Shown: positions 1 to 64,000 of the stretch, piece by piece | Position numbering within the stretch: the stretch's first letter is position 1 | How the letters are laid out: each line of letters starts with the position of its first letter | Source of the DNA: a virus | Lineage: Duplodnaviria > Caudoviricetes | Direction: 5' to 3' (one strand) | DNA length: 64,000 nucleotides | IMG/VR virus record: IMGVR_UViG_3300033120_000845 | Location: 1-64,000 of that record | Notes under the pieces: generated by a model | Seen by the model: only the letters and a program-made list of their open reading frames with translations | Databases searched by the model: none | What the model was told of the DNA's origin: nothing | Made by a program: the position numbers and the translations under genes

Positions 1-68
1 AATCAGTCATAAACCGATACTTTATGCTTCCTTAATCCGCCACATCGCCAAGTTGCGAACCGTTATAA
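1..68 (+). mobile_element. attC-like hairpin site S0 (right arm only, truncated by window start)
   Basis: CGCCAAGTTGCGAACC-GTTATAAG resembles the right arms of S2/S3; GTT at 62-64 overlaps the TAA stop of the 63..707 ORF. Confidence 0.7.
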
Positions 69-707
69 GCAAGCTGCTACGTTCCTGCTCCGAATGAAAG
101 TTCCCCATTGTTCAGCCATACTTTTTGCCACTCCGCTAAAAGTTTTTGAGCTTTCCTTTTGACTTATATTTACAAATTGGTATTTCTGCCCTCGTTTCTT
201 ACCTCCTGTATTGCTCGGTAAATACGGCTTATAGTTGCTTTTAATGTCAGTCGGTTTTAATAGTGGCAAATTTTTCAACCACAATAAAGTTCTTTTGCTG
301 TATTCGTGTCCATATTCGTATGGCTGTATCGCTTGGCTATGTTTTGGCAATTCAACCACTTTTAAAGGCGTTGGATTTTCAATAGCAATATATTCAATAG
401 GTGCGTTAAGTAGTTTCAAAAACAAATCCTTCGCTTCCATTGCCTTTGCATATCTATCTTGGCACAAATTACCTGCCGTTGGATACATCCATCTTGCTCC
501 AGCCCTACTCATATAAGTACAAGGTGGGTGTGCAATCATCATATCATATTTACCACTATAAGCCTCTTTTACTGCATCTCCTACAATATGCCATTCAGGT
601 TTACCACCGCTACATTCTTGTAGGTCGCAACTATAAGCATCAAATCCTAATTCTCGGAAAGCTCTGCAAACTTCTTGGCTCTCCTCACAAGCTATTAATA
701 TTTTCAT
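63..707 (-). CDS. C5-cytosine DNA methyltransferase-like protein (phage type), cassette 1
   Basis: N-terminal SAM-binding-like ILIACEES, catalytic HPPC, ENP motif, C-terminal KTFSGVAKSMAEQW. Confidence 0.75.
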   Translation of the reverse strand: MKILIACEESQEVCRAFRELGFDAYSCDLQECSGGKPEWHIVGDAVKEAYSGKYDMMIAHPPCTYMSRAGARWMYPTAGNLCQDRYAKAMEAKDLFLKLLNAPIEYIAIENPTPLKVVELPKHSQAIQPYEYGHEYSKRTLLWLKNLPLLKPTDIKSNYKPYLPSNTGGKKRGQKYQFVNISQKESSKTFSGVAKSMAEQWGTFIRSRNVAACL

Positions 708-744
708 TTCAATTTAAGTTTTTCGTTAATAATCCGCAGCCAGC

Positions 745-842
745 TTATAACAGCGGTTTTGTGCTATTTGCCCATCAATATTTGTGGTAAACTTGAAACT
801 TTGTGCAAGGGCAAACAGACACAAAGCCGCAAAACGTTATGT
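745..842 (+). mobile_element. attC-like hairpin site S1
   Basis: TTATAAC-a-GCGGTTTTGTG..TTTGCCC-loop-GGGCAAA..CACAAAGCCGC-aaaac-GTTATGT. Confidence 0.85.
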
Positions 843-870
843 GAGATTGCTCCAAATTGATTTCATAAGA

Positions 871-1428
871 CTATTTCGCCATCAAATCGGCTAACTCTTT
901 TTGCTTTCTAATAATTTCTCTTTGTTTAAAATCTTCTTTGTTCAAATCATAATATTTTTTTATAATTGAATCGTAATTATTAAACACTTCTTTTGCGTTT
1001 TCTAATTTAAAGTAAAGGCTTTTGTTTGCGCTATCACAATAATCAGGATTAAACGATTTTAATTCAAAAAAGAATTTTTCAAAGAAAATAGTTGGATAAT
1101 CCCCACCAAAAATATATGCTCCAGTAGGATAACTAAATTTAATAAGTCTTTCTCCTTTTGGTTTTTTACCATTATCCTCCCAGCTTATTGTTGTTCTTTC
1201 GCTATCAATAAAAGTTAGATGTACATTGTTTTTCAATTCTTGATACTGAATGTTATTTATTCTTTTTTCGTCAATTTCAAGTCCGTAAACCTCTTTTAAT
1301 TCCAATCCAAATAAATGGTTATTGGCTTTTAATTCTAAATCTTGAAAATCAAAATTTAATAAATCTTTGTTCTTTTTAGCGATTTTCAAAATGCTGTCAT
1401 AAATCTTTTTTGTTTCTTGTAATTTCAT
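871..1428 (-). CDS. hypothetical protein, cassette 2
   Basis: 185-aa ORF filling the space between S1 and S2. Confidence 0.8.
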   Translation of the reverse strand: MKLQETKKIYDSILKIAKKNKDLLNFDFQDLELKANNHLFGLELKEVYGLEIDEKRINNIQYQELKNNVHLTFIDSERTTISWEDNGKKPKGERLIKFSYPTGAYIFGGDYPTIFFEKFFFELKSFNPDYCDSANKSLYFKLENAKEVFNNYDSIIKKYYDLNKEDFKQREIIRKQKELADLMAK

Positions 1429-1457
1429 AACGTTTAGTTTTAAAAACCCACAACCTC

Positions 1458-1590
1458 ACATAACAAGTGTTTGGCAAAAAAGCGGGTTCGGTTATTAATT
1501 TAAAATCTGTTTTGTGTCTTTATAATTTAGGCTTAATCGAAGTTTCGGGCATTTTTAACCGCTTCTTCGCCAAGCACTAGGACGTTAGCA
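1458..1590 (+). mobile_element. attC-like hairpin site S2
   Basis: ACATAAC-a-AGTGTTTGGC..AAGCGG-loop-CCGCTT..GCCAAGCACT-aggac-GTTAGCA. Confidence 0.85.
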
Positions 1591-1596
1591 GTAACT

Positions 1597-1824
1597 TTAC
1601 CAACTAACTCGAATAAAATCGCCTTGTCTTTGGTCTAATGTTTCTTTAACATCAAATCCCTGTGCTTTTAACCATTTAACAACTAATTCATCGTAAAGGT
1701 CTGAATCAAATGTGGTTTCCCTTTTCCCGTAAGAAGCAACATTTTTTAATCTTCTTTTTATTTCTTCAAGTTTTGGGGAATTTTGACTTTCTGAAATAAT
1801 CTGCAATTCTTTAATAAAATCCAT
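1597..1824 (-). CDS. hypothetical protein, cassette 3
   Basis: 75-aa ORF ending just inside the S2 boundary; C-terminal ..VSW seen in small phage proteins. Confidence 0.75.
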   Translation of the reverse strand: MDFIKELQIISESQNSPKLEEIKRRLKNVASYGKRETTFDSDLYDELVVKWLKAQGFDVKETLDQRQGDFIRVSW

Positions 1825-1859
1825 TTTTCTATGTATGTTTTAAAAATATGTATAGAGAA

Positions 1860-1973
1860 TTACTTTTTTCTATACATTTCGATTAATAAATAAAATATCC
1901 TTCCTAATGCTAAAAGTATAAATGGAATTGTCCAAAAATATACCCAACAATTAATCTCTTCTTGTATCGACAT
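1860..1973 (-). CDS. small hydrophobic peptide (37 aa), cassette 3
   Basis: Manually translated MSIQEEINCWVYFWTIPFILLALGRIFYLLIEMYRKK; ATG lies just inside the cassette end; below ORF-track cutoff. Confidence 0.4.
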   Translation of the reverse strand: MSIQEEINCWVYFWTIPFILLALGRIFYLLIEMYRKK

Positions 1974-1982
1974 AAAAGCTAC

Positions 1983-2077
1983 TGCTAACAAAGGTTTGGC
2001 GCAATAAAGCCACAACCTTCTTATTAATATTCTTGTTTTTCTAAGGCTTTACTTCGCCAAGCCTCTGGACGTTATAA
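1983..2077 (+). mobile_element. attC-like hairpin site S3
   Basis: TGCTAAC-aa-AGGTTTGGCG..TAAAGCC-loop-GGCTTTA..CGCCAAGCCT-ctggac-GTTATAA. Confidence 0.85.
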
Positions 2078-2088
2078 ACAATAAATAA

Positions 2089-2235
2089 CTAATCTTCGTC
2101 TATATCGTTATGAAATAAATATTCGTCTGTTTCGCAATCAGGACAATTTCCATCTATTAAATCTTCACTGTCTAAAAAAGAATTACATTGTCTACAAATA
2201 AATTCTTTATCTTTATAATCTTTACTAAATCCCAT
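2089..2235 (-). CDS. 48-aa zinc-ribbon protein, sole gene of cassette 4
   Basis: Manually translated MGFSKDYKDKEFICRQCNSFLDSEDLIDGNCPDCETDEYLFHNDIDED (CxxC...CPxC); fills the cassette. Confidence 0.7.
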   Translation of the reverse strand: MGFSKDYKDKEFICRQCNSFLDSEDLIDGNCPDCETDEYLFHNDIDED

Positions 2236-2246
2236 TTTTTTACTGT

Positions 2247-2379
2247 TTATAACATCGGTTTTGCTCTATTGCGGTTTAGTGCTTAACCAATCTTCGGTTT
2301 GTGTTTGTTAATTTTGTTTTTTAACTCAATAATTTAGGATTACTTTTCCGCAACAAAGCAAAGCCTCGAAACGTTATAT
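2247..2379 (+). mobile_element. attC-like hairpin site S4
   Basis: TTATAAC-atc-GGTTTTGCT..TTGCGG-loop-CCGCAA..AGCAAAGCC-tcgaaac-GTTATAT. Confidence 0.85.
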
Positions 2380-2389
2380 GAGATTTATT

Positions 2390-2593
2390 CTAAACTTGGG
2401 GCACCCAAACTAAATTAATAAAATCTGTTTCAAACCCTTCGCTTTCAATAATAGAAACAAAATCATCCTTTACAACAACTTTATAAAAATCAAAGTTTTC
2501 ATTTAAGTAATCCTCTAAATCTTTATGATTATTTGCAACTAAAATAATATCGTTACAAAAATTTCTTTCGTATTTAAACAGTAATTTATTCAT
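2390..2593 (-). CDS. hypothetical protein, cassette 5
   Basis: 67-aa ORF filling the space between S4 and S5. Confidence 0.7.
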   Translation of the reverse strand: MNKLLFKYERNFCNDIILVANNHKDLEDYLNENFDFYKVVVKDDFVSIIESEGFETDFINLVWVPQV

Positions 2594-2614
2594 ATTTATA
2601 TAAATTTAAACCTC

Positions 2615-2748
2615 ATATAACAGCAGTTTTGCGCAAGTGGCAGTTTGTTTTATGCCTGTTATATTTCGGCTTGGTTAATAATTATTTTTTATTTGTTATC
2701 ATTGTTTTTAAATCGTGCCACCTTCGCAAAGCTGGCAACTCGTTATCC
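2615..2748 (+). mobile_element. attC-like hairpin site S5 (right end of array 1)
   Basis: ATATAAC-ag-CAGTTTTGCG..GTGGCA-loop-TGCCAC..CGCAAAGCTG-gcaactc-GTTATCC; GTTA overlaps the stop of a 24-aa minus-strand ORF (2743..2817). Confidence 0.85.
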
Positions 2749-2834
2749 TATAAAAGAAAAAGTAATTAGTCCCACTAATATAATAACTCCTGCTAAAAAT
2801 GTTTTTCTACAATACATATTATTTTATTTTTTTA

Positions 2835-2866
2835 CAAATGTATTAATTATTTATTTGATGTGCAAA
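2835..2866 (-). promoter_or_regulatory. Bacteroidota sigma70-type promoter pointing into cassette array 1
   Basis: Minus strand TTTGCACA-N16-TACATTTG matches the -33 TTG / -7 TAnnTTTG consensus. Confidence 0.7.
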
Positions 2867-2884
2867 TGTTTTCTCTGTTTTTTT

Positions 2885-3148
2885 TTACCTTTTTTCGCGC
2901 AAAAATTCCAAATTTAATTGTTCTACAAAAGCAAATAACTCTTCTTTTTCTTCCTGAGAAGGTTTTCTCCAATGAGAGAAGATTTTTAAATCTGCTTCTA
3001 TTAATTTTTTTTGCGCCCAAATTGACAATTCTTCGCTATGTTGTCCATATTCTAATTTTATTAGTTTAGGTTGAATCTTAATTGCATTCTGTTCTCCATG
3101 ATAAAGAGAAACACTTCTTGTATATAGATTTACTGCGAATCTTGTCAT
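2885..3148 (-). CDS. hypothetical protein
   Basis: 87-aa ORF in a co-oriented, tightly packed gene run. Confidence 0.6.
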   Translation of the reverse strand: MTRFAVNLYTRSVSLYHGEQNAIKIQPKLIKLEYGQHSEELSIWAQKKLIEADLKIFSHWRKPSQEEKEELFAFVEQLNLEFLREKR

Positions 3149-3154
3149 GTTTTT

Positions 3155-3502
3155 TTATTCAATTAGTTTTCTAATTCTTTGAGCTTCTTCATAGTCTTCG
3201 TTTTCTAAAGCCTTTTTAAGTTTTAGTTCAAGAGTGTACTTATCATATAAATTTGTAAATAAGCTTTCCGGCTCTGTATAATAGTCCCACCCATTTTGCC
3301 AAATATCAAAAGCAACTTTAATTAACTTTTCTTCTCTAAACATTCTTATATAAGATTCCTCTAAATTTTTCAAATATATCATCCCATTTGCTACTCCAAT
3401 AAATTGTAACTTATCTCCAATATAAGAGCGGTCTCCATATCCATCTGATGGGCTCACCCTTGTAATAAAACTACCTTTTTCAATTTCTATTATATTTTTC
3501 AT
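3155..3502 (-). CDS. protein with C-terminal UVR (UvrB/UvrC) coiled-coil motif
   Basis: LELKLKKALENEDYEEAQRIRKLI. Confidence 0.7.
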   Translation of the reverse strand: MKNIIEIEKGSFITRVSPSDGYGDRSYIGDKLQFIGVANGMIYLKNLEESYIRMFREEKLIKVAFDIWQNGWDYYTEPESLFTNLYDKYTLELKLKKALENEDYEEAQRIRKLIE

Positions 3503-3507
3503 AACTA

Positions 3508-3711
3508 TTAATTTGAATGTTGATTATTATTTAAAAACGTTTCAACTATTGTGTAATTTTGTGATTCCACATCAAAAACTGAAAGAAACATATCAAAAGG
3601 ATTGCCCTTTTTCAAATCTTCAAAATGAATACGGCTTTCTAATTTTGTTGAAAAATAAATATTTTCTCTTTCATTAGCTTCACAAACGGTTATCATATAA
3701 GGATACTTCAT
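3508..3711 (-). CDS. hypothetical protein
   Basis: 67-aa ORF, tightly packed. Confidence 0.6.
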   Translation of the reverse strand: MKYPYMITVCEANERENIYFSTKLESRIHFEDLKKGNPFDMFLSVFDVESQNYTIVETFLNNNQHSN

Positions 3712-3714
3712 AGC

Positions 3715-3909
3715 TTATTTCTTTTTTAAAATTTCTGTTGATAGTCCCAACTCGGCGCGTTTTAAATCGACTGCTAATTGAGCTGCTCTTATTGTTTCAT
3801 GTGAGCCACAGTTATAAGGAGTGTTCTTATACATGAACCTTCCCATGTAAGGCTTCTTATCATTTTTTCTTGGCGCGAGTTTTATGTATTTTGGTAGTTT
3901 TTCTTTCAT
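3715..3909 (-). CDS. AP2-like DNA-binding protein
   Basis: PYMGRFMYKNTPYNCGSHETIRAAQLAVD resembles the AP2 domain (G-x-F/H-x-T-x3-A-x2-A-x-D). Confidence 0.55.
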   Translation of the reverse strand: MKEKLPKYIKLAPRKNDKKPYMGRFMYKNTPYNCGSHETIRAAQLAVDLKRAELGLSTEILKKK

Positions 3910-4388
3910 AAAATTAAATATTTATTGAAGTGTTGTAAATGACATTGTTTAAATTTTCTACCACTTCCACAACTACACTTATCATTTCTACCTAACTTTT
4001 TATAGTTTATATTGTAATCATTTAATATCTTCTGTGCCTCTTTTTTAGCCTCTTCTCTTACTTGTTTGTCATGTCTATCAATTTCATCTTGTCCCGCATC
4101 GCACTCCACAATATTTTGAGAATAAAAATCGCCCATTCCCATAATAGCTTCCATACCAAATCCCGTCATAAAAGCCCCGTATATTCCTAAAGTATCTTTA
4201 GTTTTCTTTTGTTTATATCGGTCTCTTTGTTGTTTAATTAGTTCAGGTTTTACTTCTGAAGGTTTATAAGGTGTATAGATTGCATTACATGTGTCACATT
4301 CTAATTCTTTTTGAACATTCCACGAATGGATTGTGAAATTACTGCAACATTTACAATATGTTCTATGTTTTTTAGGAGGTGTTGGCAT
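3906..4388 (-). CDS. SEC-C motif protein with N-terminal Zn ribbon
   Basis: KLGRNDKCSCGSGRKFKQCH is a SEC-C motif; CKCC..CDTC at the N-terminus. Confidence 0.8.
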   Translation of the reverse strand: MPTPPKKHRTYCKCCSNFTIHSWNVQKELECDTCNAIYTPYKPSEVKPELIKQQRDRYKQKKTKDTLGIYGAFMTGFGMEAIMGMGDFYSQNIVECDAGQDEIDRHDKQVREEAKKEAQKILNDYNINYKKLGRNDKCSCGSGRKFKQCHLQHFNKYLIL

Positions 4389-4717
4389 AGTTACTTTCTT
4401 TTACGTTTATTTTTCAAACAAGTTTGTCTGTGTTTTTCATAGTTTTTACCGCCACAATCTTTATAAATTTGTTGTAGGGTTCTTTTTGTTGGAAGTCCTA
4501 AAATTAAATAGCTCATAATTTCGCGTGAGGACTCGTTCCTCGTTTAAAAAAGTTAAACAGAAAAATACTTCTCAATAATAGGAATCAATTCCAAATTAAG
4601 TTTATGTTCATTTGATTCTCTTAATGCTTCAATAAATGCTTCTGCAATAAGTTGTCCATCATATTCTGCTTTAATAGCTATTTCTTTTCCGAGTGCTGTT
4701 GATAGGTTCATAATTTC

Positions 4718-5134
4718 TTATTTTATTAATACTTCTTCAAGCGTTACTGTTTGTCTGTTTCTTTTTAAATTTTTCATTCCGCGCAACCTTTCATTAATTC
4801 TCTCTTTTAAAAGCTCCCTAACTTCATTTGAAGGCTTCCAATCGTTTAAAAGATGTTTAGGTAGGTCTTTATAGCTCTCACTATAATCAAGTGTCTGAAA
4901 ACGTCTTAAATTAGCTTCCTTAATTAATTCTTTATGGCGCGAAACTAAAAACTGCAAACGAGAATAGAAAAAAGTGATATGCCCGCTAGATAATTTGAAC
5001 ACATCTGTTTTATTTTCTATCTTAGCTTTCCCGCTTTTTACAGTATTTAATATTCTTGGCAATTCTCTTATTTCCGCTAATAAATGAGCGTCTGTCAGTT
5101 CGTAGGGTGCTATTGCAGCATTAATTCTTGTCAT
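4718..5134 (-). CDS. denV: pyrimidine-dimer DNA glycosylase (T4 endonuclease V family)
   Basis: MTRIN...LTDAHLLAEIRELPRI...FKLSSGHITFFY; start placed at MTRIN (catalytic Thr2). Confidence 0.9.
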   Translation of the reverse strand: MTRINAAIAPYELTDAHLLAEIRELPRILNTVKSGKAKIENKTDVFKLSSGHITFFYSRLQFLVSRHKELIKEANLRRFQTLDYSESYKDLPKHLLNDWKPSNEVRELLKERINERLRGMKNLKRNRQTVTLEEVLIK

Positions 5135-5281
5135 AATTTTTAAATCTTTGAATAAAATACTCACCCAACCAAATAACCGATGATAATAAATGTAACCAAG
5201 TGTACATATCTCTATCGTTTTCTAAATCCCACGCGAAAACAAAAAAGAAAAATATACCTGTTAATAAAGGAAATAATGTTT

Positions 5282-8200
5282 TCATTTCACTAAATTTTTA
5301 AAATTATTAACTTCTTTCTCAGTTTTTACGGCGAAAGTTTCTCCTTGCATTACACAATCTTTAAATAGTTCTGCTTGTTTTTTGGTGCAAGGGTTTGATA
5401 GTTGAACCCAATATTCTCTAATATCGTTTTCTGTTATCTTTTGTTGTTTGATTGCTATTGCTATGTGTTTCATAATAAATATTGTTCAGCTTCATCAATT
5501 GTGTCGAACCATTTATAATATTCAATCCTTTGTATTTTCTCTGTTTCAAATTCTTTTTCCGCGACTTTTCCGAAAAGATTTTGTACAAATCTATACTTTT
5601 TAACTTTTGTTTTCGGCGTATTGTTTAGGTGTTTCCATACTGTTACTTTTTAACCTTTAATACTTTACCTGTTGGTTCTTTTCCGCAAAAGTCTAAACCT
5701 CTAAATACTCCATCTGTAAATAGCTCAGCTTCTCTTCTTGTTTTAAATGAATATAAACCTTCTAAAAGAAGTGAGTTGTAATGCCAAATTGTTAGTGCGT
5801 ATGTTTTCATAATGTTTTTAACTTTTCTCTAATGTCATATAATTTACATCTTATTTCGTAACTGTCTGTTCCAAAATCTTGAAATAGCTTTTTACCTATA
5901 CTTTCTAATTCTTTAATTATGTCTTCCATAAAATTAATTTATTTGGTAAATAATTTCTTTTCTGTTTTTTGCACTTCTTATTTGGAGGGTCGCGTTTTCT
6001 TTTTCGCATACCTCTTTAAACTCATTCGCCCACTCTTTTAATCTGTCAAGTTTTTCGTATGGTATAAGAATAGCGTACATTAAGTTGGGAGCAAATGTGA
6101 ATTCTCTTAAACTTGATAAGGCTTTAAAAGTATTATTCTCTTTGGTTTTCATGTAAACCATTAGATTACAGTCTGTTGTTTTCATAATATTTCAGTTATT
6201 TCGCCGCCAAAGAAATAAAAAAGACAGCAATTAATATTCACTTCAAATATAATAATAATTTTCTATTCTACAAAATAAAAAGATTACAATTAATTCGGTT
6301 GATAAAAATCTACATCCAATACTTCGCAAAACTCCCAATTACCTTTACTTACAAAATCATAAATATCAGGTTCATTTTCGCTTTCTGAATTGTTTTCTTC
6401 TTGATATTTATCCCATTTCTCACAAACTAAATCGTAATTGTGTTCTTGTGTTAAAACAGTTCCTACTATTTCTTCACTAAATTTATCGTATAATTGTATT
6501 GCTTTCATAAGTTTTAGTTTAAAGGTTTATAATATTCTTTTTCGCCACGAATAAAAACTAAAGAAGGAGCTCCAACTTTATTATTCTCATAAAAGTTAAT
6601 AATTTCATACCCCATATACTTCTTTAAATCTTTTTTAGAATATTCTTTACAATGTTCTAAAGTATCTGTTGGGTTTTCTGTTAACCACTTTTTTATTTCT
6701 GTTTTTATTTCTTCTTTGTCGAATTTTTCAAACCATTTTATAGGTTGGTCTTTTTCTTGACTGAATAATAAGTGTGCCATATTACTAATTTTTATAATCT
6801 AACATTTCCTTTTTAGTAACTCTATCAAAACCGTAAAACTCTAAAAAGTCGTTAATATGTTTTGCTGTTGTATTGCTAAACCAACCGTAAACGCTCATTT
6901 TGTTTGTTTTGTGGTTATAACTTGCTACTCTTTTACCATAGCTTATTAAGTCGCTATAATGGTCGCCGTCTGAATTTACATATTCGTTTACGTGGTTATT
7001 CTTTTTGTTATTGATATAAAATGTTTTCATAATCTAATTAAATTTAATAGGTTGACTTTCTACTTTTTATTAACTTTCTATACTCGTTTTTCATAATTTC
7101 GCGGGTAAAAGAATTAAAAAAAAGATTTACTATAAACAAAAGATACAATCTCTAACAAAGAAACAGTAACAGTTTCCTGATAAACATATTCCTCTGAATA
7201 ATCAAAGAATATAATAACATCCTTACCCATTTCTGTAAAATCATGAACAGATTGTTTAATGTTAAGATGCTCTTTACAATAAGATTCTAATAGTTGTCTT
7301 TTCATAACATGAATATTAAACCGATAACAAATAATTGATAAATTAAAGCCGCTCTAAGTACATTATGATTAATACTTTCAAAGTCTTCTACTAAATGTGG
7401 GGAAAATATACCAACAAAAGGGGTGAATAAAATTAAATATTTCATAGCTTTAATTTTGTTTTTGGGGGTAACTTACCGCCCTTACATTAATAATCCTTTA
7501 AAACGTTTGTAAATGGTATTCTCGTCTGTTTTTACAATCTTTTCTATTAGTGGAATAAACTCGCCGCAAAAAAGGAATAAAACAGAAAAGAAATACTTTA
7601 TAAAGATAATAAATAATTCCAACACTACCTACAATAAGATAGTAATTTATTTAAAAAACCCCTAACTTATATTCAATATTTTGTCTACTTTGTAATTCTG
7701 ATAAGTGTAATTCAACTTCTACTAATTCAGAATTAACATAAGTAACACTCACAACTTGTAATTTATCAAAAGGTGCTTCATAACCTTGTTCAATTTTTAC
7801 ATATTCCCCTACTCTTGGAATAACTTTAAAATTAGAAGGGAATTTATTTTTAAACTTGTCTATATTAGTTTTAAATATAATTTTCATAATACTTTATTTT
7901 AATTGGTTAAAACTCGCCGCAAAAAAGAATTAAACAGAAGATAAACTAAACACAAACAGTTAACAACCCATAACTATTATAATAACAACTAATAGGAGGA
8001 TAACTATTTAAACTATTGATATCAGATACAACCTTCTGAATATTTATATTATAACAAGATACATTACTCTTTATACGAACTTCTGTAATAGCTAACCTCT
8101 TTTCTTCAAATAAGGATTTAATAATAAAATCTTTGTACTACTTTTTATCGTTATTCAATAAATATTTACTGTTTCTCGTGTTACTGTTAAATGCAATTGT

Positions 8201-11200
8201 TATCTTAACGTTTATTTCTTTATTATCCACTTCTTACCACTTTTTACCACGATTTACCCTAAAAGTACTTTGAAATGCAAAGTGGATTTTTGGTGGGTGG
8301 TGGACTACCGACCTTATTAAACCTCATGTAACCCCTTATAAATCAAGACATTAGGGATAATATCTTTAAATCTTCTTTCATCTCCAAGAGCATTTGCATA
8401 GCGTCTTTATAGTCTTCGTTAGATATAGCTTCTGTTATTATATCTATATCGTTTATTAGTTTGTTTAGCATAATCTTTTTGTTTTTAGTTTTCTTTTGCG
8501 CGGAATTCCTTAAATATGGGATTCTCTCTAAGACTTATATAGAGCATTTTTCCCAAGATTAAGGATTTCTTTTTAATCTGCCAAACATTCTTTCAATTTC
8601 ACCTCTTCCAAAACAGCTAAGAATAAGTTTCTTTTATCTTTTGCTGTTGGCTCTTCCCAATTGTCCCACAATAAACTGTCGTTTGTGTGTTCTCTTAATA
8701 CTTCAATCTCTCCATTTATTTCTATTTCGGCGCATTTATAATAAGAGCCTCTTCCGTTACCTCTTTCCATAAAAGCATTGTGACAGATGATTTTTCCCTC
8801 TATACTGTTATTCTTTAATAACTGAGCTACTTTCTTTATAAAGGCTTTACTACCTCTTTCGTTGTAGTTGTCGTATATGTAGTTTGTTACTGAAAGTTTT
8901 TCTGTTGTCTTCATAATCTTTTTGTTTTAAGTTTTTTTTCGCGCCCAAACCTGAATCGAACAAGGTCGTACCTATTATTTCAGTACTCTACCATTTAAGG
9001 GCTTTTTAAATTATTGTTTTTGATATTTTTCTATTTCTGCGCCGTTTCCTATCTCAGCCGTTAACTTGTGAGCCTCAATTTTAGCGTACAAATTACCATG
9101 TACAGAATGGAATTCACCGTGGTAACGTTCAGGGATAAATAGACTGCCTTGTGTGTTTTCTGTTGTTGGTGTACTGCATCCTATCAAACTGAATAAGAGC
9201 GCAAATAGTATTAATAGTTTTTTCATAATTGTACTTCATTAAAGATTATACGTTCTACTTTTTGGAGTTCTTCTCCTTTTAAATTTTCTTTTGTCGCGCG
9301 GTATTCAATTTCTGCTTGTGTGTCTTCTTTTCCGCGCCAATAGCCTAAAAAGAAACTGCTCACTACTAACACAAGTAATAAGCCTATTAAAGCGATTTCT
9401 TTCATACCTAATTGAATTTTTTATTATACTCTTTACTTACTTGTTCATCTGTTAGGCTTGTAAGATAGTTAAATCTTTCTAAACTTCTTTTTTCGCTTAG
9501 TAGTATAGCTGTTAATTGCTCTGTTCTGTTCATAATTTCTATTTTTTAATTTTCTTTTTCCGGCGAAATTTATAGCAATACCACAAGACGATTGATGTCT
9601 TTTCTACGCAATACATAAAAAGTCTTGAAACCTCTCTCAACTTTTACGTAACTGCATTTTTCTTTTTGCATTGCTGCCCGCATTCCTGATACGCTCCCCG
9701 CATTTTCATACACTACTAAAGTAAGCCTTTCACTTTCTGTTAGTGGTTTGTCGTCTATAAATATAGTTTCCATGATTTTATTGATTGGTGGTTAAAACTC
9801 TTTCGTAGGCTTTTGTCATTTTGTCGTTGTCGGCATAATGTACATTTTTAATTTTTAACATCCATTCGTTAAAACCGTTTACTTTGGTTTTATTTACCGT
9901 TGATAATATTTTGATTGTCTTCATCTTTTTTGCGCGATTTTATAAATTATTTTAATTTTATAACGTTACATTATTTGCTAATTTTTCTGCAATTACTTCG
10001 CTTTTTAGTAAATAATCTACATAATCGACAAAGGCACAACGAATATCCGTACAATACTGATTTTGTGTATAGGTCTTTCTGTAATGCTCTTTAAATTGTG
10101 GATGATTTTCCCAAAAAGATGCGCGTATTTCTTTAAATGTTTTCATAATATTAAAGGTTTTCTTTTAATGTAAAAAATGCGTTTGATAAGTTATTCCAAT
10201 ACTCAGATAAAAATACGTCTTCCTGCTCTTCTGTCTCTATTTTATAACCCGCGTTTTTTGCATTTTCCAATATTTCAAAGTTATAAAAAGGAACAGTTAA
10301 AACAGAAGGAAGACCACGCAACCACTCAGAAAATAAAAATCTTTCGCTCTGGCGTTTGTTGTTTTCGTGTACGTATTCACGCTTGAAAATATTGTACAAA
10401 GTTTTAATTTTGTCGTACAAATAACCATCGTTGTTGATTCCGTAACCGTCAAAATTAATATTGTCTAAGATGGTTTTTTCAAAGAAAGTATAAACAGTTG
10501 TTTTCATAATGATATTTTTTAAATGATTAATTAATGTAAATTTAATGAATTTTTTTTTGATTGTGCAAATAAACTTCGTATTTATTTTAAAGTTTTAAAT
10601 TTGTGCCGTTGTTGTTATCGCTACAAATAAAGTCTTTACTTTCAACGGCTCAGATTTTTATTAGCTTCTTAGTGCCTGACCTGCTCCGTTTACTAATTGT
10701 TTAAAAATGGTTTTGATTGCTTGCATAATGTTAGTTTTTAGTGTTTAACTGTATTTTCTTTTTTTGGCGATACATTTAAAGAAACTAACTCTTTTTTATC
10801 TTCATCATAGCACGAAAACTGATATAATTTTTCTGCAAAGTCATTATCTTTTAAGAAAGAATTATTTCTTTTATTTCGTCTTTTTGCCGTTTCCACCATT
10901 TCACACAACCTTTCATAATTGTTGTAAAATGTATTGTAACCGAATTCTTTTAATATGTCAATAACTACGTTATTTAACGACTCGAATTTATGTCTATCTT
11001 GGAAAGTTAATTGTTTCATAATTTCGCGGATTAAAAAGTTAAAAATTAAAGTTTTCAAATAAAACGGCTATAAATAAAGCCACTAAAAAAGCGATAAACA
11101 AATTTCTATTAAAGTTTTTCATAATTAAAAATTTGTTAGTTGTTCCCCACAATCTGACAATCTATAAAAATCTATTGAATAGCTATTTTGTTGCATACAA

Positions 11201-11367
11201 TTACAACCGTCGAAATAACCTTCGCATTCTTTGTAGTCTTCCGCTTTACCTGTCCATGCAGTATCAAAACGTAATAATTCGGACGCTTTTAATTTCTCTT
11301 TGTTGTTATTTTCGTTTATAAAAATAGCATTCCCTTTTTTACTAAAATCTAAATTATATTTTTTCAT
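5282..11367 (-). other. cluster of >20 small co-oriented hypothetical ORFs (probable early/host-takeover region)
   Basis: Dense 60-120 aa ORFs (e.g. 5934-6185, 6290-6508, 6514-6780, 6785-7030, 7651-7887, 8573-8914, 9011-9226 lipoprotein-like LIGC, 9958-10146, 10151-10507, 11125-11367), many starting MKT after AT-rich leaders. Confidence 0.7.
7557..7940. repeat. near-identical ~32-bp direct repeat AAACTCGCCGCAAAAAAG(G)AAT(A/T)AAACAGAA at 7557 and 7910
   Basis: Direct sequence comparison; a related copy lies at 26366-26391. Confidence 0.75.
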
Positions 11368-11649
11368 AATGTTAATTTTTAAAAGTTTTTGTACAATATT
11401 GTACTTTAGTCCCCTTTGTTCGTTTCGCTCGAATAAACTAAAAACTATTTAGCAAAGGGATTGTATTATTTTTCTTTGCCCGCATTCCACCGACAACAAA
11501 AAATAAAAATTAATCTTTTTTTATTTCTAATACTTCAATAATATAAGGGTTGTCCGTTGGGTTTAATTCGTCGTAATAGTTTTCCCAATCTTCTGGAGTA
11601 GCAAAGTCTTTTGCTACAACGTTACCGCAATAAGAATAAATAACTGTTA

Positions 11650-12730
11650 TCATCTTTTTAAATTTTAATTAAACAAAATTAACTATACAAATATAAAAAT
11701 AAAATTTAAATTACCAAAGAAAAAAGTAATAAATTTAAATTTTAACATTTGCAGTATTTTTAGAACGTTGCGCAATAACAACATAACAAAGATAAAAATT
11801 ATTTTTAATATACAAAACAGTTTTATTAAAAATTAGAAATTTAGAATTATTCTAAATAAGTAAAATAATTTGCATATTTAAAAAGTTTTTTGTATAATAA
11901 ACGCGCACGCCTGTACATATTATTAAAAGCCGCGAAAAAGATAAAGATCAGTTAAAAACCAATTACAAGCCACACAATAAAAGATAAAGTATATAAACAT
12001 ACTCAAGTATTAAAACTTTGAGAAAGTGCCACAAATGAAAAATTGAATTATGCAAATAAAAATTGTTAAATTTTTGTACCTGTAAAAAATAATTAATATA
12101 CAACTGATTAAGATAATTTATAATAAGAACAAATAAAAATAATAAGGTAGTCTTTAACTTTTTGCCGCGCATAAAAAATAAAACGATAAAAACAAATAAA
12201 ACCGTTAAAAGTTATCAACAAAAAAACATTTCTAAAATGAAAATCAAAAAACTGATTTTGGAAATTTGGAATTAGTCTAAATAAAAGTAGGCGGGTATGG
12301 AGTAAAAGCGTCCGAGATTTGGGGAGTCTGTTGTATTAGTACCAACTCACATATTCACGTATAGCTATTTTTTAAACAGGCACACATTCACGTATCATAC
12401 ATTTTTAAAAGTTCTCCCCACCAAATTTAAATCTTTTATATAATGACTTTTTCACTACTAACAATTTTATTTTTTAATCACTCCCTCTCAAAAACACATA
12501 CAATTATCCTTCTTGCATCCAATAACATTAATCTCCACACACTTTAAACCAATTAAGCTAAGAATTAGCCTTTATAAGACGTTTTTACTTAAAAGTGATA
12601 GTTAGATATATTTGATATAAAAATAATGGCTTAAAACGAGTGTAACGAGTAAGTAACGAACGAAGTGAGTAATCAATGAATTAAATTAAAAAAGAACATC
12701 CCCACACCAATTAAGATATGAGGATGGGGG
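11650..12730. other. long AT-rich non-coding region (candidate genome terminus, origin or early promoter region)
   Basis: No credible ORF; several TAnnTTTG boxes; short direct repeats (ATTCACGTAT x2; AACGA tandem). Confidence 0.45.
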
Positions 12731-12732
12731 GT

Positions 12733-14188
12733 CTAATTAATTGCAATGCCTTTATTAGGTTCAATTGTTAAATCGTATAAGTCTTCTTTTAAGATATTTA
12801 GATTACTTATTAAGTATTGTGTTCGGTGTTGTGCTCTGATTATTTCTTTTAATAAACCTTCTCCTGTTATTTCAGGGTCTATAATAAAATCTCTTGGATT
12901 TGGAACATCTTTTGAAATTATTTCTCTTAATGAGTGTAATTCATTCATTATTTGTCCTAATCTGTTGTTTATTTCTTCTTGTGTGTTTTTAATGTTTTCT
13001 AATGTCATTTTATTTCTGTTTTTAATTTATTTCCGCCAAATTTAAATAATAGTCTTCTACTTCAGACATTTGTCTTAAATATCTTTTTTCTAATTGTTGT
13101 ATTCGTCCCACCAAAGAAAAGGTATCCTTATCATCTTCTCTTGGAATGTTTAAATCATCTAAATATTGGTGGGCACATTCTACTGCTTCTTTATAGTAAT
13201 TATTCATTTTTATATTTCTGTTGTTTAATTCTTTTTCGCGATTTTAAATCTTAAATTATTTATAATGTATGTTTTATTTCCCCAACACTCTACTTCAATT
13301 GTAGCCACGCTTTCTATGAATTTAAATGTTTCATCAGATACATTTATTTCTATATATTCCTCAATAGGTTCATAGCTCGGTTGAAATAGATTTAGCCCTG
13401 TACTACAAAACTCGTTCATTATCTCTTCAATAATCCTTGTATCAGGAGGAGTTAAGCTAATAAACTTCCCTGTTTTTGTTATTAGTGTTTTCATATTTAA
13501 AATATTTCACATAATATTGGATGTCCTTTTTTATAAACTCTTTTTATTTTTGTTTCGGGCGGTAACTCTTTACATTCTGAAACGGGGAAACAACCATTCT
13601 CAGGATTATCTTTGTCAATGTAATAATCCTCATGTAATTGTTCTGCTTCAATTTCGGTGATTACATCCTCCGCATCTTCTCTCCAAAGAATTACATTTTT
13701 GTTTAATTCTGATTCTGGTAAATTGTTACAGAAATCTTTTAATTGTCTAAAATTCATTTTCTATCGTTATTAAATTTAACTATGTACTATACAAAATGGA
13801 TTACTACATGTCTCAGGGTGCTGTGTACAATGTGTGTTTCCTTCTTCTGTTTCTACGTCTTTTCTTTTCATTGTTCTATTGTTATTATATTTAATCTATT
13901 AGCTCTCTTTAAAAGTTTTTTAATTGTTCTATATGTTTGTTTCCAATTAAATCTTTTTCTTTCTAATTCTTCTGAGCACTCTTTTTTAAATTCTTTTTTG
14001 CCGCAATTTAAAAAGAAGTCTATATTGTCATAAAAACATTCTTCTGCTCCAATAGTTCCTGTGCTCACTTCAATATATCCAAAGTTAATAAGTTTCTTTT
14101 TATGCTTCTTTAAGTTTTCTTTTACGGAAATTGATAATGTTACATCGTCTAAATGTAAATTTACTTCTGTGTGTATTTTATCTTTCAT
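12733..14188 (-). other. run of five small hypothetical ORFs
   Basis: ORFs 12733-13008, 13022-13207, 13225-13494, 13497-13757, 13868-14188, co-oriented. Confidence 0.65.
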
Positions 14189-14508
14189 AATTTTTCTTTC
14201 ACTTCCTGTCTGTTTTCTTCAAACTCTTCTTTTTATTTAATTTTTTTAATTTCGCGCGAAAAAGAGTCTTTAACAAACAATCTTCTTTCTTCTTGGACAG
14301 CTAATTCTTCTTTCTGTTTCTTTAAGTTGTTTATTTTCTCCGTTTAATTCTTTTTCTTTATTATTTGCGCAATTATGCACTGAGAAAAGTAGTAAAATCA
14401 CTACTACTATGTAAATCCAATTTTTTTAATATTTTCTTTCATTATTTTATTTTAAAATTTCGAGAAATAAGTCACTTAATCCTTTTATTTATAAGGCTTG
14501 ACACTCTG

Positions 14509-14545
14509 TTGCGTATATATATATATAATAATTACCTGCAAGTGC
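14509..14545 (+). mobile_element. left junction of cassette 6 (half-site resembling one arm of terminal site SD)
   Basis: TTGCGTATAT(AT)n AATA-ATTACCTGCAAGTGC; the last 15 nt are complementary (11/15) to GCACCAACAGGTAAC at 15520-15534. Confidence 0.6.
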
Positions 14546-14561
14546 TACATTGGTGCTTTGA

Positions 14562-15467
14562 TTAAACATTTTCATTAGAAAAATTATTAAAAATTTCCCC
14601 ACCTTTTAAAAAAGAAAAAATATGAGCAATCACATCAACAGTCCACCCGTTTCCTATTGCTTTATATCTTTGCGTGTCGCTGAAACCAATTGTGTAATCA
14701 ATTGGTAGAGTTTGAAGTATTTCACATTCCTTTGGTGTTAATCTTCTTAATATACCGTTGGATTCTACAATCTGCCCTTCTCTACTATTACTATTATTTT
14801 TGTAATATGTTGCAAACAAACATTTAGATTTATTAGCAACTAAATCAAACCCTTGTTTTTCCCTTACTCGTTCCACAGCACGTTCTGTTAAATAATACTT
14901 TTCATCAACATCGGTTTCAATTATATTTCTAAAATCCAAACCTAAATCAATGGGTTGTTTTACATTCGGTATATTAGTCCAATACAATCTATTACGTCTT
15001 TGATGGCTTAATAATGCTGAATTTATCTTTATAGGTTTTACCCCCAATGCTTCTGAGATTAAATCCTCCCATTCTTTTTTCATTACAACATTTTCAAGTA
15101 AAAAGTATTTTGGTTTAGTTTCATTTAAAACTCTTACATATTCCCAAAATAAACCACTCTTACCTTCAAATCCAACCTTATCACCCATTTCTTCACGATA
15201 TAAACCCATTGTACTAAATGATTGACAAGGTGAGCCACCAATAAGTAAATCAATTTTTGGTAATTCACTTGCTTTTACGTCCACTACACTTCCTATATGT
15301 TTTGTATTTGGGTAATTCCTTTTACACATCTGAATTGCATAACCATCAATTTCAGAAGCGAAATAGTTTTCAATACCAATATCTGCTCGTTCAAGTGCAA
15401 TTTGTCCGCAACTAATACCATCAAATAATGATAATACGTTTATTTTTTCTTTTTTGCCTACGCTCAT
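14562..15467 (-). CDS. dcm: DNA (cytosine-5) methyltransferase, cassette 6
   Basis: Motif I LSLFDGISCG, motif IV GGSPCQ, motif VI ENV, motif VIII QRRNRLYW, motif X IGNGWTV. Confidence 0.92.
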   Translation of the reverse strand: MSVGKKEKINVLSLFDGISCGQIALERADIGIENYFASEIDGYAIQMCKRNYPNTKHIGSVVDVKASELPKIDLLIGGSPCQSFSTMGLYREEMGDKVGFEGKSGLFWEYVRVLNETKPKYFLLENVVMKKEWEDLISEALGVKPIKINSALLSHQRRNRLYWTNIPNVKQPIDLGLDFRNIIETDVDEKYYLTERAVERVREKQGFDLVANKSKCLFATYYKNNSNSREGQIVESNGILRRLTPKECEILQTLPIDYTIGFSDTQRYKAIGNGWTVDVIAHIFSFLKGGEIFNNFSNENV

Positions 15468-15527
15468 TTTTAATAATTTTTTGTTTAGTATTTCAATTTA
15501 AGTTTTCCGTTAATTAACCGCACCAAC

Positions 15528-15657
15528 AGGTAACACGTGCTATAAGCAATAGCGGGTTCTGTGCTATCCGAAAGTTTCTGCTGTTTATTATCGTTTGTCA
15601 TAATTTGAAAGTTCTTTGTTATTAATCCGCTACTGCTCATAGCACCATACGTTATCT
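15528..15657 (+). mobile_element. attC-like hairpin site S6
   Basis: AGGTAAC-ac-GTGCTATAAGCAATAGCGG-loop-CCGCTACTGCTCATAGCAC-catac-GTTATCT; GTTA overlaps the stop of ORF 15652..15846. Confidence 0.85.
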
Positions 15658-15846
15658 TACACAGCTACAATTACATTTAGGATGGTTATACATTCTAAGA
15701 GAGGGTTTTGATTTTTCTCTCAGTTCTTTATTCTCTGTTTCTAATTCTTTTACGCGCGAATTTTGTTTTTCTAACTCATATAGTGAATAGATGAATAGTG
15801 AAAAACCTAATACTGCTAAAATTACTAATGGTTTATTTGTGTTCAT
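15652..15846 (-). CDS. small membrane-anchored coiled-coil protein
   Basis: N-terminal TM helix followed by a coiled coil. Confidence 0.6.
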   Translation of the reverse strand: MNTNKPLVILAVLGFSLFIYSLYELEKQNSRVKELETENKELREKSKPSLRMYNHPKCNCSCVR

Positions 15847-16108
15847 AGTACTCTTCTAATATTTTATATTGTTCTTCTGTTAAATTAAATATCTTTCTAA
15901 ATCTTTCTTTTCCGCCGATTTCAATAGGTAAGTAAGAATTTCCACCACGTAAAGAATAGCCTAAAATTAAATCTTTCTTGAATGAATCTCCTAATTCAAA
16001 TATCTTTTTGTCATTCACCCCGATAAAGTGGTTTTCATTTGTCAGAATTGTAAATCTATGACCTCTTTGCCATAAATCGAGCAGATACGTTAAACAATTT
16101 ACTTTCAT
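15833..16108 (-). CDS. hypothetical protein
   Basis: 91-aa ORF overlapping the neighbouring start. Confidence 0.6.
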   Translation of the reverse strand: MKVNCLTYLLDLWQRGHRFTILTNENHFIGVNDKKIFELGDSFKKDLILGYSLRGGNSYLPIEIGGKERFRKIFNLTEEQYKILEEYYEHK

Positions 16109-16392
16109 AAAAATCTTGTTTCTGATTCATTTCCTACAATTTCTACAGATATTGTCTCTCTACCTTTAGGTGTAATAAACTCACTCTTCAATAAATTCTC
16201 TTCAATTTTCTCTTTTGCTTTATCAAAACTTTCCGCTAAACAAAAATATTCTCCAATTTTACTTTTTACTTTGTATAAGTTCATAATTATAATTTATTTT
16301 TGACAAATTTACAAAATATTTTTCACATAAAAAAGAAAAACAGCAAAAATTTTCTACAAAGTTTCACTAAAAACAAAAAAAAAGAGAACCAA

Positions 16393-16884
16393 TTAGGCTC
16401 TCTTAGTGATATTGAATTCAAAATCTTTTGGTGCTTTTGTTGTCCCGCCGAAATAAGGTCTTAAAATAATTTTCGGAAACCATAATTTCCATCCACTCAT
16501 TCTAAGTAGATAAAGACTGTTATTATTTACTTTAACGAAATAATTATGCTTACTTATTTTAATTTCAAATACGTTTTCTTCATCCTGATTTACAAAACAA
16601 AGTGGAGTTATTGTTCTTTCTCCATTCATATATCTGATAACTAAGATTTCTGTTTTATTTTCTTCTTCGCACCACCTCCAACCGATTCTCACACTTGATT
16701 TATGGTGATGATAACTGTCAGAGAACCCAATGATTTTATTAGTGTCTTTCTGTTTATCAATTTCATAACTGAAATCGCCGATTAATTTAAAAGTCCCACA
16801 TAATTTCCGCGAAAAAGTAAAAAACGGAAAGAAATTAAAATTACAATAATGACTATTCTTTTCTATTAAAAACCGCATACACAC
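16393..16884 (-). CDS. hypothetical protein (beta-rich)
   Basis: 163-aa ORF. Confidence 0.65.
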   Translation of the reverse strand: MCMRFLIEKNSHYCNFNFFPFFTFSRKLCGTFKLIGDFSYEIDKQKDTNKIIGFSDSYHHHKSSVRIGWRWCEEENKTEILVIRYMNGERTITPLCFVNQDEENVFEIKISKHNYFVKVNNNSLYLLRMSGWKLWFPKIILRPYFGGTTKAPKDFEFNITKRA

Positions 16885-17028
16885 CTTTAATTAAAAAGAA
16901 AATAAAAATCGCCGAAAAAGAATATAAAAAATAATAAGATTCCTCATACTCCTGAAAAAAAGAAGCTATAAAAATACCAATCATAGTCAGTAGTGCCCAA
17001 AATAAGTCACTAAATAAAAATTTATTCA

Positions 17029-17316
17029 TTATAAATGTGTTTTAAATGTTGTATTAAACTGTTTATTATAATTTTCTATTTGAAATTTTATTTCCGCGCA
17101 AGTTTCAAAATTAGACCACAGCTCAAAGAAACTAAGGAGAATTAAAAGATTGTTTATATCATATAACCTAAGAATATTAATATAGTCATCTCTGTCAGAA
17201 TATCGGATAATTTCATTGAATTCTATATCTTCGGGAAATACTCCATCAGGGATAAAAGCTATATGTAATTTCCAAAACTCTTTTAATTCTTCAACGGTAA
17301 GTTTCTTTGTAATCAT
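17029..17316 (-). CDS. hypothetical protein
   Basis: 95-aa ORF. Confidence 0.6.
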   Translation of the reverse strand: MITKKLTVEELKEFWKLHIAFIPDGVFPEDIEFNEIIRYSDRDDYINILRLYDINNLLILLSFFELWSNFETCAEIKFQIENYNKQFNTTFKTHL

Positions 17317-17424
17317 TCCCTATAAATAAGATTCTTTATTTTAATAATATTGTAAAATCATTCTTGCGCTTGTCTATTGAATTTTGGAAGGCTTTAGTTA
17401 TGAACAGGACTTTAGTCAACCAAT

Positions 17425-17649
17425 ATGAAACAACATTTTTACAAATTAAAAGACATAGTTGACATAAGCGTTTTTATATTAACTATGTGGCTATCTTTTT
17501 TAATTTTTGTTGGCTATACACTAAAAGAATACACTTGTGTTACCCTTTCATTTTATTGGACAATAATTCTTTTTTATATACTTCCTTTTCTTGTAATAAT
17601 TCTTTCTTTTTTACAAAAAACGATATCAATATCACAAAAAAGACAATAA
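17425..17649 (+). CDS. small 2-TM membrane protein, probably in a truncated cassette
   Basis: Plus-strand hydrophobic ORF in a minus-strand region, left of site SA. Confidence 0.45.
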   Translation: MKQHFYKLKDIVDISVFILTMWLSFLIFVGYTLKEYTCVTLSFYWTIILFYILPFLVIILSFLQKTISISQKRQ

Positions 17650-17777
17650 CAAAAGATAATGATAATGCACATCGTAATTCAGGAACAGATAGAGCCTTAT
17701 TTAACTTTAAATAGGTTTCATATTCATACATTGAAATTCAATATTTTTTCTAACAGTTAACGTTGAGCCAAGCTTAC

Positions 17778-17911
17778 CGCTAACGTTTTGTGGCTTTATG
17801 AAGTTGCGTGCCTCCAAAACAGCCGTTAATAAATTTTTTCTTTTCTTCCCGCACGCACGGAAAATTCCAAACACACCCTAAACAAGCAATTTCATAAAAC
17901 CTCTGTTAGCA
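17778..17911 (-). mobile_element. attC-like hairpin site SA (inverted relative to S0-S6)
   Basis: CGCTAAC-gttttgt-GGCTTTATGAAGTTGC-loop-GCAATTTCATAAAACC-tct-GTTAGCA; its reverse complement has the S1-S5 architecture. Confidence 0.85.
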
Positions 17912-17970
17912 GTAGTATTTTCTTTCAAACTTAGTAAATTTATTTTATCTTCGTCAAAAGATATTTAATT

Positions 17971-18267
17971 ATGATACATAAAGATAATATAAGCACCGAA
18001 CATTATATAAACTCAATAGCTCCCGACTACTACATTGAATTACCTTTCAGACCGGAAGAAAAAATAGAAGAGAAAGATGTTACTTGTGTATTCTCTATTA
18101 TTACAGAACCTTTAAAATTAAGATGTGTAGGCATTGATTATTTCGATATGATTGATAACGATGTTTTATTAGATAAACGTTACGGAGAATATTTGCCAAG
18201 TCATATATACGTTTTTAAAGGAAGACCTTTTGATATTGAAGCTGAAAGAAACAGACTAATTATCTAA
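17971..18267 (+). CDS. hypothetical protein, cassette 7
   Basis: 98-aa ORF between SA and SB. Confidence 0.7.
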   Translation: MIHKDNISTEHYINSIAPDYYIELPFRPEEKIEEKDVTCVFSIITEPLKLRCVGIDYFDMIDNDVLLDKRYGEYLPSHIYVFKGRPFDIEAERNRLII

Positions 18268-18453
18268 AAGATTTTTATAGAACTTATCGTTTGATGTATA
18301 ACTCTCAACACCTCTTAATTGAACTGTTGCTGATTTTCCGCAATCTTTTAAATACTCACAAAATTCTTCAAGGTCTTTATACTCTCTACTTTGAAAGTTT
18401 TCAAGTATTTGAGATGCTAATTTAGAAAAGTATTTTTCCTTATTATTGTCCAT
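18256..18453 (-). CDS. hypothetical protein, cassette 7 (convergent)
   Basis: 65-aa ORF convergent with 17971..18267. Confidence 0.55.
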   Translation of the reverse strand: MDNNKEKYFSKLASQILENFQSREYKDLEEFCEYLKDCGKSATVQLRGVESYTSNDKFYKNLLDN

Positions 18454-18487
18454 AATATTTATTTACAGCAGTTTATCGTAATATTAC

Positions 18488-18620
18488 TGCTAACGTCCCG
18501 CCAGCTTTGTGAAGGTGCAATTTTCACTCACTAACGATGGATTAATAATTAATTTTTATTCTTGCACCAAAACTTTAAATTAAACCTTTAGTTGCACTTT
18601 CACAAAACTGCCTGTTGTGC
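18488..18620 (-). mobile_element. attC-like hairpin site SB
   Basis: TGCTAAC-gtcccgc-CAGCTTTGTGAAGGTGCAA-loop-TTGCACTTTCACAAAACTG-cct-GTTGTGC. Confidence 0.85.
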
Positions 18621-18628
18621 GTTCGTTG

Positions 18629-18925
18629 TTATTCTTCTTTCGCATTTCTTATCAAATACGCTCCTGCAATTGCCATTAAACCAAAATATAAAGGTGTCGC
18701 AGATGTGTATCCCGCACCTCCACCATCATTATAAAAAGCCCCACCTGACCATTCAGAGCTTAGATTACTCATTTGTATTATAGCACCACAATCTTTTATT
18801 AACAGATTTATTGTAAATAGTAAAACCGATAATACAGGTGGAAATAGTAAAATGTAACCAATTGTTTTTTGAATATTTTTCATAATATTTAGTTTTAAAT
18901 TATCTGAGTTGTTTTTAATTTTCAC
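18629..18925 (-). CDS. 2-TM membrane protein, cassette 8
   Basis: Hydrophobic segments GYILLFPPVLSVLLFTI and LYFGLMAIAGAYLI. Confidence 0.7.
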   Translation of the reverse strand: MKIKNNSDNLKLNIMKNIQKTIGYILLFPPVLSVLLFTINLLIKDCGAIIQMSNLSSEWSGGAFYNDGGGAGYTSATPLYFGLMAIAGAYLIRNAKEE

Positions 18926-18969
18926 TAAGTTCTGAAAATTTTTCTTACGTTTACATTTTAATTTTCAAT

Positions 18970-19425
18970 ATGGAAGATTTAATAAAACTAACAGAAAAAA
19001 TACATCCAACAGCTACGAGATTTTTCATTAATCATTTTTTTGTTGCATTATTTTGGTTTATTCCGTTCATAATGTTTAAAAAGGAATTTTTAGATTACTC
19101 ATTTCACATACAAATGATATTAGTTTTCTGCATAAGTTTAATTTGGTATCTTGTTAGCTGTGTTATAAATGTAATATTATTGAATATATTCAATCTTGTT
19201 GATAAATACGGATACTACTTATTAGAGCTTACTACAGTTTTTACAATATTATTTTTATGCGCTTTAATAAATGTTGGATACTATTATTCATTTACAATCA
19301 CTAAATTTCTAAAGCTTTCTTTTATACCTATTGTAATTACGCCCTTTACAATATTCCTAGTAATCGAGCTGTTGTTTTTGATATTAAAAGGAATATTGAA
19401 AGTACAAAAAAAGCAAAATAACTAA
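18970..19425 (+). CDS. 4-TM membrane protein, cassette 8
   Basis: 151 aa with four hydrophobic helices. Confidence 0.7.
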   Translation: MEDLIKLTEKIHPTATRFFINHFFVALFWFIPFIMFKKEFLDYSFHIQMILVFCISLIWYLVSCVINVILLNIFNLVDKYGYYLLELTTVFTILFLCALINVGYYYSFTITKFLKLSFIPIVITPFTIFLVIELLFLILKGILKVQKKQNN

Positions 19426-19564
19426 GTGTACTCAAACTCTCTATTACGGTTAATTTCTTGTTTCCGTCTTTCAAATATGTATATAGTCTAATATGAACAG
19501 GTATTGATGTGATTAACCAAACTATAAAGTATATTGACAACACCGTTTCTAATTTCATTTTCAC
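19346..19564 (-). CDS. small membrane protein, cassette 8 (convergent)
   Basis: 72-aa hydrophobic ORF overlapping the 3' end of 18970..19425. Confidence 0.4.
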   Translation of the reverse strand: MKMKLETVLSIYFIVWLITSIPVHIRLYTYLKDGNKKLTVIESLSTLSYFAFFVLSIFLLISKTTARLLGIL

Positions 19565-19598
19565 GTCTTGTTTTTAGGTAAAGTTGACGTACAATGAC

Positions 19599-19732
19599 GC
19601 ACAACGTCCATAGGCTTTGTGTCAGGTGGCGCGAACCAACACAGACCTCTCTGATTAATAATTATTTTTTAATTGCGCCAAAACTTTCCAAATATTCCTT
19701 TAACCGCCACTTGCACAAAACCTTTGTTGTAC
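19599..19732 (-). mobile_element. attC-like hairpin site SC
   Basis: GCACAAC-gtccat-AGGCTTTGTGTCAGGTGGCG-loop-CGCCACTTGCACAAAACCT-tt-GTTGTAC. Confidence 0.85.
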
Positions 19733-19805
19733 GACGGCTTTTATTATTTCCCGCCAAGTTATTAAAACTTTTTCTTACTTTTGGTTTTCACTTTAAATTT
19801 TTAAT

Positions 19806-20159
19806 ATGGCTGAAATAAACACAACAAAAAATGATGAAATATCAGGTTTGAAAAATAAATATAATCCTGATAAACATTTACCAACACCATTTCCTGAACA
19901 ATTTAAATATGAGAATTGCATTTGTGTATTTTACTCAGTTATTTTAAATGAAAAGTATAAAACTTTAAAAAGAGTATATCATAATGCTAAATTTTATAAA
20001 TCATTTACAGAAAACGATATGGTGGGTTTTGATTATAAAGGCTTTTCTTTGAACGGAGTTTACATATTAACTTCTACTAAAGAAGAAAGTGTTTCAATCT
20101 TAGAAGATATAAAATCTAATACAGAAAATTATAAAGAAAATTATTTAGACTGTATTTAA
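19806..20159 (+). CDS. hypothetical protein, cassette 9
   Basis: 117-aa ORF between SC and SD. Confidence 0.7.
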   Translation: MAEINTTKNDEISGLKNKYNPDKHLPTPFPEQFKYENCICVFYSVILNEKYKTLKRVYHNAKFYKSFTENDMVGFDYKGFSLNGVYILTSTKEESVSILEDIKSNTENYKENYLDCI

Positions 20160-20362
20160 ATTTTCGGTGGTTTTTCAAAAGCTGCTCCGTTAAAATAACT
20201 TGCTCTTTTTAGCTCTTCTTTAAGAATTTTTAAAAATACCTCTATTTCTGAATACCGAAGTTGGTTTAAATGAGAGTAAGTTACGCTTAGTGCTTTACTA
20301 ACTATTTCTTTACTCTCTTTTGTTAAGTGTTTGTATTTTTTACTCATAGTTTTATTAAACAA
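20156..20362 (-). CDS. hypothetical protein, cassette 9 (convergent)
   Basis: 68-aa ORF whose stop overlaps the stop of 19806..20159. Confidence 0.5.
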   Translation of the reverse strand: MFNKTMSKKYKHLTKESKEIVSKALSVTYSHLNQLRYSEIEVFLKILKEELKRASYFNGAAFEKPPKI

Positions 20363-20393
20363 CTTATTTAACGTTCTGTTGAGTTAAGCTGTT

Positions 20394-20490
20394 GTACAAC
20401 TTGTAAATATACGCATTGCGCTTTTTAAATATATCTCGGTTTTATTGAATATATTTACTTTTGTGCATTGCGTATATTTTTTTGTTAATA
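20394..20490. mobile_element. terminal hairpin site SD (distinct class; candidate attI-like primary site)
   Basis: GTACAAC-ttgt-AAATATACGCATTGCGC-loop-GTGCATTGCGTATATTT-tttt-GTTAATA; symmetric spacers; 7 nt from the groES stop. Confidence 0.7.
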
Positions 20491-20497
20491 ATTAATT

Positions 20498-20746
20498 TTA
20501 AGGTTTTGGTGCTTCGGCAATTACATAAAGTTCATTTAAAACTAAATATTTTTTACCGTTATATTCAATTTCTTTCCCGCGCTCCTCATCATAAAAAATA
20601 TACATCCCTACTTTATAAACTTCTGTTTTTTCACCAATAGAAATAACTTCAGAAACCATATTCTTTTGATTAGGCATAAAATTCATAGAGTTTGGATTCT
20701 TTTCAAATCTTACAACGACTTCATTCTGCTTAAATTTTAAATCCAT
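20498..20746 (-). CDS. groES: co-chaperonin GroES-like
   Basis: EVISIG...KVGMYIFY...GKEIEYNGKKYLVLNELYVIA; adjacent to GroEL. Confidence 0.8.
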   Translation of the reverse strand: MDLKFKQNEVVVRFEKNPNSMNFMPNQKNMVSEVISIGEKTEVYKVGMYIFYDEERGKEIEYNGKKYLVLNELYVIAEAPKP

Positions 20747-20747
20747 A

Positions 20748-22238
20748 TTACACTACACTTATAATTCTTGTATTAATAATTAATTTTGCCACAGACACTG
20801 CATTTTCTAATGCCACTCTCAAAGATTTTTTAGCATCAATAATTCCTGACTTTCTATAATTTACAACTTTTTTAGTTTTAATATCATAAAGTTGTCCATA
20901 TCTGTTAATTTGACGAATCGCTTTTTCAGCTTCTACATCACCATTAGTTAAAATCTGCCTGAAAGGTTCACAAATAGTGTCTAATAAAATTTGATATCCT
21001 AAATCCTTTTTATTTTTACCACTTAATTTTTTAGCAATCGACAGCATAGTTGCTCCACCTCCTGCTACAAACCCTTCTTCAACAGCACACTCTAAAGCCC
21101 TCTTAGCATCATCAAAACGGTCAAACTTTTCTTTTCTTTCCGAGTCTGTTTTTCCTCCAACATAAATTGTAGCAACACCATTCTCTAAATTAGCAATTCG
21201 CTTTTCAATAAAATCTGTTTTTTCTTCAACTTGCTTCAAAGAACTCAAATGTTCTAAACTTTTTTCATTTAATTCTCTCTGAATAATGTAAGTGCGGTCT
21301 TTTGAAACTATCACTTTATCTGCTGTCCCTGCGTGAATTACTTTTGAAACTCCCGGAACAAAAACCTCCGCACCTGTATAAAAAGCAATGTCTTGTAAAA
21401 GCTGTTTTCGTTCTTGTCCAAACTCAGGGGCTTTAATAACACAAATATGTCTTCCTCGCCTGTGAATATTTACAATTGCATTTAAAGCGTCCTCAGAAAT
21501 GTCTTCAACAATTAATAATAAGGGGCTTGAAGAGTTGGTGATAATTCCGTCAACTAAATTAGAATTAGAAAGACCCAGACTATTTTCAAAAATTACAATC
21601 TCTACATCTGTTTCATCAAAAGTTAAATTGCTTTCTTTAGTTGTTAGAAATGGCGAAACATATCCTTTCTCGATGTTCATACCTTTAATAACTTTCATTG
21701 TAGTTGTTGGAGAATCTGCTTCAATTACATCCACAATATTTGCATTATCAAAGGCTTCAATAAGCATTTCAGAAATTTCTTTATCACCATTGGAAGAAAT
21801 GTAAGCAATATCTTTTAAATTGTCTTTATCTGCATCCTCTGCTAAATTGTTAAGTTCTGAAATAACATCCGTCATTGCTCTATCAACACCTTCAATTATT
21901 TCTCGTGGAGTTGATAAATCTTTAGCCTCTAAACTCTTTTTAACCAAAGCCTGCGCAAAAACTAATGAAGAAGTTGTATTATCCCCCGCCTCCGTAACAG
22001 TTTTTACCGCCACTTGTTTAGCAAGATTAGCTCCCATCTGCTTTTCTTTCCTAATTACTTCGTCTTCATCATTGAAAAATATTGACTTACAAACAGAAAC
22101 ACCATCTTTAGTTGCAGAAACAGTTCCTAAATGCCCTTCAATCATAGCAATTTTTCCTTCCCCACCTAAAGTAAGTTTTGTAGCATCGCAAGCCACATTA
22201 AATCCAAAAATTAAATTACTATTATCTAATGTCGTCAT
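20748..22238 (-). CDS. groEL: chaperonin GroEL (phage-encoded)
   Basis: TLGGEG, TKDGVSV, AGDNTTSS, KAPEFG, GFVAGGG, GIID..K motifs. Confidence 0.95.
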   Translation of the reverse strand: MTTLDNSNLIFGFNVACDATKLTLGGEGKIAMIEGHLGTVSATKDGVSVCKSIFFNDEDEVIRKEKQMGANLAKQVAVKTVTEAGDNTTSSLVFAQALVKKSLEAKDLSTPREIIEGVDRAMTDVISELNNLAEDADKDNLKDIAYISSNGDKEISEMLIEAFDNANIVDVIEADSPTTTMKVIKGMNIEKGYVSPFLTTKESNLTFDETDVEIVIFENSLGLSNSNLVDGIITNSSSPLLLIVEDISEDALNAIVNIHRRGRHICVIKAPEFGQERKQLLQDIAFYTGAEVFVPGVSKVIHAGTADKVIVSKDRTYIIQRELNEKSLEHLSSLKQVEEKTDFIEKRIANLENGVATIYVGGKTDSERKEKFDRFDDAKRALECAVEEGFVAGGGATMLSIAKKLSGKNKKDLGYQILLDTICEPFRQILTNGDVEAEKAIRQINRYGQLYDIKTKKVVNYRKSGIIDAKKSLRVALENAVSVAKLIINTRIISVV

Positions 22239-22392
22239 CTTCTACTTCTATGTGTAATACGTCTCTTTCCGTTTGTTGTTGTTTTTTAATAAACTTTGTT
22301 TTGTCTTTTTCCCAATCGCCCGAAAGAGAAGGAAATATGAGATACAACTCCTCTGTTTCGAGGAGCGTATCGTATAATCTTTTATAATCCAT
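22222..22392 (-). CDS. small hypothetical protein (56 aa)
   Basis: Manually translated MDYKRLYDTLLETEELYLIFPSLSGDWEKDKTKFIKKQQQTERDVLHIEVEDDDIR; fills the gap and overlaps both neighbours. Confidence 0.65.
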   Translation of the reverse strand: MDYKRLYDTLLETEELYLIFPSLSGDWEKDKTKFIKKQQQTERDVLHIEVEDDDIR

Positions 22393-22591
22393 TCGATTTT
22401 AAATCTTTTAAAATGTTTTGATATAAAACACCATCAACTTTGTGAAAAGGAACATTTAAATCTACATAATTATGAATCTTATCTTTTATAACTTTCAAAG
22501 AAAGTCTGTTATCTAAAGTTTCAAATCCTACGAACGATGCCCCTGTTTCTCGTCTAATGATGTTATGCCAAAGGTTGTGAAACTTGTTCAT
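22382..22591 (-). CDS. hypothetical protein
   Basis: 69-aa ORF overlapping neighbours. Confidence 0.6.
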   Translation of the reverse strand: MNKFHNLWHNIIRRETGASFVGFETLDNRLSLKVIKDKIHNYVDLNVPFHKVDGVLYQNILKDLKSNGL

Positions 22592-22931
22592 CTTTTCTAA
22601 TTTCGTGTTTTTTAATTGCTTTTCCTGCTTTCACTGCTTCCATAAACCAATGTAATAAGTTGAATTTCATATCCATTGCAGATGCTCCCATAATTGTCAT
22701 TGCAGGTTTTGGTTCTTGGGAGAAGAATGTTTTTGCATCATACATTTTCTGTTCTGTTTTACCTTTACCTGTGGCAATAGTTTCTTCATTAAGCATCACT
22801 GTTTTGGTTTCTTGATTCTCAACCATTGTTAAGACATCTAAGAGTGCTGTTAATAATTCTCCGGGAATTTCTACAATACTTCCCTGTTCAAATGTATAGT
22901 CCGCTAAGTTAATTTTTGTTTCTTCGTTCAT
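22563..22931 (-). CDS. hypothetical protein
   Basis: 122-aa ORF. Confidence 0.7.
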   Translation of the reverse strand: MNEETKINLADYTFEQGSIVEIPGELLTALLDVLTMVENQETKTVMLNEETIATGKGKTEQKMYDAKTFFSQEPKPAMTIMGASAMDMKFNLLHWFMEAVKAGKAIKKHEIRKDEQVSQPLA

Positions 22932-23008
22932 TTATTTTTGTTTAAAACCCGCCTCAAAAGACAATTAGTCTCCGCAGGGAAATGCCCTACGCTCGGCGGG
23001 ATATGTTG

Positions 23009-23884
23009 TTAATTATTATATTCTAATACTTCTATTCCTAAACTTTTTATAAATTCTTCATGTTTTTCTCTTGTATCTAAATAAGTCCCATCTTGTAAAT
23101 GAAAAATTCTTTTTTCAACGTTTAATATTAAATGGTTATGTAAATTCTTATGGTCTCTAATATTTAAGATAAATACATCTTTCAAATAATCTTCGTTATA
23201 ATTCCAATGATGTAATTCAAACTCTCTATGTAAATTTAGGTAATATTTACTCCTTAGACCTTTATATACCGTACTATTTTTCCAAGGTTTATTTTTGTCC
23301 CACAATTTTTGTTGCTCTTTATAAACAAGTCTGTAGTACTTATCTCTATGCCTTTGACGCTCTTTTTCTAAACCTTCAGGAGTAGATGTATTTATATCTG
23401 TCCTTTCTTTAACATCCGTTTTGGTACAAGATTTACATTTCCCTAAATATCCATCTCCCATTCCACTATGTTTATAAAACTCTTCATAAGGTTTTGTAAC
23501 ATTGCATTTAAAACAAGTTTTTCCTATTTTATAAAAAGTCTCAAAAATATCTTCAGTAAGTAATCCTGAATTACATGGATTCGGGTCGTGATAAAGCCTT
23601 CCATTTTGGTATATGCAAATATGGTTTGCCCCTCTATTTGTTTTTCCCGTTACTGTATAAAAAGAGTCATCGTACCTATGCCCTTCAATGGTTTGCCAAA
23701 TCCATCCTTTATTATAAAGCCACTCTTGTAACTGTACATTCCAATCGTTTTCTAAGTATTTCTCCTGAATTTGAATTACATCTTCAGGAGAATCTAAGTT
23801 TAAGAAACAAGCTATTACTGTTGGGAAACAATTACCTAAAACTTCAGGTGGGTTATGTATCCTTGTTTGATATAACTTTTTCAT
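23009..23884 (-). CDS. two-domain protein: papain-like N-terminal domain plus Zn-finger/HNH-like nuclease domain
   Basis: GNCF..IAC / HICIY / HDPNP, then KTCFKC..FYKH....DG...KCKSC and ELHHWNY..HKNLH. Confidence 0.6.
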   Translation of the reverse strand: MKKLYQTRIHNPPEVLGNCFPTVIACFLNLDSPEDVIQIQEKYLENDWNVQLQEWLYNKGWIWQTIEGHRYDDSFYTVTGKTNRGANHICIYQNGRLYHDPNPCNSGLLTEDIFETFYKIGKTCFKCNVTKPYEEFYKHSGMGDGYLGKCKSCTKTDVKERTDINTSTPEGLEKERQRHRDKYYRLVYKEQQKLWDKNKPWKNSTVYKGLRSKYYLNLHREFELHHWNYNEDYLKDVFILNIRDHKNLHNHLILNVEKRIFHLQDGTYLDTREKHEEFIKSLGIEVLEYNN

Positions 23885-23893
23885 ATCTAACGT

Positions 23894-24643
23894 TTAAGCG
23901 AACGGAAGGTCGTCATGTTTTTCTGACAAATTAGCTACAGGCTCAAAAGCATCATTTGGCGACATTGTAGGAATTTGTTTTCCGCTCGGTTTTGGATTTC
24001 TTGGCGTTGTACCTACGTGAGGGTCTTCAGCTGTTGTGTTATTTTCTCCTTGAACCCATTTTAATCTTTCTGTATGTTCTTTTAACACTGCCAATAGATA
24101 ATCATCTTTAGCTTCCATTGAGGCGGCTGATGGCTTCTTTTTACCTAAAGCATCTTCTTTCCAAGTAATTGCAGGAATATCTCCTTCCACGAAATTACCA
24201 TCTTTGTAATACGCATTTGTCAATCCCTTTAATTTCTCACCATTAACAGAAATAGAAACTCCAATTTGAGAGTACTTACTTCCTTCAGGGATAAAATTAT
24301 AAGCTCTTACCGTAAGGTTATCCCCTTTATTGAGTTTTGGTAATACTTTAATTAGACTTTCTGCGTAATTGTCCACATTTCCCCTTTGGTCTGCAATATC
24401 TATAGGTACATAATAAACATCCTCTCCGTTTTTAATATTCATAGAAATTTGCTTTCCAAAACTGCCATCATAAATAGAAACAGATTCTAAAACTCCTGAA
24501 ACACCTTCTTTATAATATTTTCTATAAGAAACGTTACCTTTACTTGATGTATGTTTCTCAAACCCTTGCTTTTCTTCTTTACTGTAAATGAAAAACAAGC
24601 CACTACCGAACTCCAGTTGGAGATAATTTTTGTTAATTGCCAT
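23894..24643 (-). CDS. ssb: single-stranded DNA-binding protein (putative)
   Basis: Acidic C-terminal tail DDLPF after a disordered linker; replication-module context. Confidence 0.65.
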   Translation of the reverse strand: MAINKNYLQLEFGSGLFFIYSKEEKQGFEKHTSSKGNVSYRKYYKEGVSGVLESVSIYDGSFGKQISMNIKNGEDVYYVPIDIADQRGNVDNYAESLIKVLPKLNKGDNLTVRAYNFIPEGSKYSQIGVSISVNGEKLKGLTNAYYKDGNFVEGDIPAITWKEDALGKKKPSAASMEAKDDYLLAVLKEHTERLKWVQGENNTTAEDPHVGTTPRNPKPSGKQIPTMSPNDAFEPVANLSEKHDDLPFA

Positions 24644-24666
24644 TGTTTGTATTTAATTATTTATAT

Positions 24667-25170
24667 TTATTCTTCATTACTTGGAAATTCTAAAATTAAA
24701 TCCTTTTCTTTCTTTTTAAAAAGTCTTTTAAATTTCCATTTTAAACTTTCTAATTTTTCTTCCCACCAACTTTGGTCTGCTAAAAATAATTGACCGTAAA
24801 TATCGTCTGTAGTTTCCATAACATCAAAAGATAATCCTGCTTTTGTATATACAGTTGTAATACCTTCTGTTTCTGAATCAATCGCAAAAGAAAAATCTTG
24901 ACGTTCTAAAATTACTTCATTGTGGATGTATTCATATTCATCTTCTTTAAGTTTTACATATCCATCAGGCGATACTTCATCTTCTGTTTCTTCTTCCTCT
25001 AATTCGGGAGGCTCTACTCCAAGATTCCTGTACCACTGAGCCGAATGAGGCGGGGGGTTATCTTCATCAATCTCTTGTTGTTTCTTATTAACTTTCTTTA
25101 ACCTTTCTTGACCTTTCTCATTAATCTCTGTTGATACGGTGGTTAAAAATAAGATTTTAGGTTTACTCAT
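24667..25170 (-). CDS. hypothetical acidic protein
   Basis: 167-aa ORF directly downstream of a promoter. Confidence 0.7.
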   Translation of the reverse strand: MSKPKILFLTTVSTEINEKGQERLKKVNKKQQEIDEDNPPPHSAQWYRNLGVEPPELEEEETEDEVSPDGYVKLKEDEYEYIHNEVILERQDFSFAIDSETEGITTVYTKAGLSFDVMETTDDIYGQLFLADQSWWEEKLESLKWKFKRLFKKKEKDLILEFPSNEE

Positions 25171-25193
25171 TTTTTATTATTTTATTTCTTATG

Positions 25194-25225
25194 CAAATAT
25201 ACAACTTTATTTTGAATTGTGCAAG
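25194..25225 (-). promoter_or_regulatory. Bacteroidota sigma70-type promoter
   Basis: CTTGCACA-N16-TATATTTG on the minus strand. Confidence 0.75.
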
Positions 25226-25236
25226 TTTATTTTTGA

Positions 25237-26169
25237 TTATTTATTTTCAATTAAAAGCTCTAATTCTGCTAATGCATTCCAAGCAACATGATAGCAATGC
25301 GGTAACATACTTTCCAAGTCAATACCTTTTTGTATTCTATGTCTTAAACCTGCATCTGCATAATCTTTGCTCCCTCCTTTTACACGTTTAAAATTCAGGT
25401 AGTCTTTATCTGTTTCTTTATACTTTTCATGCCCGTATTCAGAACATCTTACAATTGCTTCTAATGCTTTCGGGAACTGTTTAAATAATAAAGATAATTG
25501 AGGTTTTAATATATTGAATTTCTGACCCTCAGTTTCTTTAAACTTATTTTCATCACATAAGTTATTATTGAGGATTGATTCTTTAGTTGGATGACAACAA
25601 ACACATCTTGAGTCGTCACACATTGTAAAATTACAATGCATTGGTTTTCCTTGTAATAGAGCTCCTTTTAAATCTTGTTTTGGCGCAATTGGACTCTCTG
25701 TTTTTAACACTTCCATTTTTTGCAATTTCAACCTTTCACTATCCTCAATTCTCTTTTTGCGCGAACAGTAATTTTCATCAACAAATGGATTAGAATGAAC
25801 AGGTTTTGTATTTAAAGTACTTTCTGTTTTTTTATTTGGTCTCCAAGAGAAAGTGTAAATTTTAGGTTCAACTATTTCATCTTCTTCACACATTTCAAAA
25901 CTTACAGGTGCTTCTATACTATATGTAAATCTACTTTTATCTTCACAATCTTCAGCTTTCAATCTTGTAGCATTAACTCTATTCCGTTTTTCGTCCGCAA
26001 AAAAAGATTCTAAACAGTCTTTATGATTAATCAAAAAATAAACAAGGTCAAACATCATCTGTCTGTTACTATTATTAATTTTCAATATCTCTGTATGAAG
26101 TGCTACATCGTTAATTGAATTAAGATTGTTTTCTCTTAAGTATTTTTTGTGATGTTCTTTTAGATTCAT
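25237..26169 (-). CDS. dATP/dGTP diphosphohydrolase domain protein (DUF5664-type) with long N-terminal extension
   Basis: GQKFNILKPQLSLL..KALEAIVRCSEYGHEKY..NF..YADAGLRH..DLESMLPHCYHVAWNAL. Confidence 0.8.
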   Translation of the reverse strand: MNLKEHHKKYLRENNLNSINDVALHTEILKINNSNRQMMFDLVYFLINHKDCLESFFADEKRNRVNATRLKAEDCEDKSRFTYSIEAPVSFEMCEEDEIVEPKIYTFSWRPNKKTESTLNTKPVHSNPFVDENYCSRKKRIEDSERLKLQKMEVLKTESPIAPKQDLKGALLQGKPMHCNFTMCDDSRCVCCHPTKESILNNNLCDENKFKETEGQKFNILKPQLSLLFKQFPKALEAIVRCSEYGHEKYKETDKDYLNFKRVKGGSKDYADAGLRHRIQKGIDLESMLPHCYHVAWNALAELELLIENK

Positions 26170-26577
26170 TTATTTAATTTTATTGTTTTAAAATTAACTT
26201 TTTACTTAACCTCCCGAAAAAGTTTAAAAAAGTGAGTGACACTACGATTCACTAAAACCTCCGCGCCGATAAAAAGACTTAAATAGAAACCGAAATTTCT
26301 ATTTAATTAACATCTCCCTACTCGTGATTTTTGTCTACGTTCAACACGTTTGTTGATATTTATTTTCGCGCAAAAAAGATAAAAACAGAAGAAAAATTTG
26401 TGGTCACTCTCTCCACATTAGCAACTTAAAATTAAGGTTTATTTCCTGTTACCAAGAACACAGCACGTTACTTACCTTAGCCGAAAAGTGTTTTTTACCA
26501 ATATTTCTTCTTTTTAAAATAGTATACGATTAAAGCTTACCTTTAAAGTCTCATCATCCGTCTCTCTATTTCTTCTG

Positions 26578-26609
26578 CAAATATAAATATTATTTTTTAA
26601 TTATGCAAG
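26578..26609 (-). promoter_or_regulatory. Bacteroidota sigma70-type promoter
   Basis: CTTGCATA-N16-TATATTTG on the minus strand. Confidence 0.75.
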
Positions 26610-26610
26610 T

Positions 26611-27318
26611 TTATTTTGGATTATTTTTATTATATTTATAATCAAGAATTTTTCCAACTAAATCTGAACGGTGATTTGATTTCAATTTGTGCCATTTTAT
26701 TTCGGGAATATTTTTACTTAATTCAATAACATAATCTAATCCTGTATAAGAAGCTTGAATATCCCGCTGTGCATTATCACCATTAATTACAATTCTACCA
26801 CCCTTTCCTAAACGGGTTACAAGGGCTTCCATTTCGTGTTCTGTTAAATTTTGTCCTTCCTCAACCACTAGTAATTCTCTATTACCTATAGTTTTTCCGC
26901 GTATGTATTGTGTTGGAATACCTTGAATTTTTGCAACAGTTGTTTTTGTAGCAGTCTTATCTTTATTTTCCTCTCCTCCACTCAAATGTGTCAAATGTTT
27001 ATCGACTTTATTTTTATCGTAACACGCATAAAGATTATCACGGAAAGCTTCAATATAAGCATCAAATTTGTGAGAAATTTCGCCGGGAAGAAATCCTAAA
27101 GTCTTTCCAACCTCTACGGCAGCGCGAGTTACATATACTTTGTCAATATGCCCATTAAAAATTAAATCTAAAACAGTTTGGGCTACAACCAGACTTTTGC
27201 CACTACCCGCCCTTCCACTAATAACAACTATTTCATTATCATAGATGTCTGATTTTACTATTTTTTGGTCTTCGTCTAATGTGATATTATATTTAATATC
27301 GTTTTTTCTTTCTCTCAT
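26611..27318 (-). CDS. phoH: PhoH-like ATPase
   Basis: GRAGSGKS, TRAAVE..LGFLPG, YIRGKT, VVEEGQN, TRLG..GDNAQRD, HRS. Confidence 0.93.
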   Translation of the reverse strand: MRERKNDIKYNITLDEDQKIVKSDIYDNEIVVISGRAGSGKSLVVAQTVLDLIFNGHIDKVYVTRAAVEVGKTLGFLPGEISHKFDAYIEAFRDNLYACYDKNKVDKHLTHLSGGEENKDKTATKTTVAKIQGIPTQYIRGKTIGNRELLVVEEGQNLTEHEMEALVTRLGKGGRIVINGDNAQRDIQASYTGLDYVIELSKNIPEIKWHKLKSNHRSDLVGKILDYKYNKNNPK

Positions 27319-27320
27319 AT

Positions 27321-27749
27321 TTATGAATTTGGTTCTAAATGTTTAGAATAGACTGTTGCTTTAATCCAAAAATTAAATGCTAATGGGTCAGTCAAAGCCC
27401 CTGAACAAATAATATTCTTAGTTTCCTCATAGGTTGTCTCAGCTTTAGAAAAACAAAACTGAAGAATTTCTTTCTTATAGTTAGGCTTATCTTCTTTTAA
27501 AATTTTCAACAACTCTTTAGAAGAACCATTATATGTTTTCCATGTATATTCCCCTTTTGATTGACCTTTCAACTTACCACTTGTGTAATTAGGTTTTAGC
27601 ATTGTTTTTCGTCCAATATAGTATCTACCATCTTCTAACGTAATTTTATAAACAAAGGAGATACTACCTTTCGGTGTTTTTGAAATATCGTCTATTACTT
27701 TACCTTGATATTCCCACTGTGGTTTACTTACTTTCTTTTTTGGTGGCAT
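27321..27749 (-). CDS. GIY-YIG family nuclease-like protein
   Basis: FVYKIT..DGRYYIGRK...YNGSS...KEIL. Confidence 0.7.
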   Translation of the reverse strand: MPPKKKVSKPQWEYQGKVIDDISKTPKGSISFVYKITLEDGRYYIGRKTMLKPNYTSGKLKGQSKGEYTWKTYNGSSKELLKILKEDKPNYKKEILQFCFSKAETTYEETKNIICSGALTDPLAFNFWIKATVYSKHLEPNS

Positions 27750-28699
27750 ATTTTAATATATTAATCGTACCGTCTTCCCAATGTTCTACAATGTTTTTAT
27801 TTTCATCCATATAAATCATTGGTAATCCTTTTTCCCAAGCATCTTCTTCTACCCTTTTGCGGAAATTTTCTTGAAACTTTTCTGACTTAAAATATTCAGA
27901 TTCTGTCATTATTCTTCGTTGTTAGATTTAAAATACGCCTCATAAACAAGTATGAAAAACCATGTCAAGGGTAAAACTAAATAGTTCCAAGTATTATCAC
28001 CTCTTTCTTCAAATGGAATTTCTAATTCTTCTTCCATTCTTTGATTAGAGATTGATATTGTTATTCCAATGAATATGTATAGTGCTGTTAAAAATATTAT
28101 CATCTGTTTTTATTTTTTATTTGCGCGAAAATTAGCTGTTATTACCAAAACATCCTGTTTCTATTTGAAATCTAATATCCTGCCATTGCAAGAAGGCTTT
28201 TTTCTGCTCTTCATCTGACAATGTGTCATCACAATAGTTTTTCCAATGTTCAGAAGCTTTATTCATTGCCTTTACCCAAGGACTGTCTCCTTTAAATGTA
28301 ACTTCATTTATATGTTTAATCATTCTCTATAATTTTGTTAAACTGCTCTATTATTTCTCTCCCATCAAAAGAATTATGGACTAATATTAATTCACCACTC
28401 TCTTCAATTAATTTAGGTTGACATTTACAAGTTGATAATTCCTCGTGTTCTTCCGAATCATTGATTGGTAGTATATGCCAAATGCTCATCTATTATCGTT
28501 TGAATGTGTAAATATAAATTGTATCCGTTTTTATTCCATTACTTTCTATCCTATAATCAGGTTTGATTTTAATACTTGATTCTATTTTTATTTCTGAAAA
28601 ATACTTATCATAAACACTGTAAATCACATATCCAAAAAGTAGTAATAATATAACAAATAACCACCCAACTAATTTCCAAAGTACGTTAAAGACTCTCAT
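27724..28699 (-). other. run of small hypothetical ORFs, two with TM helices
   Basis: ORFs 27724-27909, 27909-28103, 28132-28323, 28493-28699. Confidence 0.6.
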
Positions 28700-28700
28700 A

Positions 28701-28949
28701 TTAACTCTCCATCACTTTTTTAACAATCTCATCAAACTCTTCTGCTGTAAATACTCCTACTTTCTTCTCTTTTAATTCGCCACCTAAAAAGAATAACATA
28801 GTAGGAACTGTCCTTACATTATATTGAAGTGCTAATGAATGGTCTTCAAAAACATCTACTTTCTTATATTCTTTTCCTTCTAAATTTTTATCTAATTGAA
28901 TACATGGTTTACATGTATCACTGTACAGTTTAATTACTTCTAATTCCAT
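28701..28949 (-). CDS. trx: thioredoxin
   Basis: CKPC active site; YNVRTVPT cis-Pro motif. Confidence 0.88.
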   Translation of the reverse strand: MELEVIKLYSDTCKPCIQLDKNLEGKEYKKVDVFEDHSLALQYNVRTVPTMLFFLGGELKEKKVGVFTAEEFDEIVKKVMES

Positions 28950-28952
28950 ATT

Positions 28953-29963
28953 CTATTCTTCTGTTTCTTTTTTAGTTTTTTCAGCGATTTCAGATTTTAA
29001 GTCCTCTAATAAATCAGGGTTATCAAATAACATTGGTACTAAATTATCAATACCCTGTACTATAGTCGTACCCTTATAGGTAACCCAACTACCCTTCATT
29101 TCTAAAATTCCTAATCTTTTTGCGGAAGAAGCTACGTCTGCTTCAATAGTGTAACCCATTCCGTAGGTGAATTCAACGGATACTTCTCTGTTTACAATCC
29201 CTACTTTATTTTTAGTACACTTAATACGTACCATATTACCTTCAACAATTTTATCTTTATTTCCAAGATTACCTTTTTCATCTTTTTCTTTTTTAGATGA
29301 TTTGAATAACTCTAAAGTTAAAGAGCTATTGTGATGCAAACTTCTACCTCCCGGAACAACTGTGTCTGGACTGTATTTATTAGCTTTATCCATATTATCT
29401 CTGACTTGAGATAAAATAATTAAAGTAGTGTTGTATTGGTTACATAAACCTATTAAAATTGGTAATTGGCTGGATAGAACGTTGGCGCGGTTTGCCATCG
29501 TTTTTTCACCTGCTGTTTTTTGTAATTGTTCTCCACTCGCAGAGTTATTAATAGAATCGACAATAATAACATCATAGTTAGGAATTTGTTGCCTGATTAC
29601 GTCACACATTAATTCTGTTGTTTCAGGAATAAAGTGGTCAAATTTTGAAGGGTCTGCACCCAAACTTTCTAAATAATCAGTTGTTAGTGTAGCTTCTGTA
29701 TCTGCATATAATATCCTGTCCCCTAATCCTTCTGCAATTTGAATTGTTAATGAGCTCTTACCCGCACTTGGTTCTCCTGCAAATAATACTAACCTGCCTT
29801 TTGGTATCCCACCATCAGTTACCCAATCAATACTTGGTCTACCTGTTAATGATTTTTCTGCATATCTTGGATTTTTCTGTAAATTAACTATAGCTCCACG
29901 AGCATATAAAAAATCTACTTTTTCAAAAGTTTTATCTAATCCTTCGTCTTTTTTCTTTGCCAT
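28953..29963 (-). CDS. recA: RecA/UvsX recombinase
   Basis: GGIPKGR, GEPSAGKS, DTE, IIVDS, SQVRD, PGGRSL, KNKVG; start placed at MAKKK (29963). Confidence 0.93.
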   Translation of the reverse strand: MAKKKDEGLDKTFEKVDFLYARGAIVNLQKNPRYAEKSLTGRPSIDWVTDGGIPKGRLVLFAGEPSAGKSSLTIQIAEGLGDRILYADTEATLTTDYLESLGADPSKFDHFIPETTELMCDVIRQQIPNYDVIIVDSINNSASGEQLQKTAGEKTMANRANVLSSQLPILIGLCNQYNTTLIILSQVRDNMDKANKYSPDTVVPGGRSLHHNSSLTLELFKSSKKEKDEKGNLGNKDKIVEGNMVRIKCTKNKVGIVNREVSVEFTYGMGYTIEADVASSAKRLGILEMKGSWVTYKGTTIVQGIDNLVPMLFDNPDLLEDLKSEIAEKTKKETEE

Positions 29964-29965
29964 TT

Positions 29966-30382
29966 TTATTTTGTTAATTGTGAGATGCGCCCAGAAATAC
30001 TGTTTAAAATCTGTTGAACCGCTAAAACTACTAATCGGGCTCTTTCTTTTTGTTTGAAAGCAAATGCACAAGCATCATCTACTTCTTTAGACTGTAACCT
30101 TGCTAATCTTTCTGAATCTGCTACATTATGACATTTACCTGTTCTTTCATCTATTTCATTTCTAAAATATTCTTCTTTTTCGGCGTAGAATCTTTTTCTA
30201 TCATAATCCTTTGATTCAGCATTAGCTATTGTCATTGAAACTGAATCACTAAGATAAAATAAATTTAATGCTATATTTTCTCTCAAATCTTGTAATTCTT
30301 GAACAGTCATTGAGTTTCTTTTTTCATTAAACTCATCAATCAATTCCGTTAATTTATAAAAAGGATGTGTTTCAGTTGCCAT
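29966..30382 (-). CDS. helical protein next to RecA (possible recombination mediator)
   Basis: 138-aa coiled-coil-like ORF; function inferred from position only. Confidence 0.55.
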   Translation of the reverse strand: MATETHPFYKLTELIDEFNEKRNSMTVQELQDLRENIALNLFYLSDSVSMTIANAESKDYDRKRFYAEKEEYFRNEIDERTGKCHNVADSERLARLQSKEVDDACAFAFKQKERARLVVLAVQQILNSISGRISQLTK

Positions 30383-30821
30383 CTCTAAACTTGTTTATTA
30401 TTTCTATATAATCTTCTTTATAAAAGACTTTCAATTCTTTACTTTTTTCCGCCAAAAAATCTAAAACATCAGAACCATATTCCTCAACTAAAAATTCTTC
30501 ATACTCTTTATGATGTTTAGATTTATACCCTTCAACTTGTACTTGAGCATCAAAAGTGTTTGAAACAGCAGATATTAAATGTACATTTTTTAAGTTATAT
30601 CTCAAACTCATTATTCCTCGGTCATAAAAATGACAGCAATGCATTTGGTCTTTATGAAAACTTTGCTCTTTAATTGGACACCATATTCTTTCTCCGAAAC
30701 CTACCGATTTTCTCAAAAGATATTGTCTTAATTCATAGTCTGCAATTTTCTTTAAATCTGAGTTAGACAGACTTTCTAAATCTTGTGTATTAAAATCTAA
30801 CTTTTTATATTTACTTTTCAT
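30372..30821 (-). CDS. NinG/Rap-like recombination endonuclease
   Basis: MHCCHFYDRGIMSLRYNLKNVH..N..YEEFLVEEYG resembles the lambda NinG core. Confidence 0.65.
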   Translation of the reverse strand: MKSKYKKLDFNTQDLESLSNSDLKKIADYELRQYLLRKSVGFGERIWCPIKEQSFHKDQMHCCHFYDRGIMSLRYNLKNVHLISAVSNTFDAQVQVEGYKSKHHKEYEEFLVEEYGSDVLDFLAEKSKELKVFYKEDYIEIINKFRDGN

Positions 30822-30825
30822 AATG

Positions 30826-30857
30826 CAAATATATGAAATAAAAAGTAGTTGTGCAAA
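30826..30857 (-). promoter_or_regulatory. Bacteroidota sigma70-type promoter
   Basis: TTTGCACA-N16-TATATTTG on the minus strand. Confidence 0.7.
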
Positions 30858-30862
30858 TATTT

Positions 30863-32203
30863 TTACTGTTTTTTATCTTTTTTCGCGGAAAATATATTTA
30901 AAACTTCTTTGAGTTTAATGTATTCAGTGTCTATGCCATTAAATGTATGGATTTCTAACTTTTGAATTAATTGTTTAATTTCTTCTTCTGTTTTTGGTTT
31001 CTTTCCCGCCGATAAAATTTCTAAAGGTTTAAATCCATTACAATTACAAGATTGTAAAAAACTATTACACTTGTTACATCTCGCTGCTATCATAATAAAT
31101 CATTTAATTGTCCTATAAAAACTCGTCGCCAAGCTAATTCCTGACTATATTTCTCTATTAATCCATCTGAATCCTCCACCTTACTTTTAAGGTCGTATAA
31201 TTCGTTTAAAAGAAATTCTAATTCTTGGCAGGCTTCTTTATGGTGTTGTATTAGGTTTTCAATTTTCTGTTTCATCTGTGTAAAATGTTATCTCTGTTGG
31301 GGTTACACTTATTTCTTCATCCGAGCCCTTTTTAATCCATTCTAATAATTGTTCGTAAACTTTTTTATTAGTTTTAACTGTAATTTTCATAATCCTTTTA
31401 TTTCTTTCTGCGCCGAAATTATATTTTCTCTAAGGGTTTCTCCCTTTTTATATGTCTCAATAGAGCATTCGTAGTATTTACTAACCGATAATATTTCAAC
31501 TTCTTTTCCTAAAAATTCAATATACTCTTCTTGAGCTTTGATTAACTTTTCATATTTTGAAATTATGTCATCTTCATAATATTTTTCTATTGCACTCATA
31601 ACCCTTTCTTTTTAATTTGCTCTCTAATTTTATTAAGTTCTTCCTCTAAATCCTCTTTACCTTGCTCAAGAGTTACATAAATTTTAATATACCCTAAAGA
31701 ATTAATCCTTATTGTTATTATTCTATGATAATCTGCTAAATTATATTCTCTTTTAAAATTCTTCTTTTCTTCTTCAGAAGCTCTTATAAATATATCTTGC
31801 TCACCAAAATATTTTGAAAATTCCGCTATAAAACTGATAGTTATCCTACTCCACTCATCTGTTTTACATTCAATTTCTTTATTTTCTTCCTCAAGATTTT
31901 TTAGATAATTAAATAAATCTTCTATCGAAGTAAATGTATATTTTTTATTGTTTATTTTCATTTCTGTTTGATTTTCTTTTTTCTTTCATAAAGTTTACCT
32001 TTCAAATATAATTCAATTGTTAGTGGTCTCCCTAAATCCCAATAAATATCTCTAACGACTTCTATCTCTTTTCCATTATTTACAAATATAAATACATCTG
32101 TTGTATCTGTATGTTCATTGTATTTTGATAACAGTGTTAGTAGTTTTTCTTTTGCTTCTGTTTCTTTGTTGCCGCGATAAATGAAATGATAGTAGTTTTT
32201 CAA
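30863..32203 (-). other. run of small hypothetical ORFs
   Basis: ORFs 30863-31093, 31090-31275, 31387-31599, 31596-31961, 31958-32203, several overlapping at stop/start. Confidence 0.65.
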
Positions 32204-32400
32204 AAGTTAAAATGTTTTAATTTCTTTTTCTATTTCGTAAAGTCTGTTGCAATCTTCTTCTGTAATTCTTCCTGTAATTAGTTTCATTGATATAAATTGT
32301 AATTCCCAATATAAATTATCATCATAGCAGAAGTACATACAATCATTTAATGTTTTTTCAAATTTTTTGTTTAATACTAACATAATTATTAATTTAAAAG

Positions 32401-32432
32401 CAAAAGTACAACTTAATTTTTAATTATGCAAA
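32401..32432 (-). promoter_or_regulatory. Bacteroidota sigma70-type promoter
   Basis: TTTGCATA-N16-TACTTTTG on the minus strand. Confidence 0.65.
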
Positions 32433-33611
32433 TTTCTCTGTTTTAATTTTAGGTATTATACTAAATTCTTTTTCAAATTTTTCTAACATCACATTTTCAA
32501 CTAAATCTATATACTCCTCTGTAGTACTTATTGAATCGTGAACTGTAAATAGAGGTATTTGCTTTTTTGTTAAGTACATTAAAGTCTCTACGCATGAAAA
32601 AATAAACCGACTTTCTGTTTTTTGTAACATTATTGCTACATCTTTGTACCGTTCTGTTTTTATTCTTCTGACAACATAAAATATTTCGGGGAACTCTTGT
32701 TCAAACACTTTCTCATAATCTGATAAGTCTTTTCTATTTTTATCAAACAGCACACCTCCAAAAATCCTTTTCTTAAACTTACTTCTACTTTTTTCTGTTA
32801 ATTTTATTCCCATTTTTTCGGCAAAAAATTCATAAAAACCGTATTTACAAACAACATCTCTGTATTTATTTAATTCTGTTTCTTTAATAGAGCAATTACT
32901 TTTTAAAAAACAGTATAAGAAGAATGGTTGTGAATTTCTAATATCCGCTTGAAATAATGGTTTATTATCAAATGATAGGAATTTTCTAAATTCCGTAGGG
33001 GCGTTTGTTAAATTATTATGCAACCTGTCTCCTGTATCATCTTTAGTTGCAAATTTAGTATCAAATAATTCTATTACCATTTTGCAAAATTCAATCCTTT
33101 TGTCTTCAGATTTATCAATTTTATCTCTTACAAATCTTTGAGCCTTTTTTCTATCTAAGATTAGATTATCCATACATCTTGTAATATAACCATACCCATC
33201 AGTAGATTTTAATAAGTCAAATCTTGGTTTATTTAAAACGTCTGTGAGTTTTTTGTTGAGTTCGATATCTTCTATTTCAACTAATCTAAATTTTTCAGTT
33301 TTATATTTATCACTTAGCTTATATCCTTTGGACTTAGAAGATTTTATATAAAAATTATCCGTTTCTATAATGCCATACATTATTAAATCATCTAAGAATT
33401 TTTTAGCATAATCGTATGATACCAATTTACGAAGATGATTAATATTTAAATTTACGAAACCTTTAGAGTAAAATGTTCTGTCGTAATAAGGTGCGGTTCT
33501 AATATAAGAAACGATAAACAAATAATGCCAAGTAAAATCTTTATTTTTACCTTCATTATTTACTATCTTATTCACTATATCTATAATAATATTATTAGTA
33601 TATATCTTCAT
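32424..33611 (-). CDS. compact family-A (PolA/T7-type) polymerase-fold protein with N-terminal helical/wHTH-like region
   Basis: TGDRLHNNLTN (cf. TGRLSS..NLQN), motif A ADIRNSQP, LQKTES (cf. IQGTAA), motif C TVHDSI; no exonuclease domain; ATG start at 33611. Confidence 0.65.
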   Translation of the reverse strand: MKIYTNNIIIDIVNKIVNNEGKNKDFTWHYLFIVSYIRTAPYYDRTFYSKGFVNLNINHLRKLVSYDYAKKFLDDLIMYGIIETDNFYIKSSKSKGYKLSDKYKTEKFRLVEIEDIELNKKLTDVLNKPRFDLLKSTDGYGYITRCMDNLILDRKKAQRFVRDKIDKSEDKRIEFCKMVIELFDTKFATKDDTGDRLHNNLTNAPTEFRKFLSFDNKPLFQADIRNSQPFFLYCFLKSNCSIKETELNKYRDVVCKYGFYEFFAEKMGIKLTEKSRSKFKKRIFGGVLFDKNRKDLSDYEKVFEQEFPEIFYVVRRIKTERYKDVAIMLQKTESRFIFSCVETLMYLTKKQIPLFTVHDSISTTEEYIDLVENVMLEKFEKEFSIIPKIKTEKFA

Positions 33612-34003
33612 ATTAATTTTAATAACTGTTCTTATGTCGTGGGGACGGATTTTCAAAAATCCTTATTTTTCAGTACTTCACGAGGGTCAAAAGAAAACAA
33701 AAAAACGAAAACTTGTAACCTATAAAATGACGAAAGTCCAATAAACTGAGAACCCTAAATGTAGCTGCAAGGATTCTGTATTCAGTTTAAAGGACTTTAC
33801 GTGTTCTCTTTAATATTGTTTACAATTTAATTATAGGCAGCTACGTCTATAATAAACTTTTGGTTTTAAATTTTAACGAGCCGAACAAAACGTGGTTAGT
33901 TAGGTGGGCTCGGTTGTTAAGTACAATTTCTAAACTATTCTATTTATCCGTGAACAATGTCACCAAGAATTATATCTTTTTTCATGCTTTCAATTTTAAA
34001 GTG

Positions 34004-34131
34004 CAAATATACAACATTAATTTTAAACCACCAAATTGATTAGCTGAAAATAAATTATTTTTTATAAACTAATAAAATTCATAATATTATGTTAAAGTTC
34101 TTGCATGATAATAAAATACGTAGTATATTTG
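34004..34131. promoter_or_regulatory. divergent promoter pair at the strand switch
   Basis: Minus: TATATTTG at 34004-34011 with TTTG at 34032-34035; plus: CTTGCATG-N16-TATATTTG at 34100-34131. Confidence 0.75.
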
Positions 34132-34142
34132 CATTTTAAATT

Positions 34143-34502
34143 ATGGGTAAAAGGAGAAATTACTACTACATTCCACCCGAATACCACAGGGAAATCAGCT
34201 TCCAAAAATACATAAAGAAAAATAAAATATTCTTTAGAGATGCAACAAAACTCTTTAAAGGGTATGGATATGTTGTAACGGAAGAACATAAGAACTACAC
34301 AGCTTTTTCTAAAGACGGTATTACTTTTTATTTGCCGCGAATACAAGAATATTTCACTTGGGTATTTACAGAGCATAAGGATTTTATCTTTGAAGATTTA
34401 TATGGGGAATGGTCGGTTAAAAGACTGAAATTTAATTTAGACAGAATGAGTATGTTTAAATACAGAATAAAATACAATAAAGAATTTGGCTTATGCAAAT
34501 AG
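34143..34502 (+). CDS. hypothetical protein
   Basis: First ORF of the plus-strand operon. Confidence 0.7.
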   Translation: MGKRRNYYYIPPEYHREISFQKYIKKNKIFFRDATKLFKGYGYVVTEEHKNYTAFSKDGITFYLPRIQEYFTWVFTEHKDFIFEDLYGEWSVKRLKFNLDRMSMFKYRIKYNKEFGLCK

Positions 34503-34903
34503 ACTTAACGGGGTTTACTTATGATTTTAAAACCTGCGGATATAAAAATGATGCGGAATTAACAGACATTATAATCAAACTGTATCAAATAACATCTAAA
34601 AAATTAGCACTTCAAGAAAAGGAAGAAAAGATACTTTTGTTTTACATTAAATACGGATATAATGAAAAAACTAAGAAAGCAATTCTAACATCTGTAGATA
34701 AAAGAAGTGGAGATTCGGCGGAAAAAATAACAAGAAAGCATTTGGATATGATTAACTTCTCTCTAAAAGAAAAAGGATATTTATTAAATCATCCTTCCAA
34801 TTACAGACAGAAATTAGTTGACCCGATGTTAGAAAAAATGTATAAAACATTTACAGGAGATAACGGAAATAAATTATTTATAATTGGATTAAAACAGAAT
34901 TGA
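34493..34903 (+). CDS. hypothetical protein (possible winged-helix DNA binder)
   Basis: 136 aa; HLDMINFSLKEKGYLL. Confidence 0.65.
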   Translation: MQIDLTGFTYDFKTCGYKNDAELTDIIIKLYQITSKKLALQEKEEKILLFYIKYGYNEKTKKAILTSVDKRSGDSAEKITRKHLDMINFSLKEKGYLLNHPSNYRQKLVDPMLEKMYKTFTGDNGNKLFIIGLKQN

Positions 34904-34904
34904 A

Positions 34905-35087
34905 ATGGATAAAGAATCTTTAGAAGAAAGAAAAGATAGGTTTAATAATAAAATATTAGAAACTAAAGAACTTTTTAGAAATTTACCGTGTAATGAAGCT
35001 ATATATTTATTGAATTGTGTAATTGAAGATATTAAAAGTTTTAGAGATGAAAAAAGTAAAGATATTAATTTTACACCTTCAGAATGA
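34905..35087 (+). CDS. hypothetical protein
   Basis: 60 aa; ATGA overlap with the next gene. Confidence 0.55.
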   Translation: MDKESLEERKDRFNNKILETKELFRNLPCNEAIYLLNCVIEDIKSFRDEKSKDINFTPSE

Positions 35088-35446
35088 GTCAATTCGCAAT
35101 AAAAGATGATATAACATCAAAAGTCGCGGAAAGATGGAAAGATGTAGAGAAAAAAGATGTTGATGACTTACTAAGATGCTTTGTAGAATACTTAAACAAA
35201 TCAACAAAGTCAGATGAACATTACGCTTATGATTTTCCATACTTAGGAAAAATGTATTTGAAGTTGAATAAATATGAAAAGGGAGCAACACCTTTAGCGG
35301 TAGAAACACTAAAAGATATTTTATTTAATTCTCCAAATTATGAAAAACATCCGTCATACAGAAGAAGCACTTTATACAGAATTCGCACAAAAGATATGAC
35401 AAATGAAGAATTAATGTACAGACAAAATAATGCTGAACAAGATTAA
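35084..35446 (+). CDS. HU/IHF-like DNA-binding protein
   Basis: KDDITSKVAE..KKDVDDLL..FVEYL..FPYLGKM pattern of the HU/IHF fold; IHF-like genes are typical of crAss-like phages. Confidence 0.55.
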   Translation: MSQFAIKDDITSKVAERWKDVEKKDVDDLLRCFVEYLNKSTKSDEHYAYDFPYLGKMYLKLNKYEKGATPLAVETLKDILFNSPNYEKHPSYRRSTLYRIRTKDMTNEELMYRQNNAEQD

Positions 35447-35720
35447 AACAATAGTCCTTTCAAGGATAACAAAACCAAAAACCGATAAGTGGATAAAGGA
35501 CAGACGTAGTAAATGCAATGTTTGTCCTTTTAACACTAAGAACATGGAAAAAGTGCCACTAAAGATAAAAATAATAAAAGCACTTTCAGATTTTTACACT
35601 TGGATAACATTTAATAAAAAAACAGAATTGGGTAACTGTTCTTTGTGCGGATGTGATATTTATTATAAGACGGAAACAAAAATAGAAAAATGCGAAGATA
35701 ACCAATGGAACTTAGATTAA
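35430..35720 (+). CDS. Cys-rich Zn-binding protein
   Basis: RRSKCNVCP..CSLCGC..KT..KC..W. Confidence 0.7.
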   Translation: MLNKIKTIVLSRITKPKTDKWIKDRRSKCNVCPFNTKNMEKVPLKIKIIKALSDFYTWITFNKKTELGNCSLCGCDIYYKTETKIEKCEDNQWNLD

Positions 35721-36040
35721 GAGAAACAGATAAAGCAAAATTAGTAGGTAGCGTTATTGAATATAATGAACTACCTTATGCAGGAAATTCAAAAGTTATT
35801 TTAGACTTTATTTTCCCGCAAGATTCAAAAATTACAGACTTTTTACTAACTCCAACTTGCGGATGTACAATCACAAACACTTGGAAGAACACAGACGGAA
35901 GTTATTATACAGATGTTAAGTATGACACAAAAAGAGTCGGAGAATTTGAAAAAACAGTAAAAATCTCATACAAAGAGAACGGAAAAAATATTAATGGAAC
36001 ATTTAAAATAAAAGGTAAAGTAAGAGAGAATGGATTATAA
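35705..36040 (+). CDS. Ig-like (DUF1573-type) protein
   Basis: TPTCGCT..VKYDTKRVGEFEKTVKI..IKGKV. Confidence 0.65.
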   Translation: MELRLRETDKAKLVGSVIEYNELPYAGNSKVILDFIFPQDSKITDFLLTPTCGCTITNTWKNTDGSYYTDVKYDTKRVGEFEKTVKISYKENGKNINGTFKIKGKVRENGL

Positions 36041-36263
36041 AGGATTAATACAATTAGAATTAGATAAATTAATTGAAGAGAATAAGGATTTTACAATGGG
36101 AGAGATTTTCTACTCTTTTCTAAGACCATGTTTTTTAAATGGAAAAATTTTACTTGATGCTTCTGATGAAGATATTTTTAATTCTTTAGAGCGCGCAAGA
36201 AAAGTAGAAGGAACAGACACAGAAATGACAGACCAAGAAATACAAGCATTCATCAATGGATAA
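36030..36263 (+). CDS. hypothetical protein
   Basis: 77 aa, overlaps neighbours. Confidence 0.65.
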   Translation: MDYKGLIQLELDKLIEENKDFTMGEIFYSFLRPCFLNGKILLDASDEDIFNSLERARKVEGTDTEMTDQEIQAFING

Positions 36264-36708
36264 AATAAACAAAACATTACTAAGTTCTTTTGAAGAGAGA
36301 TATCAGGAGTTTAAAGATTACTCAACATTCTACACTAAGTTTGTAGAAACCGCGAAAGAAAATTTAAAAGAAAGGGAAGAATTTATTCTTAAAAATATAG
36401 ACAGCCCTGAAGCAATTGAAAACTTCATTTTAGAAAATTCAACATTGCCTTATTACTACGCAAATGATTTAGAAATTCTAAAAGAAAGACTTATTGCGAC
36501 CTATGAGGCGGTAAAAGATTTTATTGAACTACCACAAGAAGTAATTGATGATATGTTTGTGACAATAAAACTAAAATCAAAGTTAGCGTTCAAAATTGTA
36601 GCAGGAAGCCCCGAACCAATTGACCCTAATTATATCGAACAAATAAAAGCCGAAATAAAAAAACAAGGAATAATTAAAAAAGTTCTTGAACCATTAGCCT
36701 CTAAATAG
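36256..36708 (+). CDS. hypothetical protein
   Basis: 150 aa, followed by a terminator. Confidence 0.7.
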   Translation: MDKINKTLLSSFEERYQEFKDYSTFYTKFVETAKENLKEREEFILKNIDSPEAIENFILENSTLPYYYANDLEILKERLIATYEAVKDFIELPQEVIDDMFVTIKLKSKLAFKIVAGSPEPIDPNYIEQIKAEIKKQGIIKKVLEPLASK

Positions 36709-36718
36709 GAGGCTTTTT
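36697..36718 (+). terminator. intrinsic terminator
   Basis: AGCCTC-taaatag-GAGGCT-TTTT. Confidence 0.7.
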
Positions 36719-36730
36719 GCATTATATATT

Positions 36731-36892
36731 ATGGGAGAAGCGGGCTATATCTTTGATTTAGAAAACATATTACACAGACAATATAAAATTTATAAACATC
36801 GACCTGAAAATAAGTTTGCTGGGCATACCGAATGCTATAATATTAAACTTCCTATTGAGGAAATAATTAAATTAGGATGTCAGAAAGAATAG
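36731..36892 (+). pseudogene. 53-aa remnant resembling the C-terminus of a GIY-YIG/T5orf172-type endonuclease
   Basis: Manually translated MGEAGYIFDLENILHRQYKIYKHRPENKFAGHTECYNIKLPIEEIIKLGCQKE (LE..LH..; F-x-G-x-TEC). Confidence 0.5.
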
Positions 36893-39489
36893 ATAAATTT
36901 ATAAAACAGCATAAAGAGTATTTTAAAAGAAATGCTACTGCTATTGAAAGCAACTATTGGGATAAGGACGAAGAACTCGTAAGAAAAGTAAAATTATTTA
37001 AGCAAGAGAATAGCCTTACTACATCTATTGTTGGAAGATTGTCAGCATTTATAAAAATAGCGGAAGCTGATAGAAGATTACCTAAAACTCAAAAATTCAT
37101 AGAAGAAACTTTAGATATAATAAACATCCACATAAAAAAATGTGATAATTATTTAGATTATAAACTAGATGAGTTGATAGAATCAACAGACGATACTGAT
37201 GAGGAAATTGATTTAAAAACTCAAGAGATTGCCTTCCAAGATGATGTATTTAATCAGAAAATTGCAATACAAGATAAATTAGATTCTTTAAATCTTAAAA
37301 GTGAACCCGATGATTTAAAATTTAGTTTTTTCAGCGGACAAATAGCGTCACTACCAATGTCAGAAGTATTGACAGTTGTTAATAATGATATTAAAGAAGC
37401 AACAGACTCATTAAATTTAGCTAAAGAAATAACAGACAAAACTTTTTATAAGGATTTATTAGAGCAAGGAAAAGTTCCTCAATGGAATGAAAAAAAACAT
37501 TATTGGGAACAAGATAAAGAAACTTTAGCTTTTTGGCAAAACGAGTGGTTGAAAATAAAATATGGATTTGAGGTGGATGGGTATTTTATTCACCCTTGGT
37601 TATATTTTCACATAAACTTTTTTAAAACTCCAATTCCGCAATCTGATGGTTCTGAACCTATTGTGAGTCCTGATTTCAGAGATAATGAGTGGTTATTTGT
37701 TGAAGAAATAAAAAGAGCAGAAGAGGCTGGTAACAGAGGGGTTATGCTGTATGGAAGCCGCCGTTTAGGTAAATCTACACTAATGTCTTCTTATTGTTAT
37801 TGGAAAGCACTCACTAAACCAAATGCCTCTGCGACAATTACATCGGGGTCTGAAGGAGATTTGATTGACTTAACGCATAAGATAAAAACTGCTATGAAGT
37901 ATATACCAAAAGCATTTTATCTTTATATTCAGAGTCAAGAATGGTTAGGTGGGTCTGTTGAATTAGGATTAAAAACAACGGCAAGTAACTTAGTAGAGTA
38001 CTCAAGATTTAATATAAAAAACTTAGCAGGTGGTACAACTAAGGCTACCCAAAAGACTGCGGGTGGAGCTCCAAGTGTCTTCTTAATTGAAGAAATTGGA
38101 AAATTCAATTGGAAGAAGTCGTTTTTAGCAGCTAAACCATCTTTTGAAACAAAAGACAGATGGAAGTGTGTACCAATTGCTGTAGGTACAGGAGGAGAGG
38201 CTTCATTATCGGGTGATGCTATGTTAGCTTTATCAAATCCAAAATCTATGCATTTTTTAGAAATGGATTGGGATACTTTTGAATCTAAAATACCTGAAAA
38301 AGCAATTAGTTGGACAAGAAGAAAGTTTGCCACATTTGTTCCTGCTCAGATGTCATATAAAACAAATCTTAGGAGTATAAAAAGACCTTTTGGTGAATTT
38401 TTAGGGATACAGTCGGAAGAATTAGATAAAATTACAATATTTCAAGCTGATTGGGAGCACAATTTAAAAGTCTTATTAGAAGATAGAGATTTAGTAAAAG
38501 GTGATTCATTATTAGCACAACAAGAAGCTGTACAATATCCAATTGACCCGGAAGAATGTTTCCTGAGTTCAGAATCTAACCCATTCCCTTATGAAGAAGC
38601 AAGAACACATAAAGAATATCTACAGGCTACAGGTAAATGGGATAGAAGAAGGGAATTAATAAAGAACTCTCAAGGTAAGATAGAGGTACGATTATCAACA
38701 AAGGAATTAGTTGAATTTCCTTTTAAAGGTGGAAATCAAGATGCACCTTATCTTATTTTTGAAGACCCACCAGAAGAGAAACAAAGCAGATGGACTTATG
38801 TTGCATCAGGTGACTTTTATAAGCAAGAAGGTTCGGCTACAGAATCAGTGGGTACAATTTATATTTATAAATATGACCTATTTGATGACCCATTTGCTAA
38901 AAAATTAGTTGCCTCTTATTCAGCGAGACCTAAAACATACAGAGAATTTAATGAAAAAGTATTATTATTATTGGAAGCATATAATGCAGTAATTTTCCCA
39001 GAAAATGAAGATTTAGGTGTGTTCCAAACTTTTTTGGAAAATAAACATTTAGAAGATTATCTTGTAAAACACATTGATTTTAAAACAGCTTTAGATTTTA
39101 CAGAAAATGGAATTAGAAAATATGGATGGACTGCCGCACAATCTAAATCTAAATTAATAGCAATGTATGTTAATTATTGTAATGAGACAGTTAAAATTAT
39201 AAATGATGAAGGTATTGAAGTAGAAGTTAAAAGAATTCAAACCATTGATGATATTTGGCTATTAACAGAGATTATGAATTTCTCTTCTACTGGGAACTTT
39301 GATAGGATTTCAGGTTCACTTGGAGCAATTGGACTGTTACACGTATTGGAAAAAAACTATATTTATCCAAAACATGTAAAAAAACGAAGAGAAGAAAAAG
39401 AAGGAGAAGAAAAACCCAAAGACCGAACAAAAACTTTCTATGGAATGTCAAGCAGAAAAGCAGGTTTTTATTCAGGAAGAAGGCGTTAA
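36877..39489 (+). CDS. terL: terminase large subunit
   Basis: Walker A GSRRLGKS, Walker B LIEEIGK, GTGG coupling motif, nuclease GDFY/EN/GNFDRI; upstream of portal. Confidence 0.9.
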   Translation: MSERIDKFIKQHKEYFKRNATAIESNYWDKDEELVRKVKLFKQENSLTTSIVGRLSAFIKIAEADRRLPKTQKFIEETLDIINIHIKKCDNYLDYKLDELIESTDDTDEEIDLKTQEIAFQDDVFNQKIAIQDKLDSLNLKSEPDDLKFSFFSGQIASLPMSEVLTVVNNDIKEATDSLNLAKEITDKTFYKDLLEQGKVPQWNEKKHYWEQDKETLAFWQNEWLKIKYGFEVDGYFIHPWLYFHINFFKTPIPQSDGSEPIVSPDFRDNEWLFVEEIKRAEEAGNRGVMLYGSRRLGKSTLMSSYCYWKALTKPNASATITSGSEGDLIDLTHKIKTAMKYIPKAFYLYIQSQEWLGGSVELGLKTTASNLVEYSRFNIKNLAGGTTKATQKTAGGAPSVFLIEEIGKFNWKKSFLAAKPSFETKDRWKCVPIAVGTGGEASLSGDAMLALSNPKSMHFLEMDWDTFESKIPEKAISWTRRKFATFVPAQMSYKTNLRSIKRPFGEFLGIQSEELDKITIFQADWEHNLKVLLEDRDLVKGDSLLAQQEAVQYPIDPEECFLSSESNPFPYEEARTHKEYLQATGKWDRRRELIKNSQGKIEVRLSTKELVEFPFKGGNQDAPYLIFEDPPEEKQSRWTYVASGDFYKQEGSATESVGTIYIYKYDLFDDPFAKKLVASYSARPKTYREFNEKVLLLLEAYNAVIFPENEDLGVFQTFLENKHLEDYLVKHIDFKTALDFTENGIRKYGWTAAQSKSKLIAMYVNYCNETVKIINDEGIEVEVKRIQTIDDIWLLTEIMNFSSTGNFDRISGSLGAIGLLHVLEKNYIYPKHVKKRREEKEGEEKPKDRTKTFYGMSSRKAGFYSGRRR

Positions 39490-39499
39490 TATTTCTAAC

Positions 39500-39542
39500 A
39501 AACTAACCAATTTTTTTAATCTTAGTTAAATTAGTAATTTTG
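39500..39542 (+). promoter_or_regulatory. late promoter (AAACTAACCAATTTT-N20-TAATTTTG)
   Basis: Same 15-mer and spacing at 42435 and 58005. Confidence 0.8.
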
Positions 39543-39562
39543 CAAATTAATTTTACAGAAAC

Positions 39563-42391
39563 ATGAGTAATTACGAAGGCTTTCACGCTTTTCAGAACGG
39601 TTTAAGCACCGCCACAGCTCTATCAGGATTACGACCACCAACGGCAATAGAAGACTCAAAGAAAAATAAACATTGGCGAAAAGCTACAATGGATTTCTTT
39701 GAAAGGTATGGTGTTCGTCAATTGCAGAAAAACCTAAGATTTAGAGAATATCGAAAAATGGTTGATGGACAATTCACCTATATCGGAACAGGTATGGGGG
39801 AGTTTCAAGAGATGCCTTGGTTCGACAATGAAATCAGAAAATTACGTGAAGATAAGGGTATCCCAACTTACGTAAAACATTTTGATTTCATAGGTATTGT
39901 TTGTAACGCCCTTTTAGGTGTTTATGACGAATTCTTAGACATGTTTGAGATAGACTCTACGGATGAATATGCCACTAATGAGTTTATAAGAATGAAGACA
40001 GAGATGATGCACCAATCTGCTTCACAAGTATTCCAAGAAGAGCTTCAAAGAATGCTTATGATGAGAGGTGTTGATGTTAATAAAAAAGATTTTCAGTCTG
40101 AGGAAGAAGCACAACAATACCAACAGTATGTTGCCGAACAATCAAAAGCATTAACACCTGAAGAAATAGAGGTAAGTCTTTCTAAAAACTTCAAAGTCTT
40201 AGCTGTGGAATGGGCGCAAAATACTATAACAACAGATAGAACGGAATTCCGCATAGATGAATTAGACAGAGAAAACTTCTTAGACTATTTATTAACAGGA
40301 AGATACTTTAAACATTTTCGAGTGGGCTATGATTCATACTCTGTCGAAAGATGGTCTCCTGAAGAAACATTCTTTTCTCAAGATGTAGAAGCAAAATATC
40401 CACAAGAAGGAGAGTTTATAGGTCGAATAAGAAATTTATCGCCTGACTCTATTTTAAATATTTACGGGCACTTATTAACTGCCAAAGAACAAGAACAAAT
40501 TTCAAATTATTGGAATCAGAGCTTGTATTATAGAAGTAGCAGTTCTATGAACGCAGGGGCTTTAACAAATACGCTATTTCCTGAAGCAAGAACAGTTCCG
40601 TTTCAAAATTATTATACTCACGATTTAATGACTCAATATGAGGATGCTTTAGGAGAACCTATGGCTATGCGTACTTTGAGAAATAAAGAAGGAGATGAAT
40701 ACACAATTGAAGATTGGATGCCTCGTTATTACGCAAACACCAATCCTCTAAACACAAATGTTTTCGCAAAATATTTAAGAAACGATATTGAAGTAAGACA
40801 GGATACTATTCAAGTCACCGAAGTGTATTTTAGAAACTATAAACGAATGGGACTCTTAACTTATGAAAATGAGATTGGAGCTATTGCACAAGTTTTAGTT
40901 ACGGACGATTTACTGAGTGGTTTTTTAACAGAAAATGAAATTGAAAAAATTAAAGACGTTTCATTAGAAGAAGTTAAAATCGCTACAGACCAAAATAGAC
41001 TTTCAGAATATGTAAATACAATTGTTTATACGTATCACCCTGAAGTTTGGAAAGGTGTAAAAATCAGAGGAAATAAAGCAGTACTTAAAAATGACCTTTA
41101 TTTAGACATCAGACCTTTAGATTTTCAAATTAAAGGCAGTAGAAGTAAAACTTATGATTTTCAATTACCTGTTGCAGGAATTATTACAACCTCTCCTGTC
41201 GCACAAAGATTAGAGCCATATCAGATTCTTCATAATATTTCCATGAATCAAATCACAGAATTATTAGAAAAAGAATTAGGGGTATTCTTTACATTTGATA
41301 TTTTATATCTTCCATCAGAATATAAAGACATGGATACTGAACAAGCTATCCTTGAAATGAGAGATATGATTAGAGATATTGGTTTAATGCCAATTGACAT
41401 GTCAAAACAAAATACAGCAGGAAATCAACCACTTGTAAATAGTTTCCAAAGACAAGATGTAACATTTGCTTCACAAGTACAGTATAGACAAGCTCTTGCG
41501 CAATATTACAAAATGGAAGGGCTTTCTCAAATTGGAATTACACCTCAATTATTAGGGCAAGCAAATACCTATGTAACTTCTGAAGGTGTTAAACAAGGTG
41601 CACAAGCGTCTTATGCATTATTAGCTCCAATCTTTGAAAAATTCAATACAGCGAAAGCTAAAGAAATGGAAGTTCATATTGCGGTGGCTCAATATTGCCA
41701 ATCATCAGGTAAAGACCAAACTGTTTTATATAGAAAAGGAGATGGTGAATTAAGTTTCCTTAATATTATGGTAGAGGACGGTGAACTATTTCCTCTTAGA
41801 CACTTAGGAGTTGCGCCAAAAACAAATGCAAAAGACAGAAAGATTTTAGAGACAGTTAGAAATCTAATGTTAAATGATAATACAATGCAACGTGACTTAA
41901 AAGACGTTATAGATGTATTAACTAATCCAAATCTTTTAGAGGTTAAAGATGCCGCGCAAAGAAATAGAATAAGACATCAAAAAGAAACAGAAGCACAAAG
42001 ACAGCATGAATCAGAAATGGCTGATAAACAAATTCAAGCTAATCAAGCAAGTATTCAAGAGCAAAGACAATTTGATTTATTAAAACAGAAAAATCAATTG
42101 GATTCTAATGAAAAGATTGCTTACATGAGCGGTATGGCTAAAGCTGTTGATACAAATGCTACAATAGACGAATTAAATCTGTATAAAACAGAGATGAGTG
42201 GCTTCCTATCTAAGACCAAAATGGATGCTGACATTGAACATAAGCAAAATGTATTAGAACAAAAGACTCAAAACGACATAGAGAAGAACAAAGCAACAAT
42301 ACAACAGTTAGGACTTAAAGCAAGAGAAATCTCAGTGAGAGAGCGTGAAGCAGAGAATAAAAGATTTGGAGATATAATTAATAAAAATTAG
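39563..42391 (+). CDS. portal protein (crAss-like)
   Basis: 942 aa between terminase and scaffold/MCP; GITPQLLGQ motif and long Q-rich C-terminal coiled coil. Confidence 0.85.
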   Translation: MSNYEGFHAFQNGLSTATALSGLRPPTAIEDSKKNKHWRKATMDFFERYGVRQLQKNLRFREYRKMVDGQFTYIGTGMGEFQEMPWFDNEIRKLREDKGIPTYVKHFDFIGIVCNALLGVYDEFLDMFEIDSTDEYATNEFIRMKTEMMHQSASQVFQEELQRMLMMRGVDVNKKDFQSEEEAQQYQQYVAEQSKALTPEEIEVSLSKNFKVLAVEWAQNTITTDRTEFRIDELDRENFLDYLLTGRYFKHFRVGYDSYSVERWSPEETFFSQDVEAKYPQEGEFIGRIRNLSPDSILNIYGHLLTAKEQEQISNYWNQSLYYRSSSSMNAGALTNTLFPEARTVPFQNYYTHDLMTQYEDALGEPMAMRTLRNKEGDEYTIEDWMPRYYANTNPLNTNVFAKYLRNDIEVRQDTIQVTEVYFRNYKRMGLLTYENEIGAIAQVLVTDDLLSGFLTENEIEKIKDVSLEEVKIATDQNRLSEYVNTIVYTYHPEVWKGVKIRGNKAVLKNDLYLDIRPLDFQIKGSRSKTYDFQLPVAGIITTSPVAQRLEPYQILHNISMNQITELLEKELGVFFTFDILYLPSEYKDMDTEQAILEMRDMIRDIGLMPIDMSKQNTAGNQPLVNSFQRQDVTFASQVQYRQALAQYYKMEGLSQIGITPQLLGQANTYVTSEGVKQGAQASYALLAPIFEKFNTAKAKEMEVHIAVAQYCQSSGKDQTVLYRKGDGELSFLNIMVEDGELFPLRHLGVAPKTNAKDRKILETVRNLMLNDNTMQRDLKDVIDVLTNPNLLEVKDAAQRNRIRHQKETEAQRQHESEMADKQIQANQASIQEQRQFDLLKQKNQLDSNEKIAYMSGMAKAVDTNATIDELNLYKTEMSGFLSKTKMDADIEHKQNVLEQKTQNDIEKNKATIQQLGLKAREISVREREAENKRFGDIINKN

Positions 42392-42434
42392 TAAATCTTC
42401 TAATCATTATAAAATCAGCTAACCAATTGCTTAC

Positions 42435-42477
42435 AAACTAACCAATTTTGAATATTAAAAATAAACCAATAAATTTG
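42435..42477 (+). promoter_or_regulatory. late promoter (AAACTAACCAATTTT-N20-TAAATTTG)
   Basis: Conserved 15-mer plus -7 box; partial second copy CTAACCAATT at 42419. Confidence 0.8.
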
Positions 42478-42487
42478 CACTAGAAAA

Positions 42488-43627
42488 ATGAATAACACCC
42501 AAGATTTTTCAACGGGAGATGACCTACTTAACTTTTTAGGTCAAGCCCCAAAAGAAACTACAAACGAGTTAGAAAACTTATTACAGACTCCTCCAAAATC
42601 AGAAGAAACTCCAAAAGAAGTTATTGAAGATAAGAAAGACGAAGTAGTAGTTGAAACTCCACCTCAAGTTCAAGCAGAAGGTCTTAAAGACATCGCAGAC
42701 ATATTACCGACACAACCACAAACAAACGCCGCAAAAAACGATTTGGTTAAAAGGTATTTAGAGGATGGATATTGGCAAGATGTAACAGTACAGATTCAAA
42801 CAGAAGAAGGATTAAAAGAAGTACCCTTGTCTGAAATGGATAATGTAGATGATGAAACCTTTTTACAATTAAAAGAGGCGCAGGATAAATTAAGAACAGA
42901 AGAATTCGACCAAAAATTCATTAGTAAAGAAGGACTTGATGAAAAGACTTTAAAACTAATTGAGATTGCAAGAAACGGAAGATTCGATGAAATCCAAGAT
43001 TTACTAAAAATTCAGGCAGAAATTGTTCACCCATTACAAGGATTGGACACATCTGATGAAAAAGTACAAGAATGGATTGTAGCGCAAACTTTAAAAAATC
43101 AAGGACTTGATGACGTTGTAATTTCTAATACAATTAAACAATACAAAGAAAATTTAGTCTTAGACCAAAAAGCCGAAGCAGTTGTACAGCAAATTGATAG
43201 AATGTATAATGAGCAGGTTGACAACAAACTTAAAGAAGTTGAAGATTCTAAGATTAAAGAAAAAGAAAATCAGAAACTGTTTAAAAAATCAGTATCTGAC
43301 GAATACAAAAAATTAGGCATTAAAGAAACACTACAAAAATCTTTAATTGAAAGTGCCACCAAGTATGACGAGTTCGGTCTGTCACAAACAGACAAATTAT
43401 ATTTTGAAGCGAAGAAAGACCCGCAATTTTTCGCAGATTTAAATTTCTTTTTAAATAACAGAGATGCATACAACGAATTTAAAGGAGTTAAGATAGCCAA
43501 CGAGGTAAATAAAAGAAATTTTATCACTATTGTTAAGTCCGATAAAAAAGTTGCATCTACTCTTGTTGAAACAAAAAAAGATGATAGTAAAGAGAACCCG
43601 TTGAATAGATTTTTAAACACTAATTAA
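42488..43627 (+). CDS. putative scaffolding protein
   Basis: Acidic, low-complexity N-terminus and coiled coil; between portal and MCP. Confidence 0.65.
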   Translation: MNNTQDFSTGDDLLNFLGQAPKETTNELENLLQTPPKSEETPKEVIEDKKDEVVVETPPQVQAEGLKDIADILPTQPQTNAAKNDLVKRYLEDGYWQDVTVQIQTEEGLKEVPLSEMDNVDDETFLQLKEAQDKLRTEEFDQKFISKEGLDEKTLKLIEIARNGRFDEIQDLLKIQAEIVHPLQGLDTSDEKVQEWIVAQTLKNQGLDDVVISNTIKQYKENLVLDQKAEAVVQQIDRMYNEQVDNKLKEVEDSKIKEKENQKLFKKSVSDEYKKLGIKETLQKSLIESATKYDEFGLSQTDKLYFEAKKDPQFFADLNFFLNNRDAYNEFKGVKIANEVNKRNFITIVKSDKKVASTLVETKKDDSKENPLNRFLNTN

Positions 43628-43650
43628 CATTAAACAAAAAATAACAAACA

Positions 43651-45357
43651 ATGAGTTTTTATAATCAAGGAGTACCTATGGTACGCAATAATGACCAAGT
43701 AATTGGCTTTGCTACTACGAAGAGTTTTCAGGACGTAGCAAAGGGAGGTTACATTGATTACACCTCGTTACAGTCTTGGTACGAAGAAGACCCTTTAAAA
43801 AACCACATGAGATTACAACCGTTTTTCGGACACCAATCTCAAGTTAAATATCCTATTTTTGAAGATATATTGCAAAACAATGCAATCTTAGAGGTAAATG
43901 GTTGGGAAGGTTCTTTCACTTATGATTTACCAATTGAAACAGATAATAGTGTCAAAACTATTGGTGATACTTCTTATCAAGAATATGCGGGAGCAGATAA
44001 TACACTATTTGAAATCATTTTAAATTATGAGTTTGCGCCGGGTACATCTTTAACTTGTGACGGACTTTACGGAGATACAATCGTTATAGATGATTCTCGT
44101 CCTGTTGAAGACGTTGGTGAAGGTTTTAAACATTGGGTTACTTTATTAACAAATGATGCTAATAAAACATACCCTAATTTCTTACTAAAGAAAAACGTTC
44201 AATACTTTGAAACAGGTCATGGAACATCTGAGTATGGTGAAAAATTTGCTATCACTCATATGCCAAAAGGAAGTTCTTATATGACTTTAGAATTCCGTTT
44301 AGGTTCTGTACAAGGAGCTGAAAGTTACATAACAGGAAAAGCCGACTCAGTTAACTTAGGTGGTGGTGTTGCAGCAACTAAAGACTACTTAGGAGAAATT
44401 GAAAGTTTCTATAAAGGAGGTAAAGAAATGGTAATCATCGGACAAAACGATGGTACAGGAAAAATGTCTTCAGGAGCTAAAGCAAAAGTTGGTACTATTA
44501 TGGAGTTCCTTACTTTGAAGAAATTTAACGAAAATATGTCAACTTCATTGATGTTCCAAAGAGGTGGTGTAGTTAAAGGTCAAAAAGGAGCTATCCGTTA
44601 CAACGAAGGATTGTGGCATCAAATGAGACGTGGTAAAATTGTTTCTTACGGTAAACGTTACGGAATCACCCGTTCTCACATTAAAGAAGCTGCTGATTAC
44701 GTATTTAGAATCAACCCTAACAAGCGTCCAATTGAGCGTAATATTAAATTCAAGTGTGGTACTGAGGCTTACAACAACATGCTTCAAATCTTTAAAGAAG
44801 AGACACAGGCACAGTTAACAGCTAATGCGGTATTAATCGGAGCACAATCTGTTGCTAACTTGAATCAAAAAATCGTTACAGGAAACGACATTTACAACTT
44901 GACAATGAATCCTGTACGTTTTACAAACGTTTATTTAGATGGAATCGGACACGTAGAAATTGAAGAAGATTACTCTCTAAACTACATGAACGTAACTGAC
45001 CGCCAGTTAGCAGGTATGAACCCTAAAGGATTCGACCACACTACTTACTCTATGATTATTTGGGATGCTTTAGACACTCAATACTCAAACAACCAAGAGA
45101 TGCCAAAAGGTACTCAATTAGTTGACCAAGGTAAGAAAGATGCTAACATCTACTTAGTAATGCCACAAGGAGAGAAAATCTATTGGGGTACTTCTACAGG
45201 ACGTTACGACAACAGAAGAGCTACAGGAATTATGGCTTCTCACAAAACTATGACGCAAGAATTCTTCGTTTACGGTTCGGGAGCTATTTGGATGAAAGAC
45301 CCTTCTAAATTTGTAATGATTGAGTTAGAACCATCTGCACGTAGAGGATTTAACTAA
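43651..45357 (+). CDS. major capsid protein (crAss-like)
   Basis: 568 aa with strongly biased (highly expressed) codon usage; EGLWHQMRRG, GIGHVEI, IWMKDPSKFV; follows portal and scaffold. Confidence 0.85.
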   Translation: MSFYNQGVPMVRNNDQVIGFATTKSFQDVAKGGYIDYTSLQSWYEEDPLKNHMRLQPFFGHQSQVKYPIFEDILQNNAILEVNGWEGSFTYDLPIETDNSVKTIGDTSYQEYAGADNTLFEIILNYEFAPGTSLTCDGLYGDTIVIDDSRPVEDVGEGFKHWVTLLTNDANKTYPNFLLKKNVQYFETGHGTSEYGEKFAITHMPKGSSYMTLEFRLGSVQGAESYITGKADSVNLGGGVAATKDYLGEIESFYKGGKEMVIIGQNDGTGKMSSGAKAKVGTIMEFLTLKKFNENMSTSLMFQRGGVVKGQKGAIRYNEGLWHQMRRGKIVSYGKRYGITRSHIKEAADYVFRINPNKRPIERNIKFKCGTEAYNNMLQIFKEETQAQLTANAVLIGAQSVANLNQKIVTGNDIYNLTMNPVRFTNVYLDGIGHVEIEEDYSLNYMNVTDRQLAGMNPKGFDHTTYSMIIWDALDTQYSNNQEMPKGTQLVDQGKKDANIYLVMPQGEKIYWGTSTGRYDNRRATGIMASHKTMTQEFFVYGSGAIWMKDPSKFVMIELEPSARRGFN

Positions 45358-45374
45358 TAAATAAAAGTCTTAAA

Positions 45375-45399
45375 GGGAGGGGGGTGTAATATCCCCTCC
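45375..45399 (+). terminator. GC-rich hairpin after MCP (terminator/attenuator)
   Basis: GGAGGGG-ggtgtaatat-CCCCTCC. Confidence 0.55.
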
Positions 45400-45439
45400 T
45401 GAGTAGGACAAAACCAAAAAACCAAAAAGAATAACAAAA

Positions 45440-46399
45440 ATGGCAAAAAAAATTAAAGAGGATGAAATTTTAATCAAAGTACAAAATACTATGATTAAGA
45501 TTGGAGATTCCTATGAGGTAGTGGGAAAAATGGACTTAGATGCTCCTGACGAAGCCTTTAAAAAACACAACACAACAAAATATTTAATCAAAGGAATTGG
45601 GGATTCACGCTCTATACCATTTGATGATAAAAGAAATTTATGGGATACAGGATTTGATGTAAGAGACACTTCTAATAGAGATATGAAAGAAGAGGATAAA
45701 GCGTACGTTTCCGCCTATAACAAACATATAAAAGAACCATACGAAGAAAAATATAACGTAAAACTTGATGCCCTCGATAGAAAAGATTCACCTTGGTACG
45801 ATTTGATTATCGACATTCAAAAAGGAAGAATTTTTGACACAACAGATGAAAAAGATAGGCTTCAATTGTTTTTAGCATTGCAACATTATTTTGTTTGTGA
45901 AAAAGATGATAAGTCTTATAAAACAAGAAATGCTAACTACAATATTGTAAATAAAGCTAAATCTATTGATGTTAAAAAAGATAGATATGGTAAAAAATTA
46001 GAAGCAATTACAGTATTTAATAATTTACTAAATTCAGATATAGATACTCTTTATTTAATTTTAGAATGGATTGGATATGGAACTGTAAGAAATACACCTA
46101 AAGAATCTTTAATGCTTCAAGTTATGGAGTCATTCGAGCAGGAAGAGGGATACACTTCAGTTGAAAATTTCTTAGATATTTATAAAATGTCGCAAGATAA
46201 AACAAGAAAAGAAGAGTTAGATTTGTTCTCTTATTTGAATCAACTTAGATACACAAATAGGTTGAAATATGAAAGAAGAGAGTTCTTATTAGACGGCGAA
46301 GTAATTGGAAACAGTTTAAAAGATGCCGCGAAAAGAGCTTTAGCAAATCCTGAATTAAAAAGTAAGATTATCAATATAGCAGCAGACGTTTTAAAATAA
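45440..46399 (+). CDS. conserved capsid-module protein
   Basis: 319 aa directly after MCP, as in the crAss-like gene order. Confidence 0.7.
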   Translation: MAKKIKEDEILIKVQNTMIKIGDSYEVVGKMDLDAPDEAFKKHNTTKYLIKGIGDSRSIPFDDKRNLWDTGFDVRDTSNRDMKEEDKAYVSAYNKHIKEPYEEKYNVKLDALDRKDSPWYDLIIDIQKGRIFDTTDEKDRLQLFLALQHYFVCEKDDKSYKTRNANYNIVNKAKSIDVKKDRYGKKLEAITVFNNLLNSDIDTLYLILEWIGYGTVRNTPKESLMLQVMESFEQEEGYTSVENFLDIYKMSQDKTRKEELDLFSYLNQLRYTNRLKYERREFLLDGEVIGNSLKDAAKRALANPELKSKIINIAADVLK

Positions 46400-46406
46400 A
46401 TAAACA

Positions 46407-47072
46407 ATGTTAGTAGAAGAAGCATATATAAATTATCTGTCAAAAGTTGAAGAAAACTCTACAAACGACAATATCTCAACAGATAAGCAGAGATTTGTAT
46501 TACTTTTCAACGAAAATCAAAATAAATTTATAGAAGGATTATTAGATAGAAGAGGGGATGACGACATTAGATATATTCAAAAGTTTTTAGTCCCCGATTC
46601 AAATCTAACCTTTAAAAATAAAAAAGAGAATAGATATAATTTCAATCTTCCAGAAGATTATTTAGACTTATCAAGTTGTTTTGCAATGGGGTCTAAGGGT
46701 ACATGTACAAATCAAAGGATAGATTTATATGAAATAAAATCAGAAAATCTTGTACAAGTGTTACAGGATAGTTTTCAAAAACCCTCTTTTGAATGGAGAG
46801 AATCTCCTTACTTAGTCAATTCGGATTTAGTAGCAGTTTTTGTAGATGAATTTAAAATCGACAAAGTGTTACTTAGTTATTATAGATATCCACAATATAT
46901 TAGATTAGTTAGTCCTGATGACCCTGAGAGTCAATTTGACGAAACTTTTAAAATTGAGTGGGATGATAAAGCTACAAATCGTATTATTTCAGCTTGTGCG
47001 GGCGAGTTCGATATAAACGAGATGAGTCCTCGTTGGCAGTTACAAAAACAAAGAGTTACAAACAAAAATTAA
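46407..47072 (+). CDS. head-tail adaptor/ring protein
   Basis: NENQNKFI..LPEDYL..LSYYRYP pattern and position. Confidence 0.6.
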   Translation: MLVEEAYINYLSKVEENSTNDNISTDKQRFVLLFNENQNKFIEGLLDRRGDDDIRYIQKFLVPDSNLTFKNKKENRYNFNLPEDYLDLSSCFAMGSKGTCTNQRIDLYEIKSENLVQVLQDSFQKPSFEWRESPYLVNSDLVAVFVDEFKIDKVLLSYYRYPQYIRLVSPDDPESQFDETFKIEWDDKATNRIISACAGEFDINEMSPRWQLQKQRVTNKN

Positions 47073-47103
47073 AATTTAATAAACAATAAAATAATTAAAA
47101 AAG

Positions 47104-49344
47104 ATGAGTGGAATTCACAGTCCTATTAGTAGAGACTTCTTTACATTAAACGGTGCGGTTCGTACTTCAGGTGGTTCTAAGAACTTAGCTAAAGGAGAAT
47201 TTGCCGTGGTAAATAAAAACAAACCTACAGCAGATGGTGCTGCCGTTATTGGTAGTTTCGCAGGTTTACCAAAATCTACTGTATATGAGCTACGATTAGG
47301 AAAATCACCTGTAGCAGAAGTAAGAAGTGGGGATACATCAAATCCTTATGCATCTCATACATTTACAATTGAGGATGTAAAAGACATTAGAGTTTCTGCA
47401 CCAAAAGTAAAAAATCAAAAATTCGATAGTTATATTATTGGATATGATGGAATTAACGCAGATTCTGCAATTGTAGTTAATGAAGGAGCATCAACAGTTA
47501 TTGATTTAGTTCTTTATGGAGATGCAATTCGTTGGATTAACCCTGCTGATAAATACGGAGAATATAAAGTAAAACTTCACTTTAACAAAGAAGTTGGACA
47601 AACTGACCAAGAAGTAGTTAGAGCTGCGGTTAAAAGATTGCAAGCTGAGAGATTTCCAACACAAGTTCCTTTAACAGACTTTGTAGACATTAAATTAGTT
47701 GATAGTTCACATACAGCAGATTCAGGAACATTATACAATTTCTCAACGTTAACTTTAACTGACGCAGGAGATTCTAATTCATTAGCATTAGTTCAAGCTC
47801 AATATCCAACATATAAAGTACAAAGAACAGGTAGAGTAGGTTTAGTATCTACTTACAGCATCTTAGCTCCTGCTTCAGTATCTTTATCGGCTTATTCAGT
47901 TTCTATTCCTTCTTACATTAAAGATTGTGCAGACTGTTTAGCAGGATATAGTGCACTTACAGGAGGAGTAGTTTACTCAGTATCTATTGAAGATGACGGT
48001 GTAGATTTAACAACCACTGTAGATGACCTTCCGGGATTTGTAACAGGTTCGGCAGTAAAAATTGGACAAGACGTTAATAACAACGGTAGAGGATTATATT
48101 CTTTAGTTTTAGACAATGCTTTAACAGATGCTGAAATTACAACTTTCTTAACAGCTTCGGCGGTAAAAGGAACAGCAACAATTAAGTTTGTTGGAACAGT
48201 TGAGGCAGTTTGTTCAAACGCTACAACTACAAAAACTGCTTGGGTAACTGATAATACTTGTTATGCTTCAATTGAGCAATATAAAATTCAATTGAAAGAT
48301 ACAGATTGTGATGGAAGTCAGCTTACTAAATTACAAGCAGCTTATCCTCAATTAACAATTGAAGAAGGAGTACCTGATGGAACAGCTACTCAAACAATTA
48401 CATTATCAGGTGTTTCAGGAAATGCTTCAGTTATCATTAATGGTGTAACTTATACAACAGCGTTCAACGCAGATTTAACAACTACGGCAGCAGATTTCGT
48501 AACAGCACATGCATCAGCTATTTTAGCAGACACAGGAATTGTAGTTACTTCAGCTTTAGCAGTTATCACTTTAACAGGTGATGCAGTAGGCTTCCCATCA
48601 GTGGTAGCAGTAGCGGGAGGTTTAACAGAAGCGGTTTCAGCTTTAGACTTAGTAACAGATGCATCAACAGGGGGATGTCAGAGAGTATATTCAACTTCTG
48701 TAGTAACAGATGTAATGTGCGCAGATTGTGACCCAATCTTCACTTCATTATGGACAGCTACAGCACCTGCCGATTATGATTTTATTCCTTGGACTAAAGT
48801 AGTACCAGCTTCTGATGCAACAGCTAAAATGGGTATCTTAATTACAGGTAAACCTTTTATCTTAGACCCTGCTGAAGCGTTGCGTGACCAAATGCCTTTC
48901 ATGGAAACTTCTGTAAGATTTAAAATTGCAGGTGGTTATATTGAAGAGCCTAACTGGTCTAACGAGCCTGTTTACGATAATGGATTGTTTAAAGTAAAAC
49001 AATTATCTCGTGCGGAAGATAGAGACCACTTAGGAGGACATCTAAGATATAGAGAAGACATGTCAATGGTTTATTTCAATGGTATTCCACGTCACAGAAA
49101 CAACTTAGTTGCTAAAGCAGTTTTAGGTGAAGAGTCTGTATTGGATGCAAGAAAACAATATGTAGATTATACAATTGTAATCAAAGACAATAAGTACTCT
49201 CAAGGTGTTGGTAAATCTTCTGATATGGGTATCGCTTATATTGTTCACGCGGAAGTAGGTAAACATACAGCTATTGAAGCATTGATTAACAAAGTTGCAG
49301 CGAAAGCAGGTTTGGACGCAGTTCAGGCATTCGCAAACGTTTAA
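47104..49344 (+). CDS. abundant structural protein (auxiliary capsid-like, with inserted beta-rich domains)
   Basis: 746 aa, Ala/Thr/Val-rich, highly expressed codon bias, followed by a terminator. Confidence 0.7.
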   Translation: MSGIHSPISRDFFTLNGAVRTSGGSKNLAKGEFAVVNKNKPTADGAAVIGSFAGLPKSTVYELRLGKSPVAEVRSGDTSNPYASHTFTIEDVKDIRVSAPKVKNQKFDSYIIGYDGINADSAIVVNEGASTVIDLVLYGDAIRWINPADKYGEYKVKLHFNKEVGQTDQEVVRAAVKRLQAERFPTQVPLTDFVDIKLVDSSHTADSGTLYNFSTLTLTDAGDSNSLALVQAQYPTYKVQRTGRVGLVSTYSILAPASVSLSAYSVSIPSYIKDCADCLAGYSALTGGVVYSVSIEDDGVDLTTTVDDLPGFVTGSAVKIGQDVNNNGRGLYSLVLDNALTDAEITTFLTASAVKGTATIKFVGTVEAVCSNATTTKTAWVTDNTCYASIEQYKIQLKDTDCDGSQLTKLQAAYPQLTIEEGVPDGTATQTITLSGVSGNASVIINGVTYTTAFNADLTTTAADFVTAHASAILADTGIVVTSALAVITLTGDAVGFPSVVAVAGGLTEAVSALDLVTDASTGGCQRVYSTSVVTDVMCADCDPIFTSLWTATAPADYDFIPWTKVVPASDATAKMGILITGKPFILDPAEALRDQMPFMETSVRFKIAGGYIEEPNWSNEPVYDNGLFKVKQLSRAEDRDHLGGHLRYREDMSMVYFNGIPRHRNNLVAKAVLGEESVLDARKQYVDYTIVIKDNKYSQGVGKSSDMGIAYIVHAEVGKHTAIEALINKVAAKAGLDAVQAFANV

Positions 49345-49356
49345 CATTAAAAATAT

Positions 49357-49386
49357 GGGAGGGTGTAAAAATCCCTCCCTACTTTT
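49357..49386 (+). terminator. intrinsic terminator
   Basis: GGGAGGG-tgtaaaaat-CCCTCCC-tacTTTT. Confidence 0.7.
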
Positions 49387-49404
49387 AAAATATGAAACCA
49401 AAAC

Positions 49405-49911
49405 ATGTCGGAACAACACCGCGAACCCCAAAACCTAAGAAACCAAAAAAATAAGATAATATTAATAATTACTTTTTTAATAGCCATTGTCGGGTATTCT
49501 TTATGGGAACATCTACAACAACTATTAGAAATGTTTTTAACGAAAGAAGAAGCTGAAATAAAAGCAGTAAATTTCTTTTTCTTATGTATAGAGCTTGCTT
49601 TTGTAGGATATACATTTGTAATAAAAGAATTGATTAAAAATGACGAAGATAAATATTTCAAATACATTTCTGAATTTATATTCTGCACTACTGTCGCAAC
49701 AGTTATTGACAGGATTTTTGGAGACCCTTATACTGTTTCTTTCTATGATTACCTTATATTTTTCATAAATATATTATTAACCTTCAGATGGAAGATTATA
49801 GAATTACTACATTGGAACAAAAGATTGATAATTTTGAGGAAAAAATTGACAACTTTGAAGATAAAATTGACAGTCTTGAAATTAAACTTGATAAGATACT
49901 TTTCTACATGA
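49405..49911 (+). CDS. multi-TM membrane protein (lysis module)
   Basis: About 4 hydrophobic helices, upstream of the endolysin. Confidence 0.6.
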   Translation: MSEQHREPQNLRNQKNKIILIITFLIAIVGYSLWEHLQQLLEMFLTKEEAEIKAVNFFFLCIELAFVGYTFVIKELIKNDEDKYFKYISEFIFCTTVATVIDRIFGDPYTVSFYDYLIFFINILLTFRWKIIELLHWNKRLIILRKKLTTLKIKLTVLKLNLIRYFST

Positions 49912-50099
49912 ACAATGACCCACAAACGGGTAAAAAAGGCGTAATAGCTGAAATGGAAGATTTAAAGAAAACTATTTCAGAATTACTTACTCGCGAAAAA
50001 GTATATCAAGCAAAGGCGAGTGTATACGGAGTAGTTGGAGGTGCATTAGTTATAGTAGCAGGTAAAGTCATAGCGTTTTTAATACCCTTTATAAAATGA
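49788..50099 (+). CDS. holin-like protein (coiled coil plus C-terminal TM)
   Basis: Heptad repeats, then VYGVVGGALVIVAGKVIAFLIPFI. Confidence 0.6.
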   Translation: MEDYRITTLEQKIDNFEEKIDNFEDKIDSLEIKLDKILFYMNNDPQTGKKGVIAEMEDLKKTISELLTREKVYQAKASVYGVVGGALVIVAGKVIAFLIPFIK

Positions 50100-50350
50100 A
50101 AAAGCTCATACAAACAATACTTAACGACACACTAAAATCACCAAATGGAAAATTTAGTAGGAAATCTCTAACTATGTTTGTTTCATTTGGAATGTCAGTT
50201 TTATTAGGAGGGTATATGGTCTACATAAGACCACAAGACGGAGTACAAATCTTTTATGGATTTTTAGCTTTAGGCGGTGGAATAACAGGTATGAGTATCT
50301 ATGATAAGTATAAAAACGGCGGACAAAATAAAGAAGAAATAAATGGATGA
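50096..50350 (+). CDS. putative holin (2 TM)
   Basis: GKFSRK followed by two TM helices; directly upstream of the endolysin. Confidence 0.65.
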   Translation: MKKLIQTILNDTLKSPNGKFSRKSLTMFVSFGMSVLLGGYMVYIRPQDGVQIFYGFLALGGGITGMSIYDKYKNGGQNKEEING

Positions 50351-50873
50351 GATTTCGCTAAAGCGTGCGCAGGAAGCACACCCCAAGATTAGACAAAAAC
50401 TGATTGACACGTATATTAAAGCAAATAATAAATTAGGTAAAGGGTGTAGATTAAGATTATCTTATGTATACCGTTCACCTGAAGAACAGGATGCTTTATA
50501 CGAACAAGGAAGAACAACGAAAGGTTCTAAAGTTACAAATAGTAAGGCTTGGCAAAGTATACATCAATATTGTTTAGCATTAGATATTGTATTGCTTTAT
50601 GATAAAGATGGCGATGGTAAATTTGAAGAAGTTTCGTGGGATATGAAAAGAGACCAAGATAAAGACGGAGTTGCAGATTGGCTCGAAGTGACAAAAGTAT
50701 TTTTAGAAGCGGGGTTTACAAACGGATTTATATCTAAGGGTAAAAAATGGGATTTTCCGCATTTTCAAATTGATTTTGGTTTATCATGGAAACAAATGAA
50801 AGCAAAAATTGATGGTGGAGAATATACAGAGGAAATACAAAACGGCAAAAAAATTAAATACATAAAAATATAA
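50343..50873 (+). CDS. endolysin, M15 family L-Ala-D-Glu peptidase
   Basis: YRSPEEQDALYEQGRT..VTN..QSIHQY.LALD..WDFPHFQ. Confidence 0.9.
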   Translation: MDEISLKRAQEAHPKIRQKLIDTYIKANNKLGKGCRLRLSYVYRSPEEQDALYEQGRTTKGSKVTNSKAWQSIHQYCLALDIVLLYDKDGDGKFEEVSWDMKRDQDKDGVADWLEVTKVFLEAGFTNGFISKGKKWDFPHFQIDFGLSWKQMKAKIDGGEYTEEIQNGKKIKYIKI

Positions 50874-50874
50874 A

Positions 50875-51396
50875 ATGGCAACTTACGACTATTCAAAATT
50901 CACTCTAATAGAATTAATCAAAAAAATAGGTAATTCAAGATATTGGAATCTTCCTAAAATGTTAGAGGAAGTTTTAATGAAACTTAACAATAAAGAAAAT
51001 GCCGCAAATAAAGTTTATAGAGCTTCTATAACACAAACAGGAACTAATCCTCCTGTAGCTATAGTTTTAGAAAATAATACAGGTAGAGAAATATCTTATC
51101 TCTACGATTCACAAGGGTTTTATATAGTCAATGTAAGCGGAGATTATGATTTAAATAAGATATTTATAAGTCTATCTTGTATTGAGGAGTTTTCAGATGG
51201 ATATATAACAGATGTAGAAGTTTTAGGACAAACGGGTAAGTCACAAGTAAAAACAATATATGCATATACATACCCTAATCATATTTGGATAGAAAATGGA
51301 TACAGATACGCAGATGATACAGGGGGATTAAAACTATATTTTGCAGACTCTGTTATGGATAAACCTGTTATGGTTACAATAGAAATCTTTGAATAA
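50875..51396 (+). CDS. structural protein, paralogue of 60070..60510
   Basis: Shared DYxKxT...LPxM and KVY.A.(I/L)TQTGT..PVA.VLEN motifs. Confidence 0.7.
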   Translation: MATYDYSKFTLIELIKKIGNSRYWNLPKMLEEVLMKLNNKENAANKVYRASITQTGTNPPVAIVLENNTGREISYLYDSQGFYIVNVSGDYDLNKIFISLSCIEEFSDGYITDVEVLGQTGKSQVKTIYAYTYPNHIWIENGYRYADDTGGLKLYFADSVMDKPVMVTIEIFE

Positions 51397-51398
51397 AT

Positions 51399-51965
51399 AT
51401 GGCAACAGTAGGAACAATAAATATTAATTTTGATACCTTTTCAAATAGCCCCTTATACTTAGCTGTCATTGATTTATCAGAATGGCTCTATTCAGAAGAC
51501 AAACCCTCATATATAGAAATTACTGTTCCGGGCTCTAAAAAACCAAAGAGATTTTCTTTTAAGAAATATAAAACAAATATTTTCAATTCTCATAATTTAG
51601 GACTCAGCTGTTTGAGAGGAGATTGTACTGAAGAAACTTATGTTGACCTTCCTGACGGTATCTACACAATTAAATTAATGTCAGGATTTGAAGGAATTGA
51701 TGAAACAAAGTACTACCTAAAGACAGACAGATTTGAGATTGAATATCAAAAAGTTTTAATAGCTTATGGTACAAATGTAGACCAAAATTTTATAAACTTT
51801 ATGACTAAAGTGAAATATATTTTGGATGTAGCTAAATCTCACACTATGAATGGTAATTTTGTTGATTCACATAAGTACTTTCAAGAAGCTAAGAAACTTT
51901 TAAAGAGATTTGCAGAATGCAAAGATTGTCTCGGAGGCTCTGAAAAACATCATCATAAATATTAA
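51399..51965 (+). CDS. putative tail/collar structural protein
   Basis: 188 aa with LPDGIYTI; structural-module context. Confidence 0.6.
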   Translation: MATVGTININFDTFSNSPLYLAVIDLSEWLYSEDKPSYIEITVPGSKKPKRFSFKKYKTNIFNSHNLGLSCLRGDCTEETYVDLPDGIYTIKLMSGFEGIDETKYYLKTDRFEIEYQKVLIAYGTNVDQNFINFMTKVKYILDVAKSHTMNGNFVDSHKYFQEAKKLLKRFAECKDCLGGSEKHHHKY

Positions 51966-51976
51966 AAGAATAAGTA

Positions 51977-52309
51977 GTGGCTGGACAGAACCAAATAAAA
52001 CAGTACAACCAAGAAACACTATTCAATAAGTATAATAAAGAGCTTATGAATCAAGTGAAGATGTGGTATATAGAAGACAAGTTCGCCATAAAAACTGATT
52101 ATGACGAATATAAGACTTTAGAAACATTTCTTTTTAAAGAATTATATGCAACAGAAGATTGCGAAGTAAAAAAGTTTCTAAGAAAAAAATTCAGAGGGGC
52201 TTTAGATAAAAATATAAAAATTGTAGATTTAAAATCACTACAAACAGAACACAGGGATATTAATAATTATTTTTATTCCGCAGCAAATTACGAAACAGTA
52301 GAGTTTTAA
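51977..52309 (+). CDS. hypothetical protein
   Basis: 110 aa, GTG start. Confidence 0.6.
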   Translation: MAGQNQIKQYNQETLFNKYNKELMNQVKMWYIEDKFAIKTDYDEYKTLETFLFKELYATEDCEVKKFLRKKFRGALDKNIKIVDLKSLQTEHRDINNYFYSAANYETVEF

Positions 52310-52312
52310 AAA

Positions 52313-54451
52313 ATGACAGATATACCTATTAAAATACAATTTGTAAAGGCTTTATCCAATTTAAAGCCAAATAGGTTAATTGTCAAAAAAGCTGACAATG
52401 AATCCGTTTTTTCATTATTTATAACAGATAAAAACTCGCTTCCTTTTTCCATAAAAGACAATACTTCCATAGGTTCGGGAATACAAACTTTAATCAATAT
52501 TGATGGCACTTTATCTATAACAAGTGGATTAAATAAAGTTATTAATATTTCACCTACCACAATGGCTGTAATAAACTCAGCTTTACAAAGTGGGGATAAT
52601 ATATCAACACTTAATAATAATGTTGGATATATTACTTTAGCGGATTTACCTGATACAAAAGCCGAATTTAATTCCCTGTTATCAGATGGTAATTTTTTAT
52701 TTGAAAACGATATTTTTCAATATACAGATGAACAAGCTCAAGACGCTGTAGGAGGCATATTAACAGACACAGCTACAATTGATTTAAGTTATAATGACTT
52801 AACAAATCAAATTTCAGCAACTGTACAAGCCAATTCCATTACTGCAAATGAACTTTCCGATACAATAAATATTAGCGAGTTTGTAAATGATGAAAATTTT
52901 GTCACAGGAACTAACTTAACAACTACACATAATAGTACAAATGTTATAGTGAATTCTGATAATGGAACAGATGCAACAATTAGTCTTGCCAACGGAATAA
53001 CAGCAGGAGTATCAGAAAACAACTTTACTTCCGCAGAAAAAGCTAATTTAGCCAATCAATCAGGAGTAAATAGTGGTGACCAAACGAGTATAGTTGGTAT
53101 AACAGGCACAAAAGCCCAGTTCAACACTGCTGTAACAGACGGAGATATTTTATATGTAGGAGACATAACTCAATATACAAATGAAGATGCTCAAGATGCT
53201 GTCGGTAATATCTTAACTAATAGTAGCACAATAGATTTCACTTATAGTGACGGAGGGAACACAATTTCAGCAAGTGTAAAACCAAACTCAATCACTGCAT
53301 CTGAATTAGCAAACACTATAAATGTCTCAGAGTTTACAAATGACTCTAACTATATTAATCACGCTGATTTATCTGTTACACATAATCCATCAAACGTTGT
53401 TGTTAACTCGGATGTAGGAGCAGATGGTACAATCAACTTAGGTAACGGCACTACTGCGGGGGTAAGTTTAAATAACTACACAACAGCAGAGAAAACAAAG
53501 CTAGCAGGAATTGAAGCAGGAATTACAATTAAAAATACCGACATTTTATCGAGCGTATTAACAACAAAAGACGCGGACGGATTTGTCGCTTATATTAACG
53601 CTTTACCAAGTTCTTTTGCTGTTGCTTCAAACGAAATTCAATACTATTCGATTACGGATATAGGCATGAAATTCATGTTTAAATTAAACGGTCGGTCTTT
53701 CGGTGGTTCTGAGCCGGATATTACTACAATTGATGTACTTCAATTTGGATTGGACTATTTCGATAATCATTTTTTTAAAGATTACCAAGTGCAATCAAGG
53801 GGCGATGCAACATTAACAACAATTGGGGCTACTGCATTATCAGCAACAGGAACGGCAGCGAATATTGTGGGCGGAAGTGGTATTTATGCAAATATCACAC
53901 ATAAAACAGGAGTTACAAGCGCGACGGCAACAGCAGGGAGTTCGTGCGGGTATAGAGAAGGAAGTTTCAAACCATTCAATTTTACGCTTGGTTTTAAGAT
54001 TAATTTTAAATTTGCTAATTCAGACGCTGCAACCGTATCCGATGCTCGTTGTTTTGTTGGATGTTACCTCAGCAATTCACAAATAGGTAATGTAAATCCT
54101 TCGACATTGCTTAATATGTTTGGTATTGGGTCTGATAATGGCGAAACGAACTTTTCAATTATGCATAACGACGGTAGTGGAACAGCGACAAAAATACCAT
54201 TAGGCATAAACTTCCCCGCCAATACTTCTAAAGTAGACGTTTATTCTGTGACATTTTGGGTTTACCCCGGAACGACAACTCTATATTACGAAGTTAAACG
54301 AGAAAATACAGGGCATATCGCAAGCGGTAAAATTACCACTGATATTAACACATCCGCAGTTTTCGCGCCTCATTTTTTCAGAAACAATGGATCGACAGCA
54401 TTGGCGGTAAATCAAACATTCATTTCATTAATAGCAAAACTACCATTCTAA
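52313..54451 (+). CDS. tail fibre protein with internal 151-aa-period duplication
   Basis: Thr/Asn/Ser-rich; repeat units start at 52655 and 53108; AEKTKLAGIEAG fibre motif; beta-rich C-terminal head. Confidence 0.8.
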   Translation: MTDIPIKIQFVKALSNLKPNRLIVKKADNESVFSLFITDKNSLPFSIKDNTSIGSGIQTLINIDGTLSITSGLNKVINISPTTMAVINSALQSGDNISTLNNNVGYITLADLPDTKAEFNSLLSDGNFLFENDIFQYTDEQAQDAVGGILTDTATIDLSYNDLTNQISATVQANSITANELSDTINISEFVNDENFVTGTNLTTTHNSTNVIVNSDNGTDATISLANGITAGVSENNFTSAEKANLANQSGVNSGDQTSIVGITGTKAQFNTAVTDGDILYVGDITQYTNEDAQDAVGNILTNSSTIDFTYSDGGNTISASVKPNSITASELANTINVSEFTNDSNYINHADLSVTHNPSNVVVNSDVGADGTINLGNGTTAGVSLNNYTTAEKTKLAGIEAGITIKNTDILSSVLTTKDADGFVAYINALPSSFAVASNEIQYYSITDIGMKFMFKLNGRSFGGSEPDITTIDVLQFGLDYFDNHFFKDYQVQSRGDATLTTIGATALSATGTAANIVGGSGIYANITHKTGVTSATATAGSSCGYREGSFKPFNFTLGFKINFKFANSDAATVSDARCFVGCYLSNSQIGNVNPSTLLNMFGIGSDNGETNFSIMHNDGSGTATKIPLGINFPANTSKVDVYSVTFWVYPGTTTLYYEVKRENTGHIASGKITTDINTSAVFAPHFFRNNGSTALAVNQTFISLIAKLPF

Positions 54452-54452
54452 T

Positions 54453-54959
54453 ATGTATCAGATTTCTAATTATAGCGGAAAAATAAAACACGTTCCAAGT
54501 GGTATCGTGTTTTTAAATGATTCAACAGATATTAATTATCCTGATTATTTAGAATGGCTACAATCGGGCAACAGTCCTGAAATGATTGATTTCTTTGAAG
54601 GTGAAGAAGCGGAGAAAACTGCCTTAGATAAACTATCGATAGAAACAGCAAAATACATTCAGCGTTCAAATGATGGGCGCGATGCATACGCAAAAATAAG
54701 TGCTGAGTTTCGTTTAGCTAAACTATATGGACAGATAACCGAAGAAGCTCACGCAATTGTCGAAAAGATACTTATTCCGGTCAGAAATGAAATTTTAGCC
54801 GGGCAATGGATAAGTGGACAAAATGAACTTGTTTTAATTGGTTCTTCGGTAATAGGTCAGCAATTATACGATAGACTTTATAATCAAATGGATGCTTACA
54901 TTCAAGTAAGCTATACAGTAGATGAAATAAATTCCAACAAATCAATTATCAAAAAATAA
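54453..54959 (+). CDS. putative tail fibre assembly chaperone
   Basis: DYLEWLQSGNSPE motif typical of fibre-associated proteins; directly after the fibre gene. Confidence 0.55.
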   Translation: MYQISNYSGKIKHVPSGIVFLNDSTDINYPDYLEWLQSGNSPEMIDFFEGEEAEKTALDKLSIETAKYIQRSNDGRDAYAKISAEFRLAKLYGQITEEAHAIVEKILIPVRNEILAGQWISGQNELVLIGSSVIGQQLYDRLYNQMDAYIQVSYTVDEINSNKSIIKK

Positions 54960-55147
54960 TTGTAATTATGGGATAATATAGTAGTAGCTGAGACTGGAAT
55001 TTTAGACGCATTAACTTCCTCCATTCATTTAAAAGATAATATATTACAAAGACTTGTAGAATTTACTTTCATACAATTAGAACAAGAAACAAATACAAAT
55101 TATGCAACTACTGTAAGCGATTGGGAATTAGTAATAGAATAAAAAAC

Positions 55148-55585
55148 ATGAAAAATTGTAATAAAGAAAAACATACCTGTGGCGAAGCAGTTTCTTTCGC
55201 AACCTGCATTTCGTATGAAACAGCACTTCCCGATTTTTCTGAAATTGGAAATTGCCCAGATTTAGATGCCACCACAGCAGAATTATATGAATTAGTCGGT
55301 GACATAAGAGAACAGATTGATTTAACGACATTAGCTGAATCTTGTTTAGAATACATAAAAGATGCAGAAGAAAGAATAGTTGTAAAGAATGTTCTTTTAA
55401 AACACCAAGAAGAGATTTGCGCATTAAAAACAAAAGTAGAGGAATTAGAGAACAGACCTTTATGTAACTTACCTTTAGGAGATTGCATTGATACAAAATG
55501 TTTAACCGATGCATGTAACAATACTATAAATACTTGGGGTGAGTTAGCACAAGCCCTTATAGATAATGCTTGTCCAACACCTTAA
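55148..55585 (+). CDS. Cys-rich structural protein
   Basis: ATG at 55148 (MKNCNK); Cys-rich with a coiled coil. Confidence 0.7.
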   Translation: MKNCNKEKHTCGEAVSFATCISYETALPDFSEIGNCPDLDATTAELYELVGDIREQIDLTTLAESCLEYIKDAEERIVVKNVLLKHQEEICALKTKVEELENRPLCNLPLGDCIDTKCLTDACNNTINTWGELAQALIDNACPTP

Positions 55586-55597
55586 AAATAATAAAAT

Positions 55598-55822
55598 ATG
55601 TCAATACCTTGCAATTTAAGCACCCCTACGGTCTTTGAACAGGATGAATGTATGGGGGAAAGAAAATCGGCAGCGTGTGTCAACGATACAACAGCCTATG
55701 TTGAATTATCATTGCCTCCCAATTCAACACAACAACAAATTAATCAAGCCTTATACACGGCTTTTTTAAACCTAAAAGCAACAGTAGAGAACTTACAGCA
55801 ACAGATATATAATTTACCATAA
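55598..55822 (+). CDS. small Cys-containing coiled-coil protein
   Basis: 74 aa. Confidence 0.65.
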   Translation: MSIPCNLSTPTVFEQDECMGERKSAACVNDTTAYVELSLPPNSTQQQINQALYTAFLNLKATVENLQQQIYNLP

Positions 55823-55824
55823 AT

Positions 55825-57930
55825 ATGTGTAACAAATGTAACCAAACAAATACAAATACTAAATGTGGTGGATGTAACGACACCTATCAATACCAAAATA
55901 TTTGTAATGAATGCCCTCCGCAACCCTGCGACTGCCCGGTGGTTGATTTGTCAACAGATTGTGTTTTATACAATCAAGACGACATTCTTTGTGGAGCAAC
56001 AGTTGTAGTCCCTAAGAATACAATCCTTTCAGATGCTTTAAACTTAATTATTACTTGGGTTTGTTCAGGATTTGAGGAAGTTAAAAAATACCTACGATTA
56101 AAAAATGTAGGAACAGGTGCTGAAATTTATGCAGGAGATACACTTCTCGGCGAAAAAAAATTAAGAACCCTAACAACTACTTCAAGCATAATAACTATAA
56201 ACCAAGCTACAGATGAAATTGAGTTTGGAATAGATACTGACGAACTAAACGATTTTGTAAGTATTTCAAATGTTGGGACAGGGGTTCAATCATATAAAGG
56301 ATTTAACTCTCTAACAAGCACTCACGAGTTTAGAACAGTAACAACAGAAAGCTTGGGAATGGGAGAAAGTTTCCTAAGAGACATTCAACAAAATACTAAT
56401 GAGTTAAATGTAAGGGTAAAAACTTTAGTTTCTGACAACTTATCAATTACATCAACAGATGATGAGATAAGGATAGAAACACCAACTACAGCAGCTATAC
56501 CTGCATTATATGTTAATAATTTATATGAACCATCTTATGAAGAATGGTTAGCAGAAAACACAATACAAAATGGCGGAACACCTATAGTAGGTTTTGTATT
56601 TAGAGGAAAAGGAACCTTAGCACAACCCTTCACAGATTCAGTAGTTTACCCCTTAGCAGGAGGTTCACCAACTACAACACCAAATACAGCTATTCAAAAT
56701 GCCTTAGATGGGGATACAGCCTATACGACACCATATAGTTATGTGGGAACAGATAGTAGATTACGCCCATCCAGAAACGGGGAAAAGATAATCATACAAA
56801 GTAATAATTCAAGTTACACTTTTACAGGAGATTTCGGGTATAGTAACATAGATGTTAAGATAGAAGGTGCTGTTATTTCTACAACTACAGGATATATTAT
56901 TGACATGGATAATGCCGCACATTTCAATGCGTTATCAGACTTGGCAAAAATAGAAGTTTCAAAAGGGTGTTTTTTAACAGTACAGGGGGAAGGTTTTAAA
57001 AACGATGGCACAACTGTAGCTACAAACTTATTTAGTCAATTTAGACTATTAAAATTAATAGGTGACGGTACAATAATAAGTACAGGAACAGATATTACAA
57101 AATATATTTTAACATCAGATAAAACATCTTCAGGAAATACAACAGTAGGATTTTACAACGATGGTATTTGGCATTTTGAAATAAGCTGTCTGTTAGTATC
57201 AGAGTTTCAAGGAATTTTAGCAATTGGAGGAAAAGCTCAAGTTTTTAGTTTTGGAGGTAAATTTCGATCAGGGTCTATATCAAGTGATGTTGATATAAAC
57301 TTAAAAGCCTTCTATTTAAAAGGCGGGGTTTTTAAGCTACAAGACAACTCTAAAATTATTTTATACGGGTTTAACACAACTACTCGTTTAGAAGGTATAA
57401 CATTTGAATCAACGAATGGTTTTACAGCAACTATGTATTCAAGCGGAACAGAGATGACAGGTGAATTGGACACACTGTTTAATAAAGTAAACACTTCAAA
57501 TGCAATTCTTGAATTTACTTCATCTAATAGTGGACTTCAATTTTACCCAACAGAAGTATTTAATTCGCCAAATTTATGGCAGGTAATATTTAAGAACAAT
57601 GTTTTCTCTTTAGGAAATATTGACAACACTAAAGTTGATTTAACATTCGGTAATGCCATTTCAGCTATAAACACAATTGGTAACAATGTTTTAGAACATC
57701 TTAGAAGTTTTACAAGTAAGGAGTTAGCAAGAGTGTCAGGTATGCCTGTAAACTCAGCATATCTTTTAGTAAGACCTGTTACGGCAACAAATTTAATACA
57801 AGGAACAGAATATAAAGTTACCACTTTTGGTGATGGAGCTTTAGGAGCTTTAGGTACTTATTTCATAGCAACAGGCTCAGAAACAGGTACGGGAGTGGGT
57901 TCTTTAATAGAAAGATGTATTTTAATATAA
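55825..57930 (+). CDS. tail fibre/spike protein with Cys-rich N-terminus
   Basis: 701 aa; CNKC/CGGC/CNECPPQPCDCP, two NVGTG..(F/L)RT fibre repeats, AIQNALD then a beta-helix-like region. Confidence 0.75.
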   Translation: MCNKCNQTNTNTKCGGCNDTYQYQNICNECPPQPCDCPVVDLSTDCVLYNQDDILCGATVVVPKNTILSDALNLIITWVCSGFEEVKKYLRLKNVGTGAEIYAGDTLLGEKKLRTLTTTSSIITINQATDEIEFGIDTDELNDFVSISNVGTGVQSYKGFNSLTSTHEFRTVTTESLGMGESFLRDIQQNTNELNVRVKTLVSDNLSITSTDDEIRIETPTTAAIPALYVNNLYEPSYEEWLAENTIQNGGTPIVGFVFRGKGTLAQPFTDSVVYPLAGGSPTTTPNTAIQNALDGDTAYTTPYSYVGTDSRLRPSRNGEKIIIQSNNSSYTFTGDFGYSNIDVKIEGAVISTTTGYIIDMDNAAHFNALSDLAKIEVSKGCFLTVQGEGFKNDGTTVATNLFSQFRLLKLIGDGTIISTGTDITKYILTSDKTSSGNTTVGFYNDGIWHFEISCLLVSEFQGILAIGGKAQVFSFGGKFRSGSISSDVDINLKAFYLKGGVFKLQDNSKIILYGFNTTTRLEGITFESTNGFTATMYSSGTEMTGELDTLFNKVNTSNAILEFTSSNSGLQFYPTEVFNSPNLWQVIFKNNVFSLGNIDNTKVDLTFGNAISAINTIGNNVLEHLRSFTSKELARVSGMPVNSAYLLVRPVTATNLIQGTEYKVTTFGDGALGALGTYFIATGSETGTGVGSLIERCILI

Positions 57931-57964
57931 TATAAAGATTTTTGGTTTATTTTTGTTATTCTTG

Positions 57965-57995
57965 AAAGGCGGGGGAAGAAATTCTTCCGTCTTTT
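57965..57995 (+). terminator. intrinsic terminator
   Basis: AAAGGCGGGGGAAGAAATTCTTCCGTCTTTT hairpin plus T-tract. Confidence 0.6.
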
Positions 57996-58004
57996 ATTTT
58001 TAAT

Positions 58005-58047
58005 AAACTAACCAATTTTTTACATTAAAAACTAATTTGTAATTTTG
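58005..58047 (+). promoter_or_regulatory. late promoter (AAACTAACCAATTTT-N20-TAATTTTG)
   Basis: Third copy of the 15-mer with identical spacing. Confidence 0.8.
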
Positions 58048-58051
58048 CATA

Positions 58052-58717
58052 ATGAATAATAGAGAAGCAGTATCGGTAATAGAAAATTCAGTGAGAGGTG
58101 TGTCGAAAGATTTAGCTGTCCCAAGAAGATATATTTTAAAAGTTTTGCGAGATAATGCTAAAATGTTAATCTCTCAAAAATTACTTGACAGAACATTAAC
58201 ACAAGAAGAAAATCTATACACTCAAATAAGTTGTATTGAATTAGAAAGAATTGAGATTAAAAAATGTCCGGTGATTGAATTTAGAATGTGTAGAGTTGTA
58301 ATGCGTTCAGTAGAGCCTCTACCAACACCTATTTATAGCAGACTTGGTTCAAGTATTAGAGAGGTTGTTTCGGTAGATGGACTATTCGATTTCACTATAG
58401 TTTCGCCGCAGCAATATAGAAGAAACAAAAAAAGACAACATACCTTAAGTAATATAATTTACACCTATATAGACAGCGACAATTACCTTTGGATTTTAGA
58501 TAAAGAGATATTTGCTGTAGATTTAAAAATGATTACTTTAGAATCAGAAAAGGTAATGGATTGCGAGAAAGATGATTGTAAAAACAATTGGGAAGGAATA
58601 TTTACTTGTCCCGATAAACTTTTAACAGCGGTTATTTCTCAAGCAACAGAATTTATTTTAAGAACTTATAAGTCTGTACCTGCTGACCCTAATCCAAACA
58701 CAATAGAAAATGTTTAA
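58052..58717 (+). CDS. ring/tail structural protein (crAss-like)
   Basis: 221 aa; CIELERI..C..C..RS..PLP pattern; precedes IHF-like and tail-tube genes. Confidence 0.6.
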   Translation: MNNREAVSVIENSVRGVSKDLAVPRRYILKVLRDNAKMLISQKLLDRTLTQEENLYTQISCIELERIEIKKCPVIEFRMCRVVMRSVEPLPTPIYSRLGSSIREVVSVDGLFDFTIVSPQQYRRNKKRQHTLSNIIYTYIDSDNYLWILDKEIFAVDLKMITLESEKVMDCEKDDCKNNWEGIFTCPDKLLTAVISQATEFILRTYKSVPADPNPNTIENV

Positions 58718-59171
58718 TTTTTTAAGGGAAAAAGATGTTTTAGATAAAGATTTTTATGACTATTACATAAAGCATCGAAAGAAATATGTAAAAACTTTTT
58801 GTAGATACGCATATTGGAAAAAGGCTATCTGTTCGATTCTCAGAGAAATCCAAATGGAAATGACAGAGAATGAAGGAGGTGTTTACATAAAAGATTGGGG
58901 TTACTTTGCTCATTATATGGCGGTGGATAAGAAAAGAGTAAGACATAAAAAAATCCGCGATATAGCTTATATAAGAAAAAAGAGGACTTACAGATATTTC
59001 CCACACTTCTACCCTGATGATAACTTTAGAGAGTGGACTATGGAGAACACAATGCTTAAATTAAAAATACGAAATAAGAGGTATTTTAAAAGAGGAAAAA
59101 GATATAAATTACATTTCGAGCTTATAAAAACGGCGGAAGAAATGATTAGAAACAATAAAAAACGAATCTGA
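58710..59171 (+). CDS. basic IHF-like protein
   Basis: Helix then EGGVYIKDWGYF; crAss-like gene order. Confidence 0.5.
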   Translation: MFNFLREKDVLDKDFYDYYIKHRKKYVKTFCRYAYWKKAICSILREIQMEMTENEGGVYIKDWGYFAHYMAVDKKRVRHKKIRDIAYIRKKRTYRYFPHFYPDDNFREWTMENTMLKLKIRNKRYFKRGKRYKLHFELIKTAEEMIRNNKKRI

Positions 59172-60064
59172 TGTATTTAGAAGAATTTATAGCAGAGATA
59201 GAATCAGATTTATCTTCTTATGCAGAGTCAGGGGATATAGATAAAGTTTCCATAAAAAGATGGGTTATGAATGAGCTCAAAAGATTTGGAAATGATTTAC
59301 TCGAAACAGGGGAAGAAATATTAGAAGTTAAGAATTCATCCACCACATTACCACAGACATTCAAGAGCTTAAAATTAGCTATGAGATTGGACAGAGATGA
59401 TGACAGATATTTTGACGATGATAGTGATGATAGTTCCTATTCAATAAAGCAGTTTATAAAAAATCCCGCTTATTTCATGGAAACCACAGGAGAATATCAA
59501 ACAGACTGTAATTCTGAAATAATCACAGAAAAAACAAAGATTAGAAACAGAAGTCCCTATTACAAATACAGAAATCCAAAATTCTTATCGTTAACCAAAG
59601 GAATTAAAACCACAGGAGTTATTGACCCCGATTGTTACAATTTAAACCCTTATATTAGAGAAAATGCGGAATATGAAATAAGTATTACAGGGAATCAAAT
59701 TAATGCAAATTTCAGAGAAGGGTTTATCTATTTACAATACACAATGCTCCCAACAGATGAAAATGGAGAATTGTACATACCTGAAACAAGAAACGGATTT
59801 TTAGAAAAGTATTTAGAATTTTATGTAAAATCCCGCATTGTAGAAAACTTAATTGCAAACAATAGAAGTCCACAAACAATAGGACAATTACTCTCATTAT
59901 ACAAACAAGAGGCTCAGAATTATTTACCATTAGCTTTAAGAGAATCTAAATTCAAAGGACTTGGACAGCATTGGGCTAAACGATTTAAAAGACTTTCTCA
60001 CAGAAACATTATTACTTACGACTTACCAAAACTATTAAGAATCCCTAACCCACGTTATTATTAA
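59171..60064 (+). CDS. tail tubular protein (P22 gp4-like)
   Basis: YEI..NQINANFREGFIYLQY...PTDENG..IP..LEFYV; position before the stabilisation protein. Confidence 0.65.
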   Translation: MYLEEFIAEIESDLSSYAESGDIDKVSIKRWVMNELKRFGNDLLETGEEILEVKNSSTTLPQTFKSLKLAMRLDRDDDRYFDDDSDDSSYSIKQFIKNPAYFMETTGEYQTDCNSEIITEKTKIRNRSPYYKYRNPKFLSLTKGIKTTGVIDPDCYNLNPYIRENAEYEISITGNQINANFREGFIYLQYTMLPTDENGELYIPETRNGFLEKYLEFYVKSRIVENLIANNRSPQTIGQLLSLYKQEAQNYLPLALRESKFKGLGQHWAKRFKRLSHRNIITYDLPKLLRIPNPRYY

Positions 60065-60069
60065 AAATC

Positions 60070-60510
60070 ATGGCAAAAATTGATTACACAAAATACACAT
60101 TTCAAGAATTAATTGACAGAATAGAGTTTGCAAGATTCTTTGACTTACCAAGAATGACTCGCGAGGCTTTAAAGAGACTGAAGGCTTTAATTGACACAAA
60201 TGAACCAAAGTATAAAGTTTACACAGCTTTATTAACACAAACAGGAACAGATGCTCCTGTAGCCACAGTTTTAGAGAATACATTAGGTGTAGATGTTGTG
60301 TGGAATTATGACGAAAAAGGTATGTATAGTACCTCCCTTATAGGTGAAAAAGCCGTGTTTATACCTAACGATTTTACACAAGATTTTAATGTTACAGGAA
60401 TTTCAATCAGCACTTCTATTATAACACTAATAACTTTAAAATTAGCAGAGCTTACAACAGAAAATGAAATTTTAAATAACACACCAATAGAAATAAGAGT
60501 ATACAACTAA
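60070..60510 (+). CDS. structural protein, paralogue of 50875..51396
   Basis: KVYTALLTQTGTDAPVATVLENTLG..TPIEIRVY. Confidence 0.7.
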   Translation: MAKIDYTKYTFQELIDRIEFARFFDLPRMTREALKRLKALIDTNEPKYKVYTALLTQTGTDAPVATVLENTLGVDVVWNYDEKGMYSTSLIGEKAVFIPNDFTQDFNVTGISISTSIITLITLKLAELTTENEILNNTPIEIRVYN

Positions 60511-60519
60511 ACAAATTAA

Positions 60520-63500
60520 ATGAAAAAGAATACAACAGTATCTTCACCTAAAATAGGTATGAATAGAACCACACATGGTTCTCTCTTAAAGCAAGAGGAG
60601 TATTCTTTTGCTTTAAATGCCAACAACACAACAGAACAAGGTGAACGCTTAAATATCACCAACGAACCATCTAATATCCTTGCGGTTGAATTTCCGCAGG
60701 GATATATCGTTATTGGGTATAAGTACAATTCATTATTAAATAAAACATATTTATTATTGACAAATCCTGAAACAGGCTTTAGTTCAATAGGATACATTGA
60801 CTACGATTTTCAATATGTGTACACCCCAGATGAAGAAAATTCTTGTGGAGATTGTTATCAAACACAATTACAATTAGGTACTCCATTAGAAGATTTAATA
60901 CAAACAGCAAACCAAACTTATGTTGAGTTGTTGAATGATGAATGTAATGGAGACTTAGCTTTTGATATAAATTATCCTTTTCTAACAATAGAAATAAAAA
61001 CAGAAAAGAACCATAATGTAATGTATTTTACAAATGGTAAAAATACAGGATATTATTTGAATTTAAGTGATATTGAATATTACAAATACGAGGGTGAGTA
61101 TATTTGTGGAGTAGATGTTCTACCAACCACTTGCATTGACGTATCTAAAATGAAGATATTTCCTTCTCATAGAATACTCCAAATTGACCCTGAAACAATT
61201 CAGAACAGTGGAAATTTAAAATTAGGAACATATACATTCTATGCTTCTTATTGTGACGCGCAAGGAAATGAAATAACGAACTATTCAACACCTACAAATC
61301 CAGTAAGAATCTTTGATGAAAATAACTTCATTTTAGAACAGCCTGATTTAGATAACGCTACAAATTTCGCAATAAAATTAAAAATAAATAATCTTGACAC
61401 ACAACATTTTAAATATTATAAAGTAATTGTTCAAGAAATATCAACAGTTGCAAAAGGGTATTCTTATTTTGTTGCGGGAATTTACCCTACGACAAATAAC
61501 ACTGTATTATACACTTCAAATTTAGAAAAAGACAGAGCAAGCGTTGACAACATAAAAATAGTAAAACCAACTTATGAAACTATTGATAAATTAGTAGCTT
61601 CAAACAACACTTTATTCCTATACGGACTTAAAGAGAAAAGGCAATTCAATTTACAACCTGTAGTTAATTTATTTTCATCTTTACTTAAATGGAGCAGTTC
61701 AATAGCTAAAGAAGCATTATACAAAAATCCAATCCCAACTTCTAAATATGTTGGATATAGAAGAGATGAAGTACAGCCATTCAGCATTAGATTTAGATAT
61801 AAAGATGGAGGACTTTCTCCTGTTTACCCGTTTATTGGCAGACCTGCGAACACAACAGATTTAGAAACAATTTCTGTGGATGACATTAATTATCAATCTA
61901 TCCACGATTACGATTCAAGTTGTACCGAGAATGATAGAACTAAGAGATGGCAATTGTTCAACACAGCTTCTGTAACAGATGTTTGTAGCACCCCTACAGA
62001 TAATGCAATTGAAGTTGTGGATGATTACACAAGAACGTGTCTAATAGAGAATGTGGCAACAATTCCAACAGATGTCATAACATTTGAACCACCTGTGGGG
62101 TACACCGATTTTGAAACATTTTTAAATGAATACAGAGATGACCCCTCTTACTATATTCCTGAGATAGCTCCATATTTAACAGACACCTATCCTGATGACC
62201 ATTGTACACCAATATTTCAGGGCGAATGCTCGACACCTGTTCTTTCATCCTCTGTAAATTTAGTAGGGTCGGTTAACGGAGAAGTAGTAACTAACATTTA
62301 TAAAAGAGAAGCCGAGTATCAAAGGTCTGTTGCACCTAAATTCTGTAATAACTTTTTAGTTAGTATGGAAGATGGGAAAAAAGTAAAAGATACAGCTTTT
62401 ATAGCAGACTTTTTACCATGTGGGGTTACGGTGTATGAAAGAAACTCAACGGATGTTACAAATGAAAGTTGTGCTTATGCTGTAGATATTATAAACTATC
62501 CAACATATCAAAGTAATTTAGCGGGATATTATCACAATTATTATGGTAATAGTAATGCAAATCCACTTTTATCTACATTAGTTTCAGATGGAGATTTGGT
62601 TCAGAATGTAAGTATTGTTTCAGGAACTACAGGAAGTATAACAGTGGTAATTGATGGTACTTCTTATGCTCAAGCATACTTAGGGACACCTGCCGCTACA
62701 ATGACAGCATTTTTCTCAACACATGAAGCCGCAATAGAAACACAAACAGGTGGAACTTTAACTTATAGTTCAGGTGTAATATCTTTAACAAACGCTTTAA
62801 TACTAATAGATACAGTTATACCTTCGGGAGATGTAATACCTTCATACACAGTTACGGGAAATTTTGCGGAAAAACTCCATAAAAATGCTTTATTCTTCAA
62901 AGGCATAAGAAACGGTAGAAATGAATTAGTATTAGAGATAACGAAAAATAGCAATTGTGCAACAGAAGATTACTTAACTAATAGTAATTTTTCAAGAGTA
63001 TCTATTTTTGATAGTTGTTCTTCAGGAACATTATTACACACAGAAATAATTAATACAAATAGTGGGTTATTAAAAGTAATCGATACTTCTGCATATCTAA
63101 GTACGTTCATAGTTGCAATTGACACACCTTTAAAAAAAGAGGTAAGTTTAGTTGATGAGTGTGGAACTTGTGGGGGAGATGACCAACCCGCTTGTACTTA
63201 TGAAAACACTCATGTTTTATACACAAATTGTGGATGCTTCGCGGTACTTATCAGAGACACCGAAGTAAAAGAAAAAACAGTAGAGTGGGAGAGTATCATA
63301 ATTGACAAACAAGAAACTTACACCTCTACATGTACTACATATTTACCACAAGTGGGAGAATGTGATACAGTGCCGTTTCAAAAAGGTGAATTTTCATACT
63401 GGGAATCAACGGAAACTTACCCTAATAATTCAGAAGTTTATGACAGCTCTAATTTAATTGTATTAGAATCTGATTTAAACCTGTCTCCTGCGGATAAAGC

Positions 63501-64000
63501 AAAATTCAAGGAATATTATACAGAAAGTGTAATAGATGGCACTTATACGTTAAAAACAACAACAGATTTTAGATGTGCTCATATCAGACATTTCAAAATG
63601 CCCGATAATAGAGTTTCACCTTTCATGTATGAATCAACCCTTCCCGAATTTGCAGGGTCGTTTATATTTCCTTTAGGTGTGGAATTAGATTCCTCTGTTG
63701 TGAACACAATGCTTAGTGTGGCTGTAAGAAACAATTTAATCTCTCAAGAAGAATTAAATAACATTGACAGCTATGAAATATTAAGAGGGGATACGGCAAT
63801 TTCTAAGTCTATTATAAGCAGTGGGTTAGCGTATGACATGTATAAGTACGAGGAGCGTGGAAAAGTAGTGCATTATCCAAATTACCCACACAATGACCTT
63901 TCAGACGATAAATTACATTACACGGATGGAAGTAGAAACCAATTAATAAAACACCCAAATAATAGAACAGGGAATAGTAAATACAGCTATATATCACCCG
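60520..64000 (+). CDS. tail stabilisation protein (P22 gp10-like), runs off the window end
   Basis: Absent from the ORF track, consistent with no stop inside the window; starts MKKNTTVSSPKIGMNRTTHGSLLKQEEYSFALNAN; contains GYRRDEVQPFSI and IRHFKMPD; crAss-like gene order. Confidence 0.75.
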   Translation, partial: MKKNTTVSSPKIGMNRTTHGSLLKQEEYSFALNANNTTEQGERLNITNEPSNILAVEFPQGYIVIGYKYNSLLNKTYLLLTNPETGFSSIGYIDYDFQYVYTPDEENSCGDCYQTQLQLGTPLEDLIQTANQTYVELLNDECNGDLAFDINYPFLTIEIKTEKNHNVMYFTNGKNTGYYLNLSDIEYYKYEGEYICGVDVLPTTCIDVSKMKIFPSHRILQIDPETIQNSGNLKLGTYTFYASYCDAQGNEITNYSTPTNPVRIFDENNFILEQPDLDNATNFAIKLKINNLDTQHFKYYKVIVQEISTVAKGYSYFVAGIYPTTNNTVLYTSNLEKDRASVDNIKIVKPTYETIDKLVASNNTLFLYGLKEKRQFNLQPVVNLFSSLLKWSSSIAKEALYKNPIPTSKYVGYRRDEVQPFSIRFRYKDGGLSPVYPFIGRPANTTDLETISVDDINYQSIHDYDSSCTENDRTKRWQLFNTASVTDVCSTPTDNAIEVVDDYTRTCLIENVATIPTDVITFEPPVGYTDFETFLNEYRDDPSYYIPEIAPYLTDTYPDDHCTPIFQGECSTPVLSSSVNLVGSVNGEVVTNIYKREAEYQRSVAPKFCNNFLVSMEDGKKVKDTAFIADFLPCGVTVYERNSTDVTNESCAYAVDIINYPTYQSNLAGYYHNYYGNSNANPLLSTLVSDGDLVQNVSIVSGTTGSITVVIDGTSYAQAYLGTPAATMTAFFSTHEAAIETQTGGTLTYSSGVISLTNALILIDTVIPSGDVIPSYTVTGNFAEKLHKNALFFKGIRNGRNELVLEITKNSNCATEDYLTNSNFSRVSIFDSCSSGTLLHTEIINTNSGLLKVIDTSAYLSTFIVAIDTPLKKEVSLVDECGTCGGDDQPACTYENTHVLYTNCGCFAVLIRDTEVKEKTVEWESIIIDKQETYTSTCTTYLPQVGECDTVPFQKGEFSYWESTETYPNNSEVYDSSNLIVLESDLNLSPADKAKFKEYYTESVIDGTYTLKTTTDFRCAHIRHFKMPDNRVSPFMYESTLPEFAGSFIFPLGVELDSSVVNTMLSVAVRNNLISQEELNNIDSYEILRGDTAISKSIISSGLAYDMYKYEERGKVVHYPNYPHNDLSDDKLHYTDGSRNQLIKHPNNRTGNSKYSYISP

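Follow-up and report, generated by a model that had tools for sequence, protein, structure and literature searches.

Organisation of the locus

The hairpin considered here, SD, is located in a phage genome between a group of small accessory cassettes and the chaperonin genes groES and groEL. The genome is available as an IMG/VR record of 132,413 bp, and the window, that is, the whole stretch of DNA analysed, corresponds to the first 64 kb of that record. Its G+C content is around 30% and its minus strand is rich in small genes. Comparison of the region 14000-26000 with the phage collection by megablast gave zero matches. The features on which the analysis is centred are compiled in Table 1.

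Table 1. Features around SD and the motif preceding the solo Dcm cassette (window positions)
Feature	Position	Strand	Description
TTGCGTATAT and AT run	14509-14533	+	just upstream of the initial ATT of the solo Dcm cassette
Accessory block (3178 bp)	17317-20494		hairpin-less segment at one end (ORF 17425-17649); SA, SB and SC, each with a segment; hairpin SD at the other end
Cassette 3 end (AAGCTGTTGTAC) and AAC of SD	20386-20400	+	exchange junction
SD	20398-20486	-	89-nt hairpin from AAC to GTT; orientation as for SA, SB and SC
SD cassette-side arm (AAATATACGCA, T, TGC)	20405-20419		11-bp stem, 1x1 mismatch at 20416, 3-5 further pairs
SD inner AT stem	20426-20457		perfect 9 bp (20426-20434 with 20449-20457), 14-nt loop
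SD groES-side arm (GCA, T, TGCGTATATTT)	20465-20479		
Gap of 8 nt (AATAATTA)	20487-20494		from the end of SD to the right-hand edge of the block
groES	20498-20746	-	backbone gene ending 11 nt from SD; Pfam Cpn10, E 3e-5; PHROGs groES
groEL	20748-22238		Pfam Cpn60, E 6e-41; PHROGs groEL

The only tyrosine recombinase gene of the phage is found at genome 101470-102297 and encodes a Xer-like protein of 275 aa (Phage_integrase/SAM-like). It contains the single PF00589 match of the genome (101521-101997) and lies 81 kb from SD.

Beside SD, on the minus strand, a 63-aa open reading frame (20156-20347) has no match in Pfam or PHROGs and shows weak structural resemblance to HTH regulators (TM about 0.5). 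An early promoter pattern, TTGCAY-N17-TAnnTTTG followed by CA, was noticed at window positions 2865, 25224, 26608, 30856 and 32431 (-) and at genome 129262; the copy at 2865 points into array 1 from the far end of that array. SD contains no good copy of the pattern, the nearest being on the plus strand, antisense to groES and with the wrong spacing. A sigma-70 promoter scan is uninformative for a phage of Bacteroidota type.

Sequence and structure of SD

The initial annotation described SD as a hairpin bounded by AAC and GTT, with spacers of 4 nt on both sides and arms of the TGCGTATAT type, without the GTTTTG/CAAAGC core, and reading on the minus strand TGCGTATATTTACAA followed by the GTT next to the first cassette. 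All of this is confirmed by direct reading. At the left end, AAC (20398-20400) is followed by TTGT and the arm AAATATACGCA (20405-20415), and at the right end the arm TGCGTATATTT (20469-20479) is followed by TTTT and GTT (20484-20486). The arms stretch to 15 nt with a single T.T mismatch (20416/20468). The inner AT stem takes the place of the loop of 60-90 nt that in ordinary sites holds the start of the cassette gene, and the only start of an open reading frame within SD is antisense to groES. As DNA, SD folds at -15.8 and -15.9 kcal/mol (z -4.25 and -4.76), with 0 of 200 shuffled sequences folding as well, and the RNA of its minus strand folds at -26.9 kcal/mol (z -6.5).

The last nucleotides of cassette 3 together with the AAC of SD pair at 13 of 15 positions, plus 2 G.T, with GTTGTACGACGGCTT at 19726-19740; read on the minus strand, the sequence after GTT is GTACAACAGCTT, and it pairs with the flank in front of SC; the first cassette begins directly after GTT. 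With respect to attC-type boxes (RYYYAAC/GTTRRRY), AAC and GTT are present and the backbone side reads ATTAAC, and on this side the extended consensus of the other sites (GCTAAC/GTTAGCRGTA) is absent.

Outside AAC and GTT, the flanks of many sites, for instance those at window 1584, 17905 and 18480 and at genome 102775 and 103542, share a consensus that reads TACYGCT before AAC and AGCRGTA after GTT. Because of this shared consensus, the apparent pairing of cassette ends partly reflects a conserved extended box and not cassette-specific sequence. Close to SD, the minus strand of 20370-20393 reads AACAG, 10 nt and CAGAACGTT, which corresponds to both ends of the hairpin model with the entire hairpin missing (9.1 bits); this may be a collapsed site or a product of chance.

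SD and the family of cassette hairpins

Fourteen hairpin sites of the phage genome were aligned in one orientation, and a covariance model (R1) was built from the alignment. All 14 start with AACA and end with CGTT, and 12 of the 13 predicted pairs covary. The model recovers all known sites at 60-98 bits, together with dozens more in other phages and in MAG contigs. SD, on the other hand, aligns to it end to end on the minus strand with 8.5 bits (E 0.058 when searched alone, in 146 bases) and is absent from the sites found at E<=10 in a search of 36 kb; short family members from other phages with TGCGTATAT arms reach 39-45 bits. In the alignment of SD to R1 most of the loop is deleted, 3 nt are deleted before GTT and CGTT becomes AGTT. 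By profile, SD is no member of the R1 family.

Several traits of the family are found in SD: the AAC and GTT bounds with an A after AAC (AACA, minus strand), the stem layout (some 11 bp, then a second stem beyond a 1x1 mismatch that falls on the second A of GCAAT) and the break of the neighbouring DNA at AAC/GTT between relatives, which is observed for SB and SC as well. The geometry of its stem matches that of the site 103421-103544. The stem of SD consists of 11 bp, an A.A mismatch (T.T on the plus strand) and 3-5 bp, and that of the site 103421-103544 of 11 bp, an A.C mismatch and 6 bp; after AACA, SD reads on its minus strand five A and ATATACGCAATGC, and the other site CTGC and ATATACGCAATG. 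On the minus strand the left arm of SD is in the register of this subtype, that is, AACA, 5 nt and ATATACGCAATG.

Other traits are missing from SD. It ends AAGTT, without the C before the closing GTT that is present not only in the training sites but also in 21 of 22 family sites with TGCGTATAT arms, the exception being L088 with AGTT. In all 22 of the AAC/GTT-bounded family sites with these arms the distance of the 9-mers is 5 nt to AAC and 8-9 nt to GTT; in SD the spacing is 6/6 (a 4x4 internal loop), so that its GTT-side spacer is 2-3 nt shorter than in ordinary sites and the asymmetry of 3-4 extra unpaired nucleotides on that side is lost. No gene starts in its loop. The asymmetry of the spacers is invariant among the 14 training sites as well. 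As it lacks both this feature and CGTT, SD may not take part in the reaction of the ordinary sites, or may be dead. The locus L014, with a spacing of 7/7, is an unrelated long palindrome.

The 9-mer TGCGTATAT has only five copies in the genome, at 14510, 20407 and 20469 (the last two being the arms of SD), 103429 and 103525. The copies at 103429 and 103525 are the arms of the site 103421-103544, an ordinary family member of 124 nt (85 bits) situated between two other sites of the recombinase-side array (array 3), and its loop contains the start codon of a Mom-family gene (genome 103492). Two scans of IMG/VR for the arm pair yielded 86 loci, many of which are family hairpins with the same arms. 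According to R1, TGCGTATAT-armed hairpins are internal in the arrays of L010, L034, L037, L056, L070, L074, L078, L081, L085 and L087, and also in the MAG contigs L103 and L097, which makes at least 12 other arrays.

The proposals that hairpins of this type mark array starts and that they form a second class are not supported by these observations, since such arms occupy internal sites both in array 3 and in 12 or more arrays of other phages and MAGs, and since arms, 11-bp stem and position of the mismatch recur in the ordinary internal site 103421-103544. For the arms, this is the outcome that the initial annotation had named as refuting its reading. Within the hairpin family the TGCGTATAT arms are an ordinary variant and no marker of array starts. 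As the same arms occur elsewhere in the family, neither they nor the absence of the GTTTTG core distinguish SD; it is set apart by its symmetric spacers, its AGTT end and its gene-less, self-paired loop. Three scans with arm patterns (86 IMG/VR loci and 1 metagenome locus) revealed no second family site with symmetric spacers, and the exact arm and loop sequence of SD had 0 matches in IMG/VR. L095, the only metagenome match of the arm pattern of SD, is unrelated DNA with tandem palindromic boxes and no hairpin site.

Heads of the arrays

SD occupies the head of array 2, in the position that attI has in integrons. Arrays 3 and 4 start with a shared non-hairpin module of 27 bp (genome 102300-102326 and 131308-131334, 96% identical), and GTT comes 21-26 nt further on, its adjoining flank pairing with that of the first hairpin. 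The module has no fold, and one of its copies abuts the recombinase gene. Near these two heads TGCGTATAT is absent even when one mismatch is allowed outside coding sequence, and SD and the module have no sequence similarity in matching orientation. The resemblance of the groES-side flank of SD to the module (array 3, p 0.045; array 4, p 0.22) is in the wrong orientation and was discarded as a chance effect of AT-rich sequence.

The start of array 1 had been predicted to carry the motif of SD. The record starts inside a hairpin (window 1-63) and the head of array 1 is therefore outside it. A methyltransferase cassette is present twice, at 61-548 and at genome 131926-132413, with 93% identity, behind different hairpins and with the break exactly at GTT; the hairpin region of the second copy is at the other end of the contig (genome 131843-131929). 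As far as it is testable, the prediction fails: the array with the 93% copy of the first cassette of array 1 is headed by the 27-bp non-hairpin module and has no TGCGTATAT within 4 kb. Of four examinable array starts, one carries the motif intact and one a 10-mer remnant. In other phages, a partial walk towards the array heads by means of flank pairing encountered no SD-like head site; it led mostly to further ordinary hairpins overlooked by R1.

Metagenome variants and relatives of the locus

Contigs from four metagenome runs were compared with the region 17000-21500, and the parts interpreted here are those under the cover of X1-X3 contigs; X4-X10 contain no more than small portions of the stretch. 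In a wastewater contig (X1, record 7) 20398-20619 is present without mismatch, with one T fewer in a T run, so that SD and groES are kept; the other 109 nt are unlike the window, and the divergence begins exactly at the AAC of SD. A second X1 contig spans the same place of SD without the 1-nt T deletion. The breakpoints of X1 and X2 contigs, at 18491, 19601 and 20398, are the plus-strand AAC of SB, SC and SD, and SC remains joined to its own segment in the metagenome contigs.

The crossover is thus at or near the plus-strand AAC, that is, the GTT in the polarity of the array. Since the breaks are at the AAC of SB, SC and SD, the cassette unit consists of a hairpin and the segment that follows it on the plus strand; with the unit fixed in this way, SD is an extra, gene-less site at the head of array 2. 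The identity of the X1 contig to SD and groES, together with its break at AAC, indicates that a cassette exchange occurred at the SD junction: DNA was exchanged exactly at the cassette-side AAC/GTT of SD while SD stayed linked to groES. Taken singly, the X1 breakpoint resembles any mosaic boundary, and it is only its coincidence with AAC that argues for site-specific exchange. One X1 contig runs from 19783 back to 18414 across 21 letters of other sequence, so that parts of cassettes are reordered in the wastewater variant.

In a bioreactor metagenome, a contig of 51.9 kb (X3, record 25) contains 17029-17316 and then 20495-21500, with nothing between them. The stop codon of groES, 3 nt and the ATG of the gene 17029-17316 constitute an exact empty site for the entire array 2. 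Because the whole block of 3178 bp is missing from X3, SD included, SD is no docking site of the backbone and travels with the array; it is accessory DNA, outside the conserved backbone. X3 also diverges to the left of 17029, which makes the gene 17029-17316 a module in its own right, with a break at either end.

A search of IMG/VR with GroEL as single protein found no relatives. GroEL relatives at 66% identity are P0002-P0004, and L091-L094 were retrieved by an alignment query. L091, with a GroEL 53% identical, carries two ordinary hairpins and one segment between groEL and groES (11562-13033). The site at the head of this array, beside groEL, is an ordinary family hairpin, contrary to the expectation that array heads carry the class of SD, and the groES of L091 has a canonical terminator downstream and no SD. 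In the same relative, the ATG of groES is 3 nt past the GTT of the second hairpin, and a promoter (TTGTGC-N17-TATCTTTG) ends 8 nt before the first hairpin.

Interpretation of SD and alternative explanations

The explanation that best accounts for these data, with a probability of roughly 60%, is that SD is the outermost groES-side site of array 2 and, with arms of the ATATACGCAAT/TGCGTATAT subtype, a stripped-down homologue of the ordinary cassette hairpins. It is not a separate class of entry sites that marks array starts. To cut out the first cassette or bring in another, the single Xer-type tyrosine recombinase of the phage, or one of the host, would use SD as partner hairpin, so that SD would work like an attC at the head of an integrase-less attC cluster and not like a dedicated attI. 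The peculiarities of SD could reflect the lack of a gene that it would have to preserve, or else decay.

In a related explanation, SD would be a hairpin purpose-built as an anchor, analogous to attI but folded; the spacer asymmetry and the gene-bearing loop would have been lost so that the cassette-side GTT alone is active and SD itself is never excised. This seems unlikely, and a somewhat lower standing is given to SD as a dead relic of a former cassette hairpin, with the adjacent variation being older or due to homologous exchange. The deletion of the loop, the 3-nt deletion in the spacer, the C-to-A change at the CGTT end and the loss of family-typical features would suit a relic, as would the arm remnant of the solo cassette, decayed even further. 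However, arms that are perfect over 11 bp and a loop that forms a perfect stem of 9 bp look maintained, and two phage variants found together share an identical SD and differ past its AAC. Improbable too, and marginally more so, is the attI-like primary site of the initial annotation, a distinct class that marks array starts and is the preferred entry of cassettes. What stands of that proposal is the attI position of SD in array 2, with the first cassette and the exchange junction at the cassette-side GTT; in addition, SD is gene-less, has symmetric spacers and fails R1, and a 10-mer of one arm is found 12 nt before the solo cassette. Several findings speak against a dedicated entry site of this class: arrays 3 and 4 have the 27-bp non-hairpin module and GTT without the motif, the array beside groEL in L091 is headed by an ordinary hairpin, arms of this type also occupy internal sites, in this genome as in 12 or more further arrays, the 86 IMG/VR loci and the metagenome locus contain no second family site with symmetric spacers, X3 lacks both SD and the block, which speaks against a backbone platform, and SD does not adjoin the only recombinase gene, 81 kb away.

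Two further explanations do not involve recombination at SD. The hairpin could act in RNA, at the 3' end of the groEL-groES transcript, as attenuator, terminator or stabiliser, with AAC and GTT being incidental. It is 11 nt after the stop codon of groES, its RNA fold has a z of -6.5 and L091 has a canonical terminator in the same place; but the stem is AT-rich and followed by UUUACAAGUUGU, with no U run, there are 0 terminator-like sites in 17000-22500 and no Rfam match at E<=1, and in X3 groES is followed by the next gene after 3 nt, the hairpin being absent. As this explanation also leaves the arm homology, the AAC/GTT bounds and the breakpoint at AAC unaccounted for, it is considered highly improbable. 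Still less credit is due to a role of the arms as two operator boxes (ACGCA-T-TGCGT), bound by a protein such as the small HTH-like one encoded 51 nt away. Tandem palindromic boxes of the same 9-mers do precede genes in L017 (8945-9013) and L095 (900-977), and the 63-aa neighbour weakly resembles HTH structures (TM about 0.5). Nevertheless, the inner halves of the boxes are degenerate in SD (6/9 and 5/9) and the outer, mutually pairing halves are perfect over 11 nt and accompanied by an inner stem, a pattern that points to selection on the hairpin; X1 keeps SD and replaces the segment with the 63-aa gene, and the motif differs from the LexA-like boxes of Bacteroidota.

Comparison with known systems

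In its position at the head of an array, with the first cassette right after GTT, SD is similar to the attI of integrons (e.g. attI1). attI is a double-stranded, non-hairpin site that adjoins intI. SD differs from it in being a hairpin, 81 kb from the recombinase gene, absent from other heads and within a mobile block. The 27-bp module of arrays 3 and 4 takes the place before the first cassette that SD has in array 2. Stem-loops that recur between small accessory genes are also known from the promoter-stem-loop (PeSL) cassettes of T4-type phages, which are found in plastic regions of these lytic phages and shuffle at the repeats; this shuffling is attributed to homologous recombination between the promoter repeats. 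Unlike PeSL, the junctions of this phage are base-exact at AAC/GTT and a recombinase is encoded.

SD also resembles the first attC of an integrase-less attC cluster (CALIN) and the attC of sedentary integrons, which are likewise folded sites bounded by AAC and GTT with exchange at the GTT end; there too the unit consists of a gene segment and its own hairpin, and the head site is gene-less. Clusters of attC have been reported in phage genomes (PMC9892861). There are nonetheless differences from attC systems: most cassette genes of the phage have the opposite reading direction and begin within the hairpin, as the Mom gene does at genome 103492, its only recombinase is the Xer-like protein of 275 aa, and SD lacks the spacer asymmetry that the family-type sites have. 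Insertion of cassettes outside att sites has also been described (bioRxiv 10.1101/2022.09.11.507474). It would explain why a solo cassette such as 14533-15653 is flanked by a single hairpin and why arrays occupy different places in the backbone, but it leaves no head hairpin, and array 2 and the array of L091 have one.

For the narrower claim of a second hairpin class the outcome is mostly corrective. The metagenome variants provide natural evidence at base resolution for the mobility of the phage cassette system. If SD were a purpose-built anchor, it would be a landing pad for a distant recombinase that travels with the array to new positions of the backbone. If gene-less hairpins as well as linear attI-like modules head arrays, there would be two ways of anchoring them; that by hairpin would require only hairpin-by-hairpin recombination and would explain arrays far from the recombinase gene.

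Additional observations

Boxes of the form TATACGCA(A)TTGCGTATA precede genes in L017, an unrelated temperate phage of Bacteroidota, 1 kb upstream of the integrase, and three such boxes precede a broken SRAP-like gene in the metagenome contig L095. They look like operators of some regulator. Their assignment to Bacteroidota LexA-like operators was rejected, given that the published motifs are GGA-N5-TCC or CTAA-N5-TTAG (PMC8565304).

The flank after the last hairpin, SA (AGCGGTAAGCTT, minus strand), is complementary at 10 of 12 positions to 17293-17304, within the backbone gene, next to an inverted repeat of 17 nt with 119 nt between its arms (17138-17290). The complementarity in 17290-17304 may be due to chance or to a cryptic site.

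The motif before the solo Dcm cassette (cassette 6 of the initial annotation) had been regarded as a decayed copy of SD with an AT expansion. The motif and the AT run are certainly there: the 10-mer TTGCGTATAT has 3 copies in 132 kb, with 0.27-0.30 expected per strand, and one of them is 12 nt before the ATT of the cassette. Local alignment gives marginal support to homology with SD (p about 0.03) and places it on the other strand than the earlier reading did, and the region has no partner arm and no fold (z +0.66); it may be the remnant of one arm of a TGCGTATAT-type site. The imperfect palindrome reported in front of it, at 14481-14496, is not significant. After the ATT, the sequence ACCTG...TTGGTGC pairs with the flank before the AAC at 15532.
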